Shown: positions 1 through 64,000 of the stretch, in pieces
Numbering within the stretch: position 1 is the stretch's first letter
Layout of the letters: each line of letters begins with the position of its first letter
IMG/VR virus record: IMGVR_UViG_3300047476_001402
Span: 26,384-90,383 of that record
Source of the DNA: a virus
Reading direction: 5' to 3' (one strand)
Length of the DNA stretch: 64,000 nt
The notes under the pieces: generated by a model
Databases searched by the model: none
What the model was told of the DNA's origin: nothing
What the model saw: the letters and a program-made list of their open reading frames with translations, nothing else
Program-made: the position numbers and the translations under genes

Positions 1-1
1 A

Positions 2-1312
2 TCTAAATTATTCTACGAACGTTGGACCAATGATGAAAATATTACATTATTTTCATATCACGAAGTTCCTGAAGTTTTTGATTCATTTGGAATGCCAGAA
101 TTTGATGATCTATATATTAAGGCCGAAAATAATCCAAATCTCAAATTTAAAAAGAGTGTTCCTGCAAATGAATTATTTGATTCTCTTATCAAAGAAAGAA
201 TTGAAACAAATAGAATTTATATTTTAAATATAGACCTTGCTAATGAATTTTCTCCTTGGATGGATAGAGTATCTATGACAAACCTTTGTGTTGAAGTTTT
301 GCATCCTACTATTCCGTGTCAATATCTTAATGATCCTAATGGGGAGATTGGAACCTGTCTATTAGCAGCGACTAACATGGTTAATATAAAATCCGACGAA
401 GATCATCGAAAGGTTTGCCATTTAGCAGTTAGGATGTTGGATGACATGATCGAACGTCAAATTTATTTTGCTCCTGCTGCTGAGAGATTTACAAAGAATA
501 AACGGTCATTAGGAATTGGTATTACAAACCTTGCTGGATGGCTTGCAACTAAAGGATTAAACCACGATTCTCCAGAATCTCCGAATGTAATTGATGAGTT
601 CATGGAAAAACAGCAATATTATCTTATGGAAGCATCTTGGATGCTTGCAAAGGAGAAAGGGAAAGCACCTGATTGGAATCGTAGTAAATACGCCCATGGT
701 TATTCTAAATTAGACTTATATAAGAAGGATATTGATGAAGTGGTCACTAGAAAACCTACATTAGATTGGAAAACTCTTATGGAAAATATCTGGAAAGACG
801 GTATGCGTAATATGACTCTTTCTTGTGCAATGCCTTGTGAGAAATCATCTCTTATGCAAAATTCTACAAATGGTATGGAACCTATTATTCAATTGTTTCA
901 ATTTAAAGATGATAGACAAGGATCTGCCGCATGGATTGCTCCTGGTGCTAAGAAATATGGGAAATATTACAAATCAGCATACGATTGTTCTAATGAGAAT
1001 ATTATTAAATGCGTTGCCGCAGTGATGAAATGGCTATGTATGAGTGCTTCTGGGAATCATTATTATAACTATGGTAACTATGAGGATAATAAACTTGAAT
1101 CTACGGATGTTGCATATGATATTCTTCTATCTTATAAATACGGATGGAAAACATTGTATTATGCTAAAAACAAACAGGTTGTGAATAAAGACACCACTCT
1201 AGATGAAAACCCCAAGTTCAACGTAACTAAATATGATCCTAATACTAAAGATGTTCGAGAAGAAGCGCCCAATTGGGATTTAGGATGTGCTGGGGGTGCA
1301 TGTTCTCTTTAA
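2..1312 (+). CDS. nrdA: Ribonucleotide reductase class Ia alpha subunit (5'-truncated by window edge)
   Basis: Frame is open from base 2 (SKLFYERWTN...). Motifs MTNLCVE, SLGIGITNL, MPCEKSS, NSTNGMEP, GWKTLYY and C-terminal CxxGAC. Confidence 0.95.
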   Translation, partial: SKLFYERWTNDENITLFSYHEVPEVFDSFGMPEFDDLYIKAENNPNLKFKKSVPANELFDSLIKERIETNRIYILNIDLANEFSPWMDRVSMTNLCVEVLHPTIPCQYLNDPNGEIGTCLLAATNMVNIKSDEDHRKVCHLAVRMLDDMIERQIYFAPAAERFTKNKRSLGIGITNLAGWLATKGLNHDSPESPNVIDEFMEKQQYYLMEASWMLAKEKGKAPDWNRSKYAHGYSKLDLYKKDIDEVVTRKPTLDWKTLMENIWKDGMRNMTLSCAMPCEKSSLMQNSTNGMEPIIQLFQFKDDRQGSAAWIAPGAKKYGKYYKSAYDCSNENIIKCVAAVMKWLCMSASGNHYYNYGNYEDNKLESTDVAYDILLSYKYGWKTLYYAKNKQVVNKDTTLDENPKFNVTKYDPNTKDVREEAPNWDLGCAGGACSL

Positions 1313-1323
1313 TTTTTTAAAAT

Positions 1324-2385
1324 ATGAAAAGTGTATATAATAAAACAATCGTTCCTGTAAATGAACGCAGAATGTTCCTTGGACCTGAATTAAATCTACA
1401 AAGGTTTGATGTATTCAAATATAAGAAATTTTATGACTTATATCAGGAACAAAAATCTGCATTCTGGAATCCAGAGGAAATCGATTTCTCTGGGGAAGCT
1501 GCGAAAATAGAATCTATGACTCCAACAGAGAAATGGATATTTGAAAATAATTTAATGTGGCAAACTGCAACAGATTCTGTGCTGAGTCGGGGTATTAATG
1601 AAATTACAAAATATATTACATTACCAGAATTAGAGGCAGCGTGTTCATATTGGCAATTTTGTGAAGTTCTCCATAGTGAATCTTATACCCATGCATTAAA
1701 GGGTATGACTAAGAATCCACAGGAGTTTTTCGATTCTATTATCGTTAATGAGGAGATCAACAAGCGTTCTACGGAAGTAACTAATGCATTTGATAATTTA
1801 CTAGGGGTTTCTGATAAGAATTTACCTGAACAAATTTTCAAAACTATTATCTCAACACAGATCGCAGAAGGTTTAAATTTTCATGTATCATTTTTGTTCT
1901 CTTTCTGGTTTGGAAAACAGGGTAAAGCGCCACAGATGGCAAAGATTATTCGTCTTATTAATAAGGACGAAAGCTTACATGTGGCGATAACACAGAACAT
2001 TATAAAAAACTGGAGAACAAATCCAGAGGAAGGTTTTAAAGATATAATAGATAAAAATACGGATCTTATCTATGGAATGTTCGAGACTGGAGTACAATGT
2101 GAAAAGGATTGGGCTAGTTATCTATTTTCTAAGGGTAGCTTAATCGGATTTAATGAATCTAATGTTCATGATTATATTGAATGGTTAGCAAATAATCGTC
2201 TTTCAAGTCTTGGATATGATAAAATATTTGAATGTAAAAAGAATCCTATCGGAACTTGGTTGCTAGAGTATCTCGATCCCACATTAGCACAATCGGCACC
2301 ACAGGAACAGAATCTTACCACGTACCAAATTGGTAGTAGGAATAATACATTAGATAAATCAAAGCTTAAAAGAATTACTTTATGA
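1324..2385 (+). CDS. nrdB: Ribonucleotide reductase class Ia beta subunit
   Basis: FWNPEEI, EVLHSESY, EGLNF, DESLH di-iron motifs, APQE tail; adjacent to nrdA. Confidence 0.95.
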   Translation: MKSVYNKTIVPVNERRMFLGPELNLQRFDVFKYKKFYDLYQEQKSAFWNPEEIDFSGEAAKIESMTPTEKWIFENNLMWQTATDSVLSRGINEITKYITLPELEAACSYWQFCEVLHSESYTHALKGMTKNPQEFFDSIIVNEEINKRSTEVTNAFDNLLGVSDKNLPEQIFKTIISTQIAEGLNFHVSFLFSFWFGKQGKAPQMAKIIRLINKDESLHVAITQNIIKNWRTNPEEGFKDIIDKNTDLIYGMFETGVQCEKDWASYLFSKGSLIGFNESNVHDYIEWLANNRLSSLGYDKIFECKKNPIGTWLLEYLDPTLAQSAPQEQNLTTYQIGSRNNTLDKSKLKRITL

Positions 2386-2513
2386 AATATAAAGAAACTT
2401 GGGCAGAAAAGGTTTGTAGGGAAACCCGTTCGATTTGTAATAAATTAACTGATAAAGAACGGGCAGATTTACTTCGAAAAGCAAAGTCTATAATAAACTC
2501 CAAAGGTTAAAAT

Positions 2514-2549
2514 AAAAAAGAGAGTACTTGACGGGTACTCTCTTTTTTT
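2514..2549. terminator. Bidirectional intrinsic terminator
   Basis: aaaaaagagagtac-ttgacgg-gtactctctttttt inverted repeat with A/T tails. Confidence 0.75.
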
Positions 2550-2556
2550 GTATAGT
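2528..2556 (+). promoter_or_regulatory. sigma70-like promoter overlapping the terminator
   Basis: TTGACG-17 nt-TATAGT, ATG at 2566. Confidence 0.6.
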
Positions 2557-2565
2557 GATACACCT

Positions 2566-2877
2566 ATGAGTCGAACAATTACAATTCCAGTCGTAACACG
2601 AACACAAGATAATGGTGATGGTGGATATACTACTTATGTTTATAATAACAATGATGAACTTATCAAAGATCACCCCAAATCGACTAAATCTGTATTTATC
2701 GGTAATTCTAGACAATATGTTGATGTGCATCTGACTCAAAAAGAAATTGACGATATCTTAAACGAGGACGATCCTTATAAAAATGGTTATATCGGAAAAT
2801 CTACCATTTCTATTGAGATTGATGAAAACGGAGTTGCGAAACTTGCCAAATCTTGTAGTTTTCATGCAGGACAATAA
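2566..2877 (+). CDS. Hypothetical phage protein
   Basis: ORF; ATG at 2566 preferred because it follows the promoter. Confidence 0.65.
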   Translation: MSRTITIPVVTRTQDNGDGGYTTYVYNNNDELIKDHPKSTKSVFIGNSRQYVDVHLTQKEIDDILNEDDPYKNGYIGKSTISIEIDENGVAKLAKSCSFHAGQ

Positions 2878-2879
2878 TT

Positions 2880-3074
2880 ATGTGGCCTTTTAAATCAAAA
2901 AAGAAACCAATTCTTCGAGTTATTTCCAGAGAATATCTAGGAAGAATTATAGAACCTGCTGATTATGGTTACGGGATGGGAACCGATCTTGATGTATATG
3001 ATAAATATGCCGTGACTTATCAAGATGTGGAAACTGGAGAAACATTTGTAACAGAAGAATTGAGTCTAGGGTGA
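2880..3074 (+). CDS. Hypothetical protein
   Basis: Tightly packed ORF in a co-oriented run. Confidence 0.6.
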   Translation: MWPFKSKKKPILRVISREYLGRIIEPADYGYGMGTDLDVYDKYAVTYQDVETGETFVTEELSLG

Positions 3075-3478
3075 AATTTCTAACTTGGCGACAAAAATTA
3101 GGTCGAACTGAGTGCCCATACATGGAAAGATGGGTTTTAAATTTTGGTCTATTTTCTATACGTCTTCATCATTGGTTTTACGGAGATGATCCGAGACATT
3201 TTCATGATCATCCATGGAACTTTATCGTATGTGTTTTAAAAGGACAATATTGGGATGTGAATCCTGTTGGTCGGGAATTGATGAATGTAGGACGAATTGT
3301 ATTTCGAAAAGCGGAACATCGCCACACAGTCGAAACGCAAGGCGTGTGGACGTTATTATTAACTGGTCCTGAAAAAAGAGAATGGGGATTCTGGTTAAAG
3401 AATAAAACTGGAAAAGATATTTGGTTTAAAGCAAAAAGATACTTCATTAAAAAAGGTCATCATCCATGTGAAAAGTGA
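3071..3478 (+). CDS. Cupin-like metal-binding phage protein
   Basis: HFHDHPW...LKGQYW...AEHRHTV pattern; similar to 47386..47883. Confidence 0.6.
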   Translation: MKFLTWRQKLGRTECPYMERWVLNFGLFSIRLHHWFYGDDPRHFHDHPWNFIVCVLKGQYWDVNPVGRELMNVGRIVFRKAEHRHTVETQGVWTLLLTGPEKREWGFWLKNKTGKDIWFKAKRYFIKKGHHPCEK

Positions 3479-3507
3479 TTGACACACAGCGAAAATCACA
3501 CCATACT
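3479..3507 (+). promoter_or_regulatory. sigma70-like promoter
   Basis: TTGACA-17 nt-CATACT, ATG at 3513. Confidence 0.55.
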
Positions 3508-3512
3508 ATACA

Positions 3513-4487
3513 ATGACTTTTCATCAAATTGCACAAAGCATTCGAAACGGTAAAATGACACTTGAACACCAAGGACATTGGGGATGTTCAGACGTAAAAC
3601 AATATGAGAAAGTTAAAACAGATATCTTTGAACGTATTTTAGAAAAATACGATGATGATCTTGAAAAATCAAAGGGTTCATATGATGGCAAATGGTCATC
3701 ACAACCAAATGAAAAAAGGGCACAGAAAGATATTGATAAAGATATGCGCGATTTCTATTCACGCGATCTTGATAGAGATTATAGCATAGAGTTTCGAGGC
3801 GATTTATCACATATTCGTTATGAATATACATGCTTTCATTGCGGAGAGAGAATATTCTTCTATGCTCCTGAACCCGATAAATTGGTAGCTTTTACAAGTT
3901 ATAAAGGATATACAAATGGAGTGCAGAAACCTTGTATTCTCCCTCGTCACGATCCTTATGAAGGTACTATTAAGGTCGATAGTGACATGATATTCACAAA
4001 TTATTTTGGAGATGGTAATGCCCCTCATCTCAGTGCAGACACGCCTAGTGAACTCGAAACAGGGAAACGTGACTGGAGTGAAGAATATTCATTAAATGCT
4101 AGTATTGGTCGTATCCGAATTGCTGATTTTAAATCAAAAATTTTAAATGTTGCATATGGACAGATGGGAAATATGTCTATAGGAGTTTATGTAAATGATA
4201 CTGGAACTAAGATCATTCTCGATAATCCGTGGGATAATGAGATTGAAGGATTTACGAAAATTGGAGATAATATTTCTCTATCAGTGTGGCGATACGAAGC
4301 CACTGATATGACTACATTAAAATTAGACAATTCTAATTATGATGAATTTATCAAGAAAAGTGATGAACGTTATCTTGATATTATTAGAGTACCTGTAAAA
4401 CATGGTATTTGGAAATTTACACATTATTATGATGCGTGTGAAGATTCGAAGCATTATGCGGTTTTTGAGCTTGACATTAAGAAGTAA
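3513..4487 (+). CDS. Hypothetical protein (324 aa, CxxC)
   Basis: Long ORF; no family recognised. Confidence 0.7.
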   Translation: MTFHQIAQSIRNGKMTLEHQGHWGCSDVKQYEKVKTDIFERILEKYDDDLEKSKGSYDGKWSSQPNEKRAQKDIDKDMRDFYSRDLDRDYSIEFRGDLSHIRYEYTCFHCGERIFFYAPEPDKLVAFTSYKGYTNGVQKPCILPRHDPYEGTIKVDSDMIFTNYFGDGNAPHLSADTPSELETGKRDWSEEYSLNASIGRIRIADFKSKILNVAYGQMGNMSIGVYVNDTGTKIILDNPWDNEIEGFTKIGDNISLSVWRYEATDMTTLKLDNSNYDEFIKKSDERYLDIIRVPVKHGIWKFTHYYDACEDSKHYAVFELDIKK

Positions 4488-4509
4488 AAGGGTTAATGTA
4501 AAGGATAAT

Positions 4510-4682
4510 GCGGGGGTAGCTCAGTGGTAGAGCGCATACCGAAAGGTATCCAAAACAAAGGCGATAAAAACATTGAACGAAAGTGGGTAACAAGTTGGCG
4601 GATTGGTCACATCTTCTAAATTTTCGAAATAAGAAGATAACATGTGAGAGGTCGGAGGTTCAATCCCTTCCCCTTCGCACCA
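4510..4682 (+). ncRNA. tRNA-like RNA with about 100-nt structured insertion replacing the anticodon arm
   Basis: 5' GCGGGGG-TA-GCTC-AGTGGTA-GAGC; 3' AGGTC-GGAGG-TTCAATC-CCTTC-CCCTTCGC-A-CCA; upstream TTGACA...TAATGT promoter. Confidence 0.75.
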
Positions 4683-4702
4683 AATTTTAAAAATAAAAAG
4701 AA

Positions 4703-4957
4703 ATGCCAGTTAAAATAAACAGAAATCTTAAAGAAACTGAATGTTCTCTGTACGGCCCTGATGGTTCCTTTATAGGAATCATAGATTCAGAAATTATTCT
4801 GAATGATGTTCGTCTTCAAATTAAAAGACAACAATTAGAAGGATATTACATTATTTTCGAGAATAATAAAATTACCATTCATCTCAATGGTAAATTAAAC
4901 CACTGGCCTAATGGTTTTTTTAGAACTTGGACGGATCAACTTTTCGAATTACTTTGA
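4703..4957 (+). CDS. Hypothetical protein
   Basis: ORF in co-oriented run. Confidence 0.6.
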   Translation: MPVKINRNLKETECSLYGPDGSFIGIIDSEIILNDVRLQIKRQQLEGYYIIFENNKITIHLNGKLNHWPNGFFRTWTDQLFELL

Positions 4958-4958
4958 T

Positions 4959-5360
4959 ATGAAATTAAAAGATAGTATAGCCATTCCTCTCCTTCCTGCA
5001 TTTCCGCCTAATAGAGCGGATAATTTCAACGAAGAGAAGATGGAACAATACGTGAATGCTGTAATCGAATCCGAATTGGAGGAACTTCGAAAAATACGAG
5101 GTGTTATACTAGATAGTGGAATTCGATTTTCTGGCGAATATAGAAGTGCTAGTGAACGAATTAAATTCATTCTAGAAAAATATAAAAGCCTCGAAACAGA
5201 ATTAAATTCTATTAAAGACGGTATTAAACGTAATAGTATGACAACTGTCGTGGACGGTAATGATATGTGTGATTGGGGGTGGACAAATATCGAAGGTTTA
5301 CATGCTAATTTGCGAAGTGGTCGATACGATTATATTATAAATTCCAAAAAAGACTCTTAA
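4959..5360 (+). CDS. Hypothetical protein
   Basis: ORF; ATG 4959 directly follows the upstream stop. Confidence 0.6.
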   Translation: MKLKDSIAIPLLPAFPPNRADNFNEEKMEQYVNAVIESELEELRKIRGVILDSGIRFSGEYRSASERIKFILEKYKSLETELNSIKDGIKRNSMTTVVDGNDMCDWGWTNIEGLHANLRSGRYDYIINSKKDS

Positions 5361-5557
5361 TGAACTGTTTACTATTTTATAATGGAAAAGATCCTGCATT
5401 TTCTATCTGGGATGACAATATGGATGCATGTATGACGTTGGTTCGTGCAATGAAACGTATTGGATGGAAATTCGTATGGACTGTCCACACCTCTACCGGT
5501 TCTTGGCCTTTGCCAAGATATGAGAAAGAATACGAAGAATGGAAGAAATTGGAATAA
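5360..5557 (+). CDS. Hypothetical protein
   Basis: Stop/start coupling with the upstream ORF. Confidence 0.5.
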   Translation: MNCLLFYNGKDPAFSIWDDNMDACMTLVRAMKRIGWKFVWTVHTSTGSWPLPRYEKEYEEWKKLE

Positions 5558-5831
5558 TTAACAGACAACGGACCAGAAACTATATATTTGCATCAATTTA
5601 TCAAAAAAGTAACAGACGATGAATTGTCAAATATCCGTTTTCTCTGATACGGAAATTGGAATTTTATGAGAATAATACCCATTGATGTAATTAAATCTAC
5701 TCGTAAACGCGCACGTATCATTTATTATATCGGTCGTAAAAATAATAATAAAAAGATGTTAGATTTTAGTTACATATTATTTCAACATGTTGATAGTATG
5801 ATTCAAACTAATAGGTGGCTGACGAAAAAAT

Positions 5832-6281
5832 ATGAAAACGCTGGTAACGGGGCACCGACTACATAAACTCCAACAGTATGATATGGATTGGATTCGTTAT
5901 GTCGGAATTATTGCAGCATTATCAGACACGTTTCTAAGAAATACTACATACGGTCTTTCAGGAATGGCGAGTGGTGTAGATTTGTGGTTTTGTGAGGAAC
6001 TTATATATAGGAAGATTCCATATACTGCGTGTATACCATTTGATGGGCAAGAGGATACCATGGACGAGGGTTCCAAGAAAGACCGTGAATTTCTAATTGA
6101 AAGTGCCTCTAAAATTTTGAAGTGTAAGAATTCAGCAATGGTTGAAAAAGCGGATGCAGCATTAGTGGTTTTCGACGGAAATAAAGGCGGTACCCATAAT
6201 GTATTTCAACAATTGATTGAACATAAAAAACCCTTTGTATGGATTAATCCAGTTGGTCAAAAAGTCTGGGAAATGACTTGA
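5832..6281 (+). CDS. SLOG-superfamily (YspA/DUF1273-like) protein
   Basis: VTGHR, SGMASGVDLW, N.AMVE..D, FDG..GGT motifs. Confidence 0.75.
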   Translation: MKTLVTGHRLHKLQQYDMDWIRYVGIIAALSDTFLRNTTYGLSGMASGVDLWFCEELIYRKIPYTACIPFDGQEDTMDEGSKKDREFLIESASKILKCKNSAMVEKADAALVVFDGNKGGTHNVFQQLIEHKKPFVWINPVGQKVWEMT

Positions 6282-6301
6282 CTAACAAATAACAACATGT
6301 A

Positions 6302-6670
6302 ATGTCTCTTATGACTGGACCACTTATCTTCTTTATCATTGCAATTATTGCACTACCGTTTTCGATCTATTTAACATTTAAAACAGATCATCCATTTTTT
6401 GTACTTGGATCAATGATCCTCGGTGCATCATTTATATGTTGCGTTTTCTTTCCTGTAAAAACGGCATATGAACCGATTGTATATAAAGCAGAATCTACAT
6501 CGTTCAAAGTTTTTGCTATTACTGATGAAAAAGTTTTCGAATCAGATAAGAAAATCGATTTTCATAATTGGACTTCGGGGAAGGAAGGATACTTATATGT
6601 CGAATATAATAGCTTTGGTAGTATAATAACAAAAAGTTTCACAACAGAAAAACCAGAAAATGAAAAATAA
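6302..6670 (+). CDS. Membrane protein, hypothetical
   Basis: Two hydrophobic N-terminal segments. Confidence 0.6.
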   Translation: MSLMTGPLIFFIIAIIALPFSIYLTFKTDHPFFVLGSMILGASFICCVFFPVKTAYEPIVYKAESTSFKVFAITDEKVFESDKKIDFHNWTSGKEGYLYVEYNSFGSIITKSFTTEKPENEK

Positions 6671-6986
6671 TATTCAAAAACTCATTCAGATATTCAGTAC
6701 ACCAGGAAACCGTTGCAAAGGTTCATATGAACGCGGAGGAAGGTATTGCCTCCTCGGTGCCATGAGCAATCTTTTAACTGTTGAAGATAATTATGAACTC
6801 AAAAAATACCTTGAAGGTAAATTAGGAGAATTTGTGTTACAATTTAACAGTTATAATGTTAATAAAATCAATATTGATAAGGAGAACACTGGAAAGGTGA
6901 ATCTTAATCTTGCAACATTTAATGATAATGTCGAAGATAAAACCCTCATTGAGTTCTTGACTTTCTGCAAAAAAACTCTACCTTAA
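6660..6986 (+). CDS. Hypothetical phage protein
   Basis: YCLLGA...FND pattern, loosely like 36212..36553. Confidence 0.55.
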   Translation: MKNNIQKLIQIFSTPGNRCKGSYERGGRYCLLGAMSNLLTVEDNYELKKYLEGKLGEFVLQFNSYNVNKINIDKENTGKVNLNLATFNDNVEDKTLIEFLTFCKKTLP

Positions 6987-7129
6987 TACACCAATGGAGA
7001 CACTTATTAATATCATTCAAGAATTACTAGCCATGTACGGATTCCTAGGAATCATGGCATTATCGGCACTAATCCCGATCACTATCGGAGTGTTTATCAT
7101 CAAAATGACCGAGGAAAAGAAATAATTAT

Positions 7130-8092
7130 ATGAAACCTGTAGAAAAAAAGAGAGAAGTTGGAGTAATTATTGGGCGCTTCCAAGTCCATGAACTTCATGA
7201 TGCACATAAAGATTTGATTCAAAGTGTGTTGAATCGTCATGCACGGGTTATCATCTTCCTTGGATGTTCGCCAATTAAGAATACCCTAAATAATCCGATT
7301 GATTTTAAACATCGTGCGGCAATGATTAAAGAAGTATTTCCTGATGTGGAAATCTTTAAAGTTGATGATAACCGTAGTAATGAAGTATGGTCGAAGAATC
7401 TTGATAAAATGGTTCGGGATTTACTTCCCCCTGGACAAACCGCGACTCTTTACGGAAGCCGTGATAGCTTTCTGAATGCATATAGCGGAAAGATTCATAC
7501 CTGTGAATTGGAATCTGAAATCTTTGTTTCTGCAACACAAGTACGGAAACAAATCATGGTGAATTATCCTTCGAGTAAGGATTATCGTGCAGGATTGATT
7601 GCTGCGACTGGTATGCATTATCCTACTGCATTCCAAACTGTGGATTGTGCAATTATTAACTTTGATACGAATGAGCTTCTACTTGTTCGTAAACCTGGAG
7701 AGACTAAATGGCGTTTTGTAGGGGGTTTTAGTGATCCTACTAGTGAAAGCCTAGAGCAAGATGCAAAGCGCGAGGTAATGGAAGAAACAGGCGTAGAAGT
7801 AGACGATATTAAGTATATTGGTAGTACTAAAATTAAAGATTGGAGATTTCGTTCGGGTAAAGATTGTATTAAAACTGCATTCTTTTCTGCGAAATATATA
7901 TTTGGTCAACCTGAAGGTGCCGATGATGTCGAAGCTGCAAAATGGGTTAGTATCGCTAAACCGTTGGATAAAAATGATATTGTTGAAGAGCATCACGTTC
8001 TAGTTGATATGTTCAATAAAAGTTTTAAATATCGGATGAATGATCATCTGAATGACCTTGTTCAGAAATTGGTGGCTAGTGAATCGAAATAG
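7130..8092 (+). CDS. Bifunctional NMN adenylyltransferase / Nudix hydrolase (NadM-Nudix, NatV-like)
   Basis: IGRFQ...H.AH nucleotidyltransferase motif, SATQVR, Nudix box GGF...E...AKREVMEETG. Confidence 0.9.
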   Translation: MKPVEKKREVGVIIGRFQVHELHDAHKDLIQSVLNRHARVIIFLGCSPIKNTLNNPIDFKHRAAMIKEVFPDVEIFKVDDNRSNEVWSKNLDKMVRDLLPPGQTATLYGSRDSFLNAYSGKIHTCELESEIFVSATQVRKQIMVNYPSSKDYRAGLIAATGMHYPTAFQTVDCAIINFDTNELLLVRKPGETKWRFVGGFSDPTSESLEQDAKREVMEETGVEVDDIKYIGSTKIKDWRFRSGKDCIKTAFFSAKYIFGQPEGADDVEAAKWVSIAKPLDKNDIVEEHHVLVDMFNKSFKYRMNDHLNDLVQKLVASESK

Positions 8093-8503
8093 ATGAACAA
8101 ACTAACTAAAATCAAAGAATTCTGTAAAGAGACTATTCGACTTGCAAATAATGCAACGGCAGAGCCGTGGTATGGCGCATATGCGGGTATTTTCACATCA
8201 AATGTTGAAAGAAACTCAAAGGATGATGTAACGGAAAATGGTGAATATCCTGTAGGAGATTTCATGTATGTGGTGGGGAGTGTAGAAGTTGCGGCGGGAG
8301 ATACCCCTACAACAGAAGGCGCACATAACAGTCATTTTATTTGTTATTCTCGAACATTTTCCCCTCTTGCCGCACAATCGTTACTAATTCTGATTGAATA
8401 TTTAGAGGATGCAGTAAAGCACTGCAATGTTCCTGAAGGTCAAAGAGCAATAGCAGCATTAAAATCTCTCGAAAATCTTTGGCCTGATAGAATTGAACAT
8501 TAG
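8093..8503 (+). CDS. Hypothetical phage protein
   Basis: ORF with ATAEPW motif. Confidence 0.55.
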   Translation: MNKLTKIKEFCKETIRLANNATAEPWYGAYAGIFTSNVERNSKDDVTENGEYPVGDFMYVVGSVEVAAGDTPTTEGAHNSHFICYSRTFSPLAAQSLLILIEYLEDAVKHCNVPEGQRAIAALKSLENLWPDRIEH

Positions 8504-8858
8504 AAATATGTATCATATAGTATTTTTGATATTACTTGCATTAATATTTCCTATATTATCTCCATTTTCAGAGTTCGTCCTGATTGCATTAAGTGTTTTC
8601 GAAATCATAATATTCTCAACATTTTTAATTTTGAGTAGTATGTTTCCTTTACAAACTGCGGTGCTAGTGCGTAATAATTTCGAAGATGTGGATGAAGAGC
8701 CACCTGATATATGGGGTGATAATATGATTTGTGTACTTTTACTCGGAGTCTTGTATTTCTTCAACCGTGAAACACTTCTATACTATATGGTTGTTCAGAT
8801 GTTTGCACAGAATCTATATCATCAAACAGTCTTATTTATAAATAACATACGAAAATGA
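8493..8858 (+). CDS. Membrane protein, hypothetical
   Basis: Multiple hydrophobic segments. Confidence 0.55.
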   Translation: MNIRNMYHIVFLILLALIFPILSPFSEFVLIALSVFEIIIFSTFLILSSMFPLQTAVLVRNNFEDVDEEPPDIWGDNMICVLLLGVLYFFNRETLLYYMVVQMFAQNLYHQTVLFINNIRK

Positions 8859-9286
8859 CAAAACATCATATTGTTGATCATAATACCGAACTGAAACATG
8901 GTGACTTTGTTATCGTGAAGGGTGAATGGGCTGAAATTTACCTTATAACAGAAGAGAACGGAATCAACACGTCTCGTGGATGGATTTGTCGTACTGAGTT
9001 ACAGAACTGGCAACCTAACCCAGATATTCCTGTTTGGATTGTCTGTGCTGCCTGCAAACATAAGGAAACTGGTATTATTTTTTGTGGTGCAAGACATTTT
9101 GACGATGTAATGCGTTCCCAGATCAAGGCTACTGGATTCAAATTTACAGGGTATGATCAAGGATTTATCGATCAATATGGAAGATTTTATAACCGAAAAG
9201 ATGCATGGATTATTGCCGAAAAGAATAACCAAATCAAAAGAAATGTATCAACCTCTGGCACTTTAAAAAGCGAAAATCTATATTAA
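8855..9286 (+). CDS. Phage protein of unknown function
   Basis: VCAAC...GARH...QGFIDQ.G.F..R..AW.IA...SENLY pattern recalled from phage proteins. Confidence 0.6.
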   Translation: MTKHHIVDHNTELKHGDFVIVKGEWAEIYLITEENGINTSRGWICRTELQNWQPNPDIPVWIVCAACKHKETGIIFCGARHFDDVMRSQIKATGFKFTGYDQGFIDQYGRFYNRKDAWIIAEKNNQIKRNVSTSGTLKSENLY

Positions 9287-9419
9287 TTATGAAAGTTAGA
9301 CTTGCTGAAAAAATATTAACTATGAAATCTTCTTTATATAAGAAGCCTCATAAATTAGAAGAAGCACGTAAAACTATGAAAAATAAGCATAATTGGATGA
9401 TACTCCCCTTAGTTAAACC

Positions 9420-9447
9420 TTGACAACCTTCAGACCTTTGCTATACT
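9420..9447 (+). promoter_or_regulatory. sigma70-like promoter
   Basis: TTGACA-16 nt-TATACT, ATG at 9456. Confidence 0.6.
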
Positions 9448-9455
9448 AAAGACCT

Positions 9456-10880
9456 ATGAGAGCACCTACCGACATCGACCTTAATAATATTTGCCTACTT
9501 ACCGATTCCTATAAATTAGGACACTTTGATATGGTAACTGATGATACCCAAAACGGATATGCATATTTCGAATCCCGAAATGGTGCAAAATACCCATTTA
9601 CTAATTTCTATGGTCTTCAGATTATCCTTAAGAAACACCTCGAAGGTCCGGTAGTAACTAAAGATCGTATTGATGAGGCAGAAGAGTTTTCCCATGCGCA
9701 TTTTGGTGTTGAAAAATATAATCGCCAAATGTGGGAGTATATTGTTAATAAACATGGTGGTTATCTTCCAATTAAAATTAGAGCGGTCCCAGAAGGTGCA
9801 GTAGTACCTATTAGTCATCCTCTTATGGCTATCACTCTCACTGATGATAATATCCCCAAAGGTGGCGTACTTTATAATCATTTCGAAACAATTTTAACTC
9901 ACGTATGGTATCCTTCAAATATCGCGACTATCGGTTTTGATATGAAGCAGTTTATGAAAGATAAACTGGAAATTGGCGCTGATAATATGGATGTATTGGC
10001 ATTTCTTTTGCATTGCTTTGGATACCGGGCTGCAACATGTGTAGATGCGGCTGGTATTGGTGGTTCAGCTCATTTAGTAAATTTTATGGGCACTGATACT
10101 ATCCAGGGTGTTCAATTTGCACGAAAATATTATAACACCCGTGAAATGCTCGGTTTTTCTGTTTTTGCGAACGAACATAATGTAAAAACTTCATTAGGTC
10201 GGGAAGGAGAACATCTTATCACACGGAGATTTTTGGAAAAATATCCAAATGGTATTATTAGTGATGTTCAAGACAGTTATAGTATTGAAGATTCGATTAA
10301 TTATATTGGTACCAATCTAAACAATGAGATTCTTGCTCGTAATGGAAAATATGTCTTCCGTCCCGATAGTCCTCGTTTTAAAGGTGATACTCCTAAGGAT
10401 CAAATTCTTTGGATTGCGCAAACGCTCAAACATTATTTTGGTGAATTCTTCAATAAGAAGGGATTCAAAACCCTTAATCCAAAGGTTGGGACTATCTACG
10501 GTGACGGACTTTCTACTGAAGAAATTAAGGATTCTATTGTCAATCTTATGGATAATGGTTATAGTCCTGATACATCTGTTTATGGGCAAGGTGGAGGGTT
10601 GATGCAAAAGCATAACCGCGACACTCAGCGCAATGCATTCAAAGGTTCTGCCCATAAACGTGATGGAGTGTGGTACGATGTCTATAAAGATCCTACAGAT
10701 AAGAGTAAAGCTAGTAAACGTGGTAGAGTCGAAACTTTCCGTGATAAAGATGGTAATTTCTTTGTTGGACTCGAAGGTGAATACGAGCCTTATATGAATA
10801 CCGTCTTTGAAAATGGTGTTATTACCAAAGAATATACATTCCAAGAAGTTCGTGAAACCGCAGCATCTTTCCTAAAATAA
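9456..10880 (+). CDS. nadV: Nicotinamide phosphoribosyltransferase (NAMPT/NadV)
   Basis: TDSYK, YFESR, LHCFGYR, AHLVNFMGTDT, RPDS, YGDG, KASKRG motifs. Confidence 0.9.
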   Translation: MRAPTDIDLNNICLLTDSYKLGHFDMVTDDTQNGYAYFESRNGAKYPFTNFYGLQIILKKHLEGPVVTKDRIDEAEEFSHAHFGVEKYNRQMWEYIVNKHGGYLPIKIRAVPEGAVVPISHPLMAITLTDDNIPKGGVLYNHFETILTHVWYPSNIATIGFDMKQFMKDKLEIGADNMDVLAFLLHCFGYRAATCVDAAGIGGSAHLVNFMGTDTIQGVQFARKYYNTREMLGFSVFANEHNVKTSLGREGEHLITRRFLEKYPNGIISDVQDSYSIEDSINYIGTNLNNEILARNGKYVFRPDSPRFKGDTPKDQILWIAQTLKHYFGEFFNKKGFKTLNPKVGTIYGDGLSTEEIKDSIVNLMDNGYSPDTSVYGQGGGLMQKHNRDTQRNAFKGSAHKRDGVWYDVYKDPTDKSKASKRGRVETFRDKDGNFFVGLEGEYEPYMNTVFENGVITKEYTFQEVRETAASFLK

Positions 10881-10886
10881 AAACAT

Positions 10887-11519
10887 ATGTTAAAATATAT
10901 TAAAACCGCATGGCTAAAGCATAAGATTGATCGTGTCAATCTTCTTCTATCAGATGAAAATGATTATAATTTCAAATTGTCTTTTAGAAAAAAACATCCT
11001 GAACATACTGGCATTCTTTCAAGTCTTATTGAGGATTATAAGAATTTCATGTTCCTTGCTGCCTCCTCTGACGAGGAGTGTACTCCTTCAAAAGCAGTAG
11101 ATGATATTTGGCACCATCACATTCTACATACTAAGGATTATTTCGATCATTGGTGTAAAAATGTTATCGGAAAAACCATCCATCATAATCCTGAAAAACC
11201 TGAAGATAATAAGGATTATTCTAAACAATTCAAAGAAACCAATAAAAAATTAGGGGCCATTAAAAATAACAATCTATCTAAAAATTCTGATCTAAGTGAT
11301 ACTCCTCTGGATACTTTCACAGATGTTAACATGCTACTAATTGACAGTCTTTTAGATGCTAAATCACATTCTCATGATAATAGTGAGAATGCCGATAACA
11401 GTGGTAGTTCATCATCCAGTTATGATAGTGGTAGTTCATCATCCAGCTTCAGTAGCTGCTCAAGTAGTAGTTCATCAAGCTGCTCAAGTAGTAGTTGTGG
11501 GGGCGGAGGTGGAGACTGA
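10887..11519 (+). CDS. Glycine-rich-domain (GRDP/DUF1399-like) protein with Ser/Cys/Gly tail
   Basis: PSKAVDDIWHHHILHTKDY...IHHNP; C-terminal SSCSSSSCGGGGGD. Confidence 0.75.
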   Translation: MLKYIKTAWLKHKIDRVNLLLSDENDYNFKLSFRKKHPEHTGILSSLIEDYKNFMFLAASSDEECTPSKAVDDIWHHHILHTKDYFDHWCKNVIGKTIHHNPEKPEDNKDYSKQFKETNKKLGAIKNNNLSKNSDLSDTPLDTFTDVNMLLIDSLLDAKSHSHDNSENADNSGSSSSSYDSGSSSSSFSSCSSSSSSSCSSSSCGGGGGD

Positions 11520-11556
11520 TGCTGTAAATTCGTATCTATCTGATAAATAGATATGA

Positions 11557-12237
11557 ATGTCTCAAATTAAAACTTCTGAATTATCCAGTGTAGACGCACT
11601 CACCCTGAGTAGCGTCTACTTTGTTGTTTTAGATGAACAAAACACTGTTCAAACATCCTCTGGATCTACTGTCAAAATAAACGGAAACGATGTTGCTTTG
11701 TCGTTTTGGGGACTTTCTTCGGATTATATTCCTAATATAAATTATAGCAGTAGTCTTTCTGCTTCATGGCAAAACACAACAACAGTTGTGAATAGTAATA
11801 GTAGTTCGTGGGCAACTAGTGTACCATCAGGAGGTTCAACAAATCAGATTCTTCAAAAAAATAGTTCGACCGATAATGATGCTTCTTGGAAAAATAAAAG
11901 AACTACAGTCACTTTACCTACACTAAGCGGTTCTGGTCTTAGAAGTATAAGTTCTAATGCACTATCGGCGGATCAATTCGTAGTTCTGCTTAGTGGTGCT
12001 TCACTATCTGCCGCAATTGAAGCACCGACAAATCCGTATGATTCTCAGATTATAATGTGGAATCTAAGATATGTAACAAATATCTTAGGCGTTTCGGCAG
12101 CACCTAACTTTAGATTACCGATCACCACACTTCAGTGGTCAATATCCTCTTCCCGAATGGATATAATGACAGCTAAATATAACCTTTTAGATAACAAATG
12201 GGATGTTATCGGATTTTCACCTGGATATATAATTTAA
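11557..12237 (+). CDS. Probable virion/tail-associated protein
   Basis: Ser-rich, PSGG.TNQIL.K.S.TD motif typical of fibre proteins; TAAATA upstream. Confidence 0.55.
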   Translation: MSQIKTSELSSVDALTLSSVYFVVLDEQNTVQTSSGSTVKINGNDVALSFWGLSSDYIPNINYSSSLSASWQNTTTVVNSNSSSWATSVPSGGSTNQILQKNSSTDNDASWKNKRTTVTLPTLSGSGLRSISSNALSADQFVVLLSGASLSAAIEAPTNPYDSQIIMWNLRYVTNILGVSAAPNFRLPITTLQWSISSSRMDIMTAKYNLLDNKWDVIGFSPGYII

Positions 12238-12239
12238 TT

Positions 12240-13160
12240 ATGGCTGATGCATATTTTTCTGTTTTTGTAGATACTGATATAAACAATTCTTTGAATTGGT
12301 TCGCGGATGAAAGTCTTACCACACCATATGGTAGTGTTCCTAATTTTGATGCTGCGGGACTGGAAATTCAAATAGGAAATGGTTCTGAATTGGTTACTTG
12401 TAATATGACTAGTGAGACCTTTGGTGCCAATCTTACCGTGGCACTAAATGCAGTATTAAATGCTAGTGGTGATATTACTAATAACGGAATATGCACTGTT
12501 CATGGAGAAATGACTATGAACGGAGTATTCACAAATAATGCCACCTTCTACAACCACGGAACATATAATAGCTCGGGTAATTTTATTAATTATAGCAATA
12601 GCAATTTTTCTAATTATGGCATTTTTAATAACTATGCTGCATTAAGTATGAGTGATGGTAGTAGCACTTGCAACAATTCGGGTACCTTGAACAACTATTC
12701 TTCTTTTATTCTTTTTGAAGATTTTACAAACACAGGAACGGTAAACAGTACGTCGTCCATACTATTGTCTGCCATATTCAACAATCAATCTGTTTTATAT
12801 CTGTCATCAGGTACTCTTACAAACAATTCAAGCCTTAACAACGGTAGTAGTGGTATTATTACTGTTGGCGAGGGGGCCACCATAACATCCTCCGCAGAAA
12901 TAATAAACTCAGGATCTATAATAAACTCAGGTTCCATTCTAATCACTAATGGAATATTTGATAACAGATATCAAAGCTCTGTGGTTAATAACAATATCTT
13001 ATCTATATCGTTTGGGGCTCGTCTTTCGATCACTTCAGGAACAAGCTCTATATTTACAAACAACGGCGCATTTACATTCCACTCTGAGACCAACAGATTC
13101 AAAGGACGTGTGTATCCACAAATTCCTTCTTCCGCATCATGGGGTAATATTTTCATTTAA
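12240..13160 (+). CDS. Beta-helix-like adhesin/fibre protein
   Basis: Repeated N-x-G-T/x-F-x-N-N motifs; ATG 12240 follows the upstream stop. Confidence 0.55.
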   Translation: MADAYFSVFVDTDINNSLNWFADESLTTPYGSVPNFDAAGLEIQIGNGSELVTCNMTSETFGANLTVALNAVLNASGDITNNGICTVHGEMTMNGVFTNNATFYNHGTYNSSGNFINYSNSNFSNYGIFNNYAALSMSDGSSTCNNSGTLNNYSSFILFEDFTNTGTVNSTSSILLSAIFNNQSVLYLSSGTLTNNSSLNNGSSGIITVGEGATITSSAEIINSGSIINSGSILITNGIFDNRYQSSVVNNNILSISFGARLSITSGTSSIFTNNGAFTFHSETNRFKGRVYPQIPSSASWGNIFI

Positions 13161-13195
13161 TTTGACAAGGCGATAATACCATGGTATTATCGCCT

Positions 13196-13966
13196 ATGAA
13201 AGTCGTCGTTATTGGAGATAATTATATAGGAACCGCATTTTCTTCTTATGAAGTACTGGATCATCATGATTTGGTTCTTTGTGATAGTTTTAGAGAGCGT
13301 TTTTCGGACGTTGATATTTTTATATATGCAGTAGATAATAAAGTTAATAGAATAGAAATTAACAGCAAAGATAATTTTCTTTTGTTGTATAGATTTACAG
13401 AATTCTGTAAAAAATTTGGAAAAAAATTAGTTCTAATATCTACTGCCGATTTGTATGGAAATAATTGGGATTGGGAGCATCAAACCACTGAAGATTCTAC
13501 GGCGTTAGACATGAACACAGACTATCGCTTATCTAAGAGAGTAGCTGAGAGAATGATGAGACCTCATGATATTATCATAAGAATTAAAAATCCTTTCGAT
13601 TGTAGATTACACGATGAAAATACATTACTCAAAATATACAAAAAAACCGATCTTTGTAATTGGCAAGATTCATTTACATATCTTCCCGACTTAACTAAAA
13701 GTGTTGAGTATCTATTGAATAATAATATGTCTGGTATATACAATGTAGCACAATTCGAATGCGCATCTATGGTATACATTTCTAATCTATTACAAATGTC
13801 CCACAGTGATACAAATACTGGAGACATACTCGATTTGGTTAACGTCTGTGCAGATGTGAACTGTTCAAAAATCAAACAGTTTGTAGATCTAACATCTTTA
13901 GATGCTGCACTGTCGGTATCTTGGCAAAAACTGCTTGCTAAAATGACATTACGTGCTAATATGTAA
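13196..13966 (+). CDS. NAD-dependent epimerase / RmlD-like sugar-nucleotide enzyme
   Basis: VVVIG..YIG Rossmann start, ISTADLY, YRLSK (YxxxK). Confidence 0.7.
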   Translation: MKVVVIGDNYIGTAFSSYEVLDHHDLVLCDSFRERFSDVDIFIYAVDNKVNRIEINSKDNFLLLYRFTEFCKKFGKKLVLISTADLYGNNWDWEHQTTEDSTALDMNTDYRLSKRVAERMMRPHDIIIRIKNPFDCRLHDENTLLKIYKKTDLCNWQDSFTYLPDLTKSVEYLLNNNMSGIYNVAQFECASMVYISNLLQMSHSDTNTGDILDLVNVCADVNCSKIKQFVDLTSLDAALSVSWQKLLAKMTLRANM

Positions 13967-13967
13967 C

Positions 13968-14336
13968 ATGGAAGAACAATACACCTCTGATATGATTGAG
14001 CCTTATTACGACGATTTTTATAAAAATCCGTTTCGAAGAACATATGAGAATTTAATATTTCGAATACTTGTCAAAATTGATCTGTATATACAGTATTATA
14101 CAAGCGATGGCTATTTCCAGAGATTCGTAGAAAAACTAATCATCAAAAGAGAAGCCAGTCTACACAAACAAAGAAAAATCCAAGAGATAAGAAATACTGT
14201 ACATTCCTATAGAACAGCATTTCAGAGATTCAACACTCCTAGCCGACCTACTTGTTTTGATCAAACTCCTGCGGGAGATCTTATCAGGGCTCGTATCAAT
14301 TGCAAAACAAATAGGGATATCGTAATAAAGAACTGA
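13968..14336 (+). CDS. Hypothetical protein
   Basis: ORF between coupled neighbours. Confidence 0.55.
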   Translation: MEEQYTSDMIEPYYDDFYKNPFRRTYENLIFRILVKIDLYIQYYTSDGYFQRFVEKLIIKREASLHKQRKIQEIRNTVHSYRTAFQRFNTPSRPTCFDQTPAGDLIRARINCKTNRDIVIKN

Positions 14337-14686
14337 TGACTAAATATAAATTTATATACATTGCTGGCCCGATGACAGGATATGAGAGTTTCAATTATCC
14401 TGCATTTGAAAAAATGGAAAAACAATTGATTGATGCATTTTGGTGTAAGCCAGACAATATTCTGAATCCAATAAGAATTGCGGACGGTGATACGACAAAG
14501 CCCTATAGTTTTTACATTCGCGAATCTATCAAGATGATTGAGAATGCAACAGATGTAGTGTTTCTCGACGGATGGGAGAAAAGTAAAGGCGCTGTATTAG
14601 AATACCATATTGCAAAGACTATGGGTCTTAATATGCTTGATCAGAACCTTTATCCACTACCAGAAAACTTAACATTTACAATTTAA
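14336..14686 (+). CDS. DUF4406 / nucleoside 2-deoxyribosyltransferase-like protein
   Basis: IYIAGPMTG..FN.PAF, LNP, GWEKSKGA.LE. Confidence 0.8.
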   Translation: MTKYKFIYIAGPMTGYESFNYPAFEKMEKQLIDAFWCKPDNILNPIRIADGDTTKPYSFYIRESIKMIENATDVVFLDGWEKSKGAVLEYHIAKTMGLNMLDQNLYPLPENLTFTI

Positions 14687-14695
14687 CAATTTAAT

Positions 14696-15106
14696 ATGTC
14701 TGATGTAAAACAAGTAATTGTAATTCGTGCTGATTTGAATATGCGAAAAGGCAAAATCGCATCTCAAGCAGCACATGCATCCATGGGTATATTTTTTAAA
14801 GCATTGATCCCATCACATACCTTCCACCGAGAAGAAAAATATATAGATCATTGGGAATTGCCCAATGACAAGTATTTTGAAGATTTTATTAATGGACGAT
14901 TCAAGAAAATCGTGGTTTATGTGAATTCTGAAGAAGAACTTCTTGCTATTCATAAACAAGCATTCGACAAACAAATTCATTGTAGTCTTATTAAGGATGC
15001 AGGTCTTACTGAATTCGGCGGAATTCCTACATATACTGCTGTTGGAATTGGTCCTTGGGACTCGAAAGAAATTGACGAAATTACTGGACATCTCAAACTT
15101 CTATAG
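14696..15106 (+). CDS. pth2: Peptidyl-tRNA hydrolase Pth2
   Basis: KQVIVIRADL.MRKGK.ASQAAHAS, KKIV, DAGLTEF, T..GIGP, ITGHLKLL. Confidence 0.92.
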   Translation: MSDVKQVIVIRADLNMRKGKIASQAAHASMGIFFKALIPSHTFHREEKYIDHWELPNDKYFEDFINGRFKKIVVYVNSEEELLAIHKQAFDKQIHCSLIKDAGLTEFGGIPTYTAVGIGPWDSKEIDEITGHLKLL

Positions 15107-15117
15107 TAGGGTCTAAC

Positions 15118-16020
15118 ATGGTTTATAAAACACGCATTGCTCCATCACCCACAGGATTTATTCATCTCGGAAATATCCGAACAGCATATCATAATTGGCT
15201 TGCTGCTCGTTCCACTGGCGGAAAATTCATTCTCCGTATTGACGACACTGATAAAGAGCGTAATAAAGAAGAATATGTGGATAAAATTTTCGAGACATTT
15301 GAATGGCTTGGTTTGGATTTTGATGAAACATTTCGTCAGAGCGAAACAGAGGCCAACCATTTAGCTATTGCACAGCAACTAGTACATGATGGTCTAGCAG
15401 AGATGATTGAAGGCGGAGCTATCCGTTTGACTAACATTCCTCATATTCCTGATTTTTGGAACGATGTTGTTGCAGGAGAGATCAAAGTATCTGATAAAGA
15501 TCGGGAGGTTCTGAATAATATTATCATCGTTCGTAGTAACGGCTCCCCTACATACAACTTCTCTAGTATTTTAGACGATATGTTTTCAGATGTTAATTTA
15601 ATCATTCGTGGAACGGATCATATTTCTAATACTATTAAGCAATTAGTAATCCTTCATGCAGTTGCGAATCTTAAAAATAATCAACGTGCCTGTGAATTTG
15701 CTCGTAAATCTTTGGACAATACTAAATTTGCCCATGTTGGGTTAGTTTTCGAAAAAGGGAAGAAACTTTCGAAGCGTGACGGATCAAGCAATTTTGATAT
15801 CCATAGAGAAAGTGGCTCACATCCTGATGCAATCCTAAATTGGATTCTTCGACTCGGATGGAGTCCGTCTGATGCAAATTTTGATAAAAATCATCCAATC
15901 ATCACTAAAGATCATGCAAAGGAGATCTTTTGGAGTGCTGGTGCATTGAGAAATTCTTCTGCATCATTAGATTTACAAAAATTAGCATACTATAACAAGA
16001 AATATAAAAACCTAAAATAA
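15118..16020 (+). CDS. Truncated glutamyl-tRNA synthetase-like protein (catalytic core only; GluQ-RS-like size)
   Basis: TRIAPSPTG.IHLGN (HIGH), LRIDDTD, IRGTDHISNT, KLSKR (KMSKS); ends at 300 aa without anticodon-binding domains. Confidence 0.85.
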   Translation: MVYKTRIAPSPTGFIHLGNIRTAYHNWLAARSTGGKFILRIDDTDKERNKEEYVDKIFETFEWLGLDFDETFRQSETEANHLAIAQQLVHDGLAEMIEGGAIRLTNIPHIPDFWNDVVAGEIKVSDKDREVLNNIIIVRSNGSPTYNFSSILDDMFSDVNLIIRGTDHISNTIKQLVILHAVANLKNNQRACEFARKSLDNTKFAHVGLVFEKGKKLSKRDGSSNFDIHRESGSHPDAILNWILRLGWSPSDANFDKNHPIITKDHAKEIFWSAGALRNSSASLDLQKLAYYNKKYKNLK

Positions 16021-17285
16021 TGAAAACAGAAGAACTACAAGAATATATAAATATATTGGAATTGGGAAACACCACATTCCAAGCAATTAAAAATCATCCT
16101 CTGATCGTTGAAATTAAAAAAGATGCCAATCTTAGATACATAATTCCAAAAAAAGAAGAAAAACCAGTAGATGATTCTGCACTGGAAATCATGTGGACTA
16201 CTAATAGATCTGCAAAAAACATTGCAGCATATCTTCGATTGAATGGCTATACCATAGATTATAAAACCTCCACCGTTACTAAAGACGGCGGGAAGAATAA
16301 TACAAAAGTTGGGCGAGTTTTAAATACATTAAATCCTAAATTGTTAGAAAATTGGAAGAAAATAACAAACGAGGGTTTCTCTACCAAGAAAAGTGAAGAT
16401 AAAATTTGGATTATTTCTGCTAATCCAGAAGATCTCTGTGGTTCATCATACAAAAGGAAGTGGACATCTTGTACTTCAGATGGTCATCATATGAGTGGGC
16501 TAGGCAATAATAGATTTTCTCTTATTGCCTATCTTTGTGACAAAGAGGATACGACCATTAAAAATCCACACTGTAGGTATTTTATTCATATCGGCATTCC
16601 TCGTAGTACGCAGACTAAAAATGTTACATTTAAGCTAACGGGGGATAATATTCCACCTGAAATGATCAATCTTAGATTAAATTCTCCTAAAGAAGGCACA
16701 ATAGGATCATTGTTCATAGATACTAAATATGGCAACTGTTCTAGTACTGAATATCAAAATCTAGTATCATTCGTAAATACTATGAATGATACTGTGCTAG
16801 ATATGAACGGTGTTAAACGGATGGCTATTGTTGTGACTGGTCTATATGTTAATGCCTACCCTACTCCTAAAGAAGTGGTTCGTTCCAACTCAAAGAGTGT
16901 GAAGAAAACAGTTAAAACTAAGGCTAATAGTGAAACACTGGCGATGCGCGCAAAAGCGTATAGTAAATGGTCGAATCGCCCCTCCTATGAGTTAGTCGAG
17001 TATATCATAAAGAATAATTATTTCTCTAATTCTGCTCTGACAGATTTCATTATCTCTGATAAAGAATTCTCTCAATTTATTAATGACGATGCTATTGGCG
17101 ATGCATTAAAAAGAGTGCAAGATGTTATTGAAGAAAATAAACAACAATTGATAGATTTAAAGGATTATACTGAAATCGTGCAAATCACTGATAAAATAAC
17201 AATCAATGTTAAAAATTATGATGCTATTGTTAAATTCCGAGAAAAAATCCAGACAGCACAGAATAGCAAAAAGGTTAAAATTTAA
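16020..17285 (+). CDS. Hypothetical protein (421 aa)
   Basis: Long ORF with WTSC motif; no confident family. Confidence 0.65.
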   Translation: MKTEELQEYINILELGNTTFQAIKNHPLIVEIKKDANLRYIIPKKEEKPVDDSALEIMWTTNRSAKNIAAYLRLNGYTIDYKTSTVTKDGGKNNTKVGRVLNTLNPKLLENWKKITNEGFSTKKSEDKIWIISANPEDLCGSSYKRKWTSCTSDGHHMSGLGNNRFSLIAYLCDKEDTTIKNPHCRYFIHIGIPRSTQTKNVTFKLTGDNIPPEMINLRLNSPKEGTIGSLFIDTKYGNCSSTEYQNLVSFVNTMNDTVLDMNGVKRMAIVVTGLYVNAYPTPKEVVRSNSKSVKKTVKTKANSETLAMRAKAYSKWSNRPSYELVEYIIKNNYFSNSALTDFIISDKEFSQFINDDAIGDALKRVQDVIEENKQQLIDLKDYTEIVQITDKITINVKNYDAIVKFREKIQTAQNSKKVKI

Positions 17286-17311
17286 AAAACTTCTAATAGT
17301 ATAAAATAATT

Positions 17312-17344
17312 AACACCGAGGATAATATTATCCTCGGTGTTTTT
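17312..17344 (+). terminator. Intrinsic terminator / palindrome
   Basis: aacaccgaggataatattatcctcggtgtt followed by ttt. Confidence 0.75.
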
Positions 17345-17377
17345 ATGTTATGCGGTTTCTTCATAGTAAATAATTGA

Positions 17378-18355
17378 ATGTCCGATTGTTTTATTCCTCC
17401 ATACAAAATACACGATATTGGTGATATTGAAACGCTGTCTCAAATCTATCCATCACATATAAGAGAACTTAAAATTCCCGCTCTTTGGAGTAAAACAAAA
17501 GGCAGAGGAATCACAGTGGCAGTCTTAGATACTGGAATACAAACACATCCCGATTTAATCAAAAATGTTGACATATCTAAATGCAGATCATTCATAGATG
17601 GGGAAGACATATTTGATAATTCCGCAGGACACGGTATTCACGTTAACGGAATTATTGCAGCATCAAACGATGAGTTTGGTATAGTGGGTGTAGCACCTGA
17701 AGTTACACTAGTATCTGTTAAAGTTTTGAACAAAAATGGTAGAAGTCAGAATGATAGTATATTAAAAGGACTCAAGTACTGTCTGAATTTGAACCCTGAT
17801 CTTATTAATATGTCATTGGGCGGTCCACTTCCCATGCCTGAAGTTCATGAAGTAATAAAAGAGCTTACATTGCGAGGAATACCAGTCGTATGTAGCGTTG
17901 GGAACAATGCGAATGAAAAAAATCAGGTTCTTTATCCTGCACAATATGATGAATGTATAGCCGTTGGTAGTTATTCTAATTCATCCATGCGGGACCGTTC
18001 TATATTTTCTAGTTACGGTGACACTGTTGACATTTTGGCACCTGGAGAAGAGATATTCTCTACGTTCCTCAACGGTTCGTATGCTGTTCTATCAGGGAGT
18101 TCGATGGCAGCACCAATGGTTACTGGTGTTATTGCCCTTCTTCTATCCTATTGTAAGAAACAAAATAAGAGTATCACCGTTTCGGAAATAAAAAAGGTAA
18201 TATTTGAAACTGCAATAGATACTGAGAAAAAGGGTCGCGACGAAGAAAGTGGATGGGGTATAATAAATCCTGAAGGTATTTTATTCAGAATAACCGGGAA
18301 TGTTGTTAAAAAACAGAGTATTTGGGAAAAATTTCTAAGTATATTCAAAAAATAA
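17378..18355 (+). CDS. Subtilisin-family (S8) serine protease
   Basis: VAVLDTG, HGIHVNGIIA, GSSMAAP catalytic-triad motifs. Confidence 0.92.
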   Translation: MSDCFIPPYKIHDIGDIETLSQIYPSHIRELKIPALWSKTKGRGITVAVLDTGIQTHPDLIKNVDISKCRSFIDGEDIFDNSAGHGIHVNGIIAASNDEFGIVGVAPEVTLVSVKVLNKNGRSQNDSILKGLKYCLNLNPDLINMSLGGPLPMPEVHEVIKELTLRGIPVVCSVGNNANEKNQVLYPAQYDECIAVGSYSNSSMRDRSIFSSYGDTVDILAPGEEIFSTFLNGSYAVLSGSSMAAPMVTGVIALLLSYCKKQNKSITVSEIKKVIFETAIDTEKKGRDEESGWGIINPEGILFRITGNVVKKQSIWEKFLSIFKK

Positions 18356-18356
18356 T

Positions 18357-18656
18357 ATGGATATTATAATTCTATTTCTTGCTATCTTTGGTGCAACATT
18401 CATATTCGTTCATGCGAAGATAATGGATATTTTAAAAATACGCCCTTTTCTAAACCAGTTCGAATTTACTCGGGAATTACAAAAGTGCTCCCTTTGCTCT
18501 GGAATATATATAAGCGCATTATTTGGTATATTTTATATGCCCATAAATATGCTAATCCCTTTTATATTTGCAGGAGCCGGAGTTGCTCTTTATTTAGAAC
18601 GAATAGTTATTTTATTCGATGAATTGATTATAAAATTAGAGAAAGAAAGACGTTGA
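18357..18656 (+). CDS. Small membrane protein with CxxC (DUF1360-like)
   Basis: Hydrophobic, CSLCSG. Confidence 0.55.
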   Translation: MDIIILFLAIFGATFIFVHAKIMDILKIRPFLNQFEFTRELQKCSLCSGIYISALFGIFYMPINMLIPFIFAGAGVALYLERIVILFDELIIKLEKERR

Positions 18657-18685
18657 TAATAGTCTCGTCCGTGTTATAATAACAA

Positions 18686-18934
18686 ATGCGTTACCCAGAA
18701 AAACATAGAATCGTTCTTGATAATTGTGATGGATACTCTCAGTTAGATGATGAGGAACTGAAGGATAGTTATAAAAAAGCCTATCACTGGATCGAGCGAG
18801 AGGGTAAACTACTGCTCCCGTTTATCTACATTATAACTCAAAAAACTGAAAACGGGTTTATTGAAAAGTGTATAGTCAATATTCCTCGAAAGAAATACAT
18901 CGAAGTAGTCGATGGTAAAAAAACTATTAAATAA
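18686..18934 (+). CDS. Hypothetical protein
   Basis: Preceded by TTGATA...TATAAT. Confidence 0.55.
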   Translation: MRYPEKHRIVLDNCDGYSQLDDEELKDSYKKAYHWIEREGKLLLPFIYIITQKTENGFIEKCIVNIPRKKYIEVVDGKKTIK

Positions 18935-19142
18935 TATGAACAATTTAGATAATGCTATAACTGAATTTATTAAGGCATATGAGGCACTCCAAGTAGTCGA
19001 AATTCAACTATGTGATGCTGTTAGGCCGGAATTGGTAAAATGTAAAAACGCTGAAGATTATTATAAACTAATCGACAAACTTCCGAAGAGTTATCGTATT
19101 GGTATAAGACGTATTTACGAACTTATCGAACGTCTCGGATGA
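18912..19142 (+). CDS. Hypothetical protein
   Basis: ORF; start uncertain. Confidence 0.5.
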   Translation: MVKKLLNNMNNLDNAITEFIKAYEALQVVEIQLCDAVRPELVKCKNAEDYYKLIDKLPKSYRIGIRRIYELIERLG

Positions 19143-19520
19143 TTACGTATTCACAAGATCTTCAGGAATGAATTTCTTATACTGATAAGCAATACCCGTT
19201 CCTGATCCTAGTGTTATACTAGTGATAGGGGCTGTCCATGTATAGCCCGCAGGAAACGAAAATGAATTAAATGCACTAGGAGTTGCAGAATATATGGTTC
19301 CTGTGTGTTGACCATCGCTGTGTTGTGTTCGCATACCTACAGATGCTACTACTGAATTAGTTAAAAAATCTATTCTATAGAATACATAATCTGAGGATGT
19401 CGGTACAAATGTTCCTGCACCAGTCAGAGGTATTTGGCCGTGTCCACCAAATGAGAGTTCCCATGCGAAAAGCTCTCTACGGTCATTATACATAAAACTA
19501 GTACTTGGTTGTAAATTCAT
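19143..19520 (-). CDS. Hypothetical late (probable virion) protein
   Basis: TAAGTA motif just upstream; beta-rich composition. Confidence 0.55.
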   Translation of the reverse strand: MNLQPSTSFMYNDRRELFAWELSFGGHGQIPLTGAGTFVPTSSDYVFYRIDFLTNSVVASVGMRTQHSDGQHTGTIYSATPSAFNSFSFPAGYTWTAPITSITLGSGTGIAYQYKKFIPEDLVNT

Positions 19521-19541
19521 ACTATTACTTATTCATAACGC

Positions 19542-19575
19542 AAAAAAACCCCAAAGAATATTCTTTGGGGTTTTT
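19542..19575. terminator. Bidirectional terminator
   Basis: aaaaaaccccaaagaatattctttggggttttt palindrome. Confidence 0.8.
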
Positions 19576-19591
19576 AATATTATTCCGTATT

Positions 19592-20851
19592 TTAAATAGT
19601 TATAAGTTCTTTAATAGGAGCCTCTTTGTTTCCTATGCTCATGGGTCTGCCAGGGGCTGAACTATCGGATGGAGTTGTCCAAACCTTATCATAAGGTATT
19701 CCTAGAAAATGACCAATGGTTGCATTAAGCATCCCAGGTGTCACTGGATTTTCTTCCACTCTCTCTGCATTTGCAGTCGTTTTACCGATAGGTCTTCCTC
19801 CAAGAGCGAGTCCACCTACAAGCATAGAGAATGCTTGCGGGTGATGGTCCTTACCCTCATTGACATTATATTTAGGAGTTCTTCCGAAATCTGTTGCAAC
19901 AACTACTAAAGTATCTTTTAATAATCCTTCATTAGTTAAATCTTCGAAAAGTGATGCAAGGGCTTTATCAAGTTCTCCGCCGCGATTTGTCATATTGGTT
20001 TCGATATCGTTGTGCATATCCCAGCCTCCTACGGTAACTTCACAATAACGAACACCACTCTTAATGAGTCTTTTTGCAAGGAGTAATCCGCTACCGATCT
20101 GAGTCTTTCCGTATTTATTACGGACATCTTCTGTCTCTTTATTAAGATCGAAAACGTTTAAATCTTCGCTCTTCAAGAGTTTCAATGCTTCGTCATAGAT
20201 AGATGAATATGATGTCACATCACTGTTAGTGATATTTTTCATAAACCCTTTATTTAACGAATCGAGAACTTGGATACGATTATTGAACTGCGTTTCTGCC
20301 CCGAGTATACGACTATAGCGCAAACCCTCATTAGGATTTATAATAGATAAAGGATAAAATTTCTTACTAAAATATCCACCTCCAGGATTATCAGTATCTG
20401 GAGATATCGAGATATAATCTGGAATGGATTCGTGTTGTTTCCCTAAAAGATTATATGATATAGACCCTAATGTTGGATGAACAATAAGACTACTCTTATT
20501 ATAAGAGGTCTTCACTGTATATTTCGACATGGCGTGTGCTCCTGATTTAGATGTCATACTTCTAATAGGAATAAACTTATTTCCATGTTTTGCGAGATTA
20601 GGAAAATAACTAGAAATATAAAAATCACCGGTAGTCTTTATAGCTGATGCATTTCCTTTAATAAGAGGATCATCTTTAGGATCGAGGAAATCTGTATGAG
20701 ATATACCTCCATCCAAGTAAACATAGATTACATGTTTAGCTTTACCTGCTGTCTTGAGTGGTAGTGTGTCACCTAGAGCAGTGAAACTTACTCCTAGTGT
20801 TGTGTATGCTAAGGACTGAACAAATCCTCTTCTTGTAATATCAGTATTCAT
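19592..20851 (-). CDS. DUF1501-family protein with Tat signal
   Basis: ITRRGFV Tat motif, GGISHTDFLDPK, GWDMH, TDFGRTP, GKDHHP. The start at 20851 overlaps the stop of an upstream 56-aa ORF (ATGA). Confidence 0.88.
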   Translation of the reverse strand: MNTDITRRGFVQSLAYTTLGVSFTALGDTLPLKTAGKAKHVIYVYLDGGISHTDFLDPKDDPLIKGNASAIKTTGDFYISSYFPNLAKHGNKFIPIRSMTSKSGAHAMSKYTVKTSYNKSSLIVHPTLGSISYNLLGKQHESIPDYISISPDTDNPGGGYFSKKFYPLSIINPNEGLRYSRILGAETQFNNRIQVLDSLNKGFMKNITNSDVTSYSSIYDEALKLLKSEDLNVFDLNKETEDVRNKYGKTQIGSGLLLAKRLIKSGVRYCEVTVGGWDMHNDIETNMTNRGGELDKALASLFEDLTNEGLLKDTLVVVATDFGRTPKYNVNEGKDHHPQAFSMLVGGLALGGRPIGKTTANAERVEENPVTPGMLNATIGHFLGIPYDKVWTTPSDSSAPGRPMSIGNKEAPIKELITI

Positions 20852-21018
20852 ATTTTTTGTTTTTCTATATCGTTTAACTCTGTACGCCATTTTAATTTTT
20901 TAGCATAAAAGTCTTTATCGTCGTCGGGTAAGTTTATCAAAAGTTTCATGTTATAGATTCTTTCTGCAAGTTTCTTTAATTTATTCTCTTGATCACATTG
21001 TAAAATTAGTAGATCCAT
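20848..21018 (-). CDS. Unannotated 56-aa protein (MDLLILQCDQENKL...)
   Basis: Fills the gap between DUF1549 and DUF1501 genes, abutting one and overlapping the other. Confidence 0.55.
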   Translation of the reverse strand: MDLLILQCDQENKLKKLAERIYNMKLLINLPDDDKDFYAKKLKWRTELNDIEKQKI

Positions 21019-21019
21019 A

Positions 21020-22726
21020 TTATTTCTTAAACAAAAATTCTCTCGAATTTATCAATGCCCAAATCAGGTCATTTTTTTCTGTTTTATTAATTATTGCACG
21101 TTCCTCGATATTAGGATTCCGAGTTAAAACGGTAGAAAAAATTTCTTCCTTAGACATGGAAGAAATAATAGACTCTTTACTTGTCACCAATTCGAATAAA
21201 GGAGAATTCATCAACATAAGAATTTGTGTTATACTTCCTTTGTTATCAGTAGAATCTATTAGTATTCTATCGGAGCTACCATACTCACGTAAAAACTGAC
21301 CGACAAAACTATTTCGGTTTACTATAAATGCAGATCGTATCAAATCTATGTTCTTATATTTTAGAGTATTCTTAGTGATATTACTATCATATGCTCGTAT
21401 GGTTTCCATCTTTTCTAAAAGACCTTTCCCACTAACATTATTCCAATCTATTTCAATTAAATTAGAATATTCATCGAAAACGATTTTAGAATAATTTGTA
21501 TCAGGGATTACCAGAGTTAATATATTATCCCATATCTGATATGATGGTAGTCTTTGTATCTGTACAGACTGAAAATTATACAATGTCGTTGGTCCTGTGT
21601 ATGCCACTCTATTGTAGAAATCAGATTCTATTATATGTCTGATAAGTTCTTTGATACTATAGCCATGCGCCTTGAGATAATCACCTAAATACTTTAAAAC
21701 CGAACCTGTATTATAATCTGTTAATACAAAACTAGTCTCTGGACTAATTAAAGGGGTGCCGACGATTAATCCCCAAATACGATTAGATACTGCAAGTGAA
21801 AAATTCTCATGTTCTACTATCCATTTAGACAATTCTTCTCTTTTATTAGAATCAACTACCTTCAATTTACTATCAAGGGTTAACGGTTTAACGACATCAA
21901 AAGGCTTTGCATCTGAATATTTATAGTCATGAGGAAGCTTCATTTCTTTTGCATCATTATCTTTTAAATTGAAAAGATTTGCAGAAAGAAGTTGTCTAAC
22001 ATTATTATCTATACGATCTTGTTTCGTAATCTCTTTAATTTCTTGATCGACCTTTTTTAAAATATCACCATACTCTTTTCTCGACTCTCTATTATCTAAT
22101 GTGTTGAAAAATGCTGCCATCTCAAAAAACTGTCTTTGTGTGTATTCCTGAAATGGGTCATCATGGCATTGGGCACAACTTAAATCGGTGGCAATGAACA
22201 GTTGTAAAGTGGTGGCTAGGTTATCTAAAGGCATACCCGTATCACGGAGCATATATCCTGTGGCACCATTATCACTGTATTTCCCTGTTGCAGTGAGAAG
22301 ATCGAATATAAATTTATCATATGGCTTATCAGCACGAATAGAATCACGCACATAATCCATATAAGGATATGCCTTAAGAATACCAGTACCATCAGAAAGT
22401 CTTTCTGGACGAATTCTAAATATATCAGCCCAGAAATTATACAAATTATTCACATAGTCTTCTGAATGTAAAAGTTTCTCAACAATTTTATTTTTCTTAA
22501 CGGGCTCCTTATTTTTTATAAATTCTTGTGTTTCGGAAAGAGTAGGTATTCTTCCTGCAACAGTTAAATAGGTTCGTTTGAGCCATGTATGATCGTCCAC
22601 TTTCGTAGGGTCGCCTTTTACTTTGTTTTCGACATAAAATTTTTGTAAATGTCTGTCTAAATCATTATAGGCATTTCCACTAAAAGGAAAAAAGCATATG
22701 AGTAAAGATAAAATGAGAGTTTTCAT
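21020..22726 (-). CDS. DUF1549/DUF1553 (PSCyt2/PSD1) protein, secreted, CxxCH
   Basis: Signal peptide, WLKR.YL...GRIPT, WADIFR, DKPYD.F..DLLTATG, CAQCHDDPF, NRIW, DLIWALINSREF. Confidence 0.88.
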   Translation of the reverse strand: MKTLILSLLICFFPFSGNAYNDLDRHLQKFYVENKVKGDPTKVDDHTWLKRTYLTVAGRIPTLSETQEFIKNKEPVKKNKIVEKLLHSEDYVNNLYNFWADIFRIRPERLSDGTGILKAYPYMDYVRDSIRADKPYDKFIFDLLTATGKYSDNGATGYMLRDTGMPLDNLATTLQLFIATDLSCAQCHDDPFQEYTQRQFFEMAAFFNTLDNRESRKEYGDILKKVDQEIKEITKQDRIDNNVRQLLSANLFNLKDNDAKEMKLPHDYKYSDAKPFDVVKPLTLDSKLKVVDSNKREELSKWIVEHENFSLAVSNRIWGLIVGTPLISPETSFVLTDYNTGSVLKYLGDYLKAHGYSIKELIRHIIESDFYNRVAYTGPTTLYNFQSVQIQRLPSYQIWDNILTLVIPDTNYSKIVFDEYSNLIEIDWNNVSGKGLLEKMETIRAYDSNITKNTLKYKNIDLIRSAFIVNRNSFVGQFLREYGSSDRILIDSTDNKGSITQILMLMNSPLFELVTSKESIISSMSKEEIFSTVLTRNPNIEERAIINKTEKNDLIWALINSREFLFKK

Positions 22727-22762
22727 ACTGCTGAGATATACTTATCGTTAATGTCTTTTCTT

Positions 22763-23518
22763 TCAGACTTTCTTATTAATAATCACTTTTTTCAATTTTT
22801 TATCGCTTTGAATAAAATAACAGAAAGATTTAGTGGTATTGGGATTTATGAAGATTTTATACATATTAACTCCGTTCGGTTTTATTGGTTCCATGAGCGA
22901 ATCCTTATAATGTAACAACCCAAACGATAAATGCCCACCATATAAGTTAGTATCTAAACCCAGAGAAAATGTTTCAAATCCGTTGCTTATAGCATATTCT
23001 ATACTTTTTAAGATACATGCCGTGCTGCCACCATTCTTCTTAAACTCATCAGAATACCATGCATATGAATAAGATAATTTCTCGTCAAGATTTTTAAGAA
23101 TACTTCCACCACGTATTGATCCAAGCGAATCTCTACCAATAACTAGTAGATATTCGCCTATATTATTTTTTATTCTTTGTACATCCACACGATCAATGCC
23201 GTGTGCGATACTATGTAAGAAATTTTTATATCCAATATACCATTCATCCAACAAGGTATGGGTTAATGGAACAACCTCTAGATTATATTCGTCGAGCCTT
23301 TTTGCAATTTTATTCAAATCACAACGTATTTTACTAGGTTTCTTACTGATCCAACTGATTAAACTATCAGGAACTGTCATCGAAAATGTAACTTTCTCTG
23401 GGTAAGTCCCGGTAATAGCCTTCCTCATTAGTGCAAAATCCAAATTAGGATTTTTATCAAAAAAATCAGGAGTATAAGATTTTATAAAATCATAATTTAT
23501 ATTACCAGATATTTCCAT
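22763..23518 (-). CDS. GNAT-fold (FemAB-related) protein
   Basis: C-terminal IEYAISNGFETFSLG...GLLHYK resembles Fem/Acetyltransf_6 proteins. Confidence 0.5.
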   Translation of the reverse strand: MEISGNINYDFIKSYTPDFFDKNPNLDFALMRKAITGTYPEKVTFSMTVPDSLISWISKKPSKIRCDLNKIAKRLDEYNLEVVPLTHTLLDEWYIGYKNFLHSIAHGIDRVDVQRIKNNIGEYLLVIGRDSLGSIRGGSILKNLDEKLSYSYAWYSDEFKKNGGSTACILKSIEYAISNGFETFSLGLDTNLYGGHLSFGLLHYKDSLMEPIKPNGVNMYKIFINPNTTKSFCYFIQSDKKLKKVIINKKV

Positions 23519-23519
23519 A

Positions 23520-24671
23520 TTACATTAAAATTTTATGACTACGATCCTTGCCAAAAGAATAACCAAATAAAGGCAGCTTCAATTCTATTGCGATACCGAA
23601 TGCACGACTGAGATAAAACTCATCCTTATAAAAGGGATCATTATCCAAACAGGTTACAAATAATTTATCAACCTTAGTAAATGATAATGCATATCTAAGG
23701 GAGTCATAGTCTAGTGTCCCTACACGAAATCCTTTCTGCCATTCATTGTATGTGTTATCTTCGCCTTTTAACACTATACCCTTTACTTCTGTTGGAAGTG
23801 GTCCATTTCCATGTCTCGTTGCATAAGACCGTGTGATACCTATACGAAGAATATGCCCGTCATAATCGATCCTCTTTAGGAAATCTTCTGCTAATTGTGT
23901 CGTTGTATCGGTAGCAGAGACATGAGGTAAAAATCCACGATCTTTATCAAGAAGTGCTCCTTGTGCTCCCTCAAATACCACGATTTCTGAATTATTAATC
24001 AATTTCTTACAATCTTCATCATTCACAATTGTGATGAAGGCTTCAATATTTTTATATATAGAAATTAAATCTTGCTCTTCTTCATGATCATCAACAAACA
24101 ATCCTTCCCAATTTTCATCCTTCTCATAATCTTTAGGACCAATCTCGTCCCTGAAATTAGAAATAATATCAAATATATGTATATCTAAAAAAGAATTCCT
24201 TATACTGGATAAGTCACCTATTTTAAGTGGATTATATTTTTGTGCATATTCGACGGTTTTATAAATCCCAAGACCTACAGACCCATGATTATTAACCTTC
24301 TCTTCAATGCGATTTGCATAGATATGATAAGGAGTAGTAACTAATGCATTTTCATGAACATAAACTTTTGGAAGAAATCCGAATTTGCTTTCAAAATCTC
24401 GCATCTCATGAATAAGAAGAATAGGATTTACGATTACACTATCTAATAAAAGTGTATCCGCACCTGCAAAAGTTCCTGCGGATAGCTGTTTAAAACAAAA
24501 ATGTTTATTTCTAACGTGAACATTATGGGCGCATTGTGCCCCGCCAGAAAATCTAACAACCAATGAACTCTTGGTAACTGATGTTATATAGTCAGTCACT
24601 GTTCCCTTTCCCTCGTCCCCGTGTCCGATTCCAACAACAATATAAGCTTTTTTATTTTTCATATAATTCAT
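23520..24671 (-). CDS. Adenylosuccinate synthetase-like protein (divergent PurA)
   Basis: GHGDEGKG, VRFSGG.Q.AH, FEGAQG.LLD, TRHGNGPLPTE, TCLD. Confidence 0.85.
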   Translation of the reverse strand: MNYMKNKKAYIVVGIGHGDEGKGTVTDYITSVTKSSLVVRFSGGAQCAHNVHVRNKHFCFKQLSAGTFAGADTLLLDSVIVNPILLIHEMRDFESKFGFLPKVYVHENALVTTPYHIYANRIEEKVNNHGSVGLGIYKTVEYAQKYNPLKIGDLSSIRNSFLDIHIFDIISNFRDEIGPKDYEKDENWEGLFVDDHEEEQDLISIYKNIEAFITIVNDEDCKKLINNSEIVVFEGAQGALLDKDRGFLPHVSATDTTTQLAEDFLKRIDYDGHILRIGITRSYATRHGNGPLPTEVKGIVLKGEDNTYNEWQKGFRVGTLDYDSLRYALSFTKVDKLFVTCLDNDPFYKDEFYLSRAFGIAIELKLPLFGYSFGKDRSHKILM

Positions 24672-25461
24672 TAATTTCTAAATATTTTTTATATTTTCTC
24701 TCTAAACAAAAATTTCCATTATATATATATTTTAATATTTCAACTACTTCGTTTTTACGAAATATTCGTAAAACATATATTGTTTTTTTCTTTACAATTG
24801 TGCCATAGCCAAACATATACTTTTCTTTTAAATCTGTTAAAAAGGATTCTGATGCCGAATATATATTAATCGAAAATTGTGATCCCCCAGATTTAGTTTT
24901 ACCCACATATATGTTACCATCACCATCAACAATTCCTCTCAGGTAATCAGGAATAAATTCTTTTGGAACTTCTACCACAAATTCTTTACCAGTCTTATTT
25001 TTAAAAACGCCCATAGTAGCTATATCTTCAATTATAGCCTTTGAACCAAATTTTAAACTCACTTGTTTAGAGGGGCCAATATTAGTTCTTTTATCAATCC
25101 GCACTCTTTCTGTTATAGGTATTCTAGAATCTAATTGATCCCTTATAAACTCTAAAATCGACCGATCTCTTTCTTGAATATCTACACCTATCCATCTCAC
25201 ACGACCCGTATCTATTACATATCCGTCACATATCAAGAATCCTAGACTATATGCCATATTCGCAGACCATTTTGAAAAATACTGCTCATCATAAGAATAT
25301 TTTAGACGTTTATTTTTTGAATTCCGCTGTATACCGTACTTTCTTATTAGATATGATATACTATGTTCACTTTTACCTAATACCTCTGCGATTTCTTTTT
25401 GTGTTTTTCCTTCAACTACAAATTGTTGAATTATATATTCTTTGAGATTGTCGTAAGCCAT
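24652..25461 (-). CDS. Free-standing LAGLIDADG homing endonuclease with N-terminal HTH
   Basis: YSLGFLICDG and YLRGIVDGDG motifs, LERK; TAAGTA upstream. Confidence 0.85.
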   Translation of the reverse strand: MAYDNLKEYIIQQFVVEGKTQKEIAEVLGKSEHSISYLIRKYGIQRNSKNKRLKYSYDEQYFSKWSANMAYSLGFLICDGYVIDTGRVRWIGVDIQERDRSILEFIRDQLDSRIPITERVRIDKRTNIGPSKQVSLKFGSKAIIEDIATMGVFKNKTGKEFVVEVPKEFIPDYLRGIVDGDGNIYVGKTKSGGSQFSINIYSASESFLTDLKEKYMFGYGTIVKKKTIYVLRIFRKNEVVEILKYIYNGNFCLERKYKKYLEINELYEK

Positions 25462-25505
25462 TATACATATACTTATAACGGTCTGCTTGTTTTTTTGCCA
25501 TAGTT

Positions 25506-25691
25506 TTAATCAATAAGATTTTTGATAAGTGATGAAATTGTTCGATAATCTTTTGTTACGAGGATTTGTTCTTGATTATCCAATGTTATAAGTGTCCAAT
25601 TTCTATCTGGTTCTATTCTTCTAATAGTTTTCAATGCTAATAGTTGATAAACGGACCCCCGCTCTGTGTTTAATGGTAATTCAATCATCAT
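25506..25691 (-). CDS. Small hypothetical protein
   Basis: ORF. Confidence 0.45.
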   Translation of the reverse strand: MMIELPLNTERGSVYQLLALKTIRRIEPDRNWTLITLDNQEQILVTKDYRTISSLIKNLID

Positions 25692-25696
25692 AAAAT

Positions 25697-25730
25697 AAAA
25701 AAGTGGAATAAATTGCTCTATTCCACTTTT
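25697..25730. terminator. Terminator
   Basis: aaaagtggaata...tattccactttt inverted repeat. Confidence 0.65.
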
Positions 25731-25751
25731 AAGTTTAAAATTTCGGATACT

Positions 25752-26624
25752 TTAGAGAATAATCTCTGTTTCTTCAAAATTTTGTTTCTGCTGTGGAGTA
25801 GTCTCTACTCCTGATTCTACACCCTTCTGGACGTTTTTCAACACATATTGTGCGATAATTTCTGGGATTTTTGTATAATCTTGAGTAACAATTAAATGTT
25901 CGCCAAGAAGATCACGCAAACCGTTCTCTGCTGATTGGGATCTATAACCGTGATTGATATGAATATGGATATAATTCCATTTTTCTTCAATCTTTCGAAG
26001 AAGTTCTTCGCTTGTTACTGATCCTTCTGCACCCGCATTTTCATAAGTCGCATTAATGAAAGATGCTGGAATTACTGGATGAATAGGCTCGTCACCAAAA
26101 GTGAAAATAAACCCTTTTTGTTTACGTTTTTCCCATGCATCAGTTACTACAAACCTATCAGCAAAGTCCCATACAAGACTGTAGCTTTCACCACCATTAC
26201 CACCACCATTGCCTTCGAGATATGTCCGAGTTAACCACATATCAAGTTCCTCATCACCAGATTCGAACTGTCCTACTTGGATAGGATAACGATCTGATAT
26301 ATGATCACCAACCGCAATAAAAAGAAGAGCGGCATCAGGAACCCCACCGTTGATGATAGAACTCATCAATTTTGGAAGTCCCTCCTTTACAAGATTATGA
26401 GGAATAATCCCCATAGAACCTGTAACATCCATTCCTAATATAATTGGAACTGTGTTTGGATGAACTGCTGAATCCCTTGCCTCACGAATCTTGATGGCTT
26501 TTGGTTCCATAGATTCGTGGATCATTCGCGTTTTACTTTGTTCGAAAGTATCTGCGAGAGATTTTACTGCATACGTTGCAGACCGTGTGCTTCTTGCACT
26601 AAAATCGTAAGATGAACCACCCAT
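25752..26624 (-). CDS. von Willebrand factor A (VWA) domain protein
   Basis: MIDAS DVTGSM, EG.GGGN.GESY, GDE; start MGGSSY at 26624. Confidence 0.85.
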   Translation of the reverse strand: MGGSSYDFSARSTRSATYAVKSLADTFEQSKTRMIHESMEPKAIKIREARDSAVHPNTVPIILGMDVTGSMGIIPHNLVKEGLPKLMSSIINGGVPDAALLFIAVGDHISDRYPIQVGQFESGDEELDMWLTRTYLEGNGGGNGGESYSLVWDFADRFVVTDAWEKRKQKGFIFTFGDEPIHPVIPASFINATYENAGAEGSVTSEELLRKIEEKWNYIHIHINHGYRSQSAENGLRDLLGEHLIVTQDYTKIPEIIAQYVLKNVQKGVESGVETTPQQKQNFEETEIIL

Positions 26625-26628
26625 GATA

Positions 26629-27012
26629 TTATTCGAAAAGGTTTTTGTAACCAGCTTTAGCCACTTCCAACTTAATCGCAAGATTACGAAGTTTTACACC
26701 AATCTCGATATGTTTAGCAACAAATCCATCAACATCGAAGTCGCTAGCCAACACAAGACTGTTAGCATCCCTCGGAGAAAGGTCCAACATATTGTTTTGA
26801 TCACGTTTCAGGTCTTTTACTTCCTGTTCCATGTCTTCGATCTTGCGCTTATACTTTAGTTGAGCAATCTCAACAATAGAGATCGCACGATCTTTCCTAA
26901 TTTTACTATTAGGACGGGTAAGAGTATTAAAAAACTTCCCCGTCAATTCTGGCTCATCATCTGTGCCAATTACATTATCAATATCACTCACTGTATCTGT
27001 TGTATCACTCAT
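26629..27012 (-). CDS. Coiled-coil phage protein upstream of VWA
   Basis: ORF behind a TTGACA-17-TATAAT promoter. Confidence 0.65.
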   Translation of the reverse strand: MSDTTDTVSDIDNVIGTDDEPELTGKFFNTLTRPNSKIRKDRAISIVEIAQLKYKRKIEDMEQEVKDLKRDQNNMLDLSPRDANSLVLASDFDVDGFVAKHIEIGVKLRNLAIKLEVAKAGYKNLFE

Positions 27013-27054
27013 AGAGGTCTTTATTATAGGTTATGTTGTTATCTTTGTCAATTG

Positions 27055-27687
27055 TTATTCGCTGTATTTTTCCCAATCGTCTTTGAATCTGTCTTTTAAT
27101 TTCTGAAAATATTCATTAGTTTTAATCTTACACATCCAAGTATTGCCACAAAAAGCACCATTAGTTTCAGTACCTTTACATATAACGCCTTCCTTTAAAC
27201 CATATACGTTATCTCGGACACTTTGGATAAATTCATCATTAAGATTTCCTGCATATACAACTTTAGGAATCGGAACCACTTCATCAAGTGTTTTTACAAA
27301 TTCCAAGGGTTTAAGAAATTTTCGCTGTTTATGTCCGACCATAATATCAAAAAATACCAGATCGTGTGGTTCATCTTCATGATGTCCTGCAAAAGAATTT
27401 TCCCCCAAGAATTCCCCAAAAACGACAATCTCTCTATAATCACGCAAAGATTTCTCTTTCTTGAAGACATTTTCTAGGGGTTCCTTGTATTTCGAATTGA
27501 AGATTTCTACCATTTCTTTCCAGAATGGAGTAGTCTCATTAATAAGCTGTGTCCTCGTTCCAAAACAATCGAATCCTCTTTTTTGGGTATATTTTGCTCT
27601 GAAATTGCTGCCATCAAGTTTGTCGAAGGCTATACAATTTTGACGGGGAGCCTTGCTACTGTTTATAATGGAAGGGTACTCAATCAT
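27055..27687 (-). CDS. RNA ligase-like nucleotidyltransferase
   Basis: KLDGSN (motif I), VFGEF, FFDI, EGVICK, KIK. Confidence 0.75.
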   Translation of the reverse strand: MIEYPSIINSSKAPRQNCIAFDKLDGSNFRAKYTQKRGFDCFGTRTQLINETTPFWKEMVEIFNSKYKEPLENVFKKEKSLRDYREIVVFGEFLGENSFAGHHEDEPHDLVFFDIMVGHKQRKFLKPLEFVKTLDEVVPIPKVVYAGNLNDEFIQSVRDNVYGLKEGVICKGTETNGAFCGNTWMCKIKTNEYFQKLKDRFKDDWEKYSE

Positions 27688-27884
27688 ATTTGTAATGTAT
27701 AATCCTCATCAATCTCATATTCATCTAACATAAATCGTTCAACATCTTCTATCTGACCAATAGAAAGATGCACTTCAATTTCTTCATGACAACAGCCTTT
27801 AGAACATATCTTCATCTTTCTAATAACCATAGGTTTTAATGCCTTAATGGTTAAGTCGTCGTATATTGACTGTTCTCCAATCAC
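27684..27884 (-). CDS. Hypothetical protein
   Basis: Coupled ORF. Confidence 0.5.
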   Translation of the reverse strand: MIGEQSIYDDLTIKALKPMVIRKMKICSKGCCHEEIEVHLSIGQIEDVERFMLDEYEIDEDYTLQI

Positions 27885-28786
27885 AATTTCTGTCCTAGGT
27901 TGAATAATAATGCACTAAAGTTGATTTCTGTATCAGCAACAAATGCATCGCGATACATATATTCTGAAATCAATAGCACTGCAACAGTATTACACTCTGC
28001 AACGTATAAGTCAAACAAAGATTTCATCAATTGATGATAATTGTTTGCAAATTTATCAGAATTTTCTACAACAAATTTACGAATAGCAAAAACATCTTCC
28101 TTCGCTTTCAGCTTTGTCTTAATTAACAATGCAACTCCAGTATCTTTTTTGAACTTATATATGAATTTTCCTGTAGAGCAATTCCTTTGTAGTTCGTTAA
28201 TAGTCTTACGAATATCAGGAAAATGAGTCTTTACTAGAAGTCGAACATTTGATATCTGATCCTCTCCAACTACAATATTCTCTGCTTTCAGAATTGTTGC
28301 AACTCTTCGAAGAACATCACCCTCAGGAACATTGAATGTAAATTCTTGACAACGTGACCGAATCGCTTCGATGATTTTCGAACGATAATTACCCGTGAGA
28401 ATGAATTTAACCTCATCCAAATATTCTTCAAGGGTTACGCGCAATGCTTGTTGAAATACCGTGCTTGCACCATCCACCTCATTAAGAATGACTAGCTTAG
28501 GATTACCATCAATACTTGCGATTTCAATATATCCTTGGATTTTCTCTCGTAATACATCAATGGTACCTTGCTCAGATGCATTGATAATCATATAAGAGTT
28601 GGGCGAAAACTTATCAGCAAGAATTTTCGCCATTGAACTTTTTCCCGTTCCCGGACTTCCTGTAAATAGGAGATTATTAGGTATTTCCTTTAAATTGGTG
28701 AAAAAGCTTTTATCTTCCTCATTTAGGAGGATATCTTCTATTGTTTTCGGACTATATTTGATAGTCCATACTTGATTAATTGTCAT
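27881..28786 (-). CDS. Sliding-clamp loader AAA+ subunit (T4 gp44/RFC-like)
   Basis: W..KY.P, GSPGTGKS, NAS, SRC, FPDIRK.IN.LQ. Confidence 0.9.
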   Translation of the reverse strand: MTINQVWTIKYSPKTIEDILLNEEDKSFFTNLKEIPNNLLFTGSPGTGKSSMAKILADKFSPNSYMIINASEQGTIDVLREKIQGYIEIASIDGNPKLVILNEVDGASTVFQQALRVTLEEYLDEVKFILTGNYRSKIIEAIRSRCQEFTFNVPEGDVLRRVATILKAENIVVGEDQISNVRLLVKTHFPDIRKTINELQRNCSTGKFIYKFKKDTGVALLIKTKLKAKEDVFAIRKFVVENSDKFANNYHQLMKSLFDLYVAECNTVAVLLISEYMYRDAFVADTEINFSALLFNLGQKL

Positions 28787-29083
28787 TTTTTTGATATAAA
28801 AATGGTTTGCTTATAACAACTTTTACATTATTATCTTTCATTCTTTGTAGGAAGTCTCTGAGCATTCTTTTAAAATTTTCGCTCGGAGGCGGAGAAGAGG
28901 GCGTAGGGATACTATCACATTCGAGATAAGGAATCCCCTCCTTTGTATATTTCCAATGCATATTAGTAGCATTTACTGTTCGTAGTTCCCCACACGAAAC
29001 AGTGCAATCCTAAAAAGATTAAACTTGCTCCAAATCCGAAACATGTATAAAGACCTGTATAGACAAGTCCTAGTGCTATTAAT

Positions 29084-29332
29084 TTATAATTTTTCTTTAT
29101 TGTGTCTAACATATTTGTAATTTCCTATTGTGAACGGATGTCCCTTTTCTACTTCTCCTTTTGCCCATGAAGTATCTAATTCAAGCTGTTCGTAAACAGA
29201 CCAAAGGTACTCTAAAGTCTCGGATTCGCTTTCACTAGCCTTTTCGAAGAGACTTTTACAATCTCTTATAATTCCCGCACTATCAAGATTTGTTTTTAAA
29301 ACTTTCTCAGCCGTTGATAAGGGTGTTTCCAT
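29084..29332 (-). CDS. Hypothetical protein
   Basis: ORF. Confidence 0.5.
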   Translation of the reverse strand: METPLSTAEKVLKTNLDSAGIIRDCKSLFEKASESESETLEYLWSVYEQLELDTSWAKGEVEKGHPFTIGNYKYVRHNKEKL

Positions 29333-29489
29333 TATATTTCAAAATAGGTGAAGGGTTCTGTTCTGTTACTTGGATGCTCTGTAATTGAGTCAAAAGATTG
29401 ATAACATGGTTGACTTGATCGGTAGGAATAGAAAAGGTTTGATATCCTACTGTTACATTAATACGATTAGTGCTAATTAAATTTGCCAT
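29307..29489 (-). CDS. Hypothetical protein
   Basis: ORF. Confidence 0.5.
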   Translation of the reverse strand: MANLISTNRINVTVGYQTFSIPTDQVNHVINLLTQLQSIQVTEQNPSPILKYNGNTLING

Positions 29490-29519
29490 GTAGTAAGATA
29501 CTAGACGGGTATAATCGAT

Positions 29520-29711
29520 TCAAGACTGTTTTCTGTAAATCTTTGAAAAGTCTGTAATTTGCATATAATACTCTTTTTTAGTATCTTCGTGATATGCAGT
29601 CAAACTTTCACAATCAGTATACGTGAAAATCGTGTAATCTCCATTACGACTCGCATCTTCAGGACATACTAATTTTTTCCGAAATGTTTTAAAATCTGTT
29701 AAAAGTGTCAT
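29520..29711 (-). CDS. Hypothetical protein
   Basis: ORF. Confidence 0.45.
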   Translation of the reverse strand: MTLLTDFKTFRKKLVCPEDASRNGDYTIFTYTDCESLTAYHEDTKKEYYMQITDFSKIYRKQS

Positions 29712-29751
29712 TTGATTATTACTATTATACAGAGTAAACTACATAATCATC

Positions 29752-29997
29752 ATGTCAACTGAAATTAAAAAATACGGATTTTATGCATATATCAAAGGTC
29801 TTGAAAAAGGGCTCGGATTAGTCGTTCTAGATGTCGGTAAGAACATAACAGGTATCAAACTATGTGTTGGTAAAAGTGAACACTTTTCTATTCCTAAAGA
29901 ATCTTTCGAAACCTTGTTAGCATATGATACATTAGAATTCGTGGAAACAGTTCCTAAGTTTGTATGGAAAGAAATGAAAAGAAACCTTGCATCGTAG
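29752..29997 (+). CDS. Hypothetical protein
   Basis: ORF. Confidence 0.55.
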   Translation: MSTEIKKYGFYAYIKGLEKGLGLVVLDVGKNITGIKLCVGKSEHFSIPKESFETLLAYDTLEFVETVPKFVWKEMKRNLAS

Positions 29998-30020
29998 CAA
30001 AGAGGGAATTATAGTCGTCT

Positions 30021-30953
30021 ATGCAATACGGCAAACTTATTATTGATGGAAACAATTTTCTATTTCGTGCATTTTTTACCAAACGACCTGAAAAAATCAT
30101 AGAAGGGGTAAATGCAACAGCCATTCACCAATTCCTTCACATGTTTCGAACTATGGTTACGAGATTCGAGCCGAAAGAAATCTATCTAACCTGGGATAAA
30201 AAATTAAATCCTACTAAACTAAACTTCCGTAAAGAGTTGGTTCCTTATAAGGAACAAAGAACAGAAACCGAACATACCGAAAAGATGTTTGCAACAATCC
30301 CGATCATTCAGGAATTCTTGGATAATTTAGGCGTTGTTACTATATACCCCGTTAATATGGAGGCAGATGACGTTATCCGGTTCTGTGCTATAAATGATAC
30401 AAAATCTACGATCATAGTATCCTCAGATAATGATTTATTTCAATTGGTTACGGAGGAGGTTCATCAGTATATTCCTACTAAAAATATCATTCTTACCTTG
30501 GAAAATTTTGAAGAAGTTGTCTCGGTTAAGCCTGAGCAATATCTAGGATATAAAGCTATCTTAGGTGATAAATCTGATAATATTTCTGGACTCTGTGGGC
30601 ACGGTCCTGTCAAATCGAAAATTCTTACTGAAAGACTGACACAAATTATCGTACAAAATAATTGTACTGTTCAAGAAGCAGTTGCATCTGTATTAAACCC
30701 AGAGGACGCTACAATTATTTGTCGAAATCTTCGTGTTATGGATCTTGGTTATACTGAGACTGAACAGCCAGAAGAATATGGCTTTTATAGAGAACAAGTA
30801 AAAGCTTCTAATACTTCCTTTGATACTGCTAAATTGAAAGAACTGTTTTATAGATTTGAAATGCACCAATTTCTTAGAGAGTTTGGAAATTGGAATAAAC
30901 TATTCAATCCTGATTACGATAATAGTGATTTACTTTCACAGATTGTGATGTAA
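30021..30953 (+). CDS. 5'-3' exonuclease / T4 RNase H-like flap endonuclease
   Basis: IIDGNN..FRAF, YK..R, EADD, SSD.DL.QL, GDKSDNI.G. Confidence 0.9.
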   Translation: MQYGKLIIDGNNFLFRAFFTKRPEKIIEGVNATAIHQFLHMFRTMVTRFEPKEIYLTWDKKLNPTKLNFRKELVPYKEQRTETEHTEKMFATIPIIQEFLDNLGVVTIYPVNMEADDVIRFCAINDTKSTIIVSSDNDLFQLVTEEVHQYIPTKNIILTLENFEEVVSVKPEQYLGYKAILGDKSDNISGLCGHGPVKSKILTERLTQIIVQNNCTVQEAVASVLNPEDATIICRNLRVMDLGYTETEQPEEYGFYREQVKASNTSFDTAKLKELFYRFEMHQFLREFGNWNKLFNPDYDNSDLLSQIVM

Positions 30954-30964
30954 ATATAACTATT

Positions 30965-31150
30965 ATGCAAATATTACAAAATACACCTATCTCATGTCGC
31001 TCTTGTGGACAGATGACCCCTGGTAGGGAGCAACCAGTAAGAAAAACCGATGGCTCTTTAGTTATGGAGTGTAACTGGCGATGTGGTAGATGTGGAACAT
31101 ATCTAAAACATGGTATAACTCGTATAGTCGAACCAGCAAAAACAAAATAA
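30965..31150 (+). CDS. Small zinc-ribbon protein
   Basis: CRSC...CGRC. Confidence 0.6.
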   Translation: MQILQNTPISCRSCGQMTPGREQPVRKTDGSLVMECNWRCGRCGTYLKHGITRIVEPAKTK

Positions 31151-31548
31151 TGAAAACTAGTAAAAAAATACTATATGCTTTATTATCCTTTCTTATTATA
31201 GGTATAATAAGTGGTGGGTTATCTATAGGTTTCGAACTTTTCTTCGGTTTTGCTTTTTGGAAGACGTTCTTTTTTATCTCTGTTGTTCAATTTGTTGGAC
31301 CTATGTTGTGGAACAAATATTACGAATCAGCACAATTAATAAATCTTGCAAAAGAATATGCTGCAAAACCATTTAAAAGATATATGATAAATTTGAACTG
31401 TGCTCATTGCGGACAAATAAATACCGTTGAAATGGATTTAGCAGAAACAGAATTTAAATGTACCAATTGTAAAAAAGATAATGGTATTCATATTGAATTT
31501 ATGACGGCGGCAATAACTGTTCCTGTTAGTGAAACGAACTTCCTATGA
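31150..31548 (+). CDS. Membrane protein with C-terminal zinc ribbon
   Basis: Two TM segments; CAHC...CTNC. Confidence 0.65.
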   Translation: MKTSKKILYALLSFLIIGIISGGLSIGFELFFGFAFWKTFFFISVVQFVGPMLWNKYYESAQLINLAKEYAAKPFKRYMINLNCAHCGQINTVEMDLAETEFKCTNCKKDNGIHIEFMTAAITVPVSETNFL

Positions 31549-31991
31549 GCTTATTGAAGCCTGATATAGAATATGATCCGTCTAAAAGAATAGATATGTA
31601 TATTCCTACGAGGAATACTGCTATCGTCCCCGAGATAGAAAAAACTGCCACTGTTTCTAGCAGGGACGAATTACATTTACATTTACTACAATTCGCCAAT
31701 AACTTCACAGATGCAGAAATTTTACGTTTTTATAAATTGTCCAGTATGACATTTAAAACTAGTGTAAACGTTTTGGATAGTATTTCATTTTTAGAAAAAT
31801 TCTCTGTTCTGTATATAGGTGCCCTTCGCAAAGAATTTCCATCCAAAGATTTCTCCGATATCGAAAAATCTTTATTAACTATAAAAGAATCAATTGCAGA
31901 AATTCTAAAGCATGATAATGTAGAGAACAAGTTTATCATTCCTATGATGTTAGGGATGATCGAAGGACTATTAAATTATGAAAATTATTAA
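31545..31991 (+). CDS. Hypothetical protein
   Basis: Coupled ORF. Confidence 0.6.
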   Translation: MSLLKPDIEYDPSKRIDMYIPTRNTAIVPEIEKTATVSSRDELHLHLLQFANNFTDAEILRFYKLSSMTFKTSVNVLDSISFLEKFSVLYIGALRKEFPSKDFSDIEKSLLTIKESIAEILKHDNVENKFIIPMMLGMIEGLLNYENY

Positions 31992-32550
31992 AAGATTAGG
32001 AAAAGAGTATTATAAACCAAATACTAATGAAGTAGATTGGTCTAAAGTAATAGGAAAAAATTGTGTAATAGATTGCTCCACCTGCACTGGAGAATCAGGC
32101 GCATACTCAGAGTTATTGATTGAGGATTTTGATCATAACACACAACTATTGAAATATAAGTTTGATGGTGATTCGTTTTGGGTTGAAGAAGGCTTTTACG
32201 GAACTTGGGTACTAATGTTCGTCTTCGAGAATGAAGAACCTGTCAAGAAATCCACTCTTTCGGATGAGATGAAGTTGTTACTTGAACACGCAAAAGAGCG
32301 AACAGAGGATAATCAACAACGTCCGTTTTATCCCCCACCATGGCCGACAATTCCAAAACCTTATTATAATAAAGGTATTAGATGTTCTAAATGTGGTATA
32401 GATTTTGGTAATGGGCCAATCGGATATGTATGTCCTAATCATCCATGCCCTTCTGGGCTAGGCGGAGTTTATTGTTATAACAGTATAGTCAAAGAATACC
32501 CCAGCGAATATGATACTGGTTGTGCTACGGGCTCATTATATGCAGATTAA
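31978..32550 (+). CDS. Hypothetical protein with Cys-rich tail
   Basis: CSKC...CPNHPCP. Confidence 0.55.
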   Translation: MKIIKRLGKEYYKPNTNEVDWSKVIGKNCVIDCSTCTGESGAYSELLIEDFDHNTQLLKYKFDGDSFWVEEGFYGTWVLMFVFENEEPVKKSTLSDEMKLLLEHAKERTEDNQQRPFYPPPWPTIPKPYYNKGIRCSKCGIDFGNGPIGYVCPNHPCPSGLGGVYCYNSIVKEYPSEYDTGCATGSLYAD

Positions 32551-32560
32551 TTTAAAATAA

Positions 32561-33100
32561 ATGGAAAATATACAATCCTTCATCCTACCGGATATTAAAA
32601 AACCGGAAAAACCTAAAAAAGCGCCAAAAAAGATTATCGATACCAAAGAACGCCTTGTTCGCATTAATCGAGAAGTCCCCTGTGCATATTGTTCAGAAAT
32701 AAAAATTCTAAATCCAGACCAGTATCAACTATTATTTGATACTTATGGTTCGGATGAAAGAGTATCCGCTGAATACAAATGTAAACCGTGTCAAATGAAA
32801 GAGCGATCCAATCCTGTTGAATTTGGAATTGTTCACGGTGAACTTCTTCATAATCTTTCGAAAGATTTAAAAGAGATGTTTGATCCGTTCAATACATCAT
32901 TCAAAACACAGCAAGACTTCCAAGTTCTCAATAATATTTTAACGGAAAGACTGAAAAAGGAACATATCACTTCCTTCAATATCCTGCTTTCCAGGGACAA
33001 CCTAGCCAAAGGTGTCCAAATTAAAGATTTCCCATTTGTGGGAGTAGTGAATCTAAAAATATATGAAAACCGAAACGAACGTATCCAAATTATCCGATAA
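32561..33100 (+). CDS. Hypothetical zinc-binding protein
   Basis: CAYC...CKPC. Confidence 0.6.
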   Translation: MENIQSFILPDIKKPEKPKKAPKKIIDTKERLVRINREVPCAYCSEIKILNPDQYQLLFDTYGSDERVSAEYKCKPCQMKERSNPVEFGIVHGELLHNLSKDLKEMFDPFNTSFKTQQDFQVLNNILTERLKKEHITSFNILLSRDNLAKGVQIKDFPFVGVVNLKIYENRNERIQIIR

Positions 33101-33386
33101 ATATAAAATTCTACCCGCTGCCGAAATGTCGCTAGATGAAGCCGCAAAATGGGTAGCACTATGTAATGCATTGAAATTCGTTAATAATATGAGTCAATTA
33201 ACAGGGAAAAATATTGAAGAAAAAGATATTTCACATGGTGATTTACTGACTTATATTAATAATGTCAGTGGAGACATCAAGACTTGTATAGAGAAAACTG
33301 GTGGAATTCCTTATAAGTATTCCCTTCGAGGAAGTACAGAAGAATCGAATAATACAGAAGAACTAACATACGAATTCTTAGCATGA
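33063..33386 (+). CDS. Hypothetical protein
   Basis: ORF. Confidence 0.6.
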   Translation: MKTETNVSKLSDKYKILPAAEMSLDEAAKWVALCNALKFVNNMSQLTGKNIEEKDISHGDLLTYINNVSGDIKTCIEKTGGIPYKYSLRGSTEESNNTEELTYEFLA

Positions 33387-33432
33387 AGCAGGACTAGTTT
33401 CTTACAGTATTCGAGAATGGACTGAATAAAAT

Positions 33433-33466
33433 AAAAAACCCGTTAGAAAATTCTAACGGGTTTTTT
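33433..33466. terminator. Bidirectional terminator
   Basis: aaaaaacccgttagaa-aa-ttctaacgggtttttt. Confidence 0.8.
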
Positions 33467-33503
33467 ATTTTATAGATTTGTGTTTTTAGTGATAAATAAT
33501 TAC

Positions 33504-34184
33504 ATGGCACTAGGCAGTATTAAAAACGCAAGAGAAGTTTTCCAACAACATGATTTTTCGAGATCATGGCAGATTCGAATTTTAAACATGAGCAATGTTC
33601 CCGATTATGTGTATCGTGAACTTATTGAAAAACCCGCTGGACTTGGGGGCCATGTTTATGCAAAGACCCTCTCTGTTCCTGGAAGAGAAATTCAGAATAT
33701 CGAAGTGCCTTATCAAGGGTTTCCTATCAACATTCAAGGGATGGCCCGTTACACACCTAACCCGTGGTCTATAACATTCAGAACTCCTGGGGATTATCTT
33801 GTGCGTAATGCTCTTGAACGTTGGAGTTTTGCAACTATTAGTGATGAAACATCATGTGGAACAGGTTTCCCATGCGACAACACAACTATAGACCTTGCCA
33901 TACTTGCTCCTAATTGCGACATTATGCGTGTTTATCGCCTTCATGGTGTCTACCCTCAGAATGTAGGACAAATCACCTACAACATCGAAGGAAACGACCT
34001 TACAGAGTTCGAGGTAGCGTTCCAGTATCAATACTGGAGAGTTGCACATGCATATGAAACTGGTGTTCTTGATTCTAATGCAGGAGCACAACAAGAAATT
34101 GATAATGTGTTCCAAGCATACGAAGCTAAAATTCTCACTGGAACGGGTGGAAGCTGTCCACCTGTTAATATACCACAACGCTAA
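33504..34184 (+). CDS. T4 gp19-like tail tube / tube-initiator protein
   Basis: PGREI..IEVPYQG, WSITF, R.ALERW, L.GVYP..VG.I.Y, F.V.FQYQYW; TAAATA before ATG 33504. Confidence 0.8.
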   Translation: MALGSIKNAREVFQQHDFSRSWQIRILNMSNVPDYVYRELIEKPAGLGGHVYAKTLSVPGREIQNIEVPYQGFPINIQGMARYTPNPWSITFRTPGDYLVRNALERWSFATISDETSCGTGFPCDNTTIDLAILAPNCDIMRVYRLHGVYPQNVGQITYNIEGNDLTEFEVAFQYQYWRVAHAYETGVLDSNAGAQQEIDNVFQAYEAKILTGTGGSCPPVNIPQR

Positions 34185-34195
34185 ATTTAAATAAT

Positions 34196-34229
34196 AAAAA
34201 AACCCGCTAATTTCTTAGCGGGTTTTTTT
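34196..34229. terminator. Bidirectional terminator between convergent genes
   Basis: aaaaaacccgctaa-tttc-ttagcgggttttttt. Confidence 0.85.
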
Positions 34230-34232
34230 ATT

Positions 34233-34460
34233 TTATTCGTCTACATCCCAATTCAAAGTAGGACCACCAAATCTTCGGTCATCAGGATCAAAGAAGAATT
34301 TAGCTTTTCTTTTGACTAATTTTAGATATCGTATCATTGTATAATGATACATCGTAGGATAAAAACTATGTGGACCTTCCCCTTCGTTTTTCTTAGAGTA
34401 TAATTTCGCAGCATCTATTAAACTCTGTAGAGATTCTTCTATAGTTACACAACCTTTCAT
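34233..34460 (-). CDS. Hypothetical protein
   Basis: Coupled ORF. Confidence 0.5.
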   Translation of the reverse strand: MKGCVTIEESLQSLIDAAKLYSKKNEGEGPHSFYPTMYHYTMIRYLKLVKRKAKFFFDPDDRRFGGPTLNWDVDE

Positions 34461-34738
34461 ACTGATAGATCTGATATTAATTTGTTATACTCCCTTAAAC
34501 TAAACTTTACCCGTTCACCATTTTCTACAAATTTTATAGTGAAGATGGTTCTTCTTTTATTCGCTTCTAACACTATATTTGGGACAGTATCTACGAATTT
34601 CTTAAAATCTAACAAATCCTCCCATTCACTATAATCCCAATAGTCCTCATCAAGCTTTTTACAATGTTTATCGAAATATTCTATAATAATATTCTTAATA
34701 GTTTTCTTTAATGTATTTTTCATAACGTTTCTTGACAA
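34457..34738 (-). CDS. Hypothetical protein
   Basis: ORF; start uncertain. Confidence 0.5.
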   Translation of the reverse strand: MSRNVMKNTLKKTIKNIIIEYFDKHCKKLDEDYWDYSEWEDLLDFKKFVDTVPNIVLEANKRRTIFTIKFVENGERVKFSLREYNKLISDLSV

Positions 34739-35360
34739 TAGTTTTTAAATTATATCCCTTCTCGGAAATCTGTGGAATTAAATTATTTCTTAGCCAATTT
34801 CTGCGATAACCTTCATCAGTATTAGTTTCATCTTCTACAACGTATTGTTCCAAATCATAATCTTTTACGAATGCACGAAACTCTTCCTTTTCATTCAGAA
34901 TAAAGGGGCGAATAACAGTAAGATCAAAATCTTTATATTCAGTAACCAACGGAATCGGAAGATATTCAGGAACCCCATTCAAACAATTAAACATATAATT
35001 CTCACATGCATCGTCGATATGATGACCTGTGATTACATATCCCAGACCTGCCATTGCTTTATAGCGCAATGCTCTAAGGGTAGATTCGTCTTTAGGATCG
35101 GTGTCATCGTAATTACCATTTCTATAAGATTCTTCCCACCTAATATTAAAATCTTTACAAAAGGTAAAAACCGAATTAGACATAATCTCATTTTGTTCAC
35201 GAAGATTATGATTGAAATGAAAACATTGTAGATTAATCCTGGGGTAATAAATCTTTAGAAAAGCTGCAATAGCAAGACTATCTATGCCACCGCTACATGC
35301 AACGGTAACTTTATTGTTGGCTAACTTGAGAATCTGTGGAATGAACCGCATATTCCACAC
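34695..35360 (-). CDS. tilS: tRNA(Ile)-lysidine synthetase, catalytic domain only
   Basis: SGGIDS PP-loop, HFNHNLR, R.LRY, TGHH.DD..E, IRPF, D.TN, RNWLRN. Confidence 0.85.
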   Translation of the reverse strand: MWNMRFIPQILKLANNKVTVACSGGIDSLAIAAFLKIYYPRINLQCFHFNHNLREQNEIMSNSVFTFCKDFNIRWEESYRNGNYDDTDPKDESTLRALRYKAMAGLGYVITGHHIDDACENYMFNCLNGVPEYLPIPLVTEYKDFDLTVIRPFILNEKEEFRAFVKDYDLEQYVVEDETNTDEGYRRNWLRNNLIPQISEKGYNLKTIVKKRYEKYIKENY

Positions 35361-35369
35361 TATAGGACT

Positions 35370-36119
35370 TTATTTCGACCTGTCAAGTAACTCCTGTAAA
35401 GAAGTATAGGTTGTTTTTATTAACCACTTTTTATTCTTCTCGTCCAATTCGGCTACCCAAGGCAATTCAGATAACTTACTCAGTAATACTTTTGCAGCAC
35501 GATTTATATGATCAGTTTTAATCCTATCATCTGTCGCATTACGCGCTGCTGACAAATGATATTGTGCTATTTTATTATTTTGAAGTTCTCCTGGGAACCA
35601 CTGCATGAAATATGCATTTACTTCATCATCTGAATTAAAATATCCCTTTCTTGTAGTATTTTGGGTTTGTTTGTACTTTCCTGCATCAGATACTATATCT
35701 TCATATGCATGTGCAATTTCATGTCGCAGAATATCTTTAATATATTTAGGAAGACTCTTATTTATAAAATCTTCAAATTTACGCTCTTTATAATAACTCT
35801 GTGATTTCTTAGAAGAGTTAACATATATTTCAATTCGTCCATTCGATTCATCTGTTGCAGGAAAATACATTGCAGAAGATTCTTCTTCGACTGCTGGACC
35901 GTTATGCTCTGCATCTCTTGCGGCATGGCTTTTTCCTTTATAGAGTTTTATATCTAATTCATATGCATCTGCAATTTTAACAGTGATCTTATCTCCAGAA
36001 CGAATGGACTTTTTCTTTGCTAGTTTCTCTTGAAGTTGGTTGATAATTTCTTCAGATAGAGTGGCAAGGTCTATAAAATATGCACGTTCTTTGAGTAGAT
36101 AATATTCTTTGAGATTCAT
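35370..36119 (-). CDS. HExxH putative metallopeptidase, late gene
   Basis: RHEIAHAYE...EVNAY; TAAGTA upstream. Confidence 0.55.
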   Translation of the reverse strand: MNLKEYYLLKERAYFIDLATLSEEIINQLQEKLAKKKSIRSGDKITVKIADAYELDIKLYKGKSHAARDAEHNGPAVEEESSAMYFPATDESNGRIEIYVNSSKKSQSYYKERKFEDFINKSLPKYIKDILRHEIAHAYEDIVSDAGKYKQTQNTTRKGYFNSDDEVNAYFMQWFPGELQNNKIAQYHLSAARNATDDRIKTDHINRAAKVLLSKLSELPWVAELDEKNKKWLIKTTYTSLQELLDRSK

Positions 36120-36211
36120 AAAAATACTTATCGGCTATTCAGTAAAAACCAAATAGCCGATAAGTGGGTATGACAACGACCCTACAACAGGCCGAAAATA
36201 TTAATTAATAA

Positions 36212-36553
36212 TTACATACAATTTTCAAGATGGGAAGCGATCCACCTAAACGAAAGACCTTTATCATTTAAAGCCATAAGCTTTTGCGTAACTTCTGTAT
36301 CTTTCATAGTAAGAACCTTTGGTAAGAAATTATACTGCTTTCCTTGTGGAGCACCTCTCATCTTAGTAATAGATTGTTTGGGGACTCCTGCAATACGATG
36401 GGCTACACCTAGAACATCATAAGCATTTTCCAATGGATCACGCATCACCCCATTAGTTTGTGTATATCGTCCACTACGGAGTGCTCTTACTAGTTTATTG
36501 CGGAAACGGCGAGGAAGTTTTTGAGTTAGAATATCTGAGTTTTCAATTTTCAT
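36212..36553 (-). CDS. Phage protein of unknown function
   Basis: ALRSGRY.Q..G...LGV...LND.G.SF..IA pattern. Confidence 0.6.
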   Translation of the reverse strand: MKIENSDILTQKLPRRFRNKLVRALRSGRYTQTNGVMRDPLENAYDVLGVAHRIAGVPKQSITKMRGAPQGKQYNFLPKVLTMKDTEVTQKLMALNDKGLSFRWIASHLENCM

Positions 36554-36589
36554 AGGATTAAATATACCCTAAGAAAACTATCGATTCAA

Positions 36590-36805
36590 CTACATTCTTT
36601 TAACAATTCTTCCCCTTTTAACATCTGTAGGTGACATTTCTAGAACAACTTCATCACCTACTTCAGGTCTTATTTTATGCTTTGTCATCTTTCCAGACAA
36701 ATAAGCAAGAACTTCTACATTCACCTTTTTTAGGACAATAAGATAAAAACCGCTAGGAAGAATTTTAGTAACTTCTCCCTTAACCTGAACGCATTCCGTT
36801 TTCAT
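36590..36805 (-). CDS. infA: Translation initiation factor IF-1
   Basis: G.V...LP, A.LSGKM...IR...GD.V..E.SP.D..RGRI. Confidence 0.88.
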   Translation of the reverse strand: MKTECVQVKGEVTKILPSGFYLIVLKKVNVEVLAYLSGKMTKHKIRPEVGDEVVLEMSPTDVKRGRIVKRM

Positions 36806-36822
36806 ACATATTACTTACGTAA

Positions 36823-37059
36823 TTATATGTGGAATTTAAATGTACCGTTGGCAAGATTTACGTTTTCATATAGTTGCATCTCGTCTAACTTGGTAGATTT
36901 ACGACCGTCTTTATATATTATTGATAGTGGTTCACAACTATCAATTGATACATCTAATTTTATTGGAGTTTTTTTGTCTATACTTTTCTGTATAAATGAC
37001 ATCATCACTAATATGGATGAAAGAAACTCTTCACTTCCTTCTAATTCTAATTTCATCAA
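36823..37059 (-). CDS. Hypothetical protein
   Basis: ORF. Confidence 0.45.
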   Translation of the reverse strand: MMKLELEGSEEFLSSILVMMSFIQKSIDKKTPIKLDVSIDSCEPLSIIYKDGRKSTKLDEMQLYENVNLANGTFKFHI

Positions 37060-37067
37060 ATTATATG

Positions 37068-37145
37068 AGGCGACTCAGGGGATCGCACCCTGCCGTTTAA
37101 TAAGAATTTTGCAGATTCTCCGTTTCACTAGCCACGCCAGCCGCC
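37068..37145 (-). tRNA. tRNA-Cys(GCA)
   Basis: GGCGGCT/AGTCGCC acceptor; AGAAT-CTGCAAA-ATTCT. Confidence 0.85.
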
Positions 37146-37239
37146 ATTATATTCCGTGTTTATCGGGTACACGGAAAAAGAAACCATAGCAAAATCATAA
37201 GAGTTTGCGTATCTTTTAGAAGTTTTTAATTTCTAAAAT

Positions 37240-37313
37240 TGGTACGGGGTAAGTGAATCGAACACTTTCTTCTGGAATGTAAAACCAGTTCGCTACCGTT
37301 ACAACAACCCCGC
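37240..37313 (-). tRNA. tRNA-Val(TAC)
   Basis: GCGGGGT/ACCCCGT, loop TTTACAT, encoded CCA. Confidence 0.8.
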
Positions 37314-37333
37314 ATTTATTACTTATAAAAGTT

Positions 37334-37408
37334 TGGTACCTATACAGAGATTCGAACTCTGAACAAAATATTTTTGAGATATTCTCCTCTACCAATTGGG
37401 ATATAGGC
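37334..37408 (-). tRNA. tRNA-Leu(CAA), short variable loop
   Basis: AATAT-CTCAAAA-ATATT; CCA; positions 8-9 appear missing. Confidence 0.75.
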
Positions 37409-37456
37409 GTATAAAATACTTATTCGAAGGATTTCACGAACGTTCTGAATTTAAAT

Positions 37457-37537
37457 GCCTACCAAGGCTAGGGAATCGAACCACATCTAAATTTATCTCT
37501 CTTCTTTCGGTGGTTATAACACACCTAGCCTTGCGGC
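37457..37537 (-). ncRNA. Structured RNA with long terminal stem and T-loop, no anticodon arm
   Basis: CAAGGCTAGG/CCTAGCCTTG 10-bp stem; GGTTCGATTCC. Confidence 0.5.
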
Positions 37538-37541
37538 GATT

Positions 37542-37619
37542 TGGTACCATTGGTGGGAGTCGAACCCACAGATAACATGTTTCTAAGACATGTGTGTTTA
37601 CCAATTACACCACAACGGC
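37542..37619 (-). tRNA. tRNA-Leu(TAG), short variable loop
   Basis: CATGT-CTTAGAA-ACATG; CCA. Confidence 0.88.
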
Positions 37620-37632
37620 ATTTTAAATTATC

Positions 37633-37708
37633 TGGCGGAACCGATGGGTGCTGCCCCCACTAACTCAATCTTGACAGGATTGCGACTCTGCTGTTTGTCT
37701 TCGGCTCC
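37633..37708 (-). tRNA. tRNA-Asp(GTC)
   Basis: CAATC-CTGTCAA-GATTG; G73, CCA; atypical T-loop GGCAGCA. Confidence 0.85.
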
Positions 37709-37768
37709 ATAAAACACCTTAAAAATTGCGCATTGTTAAGAGGCGTTCAAGGTTTGTAAACTACTTAT

Positions 37769-37797
37769 ATCTTACACTACATTTTCGTCTTTGTCAA
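37769..37797 (-). promoter_or_regulatory. sigma70-like promoter of tRNA sub-cluster
   Basis: TTGACA-17-TAAGAT. Confidence 0.7.
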
Positions 37798-37819
37798 TAC
37801 GAAAGATGAAATAATTTGA

Positions 37820-38326
37820 TCAACTCACTAACATATCCCATAGACCTTTATAATAAAATCCATATGCTACCATTATCTGGCGAAATCTCAATGTTGTGAC
37901 TTCTCTTTTAATACCTTCTTTATCTGTGATAGTATGTAATGTATCATCGTTTATAAAATTTAGGTCTAGTGCTTCTTTAACTAGTGCTAACATCTGTGCG
38001 AATATTGCACGGTCTGAATCTCGAAGATTTAATCTGAAATTTTCAGGTTCTACTAAGAATCCTTCTTCTATTTTACTTTCTACAAACATCACTAATTCAG
38101 CTCTTGCATTATTAGCCAATTCTTCAGAAGAGAGTTCGATTACAGAATAATCATTGGTAGATGCATTGTATATTAATTTATGAATGCTCGCATCGTAAGT
38201 CGGAGGATCTGGGGGTTCGGCAACAATAGTCCAACCTTTTCGAATTAAATTATCTATTATAGGAATAGAAGATTCGTACCTATGTTCATTATTAAGTTTT
38301 AAGTGCGTCATTATATTATTTATCAA
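37820..38326 (-). CDS. Tail-fibre assembly-like (DUF4376-like) protein
   Basis: PP.YD...H motif; downstream of a LamG protein. Confidence 0.5.
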   Translation of the reverse strand: MINNIMTHLKLNNEHRYESSIPIIDNLIRKGWTIVAEPPDPPTYDASIHKLIYNASTNDYSVIELSSEELANNARAELVMFVESKIEEGFLVEPENFRLNLRDSDRAIFAQMLALVKEALDLNFINDDTLHTITDKEGIKREVTTLRFRQIMVAYGFYYKGLWDMLVS

Positions 38327-39024
38327 CTATCAGGGAAAGCGGAGATGGGAAGGGAAGCTGCCCTTGCGGTCCCCTTCGTCATTCGAAATTCATCTATTCG
38401 ACCATTAGTAGGAGCAGCTCCATTTCCTGCTATACCTACTAAAAGGGCTAATGCAGAGCTTCCAAATGTTCTCGTAGTTTGGCCTGTGGCCTGTGCATAT
38501 TGTACACCATCTCTGAATATAGTCCATGTTCCTCCTGAACGAATTAACTGTATAAAATACCATTGTGATGTTGTAAATGGTGTGGAACCAGAGTTTATAC
38601 AAAAACTACCTTGACAATACACAAACACATTACCCGAACTTGGAGTTATGGCGATGACACTTGTATTTGCCGCCGCATAATCCATTATATATTGTGTTCC
38701 AGTTCCGGTGAAGTTAACCCAGAATTCGATAGAAAAATCGCCAACACCAAAATCGTATGCAGTATTGGCAGAAGATGATAGGTAATCACCATTTCCATCA
38801 AGTAATAAACACGCCGTTCCGTACTTAGGATTAGTTGTGCTTAGTTGTGCATTACCGAATGCGGTAAATGTTCTCGCCCCTGGCCCAGAGTCTACAATAG
38901 TAGTTGAACCATTGGTTCCATTTAAATGTAAAAGAACCGAAACATTAGCAAAAAAAGGATCAGTGGTACTTTCTACGACACCTTCAACGGGTCTAAATGC
39001 TTTTCTTCTATGAGTCAATAACAT
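38323..39024 (-). CDS. LamG/concanavalin A-like lectin virion protein
   Basis: DP.F.NVS.LLH.NG.NGST, FG.GDF.IEFW, G.IDEFR.TKG.AR. Confidence 0.85.
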   Translation of the reverse strand: MLLTHRRKAFRPVEGVVESTTDPFFANVSVLLHLNGTNGSTTIVDSGPGARTFTAFGNAQLSTTNPKYGTACLLLDGNGDYLSSSANTAYDFGVGDFSIEFWVNFTGTGTQYIMDYAAANTSVIAITPSSGNVFVYCQGSFCINSGSTPFTTSQWYFIQLIRSGGTWTIFRDGVQYAQATGQTTRTFGSSALALLVGIAGNGAAPTNGRIDEFRMTKGTARAASLPISAFPDS

Positions 39025-39046
39025 ATAGTTATTTACCCATAATAAT

Positions 39047-39826
39047 TCAGTCCTTTATAGGAAATTCAAACATAGAAAGATGAAATAATTCATCATCTCC
39101 GAAACCTTCTAGCCATACTGCACACCAAGAAGAATATGCTTCGCATCTACTAACTGTATAAATTTCTCCCATTCGTAGCTTTTCTTTCGCATTTGCAATA
39201 ACATTAGTATAATGCGGAAAGAATCGCCCTTCAGCCGTAAGGAATTTTACCTTATCACCGGTTTTAGGCCAACGGGGATCATCTTTCGGTGGTGCCCGAA
39301 AAAATTCATATAACTCTTCCGAAGTCGCAGTCTCAAAGTTGAGAGAGTTGATAGATTTTCGAGTAGGTACAGGTTTTATCCAATGTTCCTGAGATTCTAC
39401 TAATATTGCCGTTGGTGATTTGCGTCTATCCAAATTTTTCTGGGTTCCTGATTTTTCTTTACCCTTACGAACCCATGCAATATCATAAGTGCTAGCCTGT
39501 GTCATCGCCGCATCACGGGAATCATCGTCCTCAAATCCGCCCATCAACTTTGCAGATGGCACTGTATTTCTAGGAGAAGTGAACATATGATACACTGTTA
39601 TATCAGTAACACCTTTCTCTTCTAGATATTTCTGTGCCATTGCATCTACGCCATTCGCATCACCAATAAGAAATTTATGGTTTTCTACAATAGCTTTATC
39701 TAAGAGAGGAATGTAATGTGTATCAAATTCTTCTTGTGAAATTCTGATATGTCCTGAAACGAATGCGGTTTTTCTCATCCATTCACCTTGACATCCAATA
39801 TTGGTTTCCGTATTTAACTCTTTCAT
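39047..39826 (-). CDS. SLOG-like N-terminal domain fused to unknown domain
   Basis: AFVSGH, F.IGDA.GVD.MAQ.YL, RDAAMT..S, SGT..N. Confidence 0.65.
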   Translation of the reverse strand: MKELNTETNIGCQGEWMRKTAFVSGHIRISQEEFDTHYIPLLDKAIVENHKFLIGDANGVDAMAQKYLEEKGVTDITVYHMFTSPRNTVPSAKLMGGFEDDDSRDAAMTQASTYDIAWVRKGKEKSGTQKNLDRRKSPTAILVESQEHWIKPVPTRKSINSLNFETATSEELYEFFRAPPKDDPRWPKTGDKVKFLTAEGRFFPHYTNVIANAKEKLRMGEIYTVSRCEAYSSWCAVWLEGFGDDELFHLSMFEFPIKD

Positions 39827-40251
39827 TTAAATATATCTATATTCTCGTAAATGTTTCCTATAACTTTGTAACCATAACTACTATAAACAATGGGCAATTC
39901 TTCGTATAATTTTACACCATTAAAAGTTTGCTGAATAGGAGTATAATCGATTTCAGGATTGTCTATTTTTCTGAACAATGCCCATTGTAATTGTTCATAA
40001 ACACTCATTGCAACTACGGCAGGCGAGCAATACTCTTCATAACATACAGTATTCTCGACTATGTCTCCTTCATAGATTTCCTTACCAGTAGAATCTTTTA
40101 TACCGATATATTGATGAAATTCAAATCGTTCATTATCTTCAAATAGAGATTCATAAAAATTGAATGCGATTCTCTTTATATCCATCCCCACACCCTCGTT
40201 CCAAAAATGGGAAAATTGTTTATCCCATACTCTAAATTTTAACTCTCTCAT
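39823..40251 (-). CDS. YopX-family protein
   Basis: MRELKFRVWD, QYIG.KD..GKEIYEGDI, VIGNIYEN. Confidence 0.88.
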   Translation of the reverse strand: MRELKFRVWDKQFSHFWNEGVGMDIKRIAFNFYESLFEDNERFEFHQYIGIKDSTGKEIYEGDIVENTVCYEEYCSPAVVAMSVYEQLQWALFRKIDNPEIDYTPIQQTFNGVKLYEELPIVYSSYGYKVIGNIYENIDIFK

Positions 40252-40466
40252 AATGCTGTTATCTTTAAAATATCTTTTATCAAAGTCTCCAACTTATCTA
40301 TTTCTCTGATATATTCACCACATCCATGATAATCGGTTTGTTCACATTCCCAACATTCATGGGCAGGTTTTACTATATTATTCGTCACGGGACAATCGTT
40401 GTCACCATATTTACAGCCACAAACCTTACAACAATGTGTTCTATGAACTTCGAAATTGTTTATCAT
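40248..40466 (-). CDS. Cys-rich small protein
   Basis: HCC..CGCKYG..DCPV. Confidence 0.55.
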   Translation of the reverse strand: MINNFEVHRTHCCKVCGCKYGDNDCPVTNNIVKPAHECWECEQTDYHGCGEYIREIDKLETLIKDILKITAL

Positions 40467-40746
40467 CAGAGGGATGTTTATAATCGGGTTTTAAATAATC
40501 AGGATTCAATCTGCGGATTTCGTATAATACAGCATGAACTATTTCCATCTTAAACTGTGAAACGTCATTTATAAGATAGACTGAAAGAAATATAGAAATT
40601 GGTTCAGAATTTATAGTCATTTCGATTCTCGGAGCAAAATCGAATGGTCCGATTCTTCGGACATATCCGACTTTACCTACTACATGCTCTTGGATATTTT
40701 GTATAATATCTTCTATAGTTTTATAAGACTGTTCCTTCGGTATCAT
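40441..40746 (-). CDS. Hypothetical protein
   Basis: ORF. Confidence 0.5.
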   Translation of the reverse strand: MIPKEQSYKTIEDIIQNIQEHVVGKVGYVRRIGPFDFAPRIEMTINSEPISIFLSVYLINDVSQFKMEIVHAVLYEIRRLNPDYLKPDYKHPSDDKQFRSS

Positions 40747-40749
40747 TTA

Positions 40750-40828
40750 TGGTACAGACGAAGGGACTTGAACCCCCATATATCCATTACGGTTTTAACT
40801 CGTTAGAAGCGAGAGCCGATACGCCTGC
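40750..40828 (-). tRNA. Non-canonical tRNA-Arg(TCT) lacking a normal D arm
   Basis: GCAGGCG/CGTCTGT, CTCG-CTTCTAA-CGAG, T arm and CCA; only about 8 nt between acceptor and anticodon stem. Confidence 0.75.
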
Positions 40829-40835
40829 ATTTCAC

Positions 40836-40910
40836 TGGTGCCTCCCTTGGGACTCGAACCCAAAATGCGAAATTCGTAGTTTCGCGTGATATCCATTTCA
40901 CTAAAGAGAC
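40836..40910 (-). tRNA. tRNA-Arg(ACG)
   Basis: CGAAA-CTACGAA-TTTCG; CCA. Confidence 0.88.
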
Positions 40911-40918
40911 CTTTTAAA

Positions 40919-41008
40919 TGGCGGAAAGTTAGAGATTCGAACTCTGGACACCTTTTTGAAGTGTATTTGTTTTCCAAACAAACTACTTAGCCAACTAGTT
41001 TACCTTCC
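40919..41008 (-). tRNA. tRNA-Ser(GGA)
   Basis: TTTGT-TTGGAAA-ACAAA, long V arm, G73. Confidence 0.88.
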
Positions 41009-41018
41009 TTTTAAAATT

Positions 41019-41108
41019 TGGTGCGTTAGGTAGAATTCGAATCTACTAAGGTTCTTATGTTTCTGGGTTACAGCCAGACGCGACACACTCCAACTTCGCC
41101 GCTAACGC
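41019..41108 (-). tRNA. tRNA-Tyr(GTA)
   Basis: TCTGG-CTGTAAC-CCAGA, extended V region. Confidence 0.88.
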
Positions 41109-41119
41109 ATTTTAATTAC

Positions 41120-41347
41120 TTACAACACTATATCACGTTTTCCAAAGACTGCAACCATATTTCTTAAAGAAATTTCATCTTTTATCTCTTTTATGCCATC
41201 TGAAATACTTTTATTATGAGCAAAATCCTCCTTTGTTTTTGGAAAATCAATAGTCGAATAGAAAGCAGCTTGTTCTCTAGAATGTAATAATGATTCTAAT
41301 TGTTTTGTATTCAAATTCTTGATATTATTTAGACCTACTGGATTCAT
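41120..41347 (-). CDS. Hypothetical protein
   Basis: ORF within tRNA array. Confidence 0.45.
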   Translation of the reverse strand: MNPVGLNNIKNLNTKQLESLLHSREQAAFYSTIDFPKTKEDFAHNKSISDGIKEIKDEISLRNMVAVFGKRDIVL

Positions 41348-41367
41348 ATTATTGTATAAATATTGTT

Positions 41368-41859
41368 ATGACTTTCAACGAACTATATTCTTTATATATC
41401 ACAGAATCAAGACCATTCATAGGTGAATATGAATTGAATATAGATAATTTACGCAATCTTCTGGATAGAAATGGTTGGATAAAAATAAAAGATAGATCTA
41501 TGGGGAAAAATGTTAATTTTGCGCAAGAGTATATCAAACCTATTATCGATTTTTTAAAAGAAAATGGAGAAGATGTCGATTTTAATTTAAATAGACATTC
41601 TTTGATGGGAACCGAATGGGAATATGTCATAAGAAGAAATATTCAGAAAGAACCGATTCCTGAATTAGAACCTTGGGAGTTGACCAAGAAACGATTAGAA
41701 AAACAAAGAGTTCAGAGAGGGTTTGCACACCCAGGTAAATCAGCTAGTATCATGAACAAAAAGGTAGAAAGACAAAAATCATATGGATATCCTACCGACA
41801 ACACCTTTGGATATGGTCTAAAAGATTCAACTGGTCGTCCCAAACATTTGGGAAAATAA
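41368..41859 (+). CDS. Hypothetical late protein
   Basis: TATAAATA upstream; N-terminus MTFNELY...ITE. Confidence 0.65.
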   Translation: MTFNELYSLYITESRPFIGEYELNIDNLRNLLDRNGWIKIKDRSMGKNVNFAQEYIKPIIDFLKENGEDVDFNLNRHSLMGTEWEYVIRRNIQKEPIPELEPWELTKKRLEKQRVQRGFAHPGKSASIMNKKVERQKSYGYPTDNTFGYGLKDSTGRPKHLGK

Positions 41860-41862
41860 ATT

Positions 41863-41937
41863 TGGTGCTTCTGGATGGAATCGAACCATCTTATAAGGTT
41901 TATCGGACCTTCGCTTTAGCCATTAAGCCACAGAAGC
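41863..41937 (-). tRNA. tRNA-Ile(GAT), C33
   Basis: AAGGT-CCGATAA-ACCTT; CCA. Confidence 0.88.
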
Positions 41938-42126
41938 AATTAATATTCTCTCTTAATTATTTTAAACTTTGTAAGATATGCAAGAATACATCTTAACATA
42001 TGATATAAACAAAGTCCAATAGTTTCTTTAACCTTCTTCATTACCAATTTTTAAAAATTTTATAAAATACACATATAATTAAAAAAGCAAATAATATATT
42101 TAGTTCCATATTTATCTTTCAATTTT

Positions 42127-42381
42127 TTAATCATTATAATACCAGTTCTTGAATTTAGTTATATATTTAGAACAGTGTTTACCCACTCTTGTCGAGAACT
42201 TCTCTATAAGGCAAATATATATTGCACAAAGTATAATTGTAATTGCAGTTATGGGAATGAAACTCATACAGATCGGCGGAGGAGGTACGCCTTCTTCGAT
42301 TTTCGGCCAGCTTTTTCCCACGAACAATGATATAATCGTAAGAAGAATATATGATATAAGAATTATTAAAAATGTTGTCAT
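42127..42381 (-). CDS. Small membrane protein
   Basis: Starts MTTFLIIL just after tRNA-Ser; two hydrophobic segments. Confidence 0.45.
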   Translation of the reverse strand: MTTFLIILISYILLTIISLFVGKSWPKIEEGVPPPPICMSFIPITAITIILCAIYICLIEKFSTRVGKHCSKYITKFKNWYYND

Positions 42382-42389
42382 ATTTTGTT

Positions 42390-42478
42390 TGGAGGAAGAT
42401 TGCGATCCCGACTCGCATACCTTTTCAGGTACATATTGTTTAGCAAACAATTCTAGTGCCCCGACTAGTTAATCTTCC
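42390..42478 (-). tRNA. tRNA-Ser(GCT)
   Basis: ATTGT-TTGCTAA-ACAAT, long V arm; atypical T-loop GTCGGGA, U73. Confidence 0.82.
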
Positions 42479-42748
42479 AATTTTTAATCTGTTATCAATG
42501 TTATCAAAAACCCTAATAAAATAAAGGGGATTGCTAATAGAAAAGCTGTTGCGACCGTTGTCTTCAACAGCCCTCCTATAATAATTCCGAATATAGCATA
42601 TCTCCAGGCATCAGTCAATAAATATTGTATCATTTCTTTTTAATTATAACCATTCCCGAATCTTTCAGCCCCCACACTCGTAATACTCTATCAGATATAA
42701 ATGCAGGAGGACGTTCCGCAATTATTATTCTTTCTCTTAAAGGTTTCA

Positions 42749-43039
42749 TTATCCTATCCATTCTATAAATGTTGAAGAATTAGCTATAGTATTCATATGC
42801 TTTAAAGAAGTCTCTCTGTCATCTAAATTGATTGGATACTTCTCAACTATTACAGATTCGTCTATAGGATCATCTTCACTATGTATTTTAAATCCTAGAA
42901 AATCTTCTATATCTTCCAATGCTATATAAGAAAATATAGGATCATCACCTTCTACTCTTTTCCTTTTATAAAAAATAAGTGCCACACCTTCTTTATAATA
43001 ATTTTTGTTCTTATCAAAGAACTCTTCTGTATTATTCAT
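42749..43039 (-). CDS. Hypothetical protein
   Basis: ORF. Confidence 0.5.
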   Translation of the reverse strand: MNNTEEFFDKNKNYYKEGVALIFYKRKRVEGDDPIFSYIALEDIEDFLGFKIHSEDDPIDESVIVEKYPINLDDRETSLKHMNTIANSSTFIEWIG

Positions 43040-43121
43040 ATGGAGGTCAATTTACCACACATAGACTTATAATGCAACTTATATGTCAGAGTTTATTAAA
43101 CGATTCGAATAAGTATCTTAT

Positions 43122-43838
43122 ATGAATATCCAAATATCCCAAAACGACATAAAACTCTATAAAAATAACATACCATGTAAATGTGAATACTGTTCGGAGA
43201 TATTTCATATATCAAATTCCGACGCATATCGATCATTTAAAGGAACTATAAATCGATTATTCTGTTCGAGAAAATGCCAAGGTGCGTACAAAACATTAAT
43301 CAACACCAAAGCATGTGTATGTGCAAACTGTAATATAGAGATTAGAAAGAGGAATTCTGCATCCAAAACCATTAATAATTTCTGTTCACAGTCTTGTGCG
43401 GCCATTTTTAATAATAAAAATCGAACACCTGTAAAATATTGCAAAAATTGTCCCAACATATTACATTCAAATAGCATCCAATATTGTTCATTACAATGTC
43501 AACACGAATATAGATATACAAGAGATATTGAAATGTGGAAAAATGGAGATATTACAGGGATTGGATGTGAAAAATATTTAACCATAAAACCCTCTATAAG
43601 AAGATATCTTCTTGAATGTGCGGATAATAAATGCTCGAAATGCGGTTGGGGTACCGTTCATCCTTCGACAGGTAGAATTCCTCTTCAAATAAATCATATT
43701 GACGGAAATGCGGCAAATAGCAGTCCGAATAATTTAGAAGTGGTGTGCCCTAACTGCCATTCTCTTACATCTAACTTTGGCTCATTAAATAAAAATAGTG
43801 CTAGAAAATATAGATATAATACCGACCAGTCTAACTAA
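43122..43838 (+). CDS. HNH homing endonuclease with repeated Zn modules
   Basis: Three CxxC...(F/Y)CS..C repeats; LQINHIDGN..N....NL...CPNCHS. Confidence 0.88.
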   Translation: MNIQISQNDIKLYKNNIPCKCEYCSEIFHISNSDAYRSFKGTINRLFCSRKCQGAYKTLINTKACVCANCNIEIRKRNSASKTINNFCSQSCAAIFNNKNRTPVKYCKNCPNILHSNSIQYCSLQCQHEYRYTRDIEMWKNGDITGIGCEKYLTIKPSIRRYLLECADNKCSKCGWGTVHPSTGRIPLQINHIDGNAANSSPNNLEVVCPNCHSLTSNFGSLNKNSARKYRYNTDQSN

Positions 43839-43843
43839 TTGTA

Positions 43844-43922
43844 TGGTGGAGCTATAGGGATTTGAACCCTACTGATATTTTCATTGCAAGTGAAACGACC
43901 ACGCCAAGCAGTCCCTAGCCCC
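43844..43922 (-). tRNA. tRNA-Ala(TGC)
   Basis: GGGGCTA/TAGCTCC (G3:U70), TTTCA-CTTGCAA-TGAAA. Confidence 0.9.
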
Positions 43923-44086
43923 TTTTATTTTTACTTACTTATATTCCCCAATCATCTCTTATAGAAAAAACTAAACCATTTGCCAAAAGATCTTTGCCTT
44001 CTTTTCTAAGCTCTGCAACCTCTTTCCATCGAATATCTTCATAATATCCAGAAGATTGTGCTTTTTCATGTTTTTCAAAAATATCA

Positions 44087-44320
44087 TCAGGGTCTTTCAT
44101 TCCATCTTTCTCTTTCTAAATAATGTCTTTTTGATAAATGTGTAAACTTTCCGTAACAGCTTCTACCAAAATCTTTCTTAAGATCATTTGTTTGTTTGAC
44201 TTTTACTGGTGTTCCTGCCATCAGTGCTCTTAATGTTGCATCAGGAACAGGGTCTTCCCAACCTAATCTTTTCGCAAGATTATAGGCTTTCCTTTTGTGA
44301 AAATCTTTTTGCTTTTTCAT
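44087..44320 (-). CDS. Hypothetical basic protein
   Basis: ORF. Confidence 0.45.
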   Translation of the reverse strand: MKKQKDFHKRKAYNLAKRLGWEDPVPDATLRALMAGTPVKVKQTNDLKKDFGRSCYGKFTHLSKRHYLERERWNERP

Positions 44321-44747
44321 TATAAGCTTCTACTAACAGATCATACAACAACATGTTCGGTAATGCAAGCTTTTTTCCAAACTCTATCCACTTATATTCC
44401 AACACATCCTCTAAAAATTTACAAACCGCACCACTTCTAGACACTCCTGCCGCACAATTTACTATAATGTTCTTATCTTTATTATCAAGTATAAACCTTA
44501 CAATTTTATGTGCAATTTTTCGTGTAGGTGGGAATAACCCATTTGCTTTATCATCTTCATGAACCTCTTTCAAATCGTGAAAACATATTTTAAGTTTTGC
44601 ACATTTATCAAGTGTTTCATTTTGAATATGTTGAAAACTTTTTTCCGGTTCCCCTATAGAAATCCATGCAACTTCGGTTTTAAAACTTTTCCAATCTAAT
44701 TTAGATTCCTTTACGGCAATCCTAGGCAGATTTAGAGTTTTTTTCAT
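44280..44747 (-). CDS. Tyrosine/dual-specificity phosphatase-like protein
   Basis: CAAGVSRS (Cx5R) loop, F.D, PN motif. Confidence 0.8.
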   Translation of the reverse strand: MKKTLNLPRIAVKESKLDWKSFKTEVAWISIGEPEKSFQHIQNETLDKCAKLKICFHDLKEVHEDDKANGLFPPTRKIAHKIVRFILDNKDKNIIVNCAAGVSRSGAVCKFLEDVLEYKWIEFGKKLALPNMLLYDLLVEAYNEKAKRFSQKESL

Positions 44748-44760
44748 ATTTTATTTTTAA

Positions 44761-44846
44761 TGGCGGTTCCTAATCGCATCGAACAATTAACCTTTCAGTC
44801 ACCGTGCTTTTCAAGAGCACTTGAGGAGCCAACCTCGGTAGGAACC
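44761..44846 (-). tRNA. tRNA-Ser(TGA)
   Basis: GTGCT-CTTGAAA-AGCAC, long V arm, G73 CCA. Confidence 0.85.
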
Positions 44847-45020
44847 ATATCTTCTATTTACACTCTTCTTTTTTCTTCTGAAAATATTCAACTATATTAT
44901 TTTCCAACTGTCGTTGTTCTTCTTGTTCTACAATATCCTGTGCATTAAGAAAAGTAGCAAAAGAATTTGGTGGAAGATTAAAATATTCTGATAATGTTTT
45001 CATTTTTTCTCCATAATTTT

Positions 45021-45127
45021 TGGTGGACTATATGAGATTCGAACTCACTCGGGGTTGCGCACTCCCTTTCCGATTGCATCATCAGAATCCCCTCTGATTA
45101 ATAACCTCGATGTTAATTAGCTAGCCC
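45021..45127 (-). ncRNA. tRNA-like RNA with G3:U70, no D stem and no anticodon (tmRNA-TLD-like)
   Basis: GGGCTAG/ATAGTCC-A-CCA; GTGAG-TTCGAAT-CTCAT; TCGAGGTT/AACCCCGA helix enclosing two hairpins. Confidence 0.7.
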
Positions 45128-45132
45128 ATTTA

Positions 45133-45729
45133 TTACTTTTTCTTTAAATCGTTCACAAGAACATTCCATTGCCGAGTTAATTCAAATGAACTACATAAAC
45201 CATGTGATCTATGCTGTTCTGCGAGTTTACTGCTCATATTATTTCCAATCTTTATAAGAGTATTAATTTTTTCTAAATATTCGGAGAAATCTTTAATCGA
45301 TAATTCTGTTTTCATTTTCTATCTTTTTTGCAACACATTTACCTTTATTATCAAATACAGAAACTTTAAATCCATGTGCAATCGCATATTCCCATGCTTG
45401 CAGTAGATATTCTCGATACTCCACGCTCATTTCTATGAGTTCATCTCGGTGCCTATCTCTAAGGGTATCGGTATTTATGTCTTTAAAATATTTCATAATT
45501 GTTTATACCAGACACTTAATTTCCAATCAATAGGACTATCGTTAATAGTCTCGATAATTTTCAAATATTTTTGATTACCCATTGCGACACCACGCTTAAC
45601 TGGATATTCATAGACATTGACTTCTACAACATCCATTCGCCACTGTAAACCGTTGTATTGTTTTACAACATAAATTCCAGTATTACGTATATGTCCTATA
45701 CAATAATTGTCCGTATCCTCGATTTTCAT
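45133..45729 (-). other. Three small hypothetical ORFs (45133-45315, 45293-45496, 45493-45729)
   Basis: Overlapping co-oriented ORFs. Confidence 0.5.
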
Positions 45730-45732
45730 TCT

Positions 45733-46455
45733 TCAAATTACTCTAGATTGTGCTATTGTCAAGAACTGTCTCACTTTTTGTAGGTCAAATTTATCTTCTG
45801 TCCTCAACCAAGTCTCTGCATCAATCCAAATCGGAACCTCGATAATCTCGTCCAATTTTTGCAACTGACTCTCTAGGTTCTCAACTGATAAACCTCCTGC
45901 ATAACCCGTGTAAACACCATCCAAAGGCAAATCCCATTCAGAAGGTAGAACCCCCGCACCATGAGATAGATCATAAAGAGCAGAAATGTTACTAATACCC
46001 ATAAGATCAAGTTCATGAATATAGTTATTCACTTTATCATACTGTGCAATAAATTGGATATTCTGGTTATATCCGATGTTTTGTATCAAAACATCTAAAT
46101 CAACTTTATGTTTCTCACCATGAGTATTAATTTGAATACGATCAAACCATTCAGGTTCAAGGTACTCTACAAATGTTAGGCCATGTAACCAATTCTTCTG
46201 TAAGATTTCATTTACATATTCTCCACATAAATGTCCAGATAATTTTAAACTTGCTCCTCCTTCAGTAAGGCGACATTTTTCGAGCTTATATAGCCAATCT
46301 CTAGATGGAAACCTATTCGATTTTCCTGCCTGTCTTTTAGACAGAAGAATGCCCCATTCAACAAATGGAAACTCTTTTTGAATTTCCGCCATTTCCTCAA
46401 TAGAAGTATCATCAGATGCTCCTGTTACTGTTACAGTTTTTAAATATTTTTTCAT
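45733..46455 (-). CDS. TrpF (PRAI)-like TIM-barrel phage protein
   Basis: VTVTGA.D, VEWGILLS, SGHLCG, RIQIN, LYD.S.G.G, GYAGGL, WIDAE. Confidence 0.65.
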   Translation of the reverse strand: MKKYLKTVTVTGASDDTSIEEMAEIQKEFPFVEWGILLSKRQAGKSNRFPSRDWLYKLEKCRLTEGGASLKLSGHLCGEYVNEILQKNWLHGLTFVEYLEPEWFDRIQINTHGEKHKVDLDVLIQNIGYNQNIQFIAQYDKVNNYIHELDLMGISNISALYDLSHGAGVLPSEWDLPLDGVYTGYAGGLSVENLESQLQKLDEIIEVPIWIDAETWLRTEDKFDLQKVRQFLTIAQSRVI

Positions 46456-46677
46456 TGTTTAAATTCTTCCAAAGAAAATATCAATATTATCGGGATATTT
46501 TCTCCATTGTGTTGTTCTCACTGTTCGTTTTGTTTTACACCATTTACACTCTTCATAATCGTCATGACATTTACTGGTTTGTTTAATTAACTTAATTGGT
46601 GAATAACACCTTTCACAAACCCATGCAGGCCATCTCTTTAAGATTTGAGTATCGTGTAAAACATCTCTCATTAAATT

Positions 46678-46752
46678 TGGTTCCCTTGGACGGTAATGCT
46701 CCGTCTTAGATAGCGTCACAAGCTATGAAATTACTTTTATTATACGAAGGGA
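46678..46752 (-). tRNA. tRNA-His(GTG)
   Basis: ATAGC-TTGTGAC-GCTAT; T-loop AGCATTA; acceptor register irregular. Confidence 0.75.
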
Positions 46753-46762
46753 TTTTTAAATT

Positions 46763-46838
46763 TGGTAGGCTCTACAAGATTCGAACTTGTACTTTGAAAT
46801 CCAAAATTTCAAGTGCTAGACCATTACACCAAGAGCCT
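46763..46838 (-). tRNA. tRNA-Gln(TTG)
   Basis: TGAAA-TTTTGGA-TTTCA; CCA. Confidence 0.88.
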
Positions 46839-46846
46839 ATTTAATG

Positions 46847-46917
46847 CATGTCCCAAACGAATTGAACGCTTGATTACAAGGTTGGAACTTGTCGTGTTAC
46901 CTCTACACTAGGGACAT
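46847..46917 (-). tRNA. tRNA-Trp(CCA)
   Basis: ACAAG-TTCCAAC-CTTGT; G73; CCA not encoded. Confidence 0.85.
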
Positions 46918-46926
46918 ATTTAAATC

Positions 46927-46955
46927 ACTTTACACCATCTACTTATCGTTGTCAA
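46927..46955 (-). promoter_or_regulatory. sigma70-like promoter of tRNA sub-cluster
   Basis: TTGACA-17-TAAAGT. Confidence 0.65.
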
Positions 46956-47319
46956 ACTCTTTTAACAAGATATTTCTCATATACTCAATTATCTTATGCC
47001 GATTTTCTTTAAACTTTTTAAGAGTTTGCTCCGCCTGTTCTTTTGTTACAGAGTGATCTATATCAGACGGAAAATATGGAACAGCCCTTATTATCTTATT
47101 TTTCATCTAATATAACTTGTCCAAGTTTTCGGATTTCATCTTTTAAATTATTGCCGGTTGTTGTCGCCTCTATGAGGGCATTTGGTCCAGCTTCTACATC
47201 AATATCATATATAATAATATTTCCTTCGGCGCGAACACTCTCACTGTCGAAAATTTTAAAACATATCTCCGTATGAAAAGGATGTTTTATTTTAGATGAT
47301 ATTTCTGTTTTCACTATTT

Positions 47320-47394
47320 TGGAGGTCAATTACGGACTTGCGCCGTACTATTCGGAGTACAAAACCGAAACATCGCTATCTATGCTTATTGACC
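47320..47394 (-). tRNA. tRNA-Thr(TGT)
   Basis: TCGG...TTTGTAC...CCGA; T-loop CGCAAGT. Confidence 0.82.
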
Positions 47395-47883
47395 ATTTTC
47401 AACTTGATGGATACTATGTCTAGTTTCCCTCTCTGCTACATCTTTATTTACATTACCAATATACCAAATTCCATTTTTTCTCTTATTCCATAATCTTTTT
47501 TCATTAATAATACGCTCAAATATTCCATCATCGGAATCACTGATAACAGGATTTATTGCATTCCATGCATATTTCCCATATGCAATAAACAATGTAATTG
47601 TTTCTCCATGTAACTTATCTATTCTATGATATGTCTTATTACTTCTTAATATAAGATCTCCCGCTGTATATCTCCTCTGTGATAAAACATCATTGTCTAA
47701 TATCATTTCGGTGTATCCACCTCTCAAAATTATACTAATATAATGAAAAGGATGATTATGAAATAAACTAGTCTTGTCTTCACTTGTTATCTTATGTATA
47801 CGAATATGTAATTTTCCAATTTTTAATATCGTAAAACGATGTAAAAAATCTTTAATATTACTATAAGGTTTGAATAACTTCAT
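47386..47883 (-). CDS. Cupin-like protein
   Basis: LFHNHPF..ISIILRGGY.E...YHRI. Confidence 0.6.
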   Translation of the reverse strand: MKLFKPYSNIKDFLHRFTILKIGKLHIRIHKITSEDKTSLFHNHPFHYISIILRGGYTEMILDNDVLSQRRYTAGDLILRSNKTYHRIDKLHGETITLFIAYGKYAWNAINPVISDSDDGIFERIINEKRLWNKRKNGIWYIGNVNKDVAERETRHSIHQVENGQ

Positions 47884-47903
47884 ACAATATTATTATTAAT
47901 ATT

Positions 47904-47982
47904 TGGTGCGGTATGTCGGAATCGAACCGACTAAATCCTTCGCATTGGAAGTGCGACGTGCGACCATTTACACCTATACCGC
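47904..47982 (-). tRNA. tRNA-Gly(TCC)
   Basis: TCGCA-CTTCCAA-TGCGA; CCA. Confidence 0.88.
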
Positions 47983-47990
47983 AATATAAT

Positions 47991-48052
47991 TATCAAAGAT
48001 AGGATTTTAAACCTATATAGCCCGAGGGCATCTTCCATTAGATCACTCTGAT
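47991..48052 (-). ncRNA. Anticodon-less mini tRNA-like RNA
   Basis: ATCAGAG-TG-ATCT-AATGGA-AGAT-GCCCTCGGGC-TAT-ATAGG-TTTAAAAT-CCTAT-CTTTGAT-A. Confidence 0.65.
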
Positions 48053-48060
48053 ATATCTAC

Positions 48061-48669
48061 TTACTCAAACTTTCCTCCATCTACAAACTGTTGCCACTCT
48101 TCTCTCATAAATTTCATAGAATATGAATTTTTCGGTTTTTCTGGCTTCTTCAAAAGTTTCAGACCACATTCCTTTGGAGTTCTATCGCCCTTCCAGATAT
48201 TTAGAGCCTTCTGACATGTTGCAAGGTTTTCCCAAGTGTTTTGCCCACCTCTAGAAACTGGAAGAATATGATCAATGGAAATGTTATCCCTTGTGAGCTT
48301 TTCACCAGTATATAAACAAGTCCAATTATCGCGATCCCAAATATTACTCTTAGTAGGAAATACCGCCTTCTTGTTGACAATCTTATTAAATTTAGAACAC
48401 ACCACGATACTTGGCATACGGATACTTCCTTTAGAAGTTTTCACGTATTCATCATAATCTCTAAGCGGTAACTGTTTCCAAGATTCAAAATCTTTAACAA
48501 CTTCCATACTTACGATTTTTTTACGATCTACATTTCCCGCCTCATCAACATCGTACCAAACATCTAAAGGATGAACCGCACCAGAAAAGATATTAGTCAT
48601 AGTATCTTTCCAAGATTCTGTTCCGATAGGATAAAATCCCCTATTTAATTTTAATACTTCTTGTTTCAT
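48061..48669 (-). CDS. HNH endonuclease (McrA-like)
   Basis: VL.LN..F.P, NIWDRD.WTC.YTG, IDHILP.SRGG.NTWENL.TC...N..KGDRTP. Confidence 0.88.
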   Translation of the reverse strand: MKQEVLKLNRGFYPIGTESWKDTMTNIFSGAVHPLDVWYDVDEAGNVDRKKIVSMEVVKDFESWKQLPLRDYDEYVKTSKGSIRMPSIVVCSKFNKIVNKKAVFPTKSNIWDRDNWTCLYTGEKLTRDNISIDHILPVSRGGQNTWENLATCQKALNIWKGDRTPKECGLKLLKKPEKPKNSYSMKFMREEWQQFVDGGKFE

Positions 48670-48722
48670 TCAATATTCTACAACACTCCTTTCTTTTTGT
48701 CAATCATCTTCTGTAATTTAAC

Positions 48723-48866
48723 ATCCCCGCCTATCAGTTTCCATCCCTGATTTGGTTATTTTTTGCGTCTGATAAAACGCTTTCCTCCTTCCAGACTAGC
48801 GAGTATCAATTCGCACGGCTTTCTTCATCTGGTTTATTTGACGGGATTTTTAGACTTGCGTCCTAG
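48723..48866 (-). ncRNA. Putative multi-stem ncRNA
   Basis: ATCCCGTC/GGCGGGGAT closing stem around three hairpins; GC-rich intergenic island. Confidence 0.5.
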
Positions 48867-48875
48867 TTAAACAAA

Positions 48876-49100
48876 TTACGAACACATACATGTTCCATAG
48901 TCACAACAACAATTCGATGACCACACCTCGCAAAGGGAACACCAAGACATCTGACCGCCACACATATAACACGTTTCTGGGTAATTATATTTTCTATCGG
49001 CTTCCCGAGCTTTTATTCGTGCAGCATCTTTCCGACGTTTATTCTCACGTCTTCCTACGATGGGATTTTTCAAATAAAATCTGGTTAATGTTCTGTTCAT
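48876..49100 (-). CDS. Small Cys-rich protein
   Basis: CYMC...WCSLC...CCCDYGTCMCS. Confidence 0.55.
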   Translation of the reverse strand: MNRTLTRFYLKNPIVGRRENKRRKDAARIKAREADRKYNYPETCYMCGGQMSWCSLCEVWSSNCCCDYGTCMCS

Positions 49101-49107
49101 AATAAAT

Positions 49108-49169
49108 TGATGGACACGATGAGACTCGAACTCACAGTTGGAAACGCACTACCATTATGCTACATGCCC
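49108..49169 (-). ncRNA. Anticodon-less tRNA-like RNA with G3:U70 and A73
   Basis: GGGCATG-TA-GCAT-AATGGTA-GTGC-GTTTCCAACT-GTGAG-TTCGAGT-CTCAT-CGTGTCC-A-TCA. Confidence 0.75.
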
Positions 49170-49207
49170 ATATAACCATACTACCGAAACTGAAAAGGTC
49201 AACAACA

Positions 49208-50051
49208 TTAATCTTTAATCGGTTTCAATTCTAATCCATACAGCACTTCATCAAGTACAAGAAAATCAACATGTGCAGCAAATGCAAAATTTAATAATTG
49301 CATTCTAATATCTGCCAATTCTTCGGGAGTATAACCCCAAGTGGCTTGTAAATCATTTAAAATTTTATCAAGTGTAGGTGTTTTCATTTCCAAACTTTTT
49401 TATATGTTGTAACTTTCATTTCAATACTAGGCGAATCGCTTTCATAAAAACAACCACCATAATCAATTTCTGCTGATACTACGACTTGAATATCATCATT
49501 TTCAAAAACTGTATGACCCCAACGATCAACTTGTACTTCACTTAAAAGTTCTAAATGTAGTTTAGGTGGAATTCTCGCTGCCTTTTTCTTTGCCATATTA
49601 TTCGTATCTAGTCGATTTAAATCCACAAGAAGGGCAATGAACATTATATTGTCCTGGACATGATAGTAACATCATACCGGGACATGTGAACACCATTTCA
49701 ACCTCTCTATTTTCGGGCGGAAGAATACATTTAGGACAAGCAACTCTTGCTCCATTCCTAGAACTAAGCCTTCCGAAATGTTTATTATATTCATCAAGCG
49801 TTAACATGTTCTGAATTCCAATTCGTTATATAATTCCCATTATATTCTATTCCTATAAAATCCTCTGAAACGAATCTGCCCCACGGTCCAGACGGTCCTG
49901 AATTTTTCCATTCAATGTTTATAAACTTTTGAATTATATGAAAATATAACACATTCTCGAAAATTATGTCTTTTTCGGACGGACTTTCACTTTGTAGATA
50001 TAATATTCCTCCGTCGAATTTTCCACTGGTTATTTTAGGACAAACAAACAT
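49208..50051 (-). other. Run of four small hypothetical ORFs
   Basis: Co-oriented ORFs 49208-49393, 49384-about 49596, 49598-49807 (Zn ribbon), 49794-50051. Confidence 0.5.
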
Positions 50052-50052
50052 A

Positions 50053-50505
50053 TTATTGTAATTTCTGTCCTACTAATGTAGAAATTGTCTTATTATCAGT
50101 TGCACCGTTTGCGAGTTCCACGACACGTTTAATAACTTTACCCATGTCGCGTTTAGATGTAGCACCAAGCTCTGCAATTGCAGAATCAACCATATCACTC
50201 ACCTGATCATTTGTAAGAGCCGCAGGAAGGTATTCCTTGAGAATTGCCATCTCATTATACTCTCTGATAGCAAGGTCTGCCCTATTTGCCTTATCATAGG
50301 CATCAAAGGAATCCTCCCGTTGTGCAACCTGTTTACGCACAATTCCTAGAGCCTCTACATCGTCCAAAGGATTGTTCACGTTCCCCTTAATAATAGCAGC
50401 ATTCGTGAATGCATTCTTAAGTTGGCGTAATACTGCAAGTCTTCCTGAATCGGAATTCTTCATTGCAATTTTAATATCTTCGTTAATTTTTTCTTGTAGT
50501 TTCAT
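50053..50505 (-). CDS. yqeY: GatB/YqeY domain protein
   Basis: D.K.AMK, RKQV.QREDS...Y..A.R.DLA..E..E..IL..YLP, GATS.RDMGKV. Confidence 0.9.
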   Translation of the reverse strand: MKLQEKINEDIKIAMKNSDSGRLAVLRQLKNAFTNAAIIKGNVNNPLDDVEALGIVRKQVAQREDSFDAYDKANRADLAIREYNEMAILKEYLPAALTNDQVSDMVDSAIAELGATSKRDMGKVIKRVVELANGATDNKTISTLVGQKLQ

Positions 50506-50845
50506 CTTTTATTGTATTTAAAATTTTTTTAAATCGTTGTTGTTGTTTTTCCCAATGAAGGTTTTCTAATTTTCGGAATTCAATACCATCTTCTATCTCT
50601 TTTATCTGAATTGTTGTTTGCTTTATATATTTTTCGAGAGCCTGTTCAGGAGTATAGCTTATAATCTGTATAGGAATGTCGTTCCCATCATCTAACAATG
50701 CCCACACATATTCTATTCCTTTTGAATATATTTCTTTTCTTATTCCAATTACAGTTTTCTCTAGTAATTTATGACACTGAGTATCTTCGCCATAATCAGC
50801 CGTGACATATTGATAACACTGAAATGGAATTTGTTTGTCGATCAT
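50483..50845 (-). CDS. Hypothetical protein
   Basis: ORF. Confidence 0.5.
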   Translation of the reverse strand: MIDKQIPFQCYQYVTADYGEDTQCHKLLEKTVIGIRKEIYSKGIEYVWALLDDGNDIPIQIISYTPEQALEKYIKQTTIQIKEIEDGIEFRKLENLHWEKQQQRFKKILNTIKDETTRKN

Positions 50846-50981
50846 AGGGTATTATATATTCACCATTCTTCAAATACGGCATCCCAATCCACCGATTCAA
50901 CTTCTTCATCTGTGAAGAAAAGACTCGGCGTTATCGCGGGTTCATGTTTAGATTCTATCTTTGTTGTTTCTTCTTCCATTT

Positions 50982-51067
50982 TGGTGCCTCTGGTGGGACT
51001 CGAACCCACATAGGAATTTATTCCACAGATTAAGACTCTGTTGGTCGGCCAATTGACCCACAAAGGC
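50982..51067 (-). tRNA. tRNA with CTT (Lys) anticodon and a long variable arm
   Basis: ACAGA-GTCTTAA-TCTGT; V arm GGAAT-AA-ATTCC; A73 CCA. Confidence 0.8.
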
Positions 51068-51186
51068 ATATTAACCCTTATTTCGAAGAAAGGAAAGAAT
51101 TCGCTTTCCTGCCTCTTTTCCAAGAATTTTTAAATTTTTCCGAAGAACTTCAGAAAACGGATTTTGTTTTTTATTTTCTATAATTT

Positions 51187-51591
51187 TCATTTTACCACTT
51201 TAACTTCGTGCTCAACGCCATCAGCATTAAAATATGTAATTGTATAACGATCAAACGATGCTTGACAACAACTTTCAGGTTCATAAGGCCAACCAAAACA
51301 TAGAGCATTCAAATCATGGTCATTATCGGAAAAATCCTCACCACAAAAGACGTTCCACTCTGGAACAACTCTTTGATAATTATCGCGATCACCGCCACCA
51401 CGACCATAAGGATAAGCCTTTTCACAATCATCTAGAAATGTAATAAATCTTTCGATATGTTTATTATCTGGTGATACATATAGTGTTTCATATAACCAGC
51501 CATCTGCATCACCGATCATAAACCTTAGATAGAATTTATAAACATTGTTATATTTTGGCTTTTGAATTACTTTTCCGTGTTCTAGTTTCAT
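51187..51591 (-). CDS. Hypothetical protein
   Basis: ORF. Confidence 0.55.
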   Translation of the reverse strand: MKLEHGKVIQKPKYNNVYKFYLRFMIGDADGWLYETLYVSPDNKHIERFITFLDDCEKAYPYGRGGGDRDNYQRVVPEWNVFCGEDFSDNDHDLNALCFGWPYEPESCCQASFDRYTITYFNADGVEHEVKVVK

Positions 51592-51932
51592 AAGTTTTTG
51601 AAAGAACCGTCAAGGAATTTCTCAAATTCTCTTAACTTCCAAATCATATTCAATGCATATTTCATTTTAAGTTCTTCAACGGAATACACACCACCATTTA
51701 AGCCATTATCAGTTTTTACTAAACGATATTGATTTGTATAATTACAATACACGCTCCACGGTATTCTTATAATTTTAACAGAGGGATCATCGAAATTATA
51801 AGAAATACTTGGGTATGCATTATAGATATAATAAGGCTCTATGCCAACTTTCACATCACATTCTTGATGTGAAAGCATATCATCTTTAGTGGCACGTGCA
51901 GCAAAATATGCCAATAGCATCTTTTCGTTCAT
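51588..51932 (-). CDS. Hypothetical protein
   Basis: Coupled ORF. Confidence 0.55.
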   Translation of the reverse strand: MNEKMLLAYFAARATKDDMLSHQECDVKVGIEPYYIYNAYPSISYNFDDPSVKIIRIPWSVYCNYTNQYRLVKTDNGLNGGVYSVEELKMKYALNMIWKLREFEKFLDGSFKNL

Positions 51933-52100
51933 ATATTAAAACTTTTTTAATTTCCTCCGAGGATTTTTACTTTTACAGACGGAACACTTTCCGTATTGAC
52001 CAATATGATTCAAATCACATCTACACCAAAATAATTCTTTCTTTGCAGTTAGACTTTTCTCTCTATTGGTTTTTAGATATTCTTCCATAAGAAAAAACGC

Positions 52101-52176
52101 AAAGAGACGGGGACTCGAACCCCTCCTTATAACCCCCTTTCGGGCCAATTATAAAGAAATCCGCATACATCTCTTC
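52101..52176 (-). ncRNA. tRNA-like RNA with GAAA-capped long stem in place of anticodon arm
   Basis: GAAGAGAT/GTCTCTTT; CTTTATAATT..CCC-GAAA-GGG-GGTTATAAGG; GGGG-TTCGAGT-CCCC. Confidence 0.6.
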
Positions 52177-52183
52177 ATTTAAA

Positions 52184-52259
52184 TGGTCAAAATGGTGGGT
52201 AACGCTCCCACATCTACTGAATCCCAAATCCAGTGCAATTACTTGTCTGCCACATTCTG
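52184..52259 (-). tRNA. tRNA-Pro(TGG)
   Basis: CTGGA-TTTGGGA-TTCAG; C1:G72; T-loop AGCGTTA. Confidence 0.85.
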
Positions 52260-52268
52260 ATTAAAAAC

Positions 52269-52385
52269 TTTTCAATTACAGGATTTGCACCTGTTCCTAC
52301 ACATGTATATCTAATACTCTAAGACGGAATTGCACCGTTCTCACCCCTAGACGGGGGTTATGCTACTCTTACACTAAATTGAAAA
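52269..52385 (-). ncRNA. tRNA-like RNA with two T arms in one acceptor-like stem
   Basis: TTTTCAATT/AATTGAAAA; D arm; ACCCC-CGTCTA-GGGGT; ACGG-TGCAATT-CCGT; ACAGG-TGCAAAT-CCTGT. Confidence 0.62.
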
Positions 52386-52386
52386 C

Positions 52387-52460
52387 TGGTCCCTCCGTTT
52401 GGTAACTCTCCAAATTCACATGGTTAAAAGCCATATGCTTCAATTTAAAGCTTCGGAGGG
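52387..52460 (-). tRNA. tRNA-Lys(TTT)
   Basis: TATGG-CTTTTAA-CCATG; T-loop AGAGTTA. Confidence 0.82.
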
Positions 52461-52473
52461 ATTTTAAAATATT

Positions 52474-52548
52474 TGGTAACGCCTACGGGAGTCGAACCCG
52501 CATGATCTATCTTGAAAGGATAGTGTTCTACCGTTAAACTAAAGCGTC
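52474..52548 (-). tRNA. tRNA-Glu(TTC)
   Basis: CTATC-CTTTCAA-GATAG; CCA. Confidence 0.85.
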
Positions 52549-52705
52549 ATTTGAAAAATTTGTCAAGTTACTATATATTGACCACCCTTTTATAGAACAC
52601 CAATCTATCCATTCCCATTGTAATAATAGCGCGCACTCTTATTACGAGTTTGTGACTTTCGGAGTTGTTTATAAGCTTCCCCTAGATTCGTAAGGTATTT
52701 TTAAC

Positions 52706-52780
52706 TGGTATCCCCTGTTGGAATTGAACCAACGTTTATAGTCTGAGAAACTATTGTCCTAACCACTAGACGAAGGGGAC
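52706..52780 (-). tRNA. tRNA-Glu(CTC)
   Basis: ATAGT-TTCTCAG-ACTAT; CCA. Confidence 0.88.
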
Positions 52781-52795
52781 ATTTTTTACTACTCA

Positions 52796-53026
52796 CTAAG
52801 CTACACCATCATTTTCTTTTGTCAAGACCTTTTGTAAACTTTTCAGCATCTTAAAGTCATCACTTTCTTTCTCCATTTCTTCTGCTATACATTCCAGAAA
52901 AACACTCATTAATTCATCTTCAAACTCTTCTGCTTCTTGTGGATTGAGCGTTTTTAAATGTTTTTCAATTATTGGGTGCATTCTTAACTTTACATCAGGT
53001 TTCAGAAGAGTCAAAGGGTTTCTCAT
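52796..53026 (-). CDS. Hypothetical protein
   Basis: ORF. Confidence 0.5.
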   Translation of the reverse strand: MRNPLTLLKPDVKLRMHPIIEKHLKTLNPQEAEEFEDELMSVFLECIAEEMEKESDDFKMLKSLQKVLTKENDGVA

Positions 53027-53175
53027 CTTTTTCTACCTAAACAATAAAATGTTAACAATTCCTTCGCTTCTTCTGAAATATGTCGTCTATCTGCATTCCT
53101 CACCACTCTTTTTATATTACCCAAACGAATGGCTAAATCTTCATAAAGCTCTTTATAATCTTGTTCTTGCATTCG

Positions 53176-53376
53176 CTAACCTAGACTATCTTTATCTGAT
53201 GTCAAGAAGGTTTGAAGACTTTTTAACAATCCCAAACTCATTTGAAAACTTTCTAATATTTTACCATTTTTATACAAAGTACATCTATATCTTTCATTCC
53301 ATAAAAGCTCAAATCCTTTAGATTCTGCTTCTTGTTTGGCATTTGACCATACTTCTAATAAATCAGGTGTTATCAT
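53176..53376 (-). CDS. Hypothetical protein
   Basis: ORF. Confidence 0.45.
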   Translation of the reverse strand: MITPDLLEVWSNAKQEAESKGFELLWNERYRCTLYKNGKILESFQMSLGLLKSLQTFLTSDKDSLG

Positions 53377-53386
53377 TTTTTATAAT

Positions 53387-53464
53387 TGGCTCCTACCCGT
53401 GGTTACGATCCACGCTTATCGAGATTAACAGTCTCGCGCTTAACACCAAGCCAGCCCGATAGGA
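53387..53464 (-). tRNA. tRNA-Asn(GTT)
   Basis: CGAGA-CTGTTAA-TCTCG; G73 CCA; T-loop ATCGTAA. Confidence 0.88.
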
Positions 53465-53521
53465 TTTTTATTTTTTTGTTCGAATATGTTGATATATAAT
53501 CGAACGCTAATAAGTATTGTT

Positions 53522-54079
53522 ATGAAAGAACAAATACTCAAATTACGCTCAGAAGGACTCACATATAAAGAAATTTGTGATATTTTAAATTGTAGCAAAT
53601 CTACTGTATCATACTATTGCAATGATGTCTATCGAAAAAATGCTATCGAAAGAATTAAGATGAATAAGGAAAAGAATCCTTTAATAAAAAAGACAGAAAG
53701 CTTCAAAAAAGAAAAACGCCGTCTTAGAGTCAAATGTGAACACTTTCAATTACGAGACAACACATATAAAGGAAAACGATTACCGTTTGATTCAGAAAAA
53801 TTAAAATTTAACTGGAGAGACGTTATGGCTCTCTTAGAGGAAAATCCTCGTTGTTATTTGACGGGTGATATTTTGGATTTAGAAAACTTGAATACAATTT
53901 CTCTTGACCATAAAGTGCCAGTATCTAGGGGCGGAGATAATACTATCAACAATATGGGATTATGTACTAAAGATGCAAACCAATCAAAAGCGGCACTTAC
54001 TGTAGACGAATACATCGAACTATGTAAAAAGGTACTAACAAACTTCGGATACACTATTATCTCGCCGCTTCCCAATTAG
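53522..54079 (+). CDS. HTH-HNH homing endonuclease
   Basis: G.TY.EI...L.CSKSTV HTH; CYLTG...SLDH.VP.SRGG.N...N....N..K; TAAGTA before ATG 53522. Confidence 0.85.
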   Translation: MKEQILKLRSEGLTYKEICDILNCSKSTVSYYCNDVYRKNAIERIKMNKEKNPLIKKTESFKKEKRRLRVKCEHFQLRDNTYKGKRLPFDSEKLKFNWRDVMALLEENPRCYLTGDILDLENLNTISLDHKVPVSRGGDNTINNMGLCTKDANQSKAALTVDEYIELCKKVLTNFGYTIISPLPN

Positions 54080-54156
54080 CGTACAACACTTTGTTTTAGT
54101 GGTTAGCTACCGGGATTGATCGGCTCATTTATACTTTCCAAAATTCTTAAATTATC

Positions 54157-54231
54157 TGGCCGCTGTTACTGGTAACGATCCAGTCTTCGAAACTTTTCAG
54201 GCTTCGCGTTATCCATCCAACTTCAACAGCG
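54157..54231 (-). tRNA. tRNA-Phe(GAA)
   Basis: GAAGC-CTGAAAA-GTTTC; T-loop ATCGTTA; G73. Confidence 0.82.
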
Positions 54232-54349
54232 TGGTGCAGTGTTTTTACATAGAGATTATTCGGATTCCCGAAACTGCGATCTATGAGAACTTGATTAAGT
54301 TTGGTAACTCTATACGTGGTCCTTAGTCACGCTTAAATCTTGCCACCAC
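54231..54349 (-). ncRNA. Putative multi-stem ncRNA abutting tRNA-Phe
   Basis: GTGGTG(G)CA/TGCACCAC closing stem around three hairpins. Confidence 0.5.
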
Positions 54350-54417
54350 ACTTTTAATTGTCGTCCTCGATCTATGCTTGTATCGCTCGCTATGTTTATC
54401 TTTTTTCGGAAAACGTT

Positions 54418-54449
54418 GAAAACCCTGTTAGAACACTCTAACGGGTTTC
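54418..54449 (-). terminator. Conditional (attenuator-type) terminator upstream of tRNA array
   Basis: GAAACCC-GTTAGA-GTGT-TCTAAC-A-GGGTTTTC then AACGTTTT; its 5' strand can alternatively pair with ACTCTAA at the leader stop. Confidence 0.6.
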
Positions 54450-54461
54450 CCTCAATTAGAG

Positions 54462-54563
54462 TTATGAAATCTTTGTATTTCGTTCCCATTTGGGACTAAA
54501 CGAAACACTCCCTGCCGTTTTCGGCTCGGAGCTAATATTAAATTGTTTCGTATGAGATTTCAT
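54462..54563 (-). CDS. Putative leader peptide (33 aa) MKSHTKQFNISSEPKTAGSVSFSPKWERNTKIS
   Basis: Unannotated ORF with TAAGTA 11 nt upstream, diverse codons and a terminator hairpin 12 nt after the stop. Confidence 0.6.
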   Translation of the reverse strand: MKSHTKQFNISSEPKTAGSVSFSPKWERNTKIS

Positions 54564-54587
54564 ATCTGTTATTTTACTTACTCTATT

Positions 54588-54881
54588 TTAACACATTTTG
54601 TTTTGATTGCAAGAAGATTCTTCATATGTTTTAAAAAGTCCTTCAAACATATCTTCTAATATTACAATTTCAGCCTCGATCTTCGACTTTTCCAAAGTTG
54701 ATCCACCACAAGAAAATCGTTCATCTTCATTTCCATATGAATTATAGAACGTTGCATTGAAAAATCGACGTTCTTCGTCTTCATTGTTCGTGATTCGGAA
54801 ATATCCCATCTTTCCTATTCTAAGGTATGAACATTTACCATCAAGTTCGTTCTTCCAATTAAATTTAAATTGATTTGTCAT
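54588..54881 (-). CDS. Hypothetical protein
   Basis: ORF. Confidence 0.5.
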   Translation of the reverse strand: MTNQFKFNWKNELDGKCSYLRIGKMGYFRITNNEDEERRFFNATFYNSYGNEDERFSCGGSTLEKSKIEAEIVILEDMFEGLFKTYEESSCNQNKMC

Positions 54882-54974
54882 TTTATATATTTCTTAGTTT
54901 TCCGGTCATATCCGATATTTTTAAAGAAACTCCATAACATACAGTAAGAATTACTTATTTCAATAAATATAATC

Positions 54975-55532
54975 ATGCAACACAAAGAAGAATACGTCTA
55001 TAATGCACATAAAGGCTGGCAGTTAGTTCAAGAACAGGGTTATATATCCCAATCTAAAATTGGGCATATAAATTCGCCAGTAGAAAAAACTAAAAATAAA
55101 TTGAATTACTCTCCAGATTTTGGCGAAAAGGTAAAAATACAAAAGGATAGTGGACCAAAAATAAAAAAAGATTATACACCTTTATCAAAGGAAACTTCTA
55201 ATGATGCAGTGTATGTCGCCTATAACTCTTTGAAGAATTTTAGAGATGAAATTGGTAATAATCCTATCAACAGGGATTTATCAACAATTATGAGAGTAAC
55301 TGGAATGATAAACACTTTTATAAGGGAAAATTTTAATAACAAATACCAGGGTAAAAATCCTTCTACTATACCTGCCGCATTATCCAATCTATACAATTCA
55401 TTTCGTGAATTGACTGTTATTTTATCTGAAAAAGGGGATAGTGGACAATCAGGTTCTCTGTTTCGAAGTATAGCTGCACTTATGAACAATCATATTCAAA
55501 ATACAAAGGCTATTCGTCACAGTATTAAATAA
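54975..55532 (+). CDS. Hypothetical late protein
   Basis: TAAATA upstream. Confidence 0.6.
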   Translation: MQHKEEYVYNAHKGWQLVQEQGYISQSKIGHINSPVEKTKNKLNYSPDFGEKVKIQKDSGPKIKKDYTPLSKETSNDAVYVAYNSLKNFRDEIGNNPINRDLSTIMRVTGMINTFIRENFNNKYQGKNPSTIPAALSNLYNSFRELTVILSEKGDSGQSGSLFRSIAALMNNHIQNTKAIRHSIK

Positions 55533-55533
55533 T

Positions 55534-55608
55534 TGGTGCCTCGTCGGAGTTTCGAACTCCGTTTAAAATCCTTATGAAAGATTCTCGATGCCAAACCGAC
55601 CAAGAGGC
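55534..55608 (-). tRNA. tRNA-CAT (elongator Met or Ile2)
   Basis: AATCT-TTCATAA-GGATT; CCA. Confidence 0.8.
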
Positions 55609-55613
55609 AATAA

Positions 55614-55689
55614 TGGTTCCAGTCTGGGGATTTGCGCCGCCACTCTCAAACTTATGAGGCTTGAATGGTCACTAGACCACTTGACTGAA
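55614..55689 (-). tRNA. tRNA-CAT (Met or Ile2)
   Basis: CAAGC-CTCATAA-GTTTG; CCA. Confidence 0.78.
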
Positions 55690-55695
55690 TATCTT

Positions 55696-55724
55696 ATATT
55701 ACACTACTTATCATATGATGTCAA
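55696..55724 (-). promoter_or_regulatory. sigma70-like promoter at the head of the tRNA region
   Basis: TTGACA-17-TAATAT. Confidence 0.72.
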
Positions 55725-55936
55725 TCTTTTTTTGAAAAAGCTTCAAAAAAAGCCCAAATTGTTGAAATCAATATAATTATTATGCTTATTCCTCCGCAAA
55801 TAAGTGATACTATGTAAAATTTCCAAATAGATCCATCAAATGGTAATCTATTCATTTGGTAACATTTCTTGGTATAATCTCGTAAGAAATGAAAACCAAT
55901 AAGAGAATATACTATATACAGAAGGATACATATCAT
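55721..55936 (-). CDS. Small membrane protein
   Basis: Two hydrophobic segments. Confidence 0.45.
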   Translation of the reverse strand: MICILLYIVYSLIGFHFLRDYTKKCYQMNRLPFDGSIWKFYIVSLICGGISIIIILISTIWAFFEAFSKKD

Positions 55937-55984
55937 ATCATATTATAATAGAACGACTACTACTATTCAATAAATAAATACACA

Positions 55985-58900
55985 ATGATTTTAAATAATG
56001 TAGTATCTTCCGTGGCATTTCCCGCAGAACGCTTGGTAATTTCTATAAATGAACCAGATGTTCGCCTAGATAATGCACGATTAGGTCTTAGGGCTGCTAA
56101 TTATTACTACTATAATGAAAAATATTCTCCAAGTACATCTGTAGTTGTGTGGAATTCTAATACAGGAACCCCTACTGTTCTATCTCAACCTACGAATTCT
56201 GCATCAGTTCCTGCGGACTTCCCTATGACGTGGATCAATGATATTGTGGCTACTGCGGATAGAAACCATAACTATTTATACATGTCTATGTTAGGTGGAT
56301 TGTCTGGATTAACTATATATCCTACACAGCCTTACCCTATAATAATAAAAGTATCTAACAATCAGTGTACTATATCTGCGGGTATACTACCATTCCAATA
56401 TTTCGGATATGACGACCCCGTAACTCCTATTGAATTTAGAAAACAATTACCACTCTCCGCAGTAAAAAATGCAACACCCTTCGGAATAACATTTTCCAGT
56501 GCTTCGACTCCATATATATCTAAAACACGTAGAAACTATATCCAATCAACTACAAAGAACTATGCAAGAACATTTAATACTATACTAGGTAAAAAAATAA
56601 TAGATTCTAGTTTTAGCATAACATTACCAGTGGTATCATCAAATTTAGTAACTGATGAGGAAAATGTATGGAATGTAACATTGTACAAAGATGGTTCTCC
56701 GAATGTATCGACCATAGATACCACCAACGTTCTAACATATATTCCATCCGAGGAAATAACTGATGCATCAGGATTAGCCCCTGCAAATTATTTTACAGTA
56801 AAAACCTTAAATTGTGATACTGGTTTGTTACAAACAACCTTAGCGGCTCCTTTATATTTTGCAAAAAATCAAGAAGTTACCGTAACATATGAAACTTCTT
56901 CTCTTCTTACTGTAGGAAGATACTCCTTAACAAATCCATCTACTGACTATTATATATTATCCACTATTGATCCTATATATTTCTTTAATCAACGATTTTC
57001 TTATATGGGAGGGTCACTAGCGACCAACAGGGATGCATTCACTATAAGTTATTACCCATCAGCAGGAATAACCAATACACATACAGGTGATTATGGTATT
57101 TCATCAATAGACTCCTCTATAATATTCACGGATAATTTTTATCAAAACACCTTCAATGTAAACGTTAATTCCTCTAAAGCAAAAAAAAGATTTATAGAAC
57201 GTTCCGCAGATTTTAGCCTCAGTGCATATGATGTAGCAACTAATGTTATATATAATGCAAATGGGTGGATGCCTGCATCCGCAACCATGCGCTTTATAAA
57301 CGATGGTCTAGGAAATAGATATGTAGTGGGTATCCAGGTAAGCGCATTTACGGGTGCAATATATGACTGTGTCGATGATCTTGAATTTCTTTTAAATAAC
57401 AAAAATATTGTATTTGAAACATATATTAGCGAATCTAATGATTTATCCGCAACCATAAACACCACTATATTTCCTACACAAGATGAGGAACTGTTAATAA
57501 GATGGGACGCATATCCGCCTGAAAACATAGTATTTAAAAACATAGAAACTGGTGCTATACTAGAACGAAATACTCCATACCCTGCGGGAGAGATGTCTGT
57601 TCAAGTACATAATTTAGGGGTTGATAAAACTAAGATAACGCTATATTCTGAAGAATTTGATCTTTCTGCATCTTCATATTGGTTCCCTACTTCAGCGGTG
57701 CTAGGATCTGCCAGATTACAAATAGAGGGAAGTATATTAGATAACAAGCCTACTAATACCGGAACATTAAGTGCAATGGTAAGCAGAAACGGTCTATTGT
57801 ATCGTGCTCCTGAGAATTGCAGTATAATATGGAACGAATCAGCTTCTCCTAAAAAGGGACATATAGCAATATATACACCATCAAATGAATTACTATCTGA
57901 ATCTACTATATATCCTTCTGATGGTTACTCGGTAATATCACCAGTATTCTCTACTATACCAGTAACTGATAATCCTAATAAGATTACGTTCAATCTCACA
58001 TGTAACATATTCGATGAAGCATATAGTCTAAATGCTAATAAACTTTTCTATATGAGACAATACCCTGATCGAGAATTGTTGACTATTATTGCATCGTCTT
58101 CGGTCGGATTAAGTTCATATTTAAGTAGCAACACAGAAAATATAATAACAAACACTACCGGTATTTGGTACTTGTCTGCCCATTACCCTGATCTCATCAT
58201 ACCAAGTCCTTCGCATATAAAATGGAGTTACAGAACTTTAGGAGGATTGACTAATTATCTTACAGGCGCAACTATAAGTTTGAACATTTCTACGCTATCA
58301 ACAGTTATTAATGTGTCAGCAGGAGGAGTTGAACCATATTATGGGAACTTCCGATCCTATGATTTCTCAGATACTATATCTATACATGCATTATCCACTA
58401 TAAATCCTATAAGCTATATAGGATTTCCTGAAACAAATTATTTCCCATATTCCATAAACACGACAACAGATTATTCCAAATCAGTCGGAATGTCGGCCTT
58501 AAATGCTTGTAAAACCGAATCCTTTTATTTTTCTGCAACTCCTGGTTTTAATAAATATCGTTGGTCAGTTGGAGATCTTACCCAAGAAAGTGATTCTAAT
58601 GTAACAAAGATAGACGTTGCTTATAATAATATATCTTCAACTGGTATAGTTTCTGTTTCAGCTTTTGATAATATTTTTAAAGAAACCAATCAAATTACTA
58701 GATATAATACCGCATCATCTGATGATTCATCCATTTATAGGGAGCCTATTCGTTTCGAAGATTATCCAGCAGCAGCACTAACAATAGAAAGTAGTAATTC
58801 GCTAGTAGATATTAATAGATATTCAAGTTTACCAACCCTATACACAGATATTGGGACCACTGTCGGATTGGAATCTTTCAATTTCAACATAATCCTATCC

Positions 58901-61105
58901 AGTGCAGATTCATTCCAGATTAGAAAAATAGTCGGCGACACTGTTTCTAATAATTATGTTCTACGCTTCGGGCTAAAAGATTCTGATTTTATACTAAATG
59001 AAGATTCATATCAGATTTTTAATGTTGTCGTAAGTGGTGATGCACAATTCAGGTATGATAATACTTTCTGCACAAAATCACAATCCCTAGTGTCTAATAC
59101 ATTAGTTCTTACTGCTTTTAATGGTCCTATATTAGACTTATATACATCTAAGAACATAGTAAGTGCAGGAGAATCTTTAGATATATATAATTTCAGTGGC
59201 AATTCCCTACAGTTTATGCCGTTCTCAGGATTCATCTTTTACAACGGGGAGACTACCACTGTGGAAAATACATCTTCTTTCGCAACATCATTTACTAATG
59301 AAGGAATATATTCTCCTATATTAACAGGTATACTAAGCTCTGGTGAAATATTGGTTAAACAATTTGATAACCTCATAGTAGTTGATAATAAGAGTTACTC
59401 GTACAATTCGGCAATCGAAAACGACTTCTCTGTATTTGAATATCCATATAGTTTAGATGATGTATTAATACCTGCTAATAGTTGGCAATATGCTGATGTG
59501 ATCAATTCTTCTTTCCGAAAACTTCAAACTAATTTTGATTACATAAGTGCAAAATGTAGTATATATGATCCTGTATTCCCTGCATCCAAAGGAGGAATAC
59601 TAGGTAAGATTTTCGGTAATTTCAAATGGCATATTGGAAAATCCCTCACAGACACATCTCCATATTTTGATATGACTTGTGGGGATATTATTGATGATTT
59701 ACTAGTTACTATAAAAGGGGAAACTATTAATTTTTACAATATTTCAGAAACTCTATCACTTTTATATAGTACAGATAATCTAAAAAATCTACCTGCTATT
59801 GTAGATATAAATAAAATAAAAGTAACCAGTAACCATATATATCTATTGGATTCTAAAAATAAAATATTCTATATAGTAAGTTATAATACTAATGATTTTT
59901 CTGCTACAGAACTCATATATTATTGGGGAGGCGCAGGTGAAAAGAACTCTAAAATAAAGTTTGTAAATCCTGTAGATTTCTGTCTCGATTCCGTAGGAAA
60001 TATATACATATTGGATTCTGGCGGAACAATAAAAAAATATGACATAAACTACCAATGGATTACTAACATAGCTATTCCTGATATATCTGATGTATTAGCG
60101 ATATCTACTGATGATACTCTGTTAGCCATAACCACAGAAAACTATATATCTGTAATAGATCAATTGGGAACAGAACAACATATAATAAATATCACAAACT
60201 CTAAATTTGCCTCATTAAATCCCGACTTATTAGGAATTATATACATATCAAACGGTAATTTCTTATTTAAATATCTTTTAAATGGACAGTTATTAGGTAG
60301 TTACGAAATATCGAACCTATTAAATATAGCCTACAGTTCTGACCATATCCTATTAGTACATGATAACTATATAGAAAAAATAACAGATCGAATAAAAATA
60401 CACACCATCATATCAGATACTTCACATATTCCAGAATGGAACGATGTGTTTATTGGTGACGAAGAATTTGTTGCAGATTATGTATATAATGATTCATTCA
60501 AAAAGATACACGATAAAATATATCTTTTAAATGACAGTATAACTGGCCGTATAATCCAGAACAGGGACGAATATGATAAGACAATAAATTATGTCCTGTC
60601 ATCCTCCGTCGTTTCTTCGATTTCACCTATAAATTATCTAGGTCTGAACGAGCCTATATCTTATGACACCATAAATCGTGGAATTATGGACATCATGTAT
60701 AATTTAGATGAGTTAAAACAAAATGTTCAGTACGGTTATACATATCCTAATAACAGTGAGGATCTTCAATGGGTTTGGGCATATCACTATGTTGACAAAA
60801 CACAGCGTCCGTCTCAACTTAAGAATCCAATATCTTGGACTGAACTTATGTCTTCTAAAATACAAAACACCTCATTAAGTTCTATAAGTGCATGGTGGAT
60901 TATTCGAGAAGGTACGGGAGGAAATCATTCTGAAATATGTTGGAATTATATGAATATCCAAAGTAATGGTTATTTCCCCCTCACCTGGGAACAAACAGAA
61001 GCTAATAATCTATCTGGTCACATATTTACATGGGAAGATTTAGAGAGAAATTGCTGTGAAATACCAGAAACTATCTTTGAAGATAGTGTAGACGTTTGTA
61101 AATAA
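55985..61105 (+). CDS. Large virion structural protein (1706 aa; PKD-like and NHL-repeat-like segments)
   Basis: Ser/Thr/Asn-rich beta composition; F.NP.DF..D..GNIY.LD NHL-like motif; TAAATA upstream. Confidence 0.7.
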   Translation: MILNNVVSSVAFPAERLVISINEPDVRLDNARLGLRAANYYYYNEKYSPSTSVVVWNSNTGTPTVLSQPTNSASVPADFPMTWINDIVATADRNHNYLYMSMLGGLSGLTIYPTQPYPIIIKVSNNQCTISAGILPFQYFGYDDPVTPIEFRKQLPLSAVKNATPFGITFSSASTPYISKTRRNYIQSTTKNYARTFNTILGKKIIDSSFSITLPVVSSNLVTDEENVWNVTLYKDGSPNVSTIDTTNVLTYIPSEEITDASGLAPANYFTVKTLNCDTGLLQTTLAAPLYFAKNQEVTVTYETSSLLTVGRYSLTNPSTDYYILSTIDPIYFFNQRFSYMGGSLATNRDAFTISYYPSAGITNTHTGDYGISSIDSSIIFTDNFYQNTFNVNVNSSKAKKRFIERSADFSLSAYDVATNVIYNANGWMPASATMRFINDGLGNRYVVGIQVSAFTGAIYDCVDDLEFLLNNKNIVFETYISESNDLSATINTTIFPTQDEELLIRWDAYPPENIVFKNIETGAILERNTPYPAGEMSVQVHNLGVDKTKITLYSEEFDLSASSYWFPTSAVLGSARLQIEGSILDNKPTNTGTLSAMVSRNGLLYRAPENCSIIWNESASPKKGHIAIYTPSNELLSESTIYPSDGYSVISPVFSTIPVTDNPNKITFNLTCNIFDEAYSLNANKLFYMRQYPDRELLTIIASSSVGLSSYLSSNTENIITNTTGIWYLSAHYPDLIIPSPSHIKWSYRTLGGLTNYLTGATISLNISTLSTVINVSAGGVEPYYGNFRSYDFSDTISIHALSTINPISYIGFPETNYFPYSINTTTDYSKSVGMSALNACKTESFYFSATPGFNKYRWSVGDLTQESDSNVTKIDVAYNNISSTGIVSVSAFDNIFKETNQITRYNTASSDDSSIYREPIRFEDYPAAALTIESSNSLVDINRYSSLPTLYTDIGTTVGLESFNFNIILSSADSFQIRKIVGDTVSNNYVLRFGLKDSDFILNEDSYQIFNVVVSGDAQFRYDNTFCTKSQSLVSNTLVLTAFNGPILDLYTSKNIVSAGESLDIYNFSGNSLQFMPFSGFIFYNGETTTVENTSSFATSFTNEGIYSPILTGILSSGEILVKQFDNLIVVDNKSYSYNSAIENDFSVFEYPYSLDDVLIPANSWQYADVINSSFRKLQTNFDYISAKCSIYDPVFPASKGGILGKIFGNFKWHIGKSLTDTSPYFDMTCGDIIDDLLVTIKGETINFYNISETLSLLYSTDNLKNLPAIVDINKIKVTSNHIYLLDSKNKIFYIVSYNTNDFSATELIYYWGGAGEKNSKIKFVNPVDFCLDSVGNIYILDSGGTIKKYDINYQWITNIAIPDISDVLAISTDDTLLAITTENYISVIDQLGTEQHIINITNSKFASLNPDLLGIIYISNGNFLFKYLLNGQLLGSYEISNLLNIAYSSDHILLVHDNYIEKITDRIKIHTIISDTSHIPEWNDVFIGDEEFVADYVYNDSFKKIHDKIYLLNDSITGRIIQNRDEYDKTINYVLSSSVVSSISPINYLGLNEPISYDTINRGIMDIMYNLDELKQNVQYGYTYPNNSEDLQWVWAYHYVDKTQRPSQLKNPISWTELMSSKIQNTSLSSISAWWIIREGTGGNHSEICWNYMNIQSNGYFPLTWEQTEANNLSGHIFTWEDLERNCCEIPETIFEDSVDVCK

Positions 61106-61110
61106 ATATA

Positions 61111-61812
61111 ATGTCCTATCCTAAAGAGCTTCTAAAAGTAACTGATAATCAACTGGTATTTCCTATCAAAGATTATGAGAATATAGGCGATTCGCTGTCA
61201 TCTATAAACTATAATTTCAATGTCTTGGATATATATACGGGGAATTTCGAATTCAGTGCTAACAATAAATGGAATGCGGCATATAATCTCATTCACTCTA
61301 ATAGCGCACAATGGGTCGATACTATATCAACAATAAAAAGTAATAGTGCTTGTTGGAATGATACGTATACTACAGTATCTACTCTAAGTTCAATATGGCT
61401 TAAACCTATATCACTGATCTATCCATATCCTTTCGAGGAAATAGGAGAAGACGGAAGTATAATAAGCGATATAACCGTATGGTTGAACAACACACTACCT
61501 GTTATGAACGAAAAGTGTGCCAATTTTATTGTCGGCCAAGAATTATATGTTTTCACTCCTCTGTACACTGAAATAAACCGAGTTTTAACACAAACTAAAG
61601 TTGTTGGAGTTAAAACTGTTAAGGTTAAGTTTGTCATCAGTTGCATAGGAAAGGGTCGTAGAACGTACTATCCAAAAGGTTCCATAGATTGCGGTTCTTC
61701 TTCATTGGAAGTAGCAGTTCCTGATAAATATATCAACAAATTCAAAGGTTTGAAATTTGTTATAGATCCCGAAACCAGTACATGGTTATTTGATTCTGCC
61801 CTTTTTGATTAA
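61111..61812 (+). CDS. Probable virion protein
   Basis: ENIGDSL.SIN.NF fibre-type N-terminal motif; similar to the next ORF. Confidence 0.6.
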   Translation: MSYPKELLKVTDNQLVFPIKDYENIGDSLSSINYNFNVLDIYTGNFEFSANNKWNAAYNLIHSNSAQWVDTISTIKSNSACWNDTYTTVSTLSSIWLKPISLIYPYPFEEIGEDGSIISDITVWLNNTLPVMNEKCANFIVGQELYVFTPLYTEINRVLTQTKVVGVKTVKVKFVISCIGKGRRTYYPKGSIDCGSSSLEVAVPDKYINKFKGLKFVIDPETSTWLFDSALFD

Positions 61813-62814
61813 ATGATTAAACTATTGTCGCAATACGAATTCTTAGGCAACAGCATATATAAATTCAATGCTAATATGCATGAATTAAATATTCGTTTCG
61901 ATAGATTATATGAAGATTCTTTAAAATGGAAGTCTCTGTTTAACACTATATCCACGATATCAAGTGACTTAACGACGCTATCAGAAGTGTCTAATCTGTC
62001 CGCAAATTGGAAAAACACTTCCGACCTTGTGTACAATGTCCAGGGATTTTGGGAGGAGCCAATTCTTATAGTATTTCAAAAAACATTCAACATGGTTGCA
62101 AATTTTTTAGAAGTTCGTAGTTGGTTGGATCTAAATTTTCCAGTTTCGGACTTCTCTCCAACACAATTAATTCGCTGTGATTTCTTATGTAAAAATTATA
62201 CACCCGAAAAATTCAAACAATATCCGGTGCTGAAAGAAAACCGCTCTGCATTAGAAATTTATGCAAAGACATATAATGTAAAAATAAACGAAGTGTATGC
62301 ATATCTCAGTCATCTAAACCAATTAAACAGTATAAAGAATATAATAAATTCTATATTAGTTCGCAACAGTCGTAAAGATTTATTTGTCAACTCCTGGGAC
62401 GAATTATCAAACTATACTATATATATTGGTTATAACTATAGAAACCATATTTTTACATCTTCAGAGTTTGCTAATTTTTCTCAAAATGATCTACAATATT
62501 TTTATAGTTATATGATTCAGTATAAAGTGTTGCAAGAAAAAATGAATGTGCTGTTATCTAAAAATATAGATGATATTCCAGAGTTTATATTAAACCAATT
62601 CACTAATAAAAATTTAGAAGTCTATAATGGCGGTAGTTTCTTTTTTAGAAATACTGGAGAATCTTGGGAATTATATCCTTATATAGGAACTGAGTTTTGC
62701 ACAAGTGGCAACTGTTCTGATTGTTACGATATAATTGATGTTAATAAACTATACACTGGTGAGAAACCATGTTTCAATAGTTTCGAGTATGTGTTAGAAG
62801 AATGTTATGAATAA
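61813..62814 (+). CDS. Probable virion protein
   Basis: Shares (L/I)G.S....N.N, S.(N/C)W..T...V and W..PI motifs with 61111..61812. Confidence 0.6.
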   Translation: MIKLLSQYEFLGNSIYKFNANMHELNIRFDRLYEDSLKWKSLFNTISTISSDLTTLSEVSNLSANWKNTSDLVYNVQGFWEEPILIVFQKTFNMVANFLEVRSWLDLNFPVSDFSPTQLIRCDFLCKNYTPEKFKQYPVLKENRSALEIYAKTYNVKINEVYAYLSHLNQLNSIKNIINSILVRNSRKDLFVNSWDELSNYTIYIGYNYRNHIFTSSEFANFSQNDLQYFYSYMIQYKVLQEKMNVLLSKNIDDIPEFILNQFTNKNLEVYNGGSFFFRNTGESWELYPYIGTEFCTSGNCSDCYDIIDVNKLYTGEKPCFNSFEYVLEECYE

Positions 62815-64000
62815 ACTCACCAACTCTCCGATATTATCAAGTATGGTCGGTTCTTATGCCGACATCACTATAGATGGGCAGACTCGCAAATATTTCGTTC
62901 GTCGGGCTGATAAAAATGCCCCTTTTAAGCGTGCTAAATTTATTCAAGATAGCGATATTGATAATGCGGAAATTTCCGATACTCAAATATGTGAACTATG
63001 TTTAAATCCAAATCTAAGTAATGTGTTCTGTTTAAGTCTATATGATTCTTGTCACAGCTCGGGAGGTAGCTGGAATTATCTAACGAGCACAGTGTCACCT
63101 AAAAAACATGAAATTTTGATAAATGGCGTTAAGAGTGGCGAGTTTACAATAGGGCATCTCGAAACAACTGGTGGTTATATGGGGGATTCAATATATTTAG
63201 GAAACTACAACGGTTTTCCTATTTGGGTAAAACATCCAGCAACATATATCCCAGTAGATGTGATATTATTGATATTCTCTACGAACACATCCCTAATATT
63301 CGATCAAACTAATATAGAACCTGATTATATTACATACGGGGGAAAAAATGTCAAAACCGTATTTGTGAACCCATCGGCGCTTATTAGCGGGGATAATACC
63401 ATAACAATACGTACAACATTTTCAGATTGGCCTTATGTTGATCCCCTATATATGTCGGTACCGAGAATTCAATATTTCTTCCGATATGCGGAAGATAATG
63501 TACTGACCTGTCAAAATAATAGAATCTGTAATGATTATTCTCCTTTTTGTGAAGCATCGTTGTTAGATGTAGGTGGTGGGAAACGTGCATTTACATGGAC
63601 ATTTAGTTATAATGGTGATGAATATGTGGAATGTTTCGTAGAACCTACAACAACAGAAGAACCTACAACCACTGCTGAACCTACAACAACAGAAGAACCT
63701 ACAACCACTGCTGAACCTACAACAACAGAAGAACCTACAACCACTGCTGAACCTACAACAACAGAAGAACCTACAACCACTGCTGAACCTACAACAACAG
63801 AAGAACCTACAACCACTGCTGAACCTACAACAACAGAAGAACCTACAACCACTGCTGAACCTACAACAACAGAAGAACCTACAACAACAGAAGAACCTAC
63901 AACCACTGCTGAACCTACAACAACAGAAGAACCTACAACCACTGCTGAACCTACAACAACAGAAGAACCTACAACCACTGCTGAACCTACAACAACAGAA
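62807..64000 (+). CDS. Unannotated ORF running off the window, with mucin-like EPTTT(E/A) repeats
   Basis: ATG 62807 (MNKLTNSPIL...), open frame to window end, in frame with the repeat. Confidence 0.8.
   Translation, partial: MNKLTNSPILSSMVGSYADITIDGQTRKYFVRRADKNAPFKRAKFIQDSDIDNAEISDTQICELCLNPNLSNVFCLSLYDSCHSSGGSWNYLTSTVSPKKHEILINGVKSGEFTIGHLETTGGYMGDSIYLGNYNGFPIWVKHPATYIPVDVILLIFSTNTSLIFDQTNIEPDYITYGGKNVKTVFVNPSALISGDNTITIRTTFSDWPYVDPLYMSVPRIQYFFRYAEDNVLTCQNNRICNDYSPFCEASLLDVGGGKRAFTWTFSYNGDEYVECFVEPTTTEEPTTTAEPTTTEEPTTTAEPTTTEEPTTTAEPTTTEEPTTTAEPTTTEEPTTTAEPTTTEEPTTTAEPTTTEEPTTTEEPTTTAEPTTTEEPTTTAEPTTTEEPTTTAEPTTTE
63641..64000 (+). repeat. 18-bp coding tandem repeat (at least 20 units, two variants)
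   Basis: gaacctacaacaacagaa and gaacctacaaccactgct, mostly alternating. Confidence 0.95.

What the first reader, a model, noticed from the sequence alone, without database searches (positions are those of the whole stretch)
4470..4682. Stand-alone 173-nt tRNA-shaped RNA with a structured insert instead of an anticodon
Seen: canonical D arm, AGGTC linker, T arm, acceptor stem (one extra 3' nt) and encoded CCA, with its own sigma70-like promoter, far from the tRNA array. The insert has hairpins ATACC-GAAA-GGTAT and TCACAT/ATCTTCT...AGAAGAT/ATGTGA with a TTCG-capped tip. It also holds a short frame GCG ATA AAA ACA TTG AAC GAA AGT GGG TAA (4561-4590, AIKTLNESG*), which could be chance. It is shorter than typical group I introns, and I could not reconstruct a clean spliced anticodon arm. 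Unlike tmRNA it has a D stem and no G3:U70. Inference: a new tRNA-scaffolded ncRNA, a miniature tagging RNA, or a protein-spliced tRNA.
Basis: partly seen in the sequence, partly recalled or inferred. Interest (0 to 1): 0.75.

Follow-up and report, generated by a model that had tools for sequence, protein, structure and literature searches.

The report
Twice-interrupted phage arginine tRNA gene
This stand-alone phage RNA gene has the outline of a tRNA and does hold an arginine anticodon arm, but two extra pieces of sequence split it; whether they are cut out of the RNA or the RNA stays a non-reading look-alike is still open.

Summary
The tRNA-shaped gene at 4510-4682 (+) is real. Rfam's tRNA model scores it 30.4 bits (cut-off 29) only in a local search. 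Default ARAGORN and the whole-window Rfam scan miss it.

The arm is split by 22 nt at about position 38/39. It is separated from the D arm by 73 nt.

- Removing both pieces in silico gives a tRNA-Arg(UCU) that passes ARAGORN at 115% stringency. Only 7 of the window's 18 tRNAs pass that level.
- No single deletion passes 110%.
- Such an arm arises in 152 of 20,000 shuffles, and never with UCU.
- 24 of 44 related phage loci carry a tRNA-Arg(UCU) near the same marker gene.

Other assemblies of the same phage carry 39 extra nt inside the 73-nt piece. The insert has no homolog anywhere I searched, and its middle is unstructured. The 5' part resembles a tRNA-Gly(GCC).

It is not a tmRNA, a group I intron or a YrlA RNA. 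The most likely reading is a rearranged or interrupted tRNA-Arg gene. Whether it is spliced is unresolved. The scan has noted similar anticodon-disrupted tRNA-shaped RNAs in other phages.

The parts
4471..4476 (+). -35-like hexamer TTGACA
   Evidence: The same hexamer with a 17-nt spacer precedes other tRNA genes of the contig.
4494..4499 (+). -10-like hexamer TAATGT (3 of 6 to consensus), 10 nt before the mature 5' end
   Evidence: The consensus scan does not list it.
4510..4516 (+). Acceptor stem, 5' strand (GCGGGGG)
   Evidence: Rfam alignment; arm scan.
4519..4533 (+). D arm (GCTC / AGTGGTA / GAGC). G26 is at 4534.
   Evidence: In one search, contigs of another locus match 4506-4536 with one differing letter (30 of 31). 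They then read on into a Gly(GCC) anticodon loop.
4535..4607 (+). Insert 1: 73 nt between the D arm and the anticodon stem (position 26/27; boundaries uncertain by 1-2 nt). It holds hairpin H1 (4536-4549, GAAA loop) and an A-rich, unstructured middle. In runs X2 and X3, 39 more nt lie between 4564 and 4565.
4608..4612 (+). Anticodon stem, 5' strand (CACAT)
4613..4619 (+). Anticodon loop CTTCTAA. The anticodon TCT is at 4615-4617 (Arg, reads AGA/AGG).
4620..4641 (+). Insert 2: 22 nt at about position 38/39 (the junction can slide from 36/37 to 40/41). AGAAGAT inside it is complementary to ATCTTCT (4611-4617), which covers the anticodon.
   Evidence: ARAGORN's intron mode calls a 22-nt intron once insert 1 is removed; pairs 4612-4617 with 4632-4637 have probabilities 0.70-0.83.
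4642..4646 (+). Anticodon stem, 3' strand (ATGTG). It is a perfect complement of 4608-4612.
4647..4653 (+). Variable region AGAGGTC (7 nt, two more than the common AGGTC)
4654..4670 (+). T arm (GGAGG / TTCAATC / CCTTC)
4671..4682 (+). Extra C (4671), acceptor 3' strand CCTTCGC (4672-4678; 5 Watson-Crick and 2 G-U pairs), discriminator A (4679) and encoded CCA (4680-4682)

Best explanation
**Shown: the anatomy.**
- The gene is built on a tRNA-Arg(UCU). The acceptor stem, D arm, T arm, the elbow-forming nucleotides and CCA are intact.
- The arginine anticodon arm is also intact, but it is cut off from the D arm by 73 nt (112 nt in another allele) and split by 22 nt at about 38/39.

**Inferred: the origin.**
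- The gene is a product of rearrangement at a tRNA-gene hot spot.
- Its first 27 nt (4510-4536) and the 4 nt before them (4506-4509) are nearly identical to a tRNA-Gly(GCC) gene present in the same samples.
- Hairpin H1 looks like that tRNA's anticodon stem closed by a GAAA tetraloop.
- The rest, from the anticodon arm onward, is Arg-type.

**Inferred: the mechanism.**
- Transcription starts a few nt upstream at a TTGACA-N17-TAATGT promoter.
- No terminator follows, so transcription probably runs on into ORF 4703-4957.
- RNase P and 3' trimming would release a stable 173-nt RNA (212 nt in the long allele) with a normal tRNA elbow and CCA end.
- As transcribed it cannot decode. The anticodon is paired with insert 2, and the arm is displaced from the body.

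I judge it somewhat more likely than not that the two pieces are not removed. On that view the product is a non-decoding, tRNA-shaped stable RNA, comparable to the small stable RNAs of the T4 tRNA cluster.
For: **tRNA body**
- Rfam tRNA scores 30.4 bits with a 112-nt insertion.
- It is the only long hit of a strict arm scan in 90 kb.

**Anticodon arm**
- With both pieces deleted, 117 of 900 boundary variants are called tRNA-Arg(tct) at ARAGORN -ps110, and 30 of 900 at -ps115. No other anticodon is called at -ps115.
- At those two levels only 8 and 7 of the window's 18 tRNAs pass.
- Single deletions pass in 52 of 814 variants at default, 4 at -ps105, and 0 at -ps110 and -ps115.
- With insert 1 alone removed, ARAGORN's intron mode itself calls Arg(tct) with a 22-nt intron.
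- The in-silico product folds as a cloverleaf by minimum free energy.
- Shuffle control: 152 of 20,000 shuffles give any such arm, and 0 give TCT.

**Locus identity**
- 24 of 44 loci of relatives hold a tRNA-Arg(tct) within 10 kb of the same 562-aa marker gene.
- In 7 of the 8 loci that have a homolog of the downstream 84-aa ORF, that tRNA lies about 0.4-0.5 kb upstream of it.

**Against evolved introns, hence for 'not spliced'**
- A 39-nt indel lies inside insert 1 among assemblies that are otherwise identical over 2 kb.
- The middle of the insert is unstructured (z 0.08).
- No homolog of the insert turned up.
- The 5' part is Gly(GCC)-like.
- No splicing endonuclease, RtcB or Rnl1 is encoded in the 90-kb fragment.
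- A second Arg(tct) candidate lies in the tRNA array at window 40750-40839. ARAGORN calls it only at -ps85.

**Precedent for non-decoding tRNA-derived stable RNAs in T4-type phages**
- T4 rnaC is annotated 'small, stable RNA' and carries a T-arm hairpin.
Against: - The exons are flawless. The anticodon loop keeps U33, A37 and a sense anticodon, which points to selection for decoding or for recognition of the anticodon.
- Insert 2 pairs with the anticodon, as introns of archaeal and eukaryal pre-tRNAs do (recalled).
- Two relatives (L072, L078) keep tRNA-Ile(GAT) genes with 125- and 195-nt inserts at the same 38/39 site. Their stems carry compensating changes. Interrupted tRNA genes are therefore maintained in this clade.
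- The contig encodes an Rnl2-type RNA ligase.
- Only 34% of the genome is in hand, so a missing enzyme proves nothing.
- The Gly-origin argument rests on 31 nt plus 10 loose letters in contigs that I could not fetch.
- Two G-U pairs in an acceptor stem are not unusual here: 4 of the 18 tRNAs have two or more.
Confidence: 0.45

Rival explanations
1. It is a working tRNA-Arg(UCU) gene with two true introns. A protein endonuclease that measures from the tRNA body would cut out the 22-nt piece at about 38/39 and the 73/112-nt piece at 26/27. A phage RNA ligase would then join the exons. This would be the same unsolved route used by the 'enigmatic' introns of other large phages.
For: - The anticodon arm is perfect and the product is high-scoring.
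- The anticodon pairs with insert 2.
- tRNA-Ile(GAT) genes in relatives are interrupted at the same site and show compensating stem changes.
- An Rnl2-type ligase gene lies at window 27055-27687.
- Lak megaphages are reported to carry conserved tRNA introns of unknown mechanism (PMC6784885; passages read).
- The gene has its own promoter-like site.
Against: - I know of no bacterial or phage tRNA with an insert at 26/27 (recalled; not searched in print).
- By hand I could not draw a 3-4-3 bulge-helix-bulge motif at either insert.
- No tRNA_int_endo or RtcB gene is in the fragment.
- Insert 1 shows a 39-nt indel polymorphism.
- Insert 1 starts with what looks like another tRNA's anticodon stem.
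- The D loop lacks A20, an ArgRS identity element in E. coli (recalled).
Confidence: 0.28
2. It is a dedicated tRNA mimic or decoy that is never spliced. The intact elbow, acceptor end and CCA recruit tRNA-handling proteins. The displayed Arg-type loops (CTTCTAA, and TTTCGAA at the hairpin tip) would bait or block an enzyme that recognises arginine anticodon loops, for example a colicin-D-like anticodon nuclease. Alternatively the RNA could serve the phage's RNA-binding-protein system encoded 10 kb upstream.
For: - The 22-nt piece sits at 38/39, the site where colicin D cuts tRNA-Arg (PMC1669751, introduction passage).
- The same contig holds other tRNA-derived RNAs:
  - a YrlA-like permuted tRNA (Rfam RF02553, 35.6 bits, E 8e-6);
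  - a second module in T-arm, hairpin, D-arm order.
- A 562-aa phrog_850 'RNA-binding protein' is encoded upstream.
- Earlier notes of this scan describe anticodon-disrupted tRNA-shaped RNAs in other phages. These are leads, not evidence.
Against: - The insert is not conserved, and the indel polymorphism argues against a tuned payload.
- The same 38/39 site is used in tRNA-Ile genes, which colicin D does not target.
- The YrlA model gives only 10.7 bits on the candidate.
- No TROVE domain is found in the contig.
- No nuclease target is known for the unknown host.
Confidence: 0.2
3. It is a miniature tmRNA-like tagging RNA that uses the frame 4561-4590.
For: - The frame starts with GCG (Ala) and ends in TAA.
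- The RNA has a tRNA-like end with CCA.
Against: - The pair is G3-C70, not G3-U70, and a full D stem is present.
- ARAGORN -m finds nothing even at -ps80.
- No tmRNA match appears at the locus at E up to 10.
- The 39-nt allele falls inside the frame and, read by eye, puts a stop codon in it.
Confidence: 0.02
4. It is a tRNA with a self-splicing group I intron.
For: - Bacterial tRNA genes can carry group I introns in the anticodon loop (recalled).
- A 128-nt insert in an unrelated metagenomic tRNA (L053) gives a weak Intron_gpI match (20.2 bits, E 0.005).
Against: - No Intron_gpI match appears at the locus at E up to 10.
- The pieces are 22 nt and 73/112 nt, far below the roughly 200 nt of the smallest known group I introns (recalled).
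- The middle of the insert is unstructured.
Confidence: 0.02

Closest known systems
'Enigmatic' introns in tRNA genes of Lak megaphages (Devoto et al. 2019, PMC6784885; passages read)
   Same: Both are genes of large phages with a tRNA outline, sequence inserted in the anticodon region, no Rfam class for the insert and no known splicing route.
   Different: - Here there are two pieces. One is at 26/27, outside the anticodon loop, and it varies in length within the population.
- Lak introns are reported as identical across cohorts.
- The phage here is a distant T4-like freshwater phage, not a Lak phage.
- The Lak intron sequences are in supplements that I could not open.
Small stable RNAs of the phage T4 tRNA cluster (rnaC 'species 1' and rnaD 'species 2'; NC_000866 annotation)
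   Same: Both are T4-type phage RNAs of 119-173 nt and unknown function. rnaC keeps a T-arm hairpin (CCGGG / TTCGAAT / CCCGG) and an acceptor-like closing stem around extra hairpins.
   Different: - I saw no sequence similarity.
- T4 rnaC lacks a D arm, an encoded CCA and a recognisable anticodon arm.
- The T4 RNAs lie inside the tRNA cluster, whereas this gene stands alone.
YrlA, bacterial and phage Y RNA-like RNAs (Rfam RF02553; Chen et al. 2014, PMC4201824; passages read)
   Same: - Both are tRNA-derived RNAs with intact D and T arms and no working anticodon.
- M. smegmatis YrlA is cut by RNase P and receives CCA.
- A YrlA-like RNA lies 7.8 kb upstream in the same contig.
   Different: - YrlA has the T arm before the D arm, a sealed acceptor stem, and ends that form the Ro-binding helix with a GNCGAAN0-1G motif.
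- The candidate has normal arm order, open ends and no such motif.
- The YrlA model scores it 10.7 bits.
Archaeal and eukaryal pre-tRNAs with protein-spliced introns, including multi-intron tRNAs (PMC4090602, search listing only; the rest recalled)
   Same: There is an insert at or next to the canonical 37/38 site that pairs with the anticodon, and more than one insert in a single tRNA gene.
   Different: - The host is presumably bacterial.
- I found no canonical bulge-helix-bulge motif by hand.
- No splicing endonuclease gene is in the fragment.
Engineered 'tRNA scaffold' for recombinant RNA
   Same: Foreign sequence is held in the anticodon region of an otherwise intact tRNA. This arrangement is expected to give correct end processing and stability.
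   Different: That design is synthetic. Here the 'payload' still contains a complete anticodon arm.

Membership tests
tRNA (Rfam RF00005) | Cloverleaf with acceptor, D and T arms that scores above the gathering cut-off | tested here: met
   30.4 bits against a cut-off of 29, E 1.7e-4, in a 451-nt local search. The whole-window scan and default ARAGORN miss it.
tRNA (Rfam RF00005) | Contiguous 17-nt anticodon arm joined directly to the D arm | tested here: not met
   The arm is present but split by 22 nt and separated from G26 by 73 nt.
tRNA-Arg(UCU) | Anticodon loop with U33, UCU and a purine at 37, closed by a 5-bp stem | tested here: met
   CACAT / CTTCTAA / ATGTG. 152 of 20,000 shuffles give any such arm, and 0 give TCT. 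ARAGORN calls Arg(tct) up to -ps115 after both deletions.
tRNA-Arg(UCU) | A20 in the D loop (ArgRS identity element in E. coli; recalled) | tested here: not met
   The D loop is AGTGGTA, with T after GG. Whether the unknown host's ArgRS needs A20 cannot be tested here.
tmRNA | G3-U70 pair, no D stem, and detection by ARAGORN -m or Rfam RF00023 | tested here: not met
   The pair is G3-C70 and the D stem has 4 bp. ARAGORN -m finds nothing at default or -ps80. No tmRNA match appears at E up to 10.
tmRNA | Conserved tag reading frame | tested here: not met
   The 39-nt allele lies inside the proposed frame. The in-frame stop was read by eye and not computed.
Group I intron in a tRNA | Match to Intron_gpI (RF00028) and a size of roughly 200 nt or more | tested here: not met
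   No match at E up to 10. The pieces are 22 nt and 73/112 nt.
Protein-spliced (bulge-helix-bulge) tRNA intron | Insert at or near 37/38 that pairs with the anticodon | tested here: met
   The junction can be placed from 36/37 to 40/41. ATCTTCT pairs with AGAAGAT.
Protein-spliced (bulge-helix-bulge) tRNA intron | Two 3-nt bulges around a 4-bp helix at the splice sites | tested here: inconclusive
   By hand only. For insert 2 the best drawing has bulges of 2-3 and 5 nt around a 5-bp helix. I found none for insert 1. No program for this motif was available.
Protein-spliced (bulge-helix-bulge) tRNA intron | Splicing endonuclease and ligase available | tested here: inconclusive
   No PF01974, RtcB or Rnl1 (the Rnl1 control rang in no genome). 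An Rnl2-type ligase is present. Only 34% of the genome is held, and the host is unknown.
YrlA (RF02553) | T arm before D arm, sealed acceptor stem and a Ro-binding terminal helix | tested here: not met
   Arm order is normal and the ends are open. The model gives 10.7 bits over 17 nt only. Inspection finds no G-N-CGAA motif.
Lak-type 'enigmatic' phage tRNA introns | Phage tRNA gene with an unclassified insert in the anticodon loop that is conserved among relatives | tested here: inconclusive
   An insert in the loop: yes (insert 2). Conservation: no relative carrying this gene was found. Insert 1 resembles the L078 intron only weakly, with 2.8-4.5% of shuffles scoring as high.

The most novel reading that the evidence does not exclude
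A bacteriophage tRNA-Arg(UCU) that must lose two inserts to work. One sits at 26/27, a position not known for bacterial or phage tRNAs. The other sits at 38/39, the same site as in interrupted tRNA-Ile genes of related phages and the site where colicin D cuts tRNA-Arg. If true, this phage clade would have a protein-based tRNA cut-and-rejoin route, for example a body-measuring nuclease plus an Rnl2-type ligase. The interrupted gene could then also escape, or bait, anticodon nucleases and homing endonucleases that target the intact gene or tRNA.
Probability: 0.22. Interest if true: 0.85.

Novelty: new variant of a known kind. Interest (0 to 1): 0.55.

Why it matters
Inserts in phage tRNA genes have been in print since 2019 with no mechanism. 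Small stable tRNA-like RNAs of T4 have, as far as I recall, had no assigned function for decades.

This locus is a compact test case. It has a clear anticodon arm, two separable inserts, two natural alleles (173 and 212 nt) and a candidate ligase in the same contig. A single RNA experiment would therefore show whether such phage genes are spliced.

- If they are spliced, that would be tRNA splicing of a kind not described for bacteria or their viruses.
- If they are not, the locus documents how tRNA genes in phages are rebuilt from fragments yet remain expressed as tRNA-shaped RNAs.

It also shows that default tRNA finders miss these genes.

Tried and rejected
**1. One intron in the anticodon loop.** ARAGORN -ps80 calls Val(aac) with a 97-nt intron. 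I rejected this.
- At -ps85 ARAGORN reports 98 'genes' in 90 kb, against 18 at default.
- No single deletion passes -ps110.

**2. A hidden second 5' half of the Arg tRNA at 4580-4607.** ARAGORN makes this call once insert 2 is removed. It is not significant: 373 of 3,000 shuffled middles also give a call.

**3. Motif AAACATTGAA..CGAA..GTGG, shared with the upstream RNA region.** All 8 hits in viral contigs lie in what look like coding sequences, so I treat it as chance.

**4. Searches for homologs of the RNA or its insert. All were empty or gave only adjacent-tRNA pairs.**
- blastn against the phage collection.
- Exact and gapped patterns in viral contigs, metagenome contigs and genome contigs.
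- BLAST of the 119-nt insert on 10 related phage records: only 14-26-nt matches, E 0.007-0.75.
- blastn on 44 loci of relatives: only D-arm or T-arm pieces.

**5. Synteny through the upstream 324-aa ORF.**
- It has 14 distant homologs besides itself, the best at 35% identity.
- None of the 12 related viral loci has an insert-bearing tRNA beside it.

**6. Similarity of insert 1 to the introns of L072 and L078.** It is weak for L078 (2.8-4.5% of shuffles score as high) and absent for L072. The L072 and L078 introns are not significantly alike either.

**7. Imperfect acceptor stem as a sign of chimerism.** I dropped this. 4 of the 18 tRNAs here have two or more G-U pairs.

**8. RNA evidence.** No RNA holder was listed among the sequencing runs. 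The laid runs are DNA contigs only.

**9. Flanking proteins.** None points to RNA processing.

**10. PDB sequence search with the 562-aa protein.** No match. I did not fold it.

**11. Promoter.** The consensus scan does not list the site.

**12. Not seen.** Supplementary tables of PMC6784885, which hold the Lak intron sequences, were closed. They may bear on whether the insert resembles Lak introns.
Full report
**Setting.**
- The window is the last 64 kb of a 90,383-bp IMG/VR virus record. CheckV rates the record 34% complete, and its G+C is 34.6%.
- The record codes for T4-type replication and nucleotide-metabolism proteins. These include RNR subunits, a gp44-type clamp loader about 36% identical to those of cyanomyoviruses, NAMPT and a NadR-like protein.
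- The phage occurs in freshwater metagenomes.
- The feature lies in a 215-nt gap between + strand ORFs 3513-4487 and 4703-4957. It is about 32 kb from the minus-strand tRNA array.

- Default tools do not see the gene. ARAGORN finds 18 tRNAs, none here, also in intron and tmRNA modes. Rfam at gathering threshold on the whole window lists 14 tRNAs, none here.
- In a 451-nt local search, Rfam's tRNA model matches 4510-4679 at 30.4 bits (cut-off 29, E 1.7e-4). A block of 112 nt stands where 15 model positions should be.
- My own arm-by-arm scan asked for a 7-bp acceptor, U8, a 4-bp D stem with GG in the loop, and a 5-bp T stem with a TTCRA loop. It finds this as the only hit longer than 95 nt in the contig, beside 8 ordinary tRNAs.
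- The nucleotides that build the tRNA elbow are all in place (read; the roles of these positions are recalled): U8, A14, G15 with C48, G18 G19, the C13-G22 pair with G46, and G53-C61 with T54 T55 C56 A58.

**The promoter claim holds only in part.**
- TTGACA (4471-4476) is followed after 17 nt by TAATGT, which matches only 3 of 6 in the -10. The consensus scan does not list the site.
- That scan finds no excess of promoter-like sites: 15 found against 15.2 ± 3.2 expected.
- The same TTGACA-N17-TAnnnT layout stands before tRNA-Trp, tRNA-Met and other genes of this contig.
- No terminator-like site follows the CCA, and the next ORF starts 20 nt later. Read-through into that ORF is therefore likely (inference).

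**The 'structured insert' claim also holds only in part.**
- The whole RNA folds no better than shuffles (z -0.97; 36 of 200 shuffles fold as well).
- One search gives the parts:

| Part | z-score | Shuffles folding as well |
|---|---|---|
| Insert, 114 nt | -1.2 | 12% |
| H1 (ATACC-GAAA-GGTAT) | -7.0 | 0 of 500 |
| H2, the long hairpin | -2.1 | 4% |
| Middle, 59 nt | 0.08 | 49% |

- The insert is A-rich: 47 A in 114 nt.

- Relatives pointed me to it. The upstream 324-aa ORF has only distant homologs.
It matches DUF7788 and phrog_850 'RNA-binding protein'.
- That protein has 2,080 homologs at E ≤ 1e-10, up to 83% identical. This gave 44 loci of related phages.
- In 8 of these loci a homolog of the downstream 84-aa ORF is present. 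In 7 of those 8, a tRNA-Arg(TCT) lies about 0.4-0.5 kb upstream of it. In the eighth (L106) only the 3' part of that tRNA remains, next to an HNH-type ORF.
- In all, 24 of the 44 loci hold a tRNA-Arg(tct).
- The loop of those tRNAs, CTTCTAA, also occurs in the candidate at 4613-4619. There it is flanked by CACAT (4608-4612) and, 22 nt further on, its exact complement ATGTG (4642-4646). ATGTG ends 2 nt before AGGTC.

**Tests of this reading.**
1. *Deleting both pieces.* I removed 4535-4607 and the 22 nt in 900 boundary variants.

   | ARAGORN level | Calls of 900 | Arg(tct) among them | Window's own 18 tRNAs passing |
   |---|---|---|---|
   | default | 679 | 256 | 18 |
   | -ps105 | 365 | 187 | 14 |
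   | -ps110 | 118 | 117 | 8 |
   | -ps115 | 30 | 30 | 7 |
   | -ps120 | 0 | 0 | 3 |

2. *Single deletions* (814 variants). 52 pass at default with mixed anticodons, 4 at -ps105, and 0 at -ps110 and -ps115.
3. *Insert 1 removed alone.* ARAGORN's intron mode calls Arg(tct) with a 22-nt intron.
4. *Folding.* The in-silico product folds as a cloverleaf by minimum free energy, -23.0 kcal/mol.
5. *Shuffle control.* Among 20,000 dinucleotide shuffles of 4535-4648, 152 contain any arm that meets all of these conditions:
   - a perfect 5-bp stem;
   - a loop with Y32, U33 and R37;
   - an insert of at most 60 nt;
   - a 3' strand that ends within 2 nt of AGGTC.

   None of the 152 has TCT. I chose TCT after seeing the relatives, so 0.8% is the fair figure.

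**Anatomy that follows.** The gene is a tRNA-Arg(UCU) outline with two interruptions.
- Insert 1 is 73 nt at 26/27.
- Insert 2 is 22 nt, and its junction can slide from 36/37 to 40/41. The two possible products have loop CTTCTAC or CTTCTAA. The second is the loop of the Arg(tct) genes in L052/L060 and L082.
- Insert 2 contains AGAAGAT, complementary to ATCTTCT over the anticodon. In the primary transcript the anticodon is therefore paired.
- That feature fits an anticodon-intron helix. It fits equally a fold-back copy made during DNA repair (inference).

**Population data.**
- Contigs from four runs were laid on 3500-5500.
- X1 matches the window exactly and may be its source.
- X2 (another study) and X3 (the same sample as X1) show no other differences over the 2 kb. 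Both carry 39 extra nt between 4564 and 4565, inside insert 1.
- Two alleles, 173 and 212 nt, therefore exist.
I could not compute on these letters.
- Other short contigs in three runs match only 4506-4536, with one differing letter (30 of 31). In X1 the read continues into a TTGCCAA-type loop, which is a tRNA-Gly(GCC) gene from another locus or organism.
- Among 417 tRNAs in all held loci, the best match to the candidate's first 25 nt is also a Gly(gcc). That set is biased by my search patterns.
- H1 (ACC-GAAA-GGT core) lines up with the anticodon stem of that Gly tRNA, with its loop cut down to a tetraloop (inference).
- The 27-nt 5' stretch occurs in none of the 185,579 species genomes.

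**Is the insert conserved?** I found no homolog.
- blastn against the phage collection.
- Patterns in viral contigs, metagenome contigs and genome contigs.
- BLAST on 10 related phage records and on the 44 loci.

**Do relatives keep interrupted tRNA genes?** Yes.
- L072 and L078 carry tRNA-Ile(GAT) with 125- and 195-nt inserts at about 38/39.
- Neither locus shows a group I match at gathering threshold, and a local E-value search of the L078 gene gave none either.
- Their acceptor and anticodon stems differ by compensating changes, so the exons are under selection.
- Insert 1 resembles the L078 intron only weakly (GAAAGGT and ATCCAAnACAA-AGGCG blocks; 2.8-4.5% of shuffles score as high). It does not resemble the L072 intron.

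**Other insert-bearing or nested tRNA genes seen on the way.**
- L008, L012 and L048: a tRNA inside a tRNA.
- L053: a 128-nt insert with a weak group I match.
- L043, L041, L042 and L074.
- Source calls: 21, 33, 65, 66, 72, 73 and 91.

**Enzymes.**
- The 90-kb fragment has no TROVE, RtcB, Rnl1 or tRNA-intron endonuclease match. The Rnl1 control rang in no genome.
- It has an Rnl2-type RNA ligase (PF09414, 57.3 bits) at window 27055-27687.

**Context.**
- The same contig holds a permuted tRNA in the order T arm, sealed acceptor, D arm. It matches Rfam YrlA at 35.6 bits, below the cut-off of 69.
- It also holds a second such module and further odd tRNA-like genes.

**Comparison with known families.**
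- *tmRNA:* not met (G3-C70, a D stem, no program or model match, and a frame broken in one allele).
- *Group I intron:* not met (no match; too small).
- *YrlA:* not met (normal arm order; 10.7 bits).
- *Archaeal-type intron:* the position and the anticodon pairing fit insert 2. I could not draw a canonical bulge-helix-bulge motif, and no endonuclease is in hand.
- *Closest in kind:* the unexplained tRNA introns of Lak megaphages (PMC6784885, passages) and the small stable RNAs of the T4 tRNA cluster.
- Colicin D cuts tRNA-Arg between 38 and 39 (PMC1669751, passage). That is the site of insert 2. The same site in tRNA-Ile genes weakens this link.

**Verdict.**
- The anatomy, a tRNA-Arg(UCU) outline interrupted twice, is well supported.
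- The fate of the RNA is not settled. My odds are:

| Reading | Probability |
|---|---|
| Rearranged or interrupted gene whose product stays unspliced and cannot decode | 0.45 |
| Doubly spliced working tRNA-Arg | 0.28 |
| Dedicated mimic or decoy | 0.20 |
| tmRNA-like or group I | 0.02 each |

- Similar anticodon-disrupted tRNA-shaped RNAs were noted by this scan in other phages. I did not check those notes.

Noticed in passing
L027:1987-2092 (G000 22986-23091, 3.3 kb before the window start): A circularly permuted tRNA. Its parts run in the order ATTCT, AGGTC, T arm, acceptor stem sealed by GCAA, D arm, AGAAT. It matches Rfam YrlA (RF02553) at 35.6 bits, E 8e-6, below the cut-off of 69. Its T and D arms are nearly identical to those of the candidate.
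   Followed up: partly
L027:3885-3960 (G000 about 24884-24960): A second module in T-arm, hairpin, D-arm order. It has a Leu-type D arm (GGCGGAATGGTAGACGC) and a TGTGGA/TCCACA stem.
   Followed up: no
L062:4303-5991 (G000 19302-20990): A 562-aa protein that matches DUF7788 (46 bits) and phrog_850 'RNA-binding protein' (E 1e-32). It has 2,080 homologs at E ≤ 1e-10, some also carrying DUF2828. It shows no TROVE match and no PDB sequence match. It lies 1.7 kb before the arrays of tRNA-like RNAs.
   Followed up: partly
window 45033-45128 (-): An RNA of about 96 nt. It has a canonical T arm (GTGAG / TTCGAAT / CTCAT), an acceptor pairing in 6 of 7 positions (5 Watson-Crick and one G-U) and an encoded CCA, but no normal D arm. 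Neither ARAGORN nor Rfam calls it.
   Followed up: no
window 49111-49169 (-): A 59-nt match to Rfam tRNA (42.1 bits) that default ARAGORN misses. At -ps85 ARAGORN gives a four-letter anticodon. It appears to be a tRNA with a reduced anticodon arm.
   Followed up: no
window 40750-40839 (-), 50982-51067 (-), 37334-37619 (-): Unusual tRNAs in the array. There is a 90-nt Arg(tct) candidate with a poor D arm, called only at -ps85. There is an 86-nt tRNA-Lys(ctt) with a long variable arm. There are two 'Leu' tRNAs of 75 and 78 nt without the long variable arm expected of bacterial tRNA-Leu (recalled).
   Followed up: no
L008:1133-1279 and L012:5355-5501; L048:40-191: A complete tRNA with CCA nested in the anticodon loop of another tRNA gene. 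In L048 the nested tRNA-Val is flanked by 13-nt inverted repeats, and part of the host anticodon arm is missing.
   Followed up: no
L072:216-416 and L078:821-1093: tRNA-Ile(GAT) genes of related phages with 125- and 195-nt inserts at about 38/39. No group I match was found. Their stems differ by compensating changes.
   Followed up: partly
L053:489-684 (-): A tRNA (45.9 bits) with a G+C-rich 128-nt insert in the anticodon loop. The insert gives a weak partial match to the group I intron model (20.2 bits, E 0.005).
   Followed up: partly
L082:12061-12431, L085:18036-18406, L106:20770-21140: An HNH-endonuclease-like ORF ends just before the tRNA-Arg(TCT) gene. In L106 the 5' half of that tRNA is gone and the break lies in the anticodon loop. 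This suggests a homing-endonuclease hot spot at this tRNA gene.
   Followed up: no
L074:19535-19663; L042:105-215 (-); L043:59-155 (-); L041:124-229 (-): More tRNA-shaped genes in large phages with hairpins or extra sequence in or beside the anticodon arm. L043 shares the candidate's D arm exactly and carries a TCGGT / GTTATAA / ACCGA arm held away from the body by 12-14 nt on each side.
   Followed up: no
window 27055-27687 (-): A 210-aa Rnl2-type RNA ligase (PF09414, 57.3 bits).
   Followed up: no

What the first reader, a model, noticed from the sequence alone, without database searches (positions are those of the whole stretch)
45021..45127. 107-nt tmRNA-like acceptor without an mRNA domain
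Seen: G1:C72, G2:C71, G3:U70, A73, CCA; unpaired D region (CTAATTAACA); an 8-bp P2-like helix with one mismatch enclosing ATCAGA/TCTGAT and a second weaker hairpin; canonical T arm. Known: G3:U70 suffices for AlaRS, tmRNA's tRNA-like domain lacks a D stem and binds SmpB, and jakobid mitochondrial tmRNAs lack the tag ORF. Inference: an SmpB-binding rescue RNA that avoids degradation tagging, or a tmRNA antagonist.
Basis: partly seen in the sequence, partly recalled or inferred. Interest (0 to 1): 0.75.

Follow-up and report, generated by a model that had tools for sequence, protein, structure and literature searches.

The report
Anticodon-less alanine tRNA mimic in phage
A giant freshwater phage carries, among its tRNA genes, a conserved 107-base RNA that keeps the alanine-accepting end of a tRNA but has closed hairpins where the codon-reading parts should be; it is not a recognisable tmRNA, and what it does is untested.

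Summary
The element (45021-45127, minus strand) is real. It has a 6-bp acceptor stem with G3:U70, A73, an encoded CCA and a canonical T arm, and it lies co-oriented in the tRNA array of an uncultured phage contig (90 kb, about 34% complete).

It is conserved:
- a full-length homologue lies in a related phage (L015:46-157);
- a near-identical copy with unrelated flanks lies in a wastewater run;
- a distant homologue lies in the tRNA array of the 735-kb phage LR756501.1.

Across these, the top five acceptor pairs and A73 never change. Three internal hairpins keep pairing through compensatory changes.

No anticodon loop and no conserved tag frame exist. ARAGORN and the Rfam tRNA and tmRNA models do not recognise it. 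The tmRNA model does score true TLD-only mini-tmRNAs in other phage contigs at 42.5 and 31.4 bits.

Best reading: a non-decoding, tRNA-shaped RNA, probably alanylated. It is not a tmRNA family member, and SmpB binding is untested.

Notes from this scan describe anticodon-less alanine mimics of other shapes in phages of at least 48 other genomes. The nearest thing in print is the TLD-only tmRNA of mycobacteriophage DS6A.

The parts
45021..45127 (-). Whole tRNA-like RNA gene, 107 nt including the encoded CCA.
   Evidence: Sequence read. R1 scores it 128.3 bits and R2 123.6 bits. It is single-copy in the 90-kb record. A contig of run X4 covers exactly 45020-45133.
45121..45127 (-). Acceptor 5' strand (element positions 1-7), carrying G1, G2 and G3.
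   Evidence: Positions 1-5 are identical in this element, L015 and LR756501.1.
45102..45115 (-). Hairpin A (positions 13-26): a 4-bp stem with a 6-nt loop, in the D-arm position.
   Evidence: RNAalifold predicts it. All cells pair, and 3 of 4 pairs change on both sides. The stem is 6 bp in the LR756501.1 homologue.
45081..45098 (-). Hairpin B (positions 30-47): a 6-bp stem with a 6-nt loop, in the anticodon-arm position. It has no U33 and no 7-nt loop.
   Evidence: Against L015 it shows 4 compensatory double changes and 1 single change, with all 6 pairs kept. The loop is 6 nt here and 5 nt in L015, with a different sequence.
45067..45080 (-). Conserved single-stranded linker (positions 48-61) that ends in GGAAA.
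   Evidence: GGAAA is present in all three homologues. Its role is unknown.
45051..45066 (-). Hairpin C (positions 62-77): a GGG/CCC-based stem in the variable-arm position.
   Evidence: All cells pair, and 2 pairs change on both sides. The X4 variant loses one C of the four-C run, which still leaves three G-C pairs.
45032..45048 (-). T arm (positions 80-96): a 5-bp stem with the loop UUCGAAU.
   Evidence: The stem is the same in LR756501.1. The same T arm with the same 3' acceptor strand recurs in 7 phage tRNA-Ala genes and one phage tmRNA.
45021..45031 (-). Acceptor 3' strand (positions 97-103), discriminator A104 (= A73) and the encoded CCA.
   Evidence: The tRNAs checked in this record encode CCA, whereas the four LR756501.1 tRNAs checked and that phage's homologue do not.
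45733..46455 (-). Upstream 240-aa gene of unknown function. It is the syntenic marker used to find relatives.
   Evidence: It has no Pfam, PHROG or PDB match. In the related phage the element starts 13 nt after this gene.
44761..44846 (-). Downstream neighbour: an unannotated tRNA-Ser(UGA)-like gene. It is context, not part of the RNA.
   Evidence: It has a 7/7 acceptor stem and a T arm, and I read the anticodon loop by eye. In L015 a tRNA-Ser(UGA)-like gene follows the homologue about 25 nt later.

Best explanation
This is a gene for a non-decoding, tRNA-shaped small RNA of a huge phage.

What is shown:
- It sits in the tRNA array, on the same strand as the tRNAs.
- It has a standard acceptor stem plus T-arm minihelix carrying the alanine identity set: G3:U70, G1:C72, G2:C71 and A73.
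- Three hairpins (A, B and C) and a conserved GGAAA linker stand where the D, anticodon and variable arms would be.
- No anticodon loop and no reading frame are conserved.

What is inferred:
- It is co-transcribed with its neighbours.
- It is cut out by RNase P and the 3'-end enzymes as the phage's tRNAs are.
- It is charged with alanine by the host AlaRS, which reads only the acceptor stem.
- Because it cannot pair with a codon, it acts by occupying or diverting factors that read the alanine-type acceptor/T-arm module. Candidates are AlaRS, EF-Tu, the trans-translation machinery, or a host factor aimed at tRNA ends. It does not act by decoding.

It is not a member of the tmRNA family as that family is defined by sequence and structure.
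For: A real, selected RNA:
- The homologue at L015:46-157 keeps all four stems that differ, through compensatory changes: 4 double changes in hairpin B, 1 in A and 2 in C.
- The five-helix fold pairs in 93.3% of cells. It has 7 pairs changed on both sides, and 0 of 500 shuffles reach that.
- A model built without it found the LR756501.1 copy inside that phage's tRNA array (39 bits, E 8.8e-7).
- A run X4 contig matches only the element, with unlike flanks. Contigs of runs X5 and X7 behave the same way for the neighbouring tRNA-Ser region.
- One-base indels in X4 and in L015 rule out a coding constraint.

Alanine identity under selection:
- Between this record and LR756501.1 the top 5 acceptor pairs differ at 0 of 10 positions in the element and in tRNA-Ala(UGC).
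- The figure is 4, 4 and 7 of 10 in tRNA-Arg, tRNA-Gly and tRNA-Val with the same anticodons.
- The T arm plus 3' acceptor motif recurs in 7 phage tRNA-Ala genes and one phage tmRNA among 16 pattern hits.

It follows its genome's tRNA habit: CCA is encoded here and in L015, and is absent in LR756501.1, whose tRNAs also lack it.

Non-decoding: the loop of hairpin B is 6, 5 and 6 nt in the three homologues, differs in sequence and has no U33.

AlaRS reads G3:U70 in the acceptor stem (abstract of PMC8583063, seen in the listing; minihelix charging is recalled).
Against: - There is no expression, end-mapping or charging data.
- Only three full sequences and one low-depth variant (depth 2.4) support the fold. 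Alignment A4 was fitted to that fold.
- The L015 copy has a 7-nt tandem duplication beside the T arm. It either separates the T stem from the acceptor strand or doubles the T loop, and the first T-stem pair is lost. Strict tRNA geometry is therefore not kept everywhere.
- This copy has a G7.A66 mismatch.
- The hairpin A loop has no GG, so the usual D-loop/T-loop elbow contact is not evident.
- The family is rare. It was found in 3 phages among roughly 98 records searched whole.
- The final step, what the RNA competes for, rests on no direct evidence.
Confidence: 0.55

Rival explanations
1. A tmRNA-derived, TLD-only RNA that binds SmpB. It would either rescue non-stop ribosomes without tagging, or titrate SmpB and so inhibit host trans-translation.
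For: - The acceptor stem and T arm nearly match those of a phage tmRNA (L116:2326-2728).
- The LR756501.1 member scores 18 bits with the tmRNA model.
- That phage encodes SmpB (179.7 bits).
- The hairpin A loop holds UCGA in two of three homologues, which recalls the tmRNA D-loop motif (by eye).
Against: - There is no tmRNA-model match for this element or for L015, and no ARAGORN tmRNA call. True TLD-only RNAs score 42.5 and 31.4 bits.
- The P2 helix is not conserved, and the D region is paired.
- Hairpins A and B occupy the space that SmpB fills on tmRNA (PMC4131195 passage).
- LR756501.1 also has its own tmRNA-like gene beside a group I intron, which accounts for its SmpB.
- No SmpB was found in this 34%-complete record.
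Confidence: 0.15
2. A processing signal only. A tRNA-like fold kept so that RNase P and the 3'-end enzymes cut the polycistronic array transcript and free the small downstream mRNA. The excised RNA itself would have no role.
For: - No promoter or terminator excess lies around the element: 9 promoter-like sites against 7.2 +/- 2.9 in shuffles.
- A small ORF with a Shine-Dalgarno-like GGAG starts 18 nt after the CCA.
- In X4 an ATG follows within a few bases (loose end).
Against: - RNase P does not need G3:U70 or A73, yet these and the top five pairs are invariant while other tRNAs' acceptor stems drift.
- Three internal hairpins and the GGAAA linker are also kept.
- In L015 and LR756501.1 the neighbours are tRNAs, which supply cleavage sites themselves.
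Confidence: 0.12
3. An alanine donor or decoy outside translation. Either an Ala-charged carrier for a tRNA-dependent transferase, or bait for a host toxin or nuclease that attacks tRNA-Ala or tRNA 3' ends.
For: - The alanine determinants are conserved on an RNA that cannot decode.
- The RNA is full-size and tRNA-like, which would suit proteins that read the whole L-shape.
- That such transferases and acceptor-stem toxins exist is recalled knowledge, not tested here.
Against: No partner gene is conserved beside it: the neighbours differ in the three phages. No AlaRS and no TROVE gene was found in the four records searched. Nothing here points to a particular target.
Confidence: 0.15
4. A decaying tRNA pseudogene, for example a former class II tRNA or tRNA-Ala that has lost its anticodon arm.
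For: - ARAGORN and Rfam do not call it a tRNA.
- It has a G7.A66 mismatch.
- The L015 copy has a 7-nt duplication in the T-arm region.
- The single-sequence fold is not exceptional.
Against: Compensatory changes occur in three stems. The copy in X4 is near-identical although its flanks are unrelated. The same architecture occurs in a phage whose neighbouring protein is only 40% identical.
Confidence: 0.03

Closest known systems
TLD-only ('standard, no CDS') tmRNA, e.g. mycobacteriophage DS6A; also CDS-less mitochondrial and plastid tmRNAs
   Same: Both are phage-encoded (or organellar) small RNAs with an alanine-type acceptor stem, a T arm, no anticodon and no tag frame. The DS6A form is reported to inhibit host tmRNA (PMC4131195 and PMC11915505, passages read). 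This element's acceptor and T arm nearly equal those of a phage tmRNA (L116).
   Different: The tmRNA model does not match it, although it scores real TLD-only RNAs at 31-42 bits. It has no conserved P2 helix. It has three conserved hairpins, including ones in the D-arm and anticodon-arm positions. It is longer: 105-112 nt, against 81-82 nt for the TLD-only RNAs seen here and about 65 nt for the plastid forms in PMC11915505.
Canonical tRNA-Ala (class I) and class II tRNAs
   Same: It shares G3:U70, A73, a 7-position acceptor stem stacked on a 5-bp T stem, a canonical T loop and a place in a tRNA array. It follows the genome's CCA habit. Like a class II tRNA, it has five helices.
   Different: There is no 7-nt anticodon loop and no U33, and the loop sequence is not conserved. 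The hairpin A loop lacks GG. The spacers between helices are longer than in tRNA: 5-7 nt after the acceptor stem and a 14-nt linker. The tRNA model and ARAGORN do not call it.
T4 RNAC and RNAD (stable RNAs of the T4 tRNA region)
   Same: These are small phage RNAs encoded with the tRNA genes. Their function is still unknown (PMC9697503 passage). That they have tRNA-like ends is my recollection.
   Different: No sequence relation was seen. The blastn search of the phage collection gave only T-arm-length matches to tRNA-Ser genes of T4-like phages. An alanine identity of the T4 RNAs was not checked.
Bacterial Y RNA (YrlA) with Ro/TROVE
   Same: It is a non-coding RNA with a tRNA-like module, found in some jumbo phages together with a Ro protein (PMC7824862 passage).
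   Different: No TROVE gene was found in the 4 records searched, which include the complete 735-kb phage. No Y-RNA family matched in Rfam at E up to 10. The ends here form a standard acceptor stem with NCCA, not a Ro-binding stem.

Membership tests
tmRNA (Rfam RF00023 and clan; includes TLD-only forms) | Alanine-type acceptor stem (G3:U70) with a 3' NCCA and a T arm | tested here: met
   G1-U5 paired with A68-C72, and A73, are invariant in the three homologues.
tmRNA (Rfam RF00023 and clan; includes TLD-only forms) | Recognised by the tmRNA covariance model or by ARAGORN's tmRNA search | tested here: not met
   No tmRNA-family hit at E up to 10 or up to 1. ARAGORN gives none, even with lowered thresholds. 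Positive controls: L117 42.5 bits and L123 31.4 bits; L116 is called a tmRNA. The LR756501.1 member reaches only 18 bits against a gathering score of 47.
tmRNA (Rfam RF00023 and clan; includes TLD-only forms) | Unpaired D-loop analogue followed by helix P2, which closes next to the T arm | tested here: not met
   Only 59.1% of P2 cells pair, and 6 of 8 pairs are broken in at least one sequence. In L015 4 of 8 are kept. The D region forms hairpin A, with all cells paired and compensatory changes.
tmRNA (Rfam RF00023 and clan; includes TLD-only forms) | mRNA-like domain with a resume codon and a tag frame (absent by definition in TLD-only forms) | tested here: not met
   A 10-codon frame from GCA to a UGA in the T stem exists here and in LR756501.1. 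It is out of frame and lacks GCA in L015. It is broken by the 1-nt deletion in X4.
tmRNA (Rfam RF00023 and clan; includes TLD-only forms) | Binds SmpB | not testable with these tools
   No RNA-protein tool is available. Co-occurrence is uninformative: SmpB was found only in LR756501.1, which also has its own tmRNA-like gene, and this record is 34% complete.
Canonical tRNA (Rfam RF00005) | Cloverleaf recognised by tRNA models | tested here: not met
   ARAGORN finds 18 tRNAs and Rfam 14 tRNAs in the window, none of them here. The best clan hit is tRNA-Sec at 17.7 bits, E 0.88.
Canonical tRNA (Rfam RF00005) | 7-nt anticodon loop with U33 and a conserved anticodon | tested here: not met
   The hairpin B loops are 6, 5 and 6 nt, with different sequences and no U33.
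Canonical tRNA (Rfam RF00005) | Acceptor stem stacked directly on the T stem, canonical T loop, 3' end like the genome's tRNAs | tested here: met
   The exception is L015, which has a 7-nt duplication at this junction.
Substrate of alanyl-tRNA synthetase (works like tRNA-Ala at the acceptor end) | G3:U70 with A73 in an acceptor helix; actual charging | tested here: inconclusive
   The determinants are present and invariant. Charging itself cannot be tested here.
Y RNA / YrlA | Ro (TROVE) partner and a Ro-binding terminal stem | tested here: not met
   TROVE was found in 0 of 4 records, although the control genomes ring. No Rfam Y-RNA match appeared.

The most novel reading that the evidence does not exclude
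Huge phages encode a distinct family of full-size, alanine-chargeable tRNA mimics that cannot decode. Charged or uncharged, these would enter the host's translation or ribosome-rescue machinery, or intercept a tRNA-directed defence, as a dedicated phage tool. Together with the differently shaped anticodon-less alanine mimics this scan has noted in many other phages, they would form a broad, undescribed class of phage RNAs built on the AlaRS-readable minihelix.
Probability: 0.25. Interest if true: 0.8.

Novelty: new variant of a known kind. Interest (0 to 1): 0.58.

Why it matters
Phage tRNA arrays are usually read as codon-supply or anti-defence spare parts. A conserved array member that keeps every mark for alanine charging but cannot read a codon does not fit either idea.

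If it is charged, it gives a simple, testable handle on how large phages interfere with AlaRS, EF-Tu, trans-translation or tRNA-directed immunity. It would also extend the one printed precedent, the TLD-only RNA of phage DS6A, to a structurally different RNA.

Practically, standard tRNA and tmRNA finders miss it. The same finders also missed at least one ordinary-looking tRNA in this same array.

Tried and rejected
Hidden tag frame. A 10-codon GCA-to-UGA frame exists here and in LR756501.1, but not in L015, and the X4 indel breaks it. Rejected.

P2-like helix. It can be drawn here but is not conserved. Rejected as the native fold.

Intron-containing tRNA. ARAGORN with introns allowed found nothing at normal thresholds. 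At a 70% threshold it gave three implausible calls, one of which shares the element's 3' end. Rejected.

Y RNA. No TROVE gene and no Rfam match. Rejected.

Phage-encoded AlaRS. None in the 4 records searched.

Paralogues. None in the 90-kb record or the window.

Searches that gave nothing useful:
- megablast of 2.5 kb against phages;
- tblastn of a 568-aa protein;
- the 155-aa neighbour in viral contigs;
- the 60-aa neighbour in the protein collection, which found only itself;
- an exact 30-mer in viral contigs;
- a genome contigs pattern scan, which gave two GC-rich chance-like hits, L017 and L018, that are not homologues;
- R1 on 78 loci around 240-aa homologues, with one weak hit;
- R2 on whole records, where 0 of 39 matched, and of 43 only LR756501.1 plus an ordinary tRNA-Ala and a tRNA-Leu matched.

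Expression. No RNA holder was listed by the look-up of sequencing runs. Run X7 is labelled RNA-Seq but the tool marks it as probably DNA, and it covered the tRNA-Ser region, not the element. This says nothing about expression.

Function of the 240-aa neighbour. No Pfam, PHROG or PDB-sequence match. Its resemblance to a TIM-barrel isomerase motif is only my recollection, and I did not fold it.

Literature. Seven searches surfaced no paper describing this RNA. That is not proof that it is not in print. Supplementary tables of PMC7162821, which list tRNAs and tmRNAs of LR756501.1, could not be opened and may bear on this.
Full report
**What is at the coordinates**

Read on the minus strand, 45127 to 45021 gives a 107-nt sequence. 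Its features are:
- Its ends pair as G1:C, G2:C, G3:U, C4:G, U5:A and A6:U. Position 7 is a G.A mismatch.
- A 5-bp stem closing a UUCGAAU loop directly precedes the 3' strand. An A and then CCA follow it.

The hairpin AUCAGA/UCUGAU is present. The helix 18-25 with 72-79 pairs at 7 of 8 positions in this sequence.

Standard finders do not see the element:
- ARAGORN lists 18 tRNAs and no tmRNA in the window, none of them here.
- In 6 of 7 relaxed option sets it still finds nothing. Only at a 70% threshold with introns allowed does it give three implausible calls.
- Rfam at gathering scores lists 14 tRNAs, none here.
- At E up to 10 on 551 bases the only related hit is tRNA-Sec at 17.7 bits (E 0.88, gathering score 47). 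No tmRNA family appears.
- The minimum-energy fold is ordinary: -27.2 kcal/mol, z = -0.80, and 42 of 200 shuffles fold as well.

**Context**

The window is part of a 90,383-nt IMG/VR virus record rated 34% complete. GC content is about 34%.

The element lies in a co-oriented tRNA array interspersed with small ORFs. A scan for an acceptor stem plus T arm plus CCA shows further tRNA-like genes that ARAGORN misses. One is a tRNA-Ser(UGA)-like gene at 44761-44846, just downstream (anticodon read by eye).

Promoter-like and terminator-like sites around the element are no more frequent than in shuffles. A separate transcription unit is therefore not indicated.

The nearest named relatives, found by a neighbouring 240-aa protein, are the 735-kb and 634-kb uncultured phages LR756501.1 and LR745206.1, at 40% and 35% identity. 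PMC7162821 (passages) places these in a clade predicted to infect Bacteroidetes.

**Homologues**

1. *A related phage.* The 240-aa protein found a related contig at 73% identity that ends 88 nt after the gene. A short-word blast showed the element's first 14 bases right after that gene, and the contig end cuts the copy at 76 nt. A pattern from the shared 5' part found the continuation contig, which gives a full 112-nt homologue at L015:46-157. A tRNA-Ser(UGA)-like gene follows it about 25 nt later.

2. *A wastewater run.* Logan contigs of four runs that hold small shares of the region were laid on it. In run X4 (wastewater metagenome), one 226-nt contig matches 45020-45133 only. It has one substitution (element G78 to A) and one base lost from the C74-C77 run. 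It runs on unlike the window for 103 nt on one side and 10 nt on the other. Depth is 2.4, so the two differences may be errors. Contigs of X5 and X7 behave the same way for the tRNA-Ser region. The element is thus kept like a tRNA while its surroundings are replaced.

3. *The 735-kb phage.* A covariance model built from the first two sequences (R1) found a 105-nt full-length match in LR756501.1 at 366480-366584. It scores 39 bits, E 8.8e-7 for that 735-kb record. It lies in that phage's tRNA array directly after tRNA-Arg(CCU), 5.8 kb downstream of the 240-aa homologue on the same strand.

A three-sequence model (R2) found no further member:
- Of 43 whole records, only LR756501.1 matched, plus an ordinary tRNA-Ala and a tRNA-Leu.
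- 0 of 39 further records matched.
- Of 13 records behind the pattern hits, only the pattern-selected tRNA-Ala and TLD-only genes scored.
- There is no second copy in this record.

The family is real but rare: 3 phages among roughly 98 records searched whole.

**Fold**

Pair-by-pair comparison with L015 gives:

| Helix | Positions | Result against L015 |
|---|---|---|
| Hairpin A | 13-16 with 23-26 | all 4 pairs kept, one A:U to C:G |
| Hairpin B | 30-35 with 42-47 | all 6 pairs kept, four changed on both sides and one on one side; loop 6 nt against 5 nt, sequence different |
| Hairpin C | 62-67 with 73-77 | all 5 pairs kept, two double changes |
| Acceptor | 1-7 with 97-103 | identical, including G3:U70 and G7.A66 |
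| T stem | 80-84 with 92-96 | loses its first pair |

On the three-sequence alignment the five-helix structure pairs in 93.3% of cells. Seven pairs change on both sides, 0 of 500 shuffles reach that, and slid controls pair at 39-49%. That alignment was fitted to this fold. It also misplaces one gap in hairpin B, which is why that helix scores 76.5% there.

The best alternative registers in L015 give at most 4 pairs. The X4 changes fall on its 3' strand with no change on the 5' strand.

The conserved architecture is therefore, in order:
1. acceptor stem;
2. a 5-7 nt spacer;
3. hairpin A;
4. hairpin B;
5. a linker of 13-15 nt ending in GGAAA;
6. hairpin C;
7. two bases;
8. T arm;
9. acceptor 3' strand.

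This is class II tRNA-like in helix count. It has no anticodon loop and no GG in the first loop.

**Alanine identity**

Between this record and LR756501.1 the top five acceptor pairs differ as follows (using):

| RNA | Differences in the top 5 acceptor pairs (of 10 positions) |
|---|---|
| This element | 0 |
| tRNA-Ala(UGC) | 0 |
| tRNA-Arg(ACG) | 4 |
| tRNA-Gly(UCC) | 4 |
| tRNA-Val(UAC) | 7 |

A73 is kept in all three homologues.

A pattern made of the T arm and the 3' acceptor strand found 16 new viral stretches:

| What the stretch is | Count |
|---|---|
| ARAGORN tRNA-Ala genes | 7 |
| 3' end of a phage tmRNA with tag GKKTYALAA, whose acceptor differs from this one at one base | 1 |
| Identical 81-nt TLD-only RNAs | 3 |
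| 82-nt relatives of those with A3:U70 | 2 |
| 151-nt unknown | 1 |
| tRNA-Met | 1 |
| tRNA-Cys | 1 |

The minihelix is thus the one that phages use for alanine-accepting RNAs.

CCA is encoded here and in L015, as in the tRNAs of this record that I checked. It is absent in the LR756501.1 copy, as in the four tRNAs of that phage that I checked. This fits maturation by the tRNA route.

**Is it a tmRNA?**

The tmRNA model gives 42.5 bits (E 4.6e-14) to the 81-nt RNA of L117 and 31.4 bits to L123. Both lack the whole mRNA part. The same model gives nothing at E up to 1 for L015 or for this element. It gives 18 bits for the LR756501.1 member, and that hit did not reappear on a shorter stretch.

A 10-codon frame from GCA to a UGA in the T stem exists here and in LR756501.1. 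It is out of frame in L015, and the X4 deletion breaks it.

LR756501.1 encodes SmpB (179.7 bits). It also has a 344-nt tmRNA-like match abutting a group I intron, so that SmpB already has a partner. No SmpB was found in this incomplete record or in the two contigs of the related phage.

On tmRNA, SmpB fills the place of the missing anticodon stem-loop (PMC4131195 passage). Here that place is taken by hairpins.

On these tests the RNA is not a member of the tmRNA family. Whether it still binds SmpB cannot be told with these tools.

**Other rivals**

- *Y RNA.* No TROVE gene in 4 records and no Rfam match.
- *Pseudogene.* Contradicted by the covariation and by the X4 copy.
- *Pure processing signal.* Possible, but it does not explain the invariant alanine determinants.
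- *Coding.* The only overlapping ORF is 34 aa, and indels among the homologues exclude it.

**What it most likely does**

Shown: it is a conserved, structured, anticodon-less RNA gene with an alanine-type acceptor/T-arm module, sitting in tRNA arrays.

Inferred: it is co-transcribed and matured like a tRNA, and charged by host AlaRS. No AlaRS gene was found in any of the four records.

Open: what the charged or uncharged mimic competes for. I put about 0.55 on the general reading of a non-decoding alanine tRNA mimic that acts by competition. The rivals are scored separately.

The L015 duplication beside the T arm, the G7.A66 mismatch here and the small number of sequences are the main weaknesses.

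**Known and new**

In print are the TLD-only tmRNA of mycobacteriophage DS6A, reported to inhibit tmRNA, and CDS-less organellar tmRNAs (PMC4131195 and PMC11915505, passages). T4 RNAC and RNAD remain of unknown function (PMC9697503 passage).

Earlier notes of this scan describe anticodon-less alanine mimics of other sizes and shapes in phages of at least 48 other genomes, and several tRNA mimics in this same array. These are AI notes. From them I took the lead to one paper, and I checked it.

This element differs from all of these by its five-helix, full-size tRNA-like build and by failing the tmRNA model. I rate it a new variant of a known kind.

Noticed in passing
window 44761-44846 (-): A tRNA-Ser(UGA)-like gene with a 7/7 acceptor stem, a long variable arm and an unusual T loop. 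ARAGORN and Rfam (gathering) both miss it. Contigs of runs X5 and X7 cover just this region, with unlike sequence running on from its upstream end.
   Followed up: partly
window 49111-49169 (-): A 59-nt tRNA match that only Rfam finds (42.1 bits). It also scores weakly with the tmRNA model (13.1 bits) and with R2 (13.4 bits).
   Followed up: partly
G000:C1:8-118 (-), outside the window: A 111-nt tRNA-like gene with a 7/7 acceptor stem, a canonical T arm, discriminator G and CCA. In the anticodon position it has a 7-bp hairpin with a 6-nt loop. This is another over-long, apparently non-decoding tRNA-like RNA.
   Followed up: no
L117:1282-1362, L119:3789-3869 (-), L126:2899-2979: Three identical 81-nt RNAs in phage tRNA arrays. 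They score 42.5 bits with the tmRNA model although they lack the whole mRNA part. They have a G3:U70 acceptor stem, a tmRNA-like D-loop motif, a short P2 and GGAC before the T arm. These are true TLD-only mini-tmRNAs.
   Followed up: partly
L123:1039-1120 and L118 (421-529, -): 82-nt tmRNA-like RNAs (31.4 bits) whose third acceptor pair is A:U rather than G:U.
   Followed up: no
L107:1272-1844 (-) and L105 (LR756501.1): The 735-kb phage encodes SmpB (179.7 bits). It also has a 344-nt tmRNA-like match whose 3' end abuts a group I intron (96.1 bits). This suggests an intron-interrupted tmRNA gene.
   Followed up: partly
L008:3007-3108 (+): An RNA of about 102 nt with a 7/7 acceptor stem including G3:U70, A73 and CCA. 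Its hairpin in the anticodon position carries a T-loop-like UUCGAUU loop, and a long variable region follows. Read by eye.
   Followed up: no
L003:6773-6866 (+): A 94-nt tRNA-Asn(GUU) with a long variable arm, directly after the 240-aa gene. It occupies the position that this element holds in the window's phage.
   Followed up: no
window 45733-46455 (-) and loci L023-L102: A 240-aa protein family with no Pfam, PHROG or PDB-sequence match. It has relatives in 96 viral stretches, often beside tRNA genes. Invariant motifs include GGL and WIDxE.
   Followed up: partly
L015:595-749 (+): A 155-nt match to the tRNA model just under its gathering score (26.7 bits against 29). It may be a tRNA with an insertion or an intron.
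   Followed up: no

What the first reader, a model, noticed from the sequence alone, without database searches (positions are those of the whole stretch)
49108..49202. Anticodon-less Ala-identity tRNA with its own promoter
Seen: 59 nt to the discriminator with near-consensus D and T arms, G3:U70 and A73; anticodon arm reduced to GTT-TCC-AAC. TTGACC-16-TATGGT would start transcription at about G1. A normal tRNA-Ala exists separately (43844). Inference: chargeable by host AlaRS but unable to decode, so a possible Ala donor for RqcH-type tailing, Fem/MprF-type transferases, or a decoy. The 3' TCA would need CCA repair.
Basis: partly seen in the sequence, partly recalled or inferred. Interest (0 to 1): 0.75.

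Follow-up and report, generated by a model that had tools for sequence, protein, structure and literature searches.

The report
Anticodon-less alanine mini-tRNA with partner protein
A large freshwater phage carries a small removable gene cassette that encodes a 59-base tRNA lacking only its codon-reading arm, next to a tiny basic cysteine-rich protein; the same pair recurs in many uncultured phages and probably acts on the host's translation or tRNA machinery.

Summary
On the minus strand, 49169-49111 is a 59-nt tRNA-like gene. It scores 42.1 bits on Rfam tRNA (threshold 29) and has intact acceptor, D and T arms, G3:U70 and A73. About 9 unpaired bases replace the anticodon arm. ARAGORN misses it.

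It is not a decayed tRNA:
- Pattern scans of viral and metagenome contigs found 58 distinct fully paired anticodon-arm-less tRNA-likes.
- In the acceptor-unbiased scans, 15 of 37 carry G3:U70, against 3 of 33 canonical-length tRNAs in the same loci (p=0.003).

The new point is a partner. The 74-aa ORF 7 nt downstream (48876-49100) belongs to an unnamed family of 129 homologues, with an Arg/Lys-rich arm and an eight-Cys C-terminal motif. A protein-anchored search found 17 loci. 13 have a 57-61-nt mini-tRNA beside the gene: 12 directly adjacent, one 292 nt away. The four without it encode proteins that lack the basic arm.

A lake-metagenome contig of a close relative skips exactly 48871-49206, so promoter-like site, RNA and ORF form one 336-bp accessory cassette.

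The function is inferred: an Ala-chargeable, non-decoding tRNA mimic working as an RNP. The closest parallels are tmRNA's tRNA-like domain with SmpB and the CDS-less tmRNA of phage DS6A. The RqcH/Fem/MprF ideas have no support. This scan had already noted the same module on other phage DNA (e1-5801566, e1-5319515).

The parts
49111..49169 (-). Mini-tRNA body, 59 nt from G1 to discriminator A73. It has a 7-bp acceptor stem with G3:U70, a 4-bp D stem with a 7-nt D loop, a 10-nt unpaired linker in place of positions 26-48, and a 5-bp T stem with a TTCGAGT loop.
   Evidence: Rfam tRNA 42.1 bits. Own model R1 63.8 bits, the only strong hit in the window. Fold. Family covariation.
49108..49110 (-). 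3' tail TCA, where the window's canonical tRNAs and 9 of 23 module relatives have CCA.
   Evidence: TCA also occurs in L078, L126 and L154 (module loci) and in L012 (contig edge).
49175..49202 (-). Sigma-70-like site TTGACC-16-TATGGT. It ends 5 nt before G1 and lies inside the cassette.
   Evidence: 9 of 12 matches, 32 sites against 23.5 expected, so weak. Inside the skipped segment. Similar sites only in L078 and L132.
48876..49100 (-). 74-aa partner ORF. Residues 1-43 form an Arg/Lys-rich arm (14 K/R, net +9). The C-terminal 31 residues carry an eight-Cys motif that ends in C-x-C-S and the stop codon.
   Evidence: 129 homologues. Invariant C44 C47 C54 C57 C64 G69 C71 C73. No Pfam or PHROG match.
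48871..49206 (.). 336-bp presence/absence cassette holding the promoter-like site, the mini-tRNA and the ORF.
   Evidence: table 5. One contig of DNA run X6 (record 7, 335 nt, 7 mismatches) joins 48870 to 49207 and skips exactly these 336 nt.

Best explanation
49169-49111 is a working gene for a non-decoding, alanine-type mini-tRNA. With the 74-aa basic, cysteine-rich (probably zinc-binding) protein encoded 7 nt downstream, it forms a 336-bp accessory cassette that moves among uncultured phages.

Most likely mechanism:
1. The RNA is cut out and matured like the neighbouring tRNAs, by RNase P at the 5' end and by trimming and CCA addition at the 3' end.
2. Host AlaRS recognises it through G2-C71, G3:U70 and A73 and needs no anticodon.
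3. The protein's Arg/Lys arm binds it.
4. The resulting particle engages the translation apparatus (EF-Tu, ribosomal A site, or the tmRNA-SmpB pathway) without reading a codon. This would parallel tmRNA's tRNA-like domain with SmpB, or the CDS-less tmRNA of phage DS6A, which inhibits host tmRNA.

Shown here: the RNA's architecture and its conservation, the gene linkage, the link between the basic arm and the presence of the RNA, and the cassette indel.

Inferred only: expression, processing, charging with alanine, protein-RNA binding, and the target.
For: RNA:
- The Rfam tRNA match lacks only the anticodon arm.
- There are 58 distinct fully paired anticodon-arm-less relatives.
- In the RNA scan that fixed GGG...TCCA but left stem pairs 4-7:66-69 free, 27 of 37 loci had all four free pairs formed. 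About 2% is expected by chance.
- 12 of 16 pairs show double-sided changes, while G3:U70 stays fixed in that set. That set was chosen for pairing and for G3:U70.
- G3:U70 is enriched: 15 of 37 against 3 of 33, Fisher p=0.0029.
- The elbow nucleotides A14, G18, G19 and A21 are kept even where the search pattern left the D loop free.
- Where canonical tRNAs lie in the same locus, the element is on their strand (all such loci but L096), sometimes 4-7 nt away.

Protein link:
- Homologues of the 74-aa ORF lie directly beside the mini-tRNA in 18 of the 66 RNA-anchored loci compared.
- The protein-anchored search gave 17 loci. 13 have a 57-61-nt R1 hit on the same strand, 12 of them directly adjacent and one 292 nt away.
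- Six of those 13 were new to the RNA scans.
- The 4 viral loci without the RNA (3 distinct) and the 4 genome-contig loci (3 distinct) encode arm-less proteins.
- Net charge of the arm is +4 to +13 in the 22 RNA-linked proteins that could be scored, and -7 to 0 in 6 RNA-less ones.
- Seven further protein records read through an upstream D-arm/T-arm in frame.

Cassette: the exact 336-bp skip in a near-identical lake contig.

Precedent: the DS6A CDS-less tmRNA has G3:U70 and A73 followed by CUA, and scores 43.2 bits on Rfam tmRNA. It is reported to inhibit E. coli tmRNA (passage read in PMC11915505).
Against: - There is no expression evidence for the module. The one RNA-library contig laid covers 48715-48873, just outside it.
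- The window copy ends in TCA, not CCA, so charging needs 3' repair or a tolerance that is untested.
- G3:U70 is absent from 4 of the 13 protein-anchored RNAs and 6 of the 22 distinct module RNAs. Alanine identity therefore cannot be essential for every member.
- The RNA has a normal D stem, unlike any tmRNA tRNA-like domain.
- The protein shows no similarity to SmpB. Its best PDB sequence match is ribosomal protein bL32 at a non-significant E of 0.42.
- Gene order varies between RNA-ORF and ORF-RNA.
- The module is dispensable in a close relative.
Confidence: 0.35

Rival explanations
1. An uncleavable decoy against tRNA-targeting anti-phage defence. The mini-tRNA, held or delivered by its protein, presents the acceptor/T/D 'upper half' that such nucleases or tRNA-modifying toxins dock on, but has no anticodon arm to cut. 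It would soak up or block the effector.
For: - Defence nucleases that remove or cut the anticodon arm are documented: P2 OLD (abstract of PMC12445682) and a Schlafen-like nuclease (passage in PMC13434031).
- The module is an accessory, patchily distributed cassette, as anti-defence genes usually are.
- It sits in tRNA arrays.
- In 4 of 21 module loci it lies within 3 kb of an RNA ligase of the tRNA-repair type: PF09414 scanned in L161 with a blastp relative in L150, and PF09511 scanned in L152 with a blastp relative in L087.
- Not all members need G3:U70, which fits a decoy better than an Ala donor.
Against: - No defence system or target is known for the host.
- The enrichment and persistence of G3:U70 and A73 have no obvious reason in a pure decoy.
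- RNA ligase neighbours occur in a minority of loci, and such regions collect many unrelated small genes.
Confidence: 0.25
2. A cis-acting element of the small gene's own transcript. The tRNA shape would serve as an RNase P/RNase Z cutting mark or end-protector ('punctuation'), or as an operator that the basic protein binds to control its own synthesis. It would have no role for the free RNA.
For: - The RNA is always on the same strand as the ORF and directly adjacent in all but one module locus (292 nt in L150).
- The start codon lies 3-11 nt after the RNA's 3' end in RNA-first members.
- The nucleotide before G1 is a pyrimidine in 20 of 21 members, as in tRNA leaders.
- A basic protein binding a tRNA-like operator has precedents (recalled: thrS, ribosomal-protein operons).
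Against: - Gene order is reversed in 8 members. This does not fit an operator at the start codon.
- CCA is encoded in 9 of 23 module loci, and G3:U70 with A73 is kept. A cutting mark does not need either.
- G3:U70 mini-tRNAs also occur without the protein inside tRNA arrays (L017, L036, L111, L142 and others).
- The missing Shine-Dalgarno sequence is ordinary in this phage, where 3 of 36 genes have one.
Confidence: 0.15
3. One reading: an Ala-charged donor for a non-ribosomal transferase (RqcH-type tailing, Fem/MprF-type transfer), or simply a sink for AlaRS.
For: The alanine identity set is present and enriched in the family. AlaRS is anticodon-independent (recalled).
Against: - No transferase of these kinds was found among the 20 flanking window ORFs scanned against Pfam, nor among the recurrent neighbour families of the 21 module loci.
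- The only constant neighbour is a 58-78-aa protein too small to be such an enzyme.
- From recall, RqcH reads the anticodon.
- 4 of the 13 protein-anchored members lack G3:U70.
Confidence: 0.07
4. A decaying tRNA pseudogene that lost its anticodon arm by deletion.
For: ARAGORN does not call it. Its fold energy is no better than shuffles. The 3' end is TCA.
Against: - All 16 base pairs are intact.
- Dozens of diverged relatives keep the same architecture through compensatory changes.
- It is linked to a conserved protein gene.
- It is unlike the resident tRNA-Ala in its D and T arms, so it is not a recent deletion copy.
Confidence: 0.03

Closest known systems
CDS-less ('tRNA-like domain only') tmRNA: mycobacteriophage DS6A, jakobid mitochondria, Mallomonadaceae plastids
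   Same: - A short RNA with an alanine acceptor stem (G3:U70, A73) and a T arm, and no way of reading a codon.
- In DS6A it is phage-encoded, and the tail after A73 is CUA, not CCA.
- DS6A's RNA is reported to inhibit host tmRNA (passage in PMC11915505).
   Different: - DS6A's 83-nt RNA has no D stem. A P2 helix stands where the anticodon arm would be.
- It matches Rfam tmRNA at 43.2 bits but my model R1 at only 16.3 bits.
- The window RNA has a canonical 4-bp D arm and an unpaired linker, is best matched by the tRNA model, and comes with its own small protein.
tmRNA tRNA-like domain with SmpB
   Same: An alanine-accepting upper half of a tRNA paired with a dedicated small basic RNA-binding protein that, in tmRNA, stands in for the anticodon arm (recalled; abstracts of PMC3985003 and PMC3929946 seen in the listing).
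   Different: There is no mRNA-like domain and there are no pseudoknots. The protein is 58-78 aa with an eight-Cys motif and has no match to SmpB or to any Pfam family. Binding and ribosome entry are untested.
Canonical tRNA-Ala (for example the window's own at 43844-43922)
   Same: G1-C72, G2-C71, G3:U70, A73, the D-loop GG and the T-loop TTCGA. Same strand and region as 18 canonical tRNAs.
   Different: The anticodon arm and the usual variable loop are replaced by about 9 nt. The tail is TCA, not CCA. The D and T arms are unlike those of the resident tRNA-Ala.
Synthetic alanine minihelices and microhelices (Francklyn and Schimmel 1989; recalled, not read here)
   Same: They show that an acceptor stem with G3:U70 is enough for AlaRS. 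This is the biochemical basis for expecting the mini-tRNA to be charged.
   Different: They are laboratory constructs without a D arm. This is a natural gene that keeps the whole tRNA elbow.
Bacteriophage T4 species 1 and 2 stable RNAs (rnaC, rnaD) of the T4 tRNA cluster (recalled; also named in earlier scan notes)
   Same: Non-decoding tRNA-related stable RNAs encoded inside a phage tRNA region. Their function is unknown.
   Different: They are larger, have no reported alanine identity, and have no dedicated partner protein. Not compared by sequence here.

Membership tests
tRNA (Rfam RF00005) | Scores above the family's gathering threshold | tested here: met
   42.1 bits against 29.
tRNA (Rfam RF00005) | Anticodon arm with a 7-nt loop and an anticodon | tested here: not met
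   17 model positions are replaced by 4 nt. ARAGORN makes no call. The linker is unpaired in the fold.
tRNA (Rfam RF00005) | 7-bp acceptor stem, D arm and T arm with elbow nucleotides | tested here: met
   7, 4 and 5 pairs. U8, A14, the D-loop GG, A21 and TTCGA are present.
tRNA-Ala identity set (AlaRS substrates) | G3:U70 wobble pair | tested here: met
   Acceptor strands GGGCAUG / CGUGUCC. The pair is kept in 15 of 37 distinct sequences from the unbiased scans and in 9 of 13 protein-anchored relatives.
tRNA-Ala identity set (AlaRS substrates) | A73 discriminator and G2-C71 | tested here: met
   Both present. A73 is present in all 13 protein-anchored RNAs.
tRNA-Ala identity set (AlaRS substrates) | 3' CCA end | tested here: not met
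   The DNA encodes TCA. 12 of 13 canonical tRNAs in the window encode CCA. Addition after transcription is possible but untested.
tRNA-Ala identity set (AlaRS substrates) | Actual aminoacylation with alanine | not testable with these tools
   Needs an AlaRS assay.
tmRNA, including CDS-less forms | tRNA-like domain without a D stem, closed by helix P2 | tested here: not met
   The window RNA has a 4-bp D stem and no P2. DS6A shows the tmRNA layout.
tmRNA, including CDS-less forms | Match to a tmRNA covariance model or to ARAGORN's tmRNA search | tested here: inconclusive
   ARAGORN reports no tmRNA. Rfam lists only tRNA at this place, but lower-scoring matches from the same clan are hidden.
tmRNA, including CDS-less forms | Works with SmpB | not tested
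   The host is unknown. The neighbouring protein is not SmpB-like.
Mini-tRNA plus Cys-rich basic protein module (unnamed; defined here and in earlier scan notes) | A 57-61-nt RNA with acceptor, D and T arms and a short linker | tested here: met
   R1 scores 63.8 bits, the top and only strong hit in the window.
Mini-tRNA plus Cys-rich basic protein module (unnamed; defined here and in earlier scan notes) | An adjacent same-strand ORF ending in the eight-Cys motif and carrying an Arg/Lys-rich arm | tested here: met
   48876-49100 is 34-49% identical to the 17 other members of the alignment. All invariant Cys residues are present and the arm has net charge +9.

The most novel reading that the evidence does not exclude
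The mini-tRNA and its zinc-type basic protein form a two-part 'protein-completed tRNA'. The RNA would be charged with alanine by host AlaRS. The protein would fill the place of the missing anticodon arm. The particle would then enter ribosomal A sites without a codon. That would make it a portable, phage-borne minimal counterpart of tmRNA-SmpB. It could free ribosomes stalled by host defence without tagging the product, or block the host's own trans-translation.
Probability: 0.15. Interest if true: 0.9.

Novelty: new variant of a known kind. Interest (0 to 1): 0.72.

Why it matters
Phage tRNA genes are usually read as codon-supply or as replacements for tRNAs cut by host defences. This RNA cannot decode. 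Even so, selection keeps its tRNA elbow, usually its alanine marks, and a dedicated partner protein of an unnamed family, and the pair travels as a 336-bp cassette.

If the RNA is charged, this would be a natural use of the anticodon-independence of AlaRS outside tmRNA. It would also be a second, independent RNA-protein solution to building 'a tRNA without an anticodon'.

The cassette is small enough to synthesise. It can be tested directly for charging, RNP formation, ribosome binding, tmRNA interference and protection from tRNA-targeting defence systems.

The family is invisible to ARAGORN. Three single-sequence tblastn searches of 50,697 deposited phage genomes did not find the protein. It has therefore escaped annotation.

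Tried and rejected
Searches that led nowhere:
- Megablast and blastn of the region against deposited phages gave no match.
- The YqeY neighbour gave 2 loci without any RNA.
- The HNH neighbour gave 10 loci. These are mobile genes in other tRNA arrays and none holds a mini-tRNA.
- The 74-aa ORF as a single query in viral contigs found nothing. The alignment later succeeded.
- tblastn of three family members against deposited phages found nothing. The low-complexity filter may hide some matches.
Only 5 of the 120 are family members, all arm-less.
- Pfam, PHROGs, PDB sequences and the ESM Atlas gave no family for the protein. The 133-148-aa long form has an extra N-terminal domain that is also unnamed.
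- Neighbour clustering found no constant third gene.

Sequencing runs:
- The RNA-library run X5 does not cover the module. This says nothing either way about expression.
- The small-share runs were not used for habitat, beyond noting that the holders are labelled freshwater or lake.

Ideas considered and dropped:
- The 3-bp hairpin in the linker.
- A leaderless-mRNA reading of the short spacer. This phage hardly uses Shine-Dalgarno sequences at all.
- The idea that the mini-tRNA is a recent deletion copy of the resident tRNA-Ala.
- My first count of G3:U70 among ARAGORN tRNAs parsed the 3' ends unreliably. The matched-pattern control replaces it.

Literature: six full-text searches returned no description of phage anticodon-arm-less tRNA genes or of this gene pair. 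Supplements were not available, and subscription journals are not covered.

- The look-up of encoding contigs. The contigs of the 129 homologues could therefore not be checked.
- Structure prediction.

Full report
WHAT IS THERE

The window is part of a 90-kb IMG/VR virus record that CheckV rates 34% complete, so it is a fragment of a large phage. ARAGORN finds 18 tRNA genes, all on the minus strand between 37 and 55.6 kb. None lies at the finding.

Rfam's tRNA model matches 49169..49111 on the minus strand at 42.1 bits (threshold 29). The match runs over the whole model, except that the 17 positions of the anticodon arm are replaced by 4 nt.

Read directly, the RNA has these parts:
- a 7-bp acceptor stem with G1-C72, G2-C71 and G3:U70;
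- U8 and A9;
- a 4-bp D stem closing AAUGGUA;
- 10 unpaired nt;
- a 5-bp T stem closing UUCGAGU;
- A73, followed by UCA.

The predicted fold is these three helices with the linker open. The energy alone is not unusual (z -0.77). Many relatives have 7-9-nt linkers, too short for such a hairpin.

The window's real tRNA-Ala (43844-43922) also has G3:U70, A73 and CCA, but different D and T arms. The mini-tRNA is therefore not a fresh deletion copy of it. Twelve of the 13 Rfam-delimited canonical tRNAs encode CCA; the mini-tRNA has TCA.

IS IT MORE THAN A BROKEN tRNA?

I scanned IMG/VR and the JGI/ENA metagenome contigs for a D arm followed too closely by a T loop, leaving the acceptor stem free. 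That gave 17 and 82 loci.

A second scan of IMG/VR fixed GGG...UCCA but left the D loop and stem pairs 4-7:66-69 free. It gave 37 loci, and in 27 of them all four free acceptor pairs form, against about 2% expected by chance.

Over all loci there are 58 distinct sequences with 7/7, 4/4 and 5/5 pairs and a linker of 5-15 nt.

In the acceptor-unbiased scans, 15 of 37 distinct sequences have G3:U70, and 13 of those 15 have the full GGG/UCC. Among canonical-length tRNAs parsed the same way in the held loci, 3 of 33 have G3:U70 (Fisher p=0.0029).

On an alignment of 33 G3:U70 members, 12 of 16 pairs show changes on both sides. That set was chosen for pairing and for G3:U70, so the count describes turnover and does not prove structure.

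Where canonical tRNAs share the locus, the element is on their strand (all such loci but L096). In five loci it lies only 4-7 nt from one.

A single U70-to-C change would strengthen the helix. Its persistence while positions 4-7 turn over therefore argues for selection on the wobble pair in most lineages.

THE PARTNER PROTEIN

I compared all ORFs of 66 RNA-bearing loci with the window's ORFs. The 74-aa ORF that starts 7 nt after the TCA (48876-49100) has homologues directly beside the mini-tRNA in 18 loci, on the same strand. Of the loci whose order was examined, the RNA comes first in 14 and the ORF first in 8.

The proteins share two features:
- an Arg/Lys-rich N-terminal arm;
- a C-terminal motif with eight Cys that ends C-x-C-S-stop, with invariant C44, C47, C54, C57, C64, G69, C71 and C73.

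A profile search finds 129 homologues of 46-136 aa, nearly all unnamed or called hypothetical, plus 12 longer forms. There is no Pfam or PHROG family. The best PDB sequence match is ribosomal protein bL32 at E=0.42, which is not significant.

As a test independent of any RNA pattern, I searched IMG/VR with the protein alignment and got 17 loci. A covariance model of the RNA (R1) finds a 57-61-nt hit on the same strand in 13 of them. Twelve are directly adjacent and one is 292 nt away. Six of these 13 are on contigs that the RNA scans had not found.

The other four loci (three distinct) have no hit even without filters. Their proteins carry a Cys-rich or acidic N-terminus in place of the basic arm. 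The same holds for the family members found in bacterial genome contigs.

Net charge of the arm is +4 to +13 in the 22 RNA-linked proteins that could be scored, and -7 to 0 in 6 RNA-less ones.

Seven further database proteins have over-extended N-termini that are the in-frame translation of a T arm, preceded in five of them by D-arm sequence about 10-15 nt away.

The basic arm and the RNA therefore come and go together. This is the best indication, short of an experiment, that they bind each other.

A CASSETTE

I laid public contigs on 48000-50500. One lake-metagenome DNA contig is near-identical on both sides (7 mismatches in 335 nt) and joins 48870 to 49207.

The 336 nt it lacks run from one base after the stop codon of the upstream ORF to five bases after the stop codon of the 74-aa ORF. 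They hold three things:
- the TTGACC-16-TATGGT site;
- the mini-tRNA;
- the ORF.

The module is thus a discrete, dispensable unit.

By itself, however, the site matches 9 of 12 and is one of 32 in 5.5 kb where shuffles give 23.5. Only L078 and L132 among 14 RNA-first relatives have a similar site.

This phage hardly uses Shine-Dalgarno sequences (3 of 36 genes). The bare spacer before the ORF is therefore ordinary. The host's promoter type is uncertain.

WHAT ARGUES AGAINST THE ALANINE READING

G3:U70 is not universal. Of the 13 protein-anchored RNAs, 9 have it and 4 do not: two have G3:C70, one C3:G70 and one U3:G70. All 13 have A73.

Of 22 distinct module RNAs overall, 16 have G3:U70.

The tail after the discriminator is CCA in 9 of 23 module loci and TCA in 4. 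In L078, TCA stands against CCA in otherwise identical RNAs. The tail is something else in the other 10.

No RNA data cover the module.

MECHANISM

Established knowledge, recalled and not read here: AlaRS recognises G3:U70 in the acceptor stem and charges anticodon-less minihelices. EF-Tu binds the acceptor/T-arm half of a tRNA.

The RNA keeps what RNase P, the CCA-adding enzyme, AlaRS, EF-Tu and the ribosome's elbow contacts need, and it drops only what decoding needs.

The nearest precedent is tmRNA's tRNA-like domain with SmpB, and above all the CDS-less forms. Passages of PMC11915505 report such RNAs in jakobid mitochondria, in Mallomonadaceae plastids and in phage DS6A, and say the DS6A RNA inhibits E. 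coli tmRNA.

I fetched DS6A. Its 83-nt RNA has G3:U70, and A73 followed by CUA. It has no D stem, and a P2 helix stands in place of the anticodon arm. It scores 43.2 bits on Rfam tmRNA but only 16.3 on my model.

The window RNA is therefore an analogue built from a tRNA and not a tmRNA.

My best reading (0.35) is an Ala-chargeable tRNA mimic that, with its protein, engages the translation machinery without a codon.

The main rival (0.25) is an uncleavable decoy for tRNA-targeting defence. Two observations favour it:
- Nucleases that amputate anticodon arms exist (abstract of PMC12445682).
- In 4 of 21 module loci an RNA ligase of a tRNA-repair type lies within 3 kb.

A purely cis-acting processing or operator element (0.15) fits the tight spacing. 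It does not fit the reversed gene orders, the encoded CCA, or the protein-less G3:U70 mini-tRNAs inside tRNA arrays.

A pseudogene is excluded for practical purposes.

NOVELTY

Six literature searches found no description. Deposited phage genomes show no match to the protein.

After I had found the module, look-ups in this scan's earlier notes showed it had been described on other phage DNA (e1-5801566, e1-5319515). Those notes agree with mine and gave me the DS6A lead.

Noticed in passing
window 48715-48873 (- strand): The 159-nt intergenic stretch between the cassette and the HNH gene folds with its two ends paired (-37.2 kcal/mol, z -2.46). The only contig from an RNA library that was laid covers exactly this stretch. 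That contig is circularly permuted and joins 48715 back to 48873 (tables 5 and 8). This could be a stable or circular small RNA, or an assembly artefact. No Rfam match.
   Followed up: partly
window 4514-4552 (+ strand): A 39-nt element with GGG...UCCA ends and a canonical D arm but no T arm. R1 scores it 24.9 bits. It is another cut-down tRNA mimic, outside the tRNA region.
   Followed up: partly
window 45024-45066 (- strand): A T arm almost identical to the mini-tRNA's, followed by ...GUCC-A-CCA, but without a convincing 5' acceptor strand. R1 scores it 12.6 bits.
   Followed up: no
window 37716-37752 (- strand): A near-threshold match to the Rfam abiF RNA: 35.9 bits against a gathering score of 37.
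   Followed up: no
L014 350-410, 2052-2113, 3556-3610; also L049, L088, L075: A different anticodon-arm-less type with A1-U72, C3:G70 and A73. There are three copies in L014 (a 13.5-kb stretch of a 180-kb viral contig), each followed by TTGGAG or TAGGAG. No Cys-rich protein lies beside them.
   Followed up: no
L013 / L021: An anticodon-arm-less tRNA-like with G at -1 opposite C73, the histidine-type acceptor mark (read by eye). Like alanine, histidine identity lies largely in the acceptor end (recalled).
   Followed up: no
P0016, P0023, P0126 (and P0121-P0128): A long form of the partner protein (133-148 aa) has an extra conserved N-terminal domain of about 70 aa before the basic arm. This domain also has no Pfam or PHROG match.
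   Followed up: partly
window, whole: Only 3 of 36 larger genes have a Shine-Dalgarno-like motif. This points to a host that starts translation without one. The tRNA region also holds a PP-loop (TilS-type) ATPase gene at 34695-35360, a YqeY-domain gene at 50053-50505 and at least three HNH endonuclease genes.
   Followed up: partly
L010 7526-8013: A GOLLD RNA (152.2 bits, threshold 150) sits inside another phage's tRNA array, which was fetched through the HNH homologue.
   Followed up: no
L089 / L097: Here the partner ORF lies between an upstream tRNA-like T arm and a downstream mini-tRNA whose acceptor stem has U3:A70 and G73. The module can therefore carry a non-alanine acceptor.
   Followed up: partly
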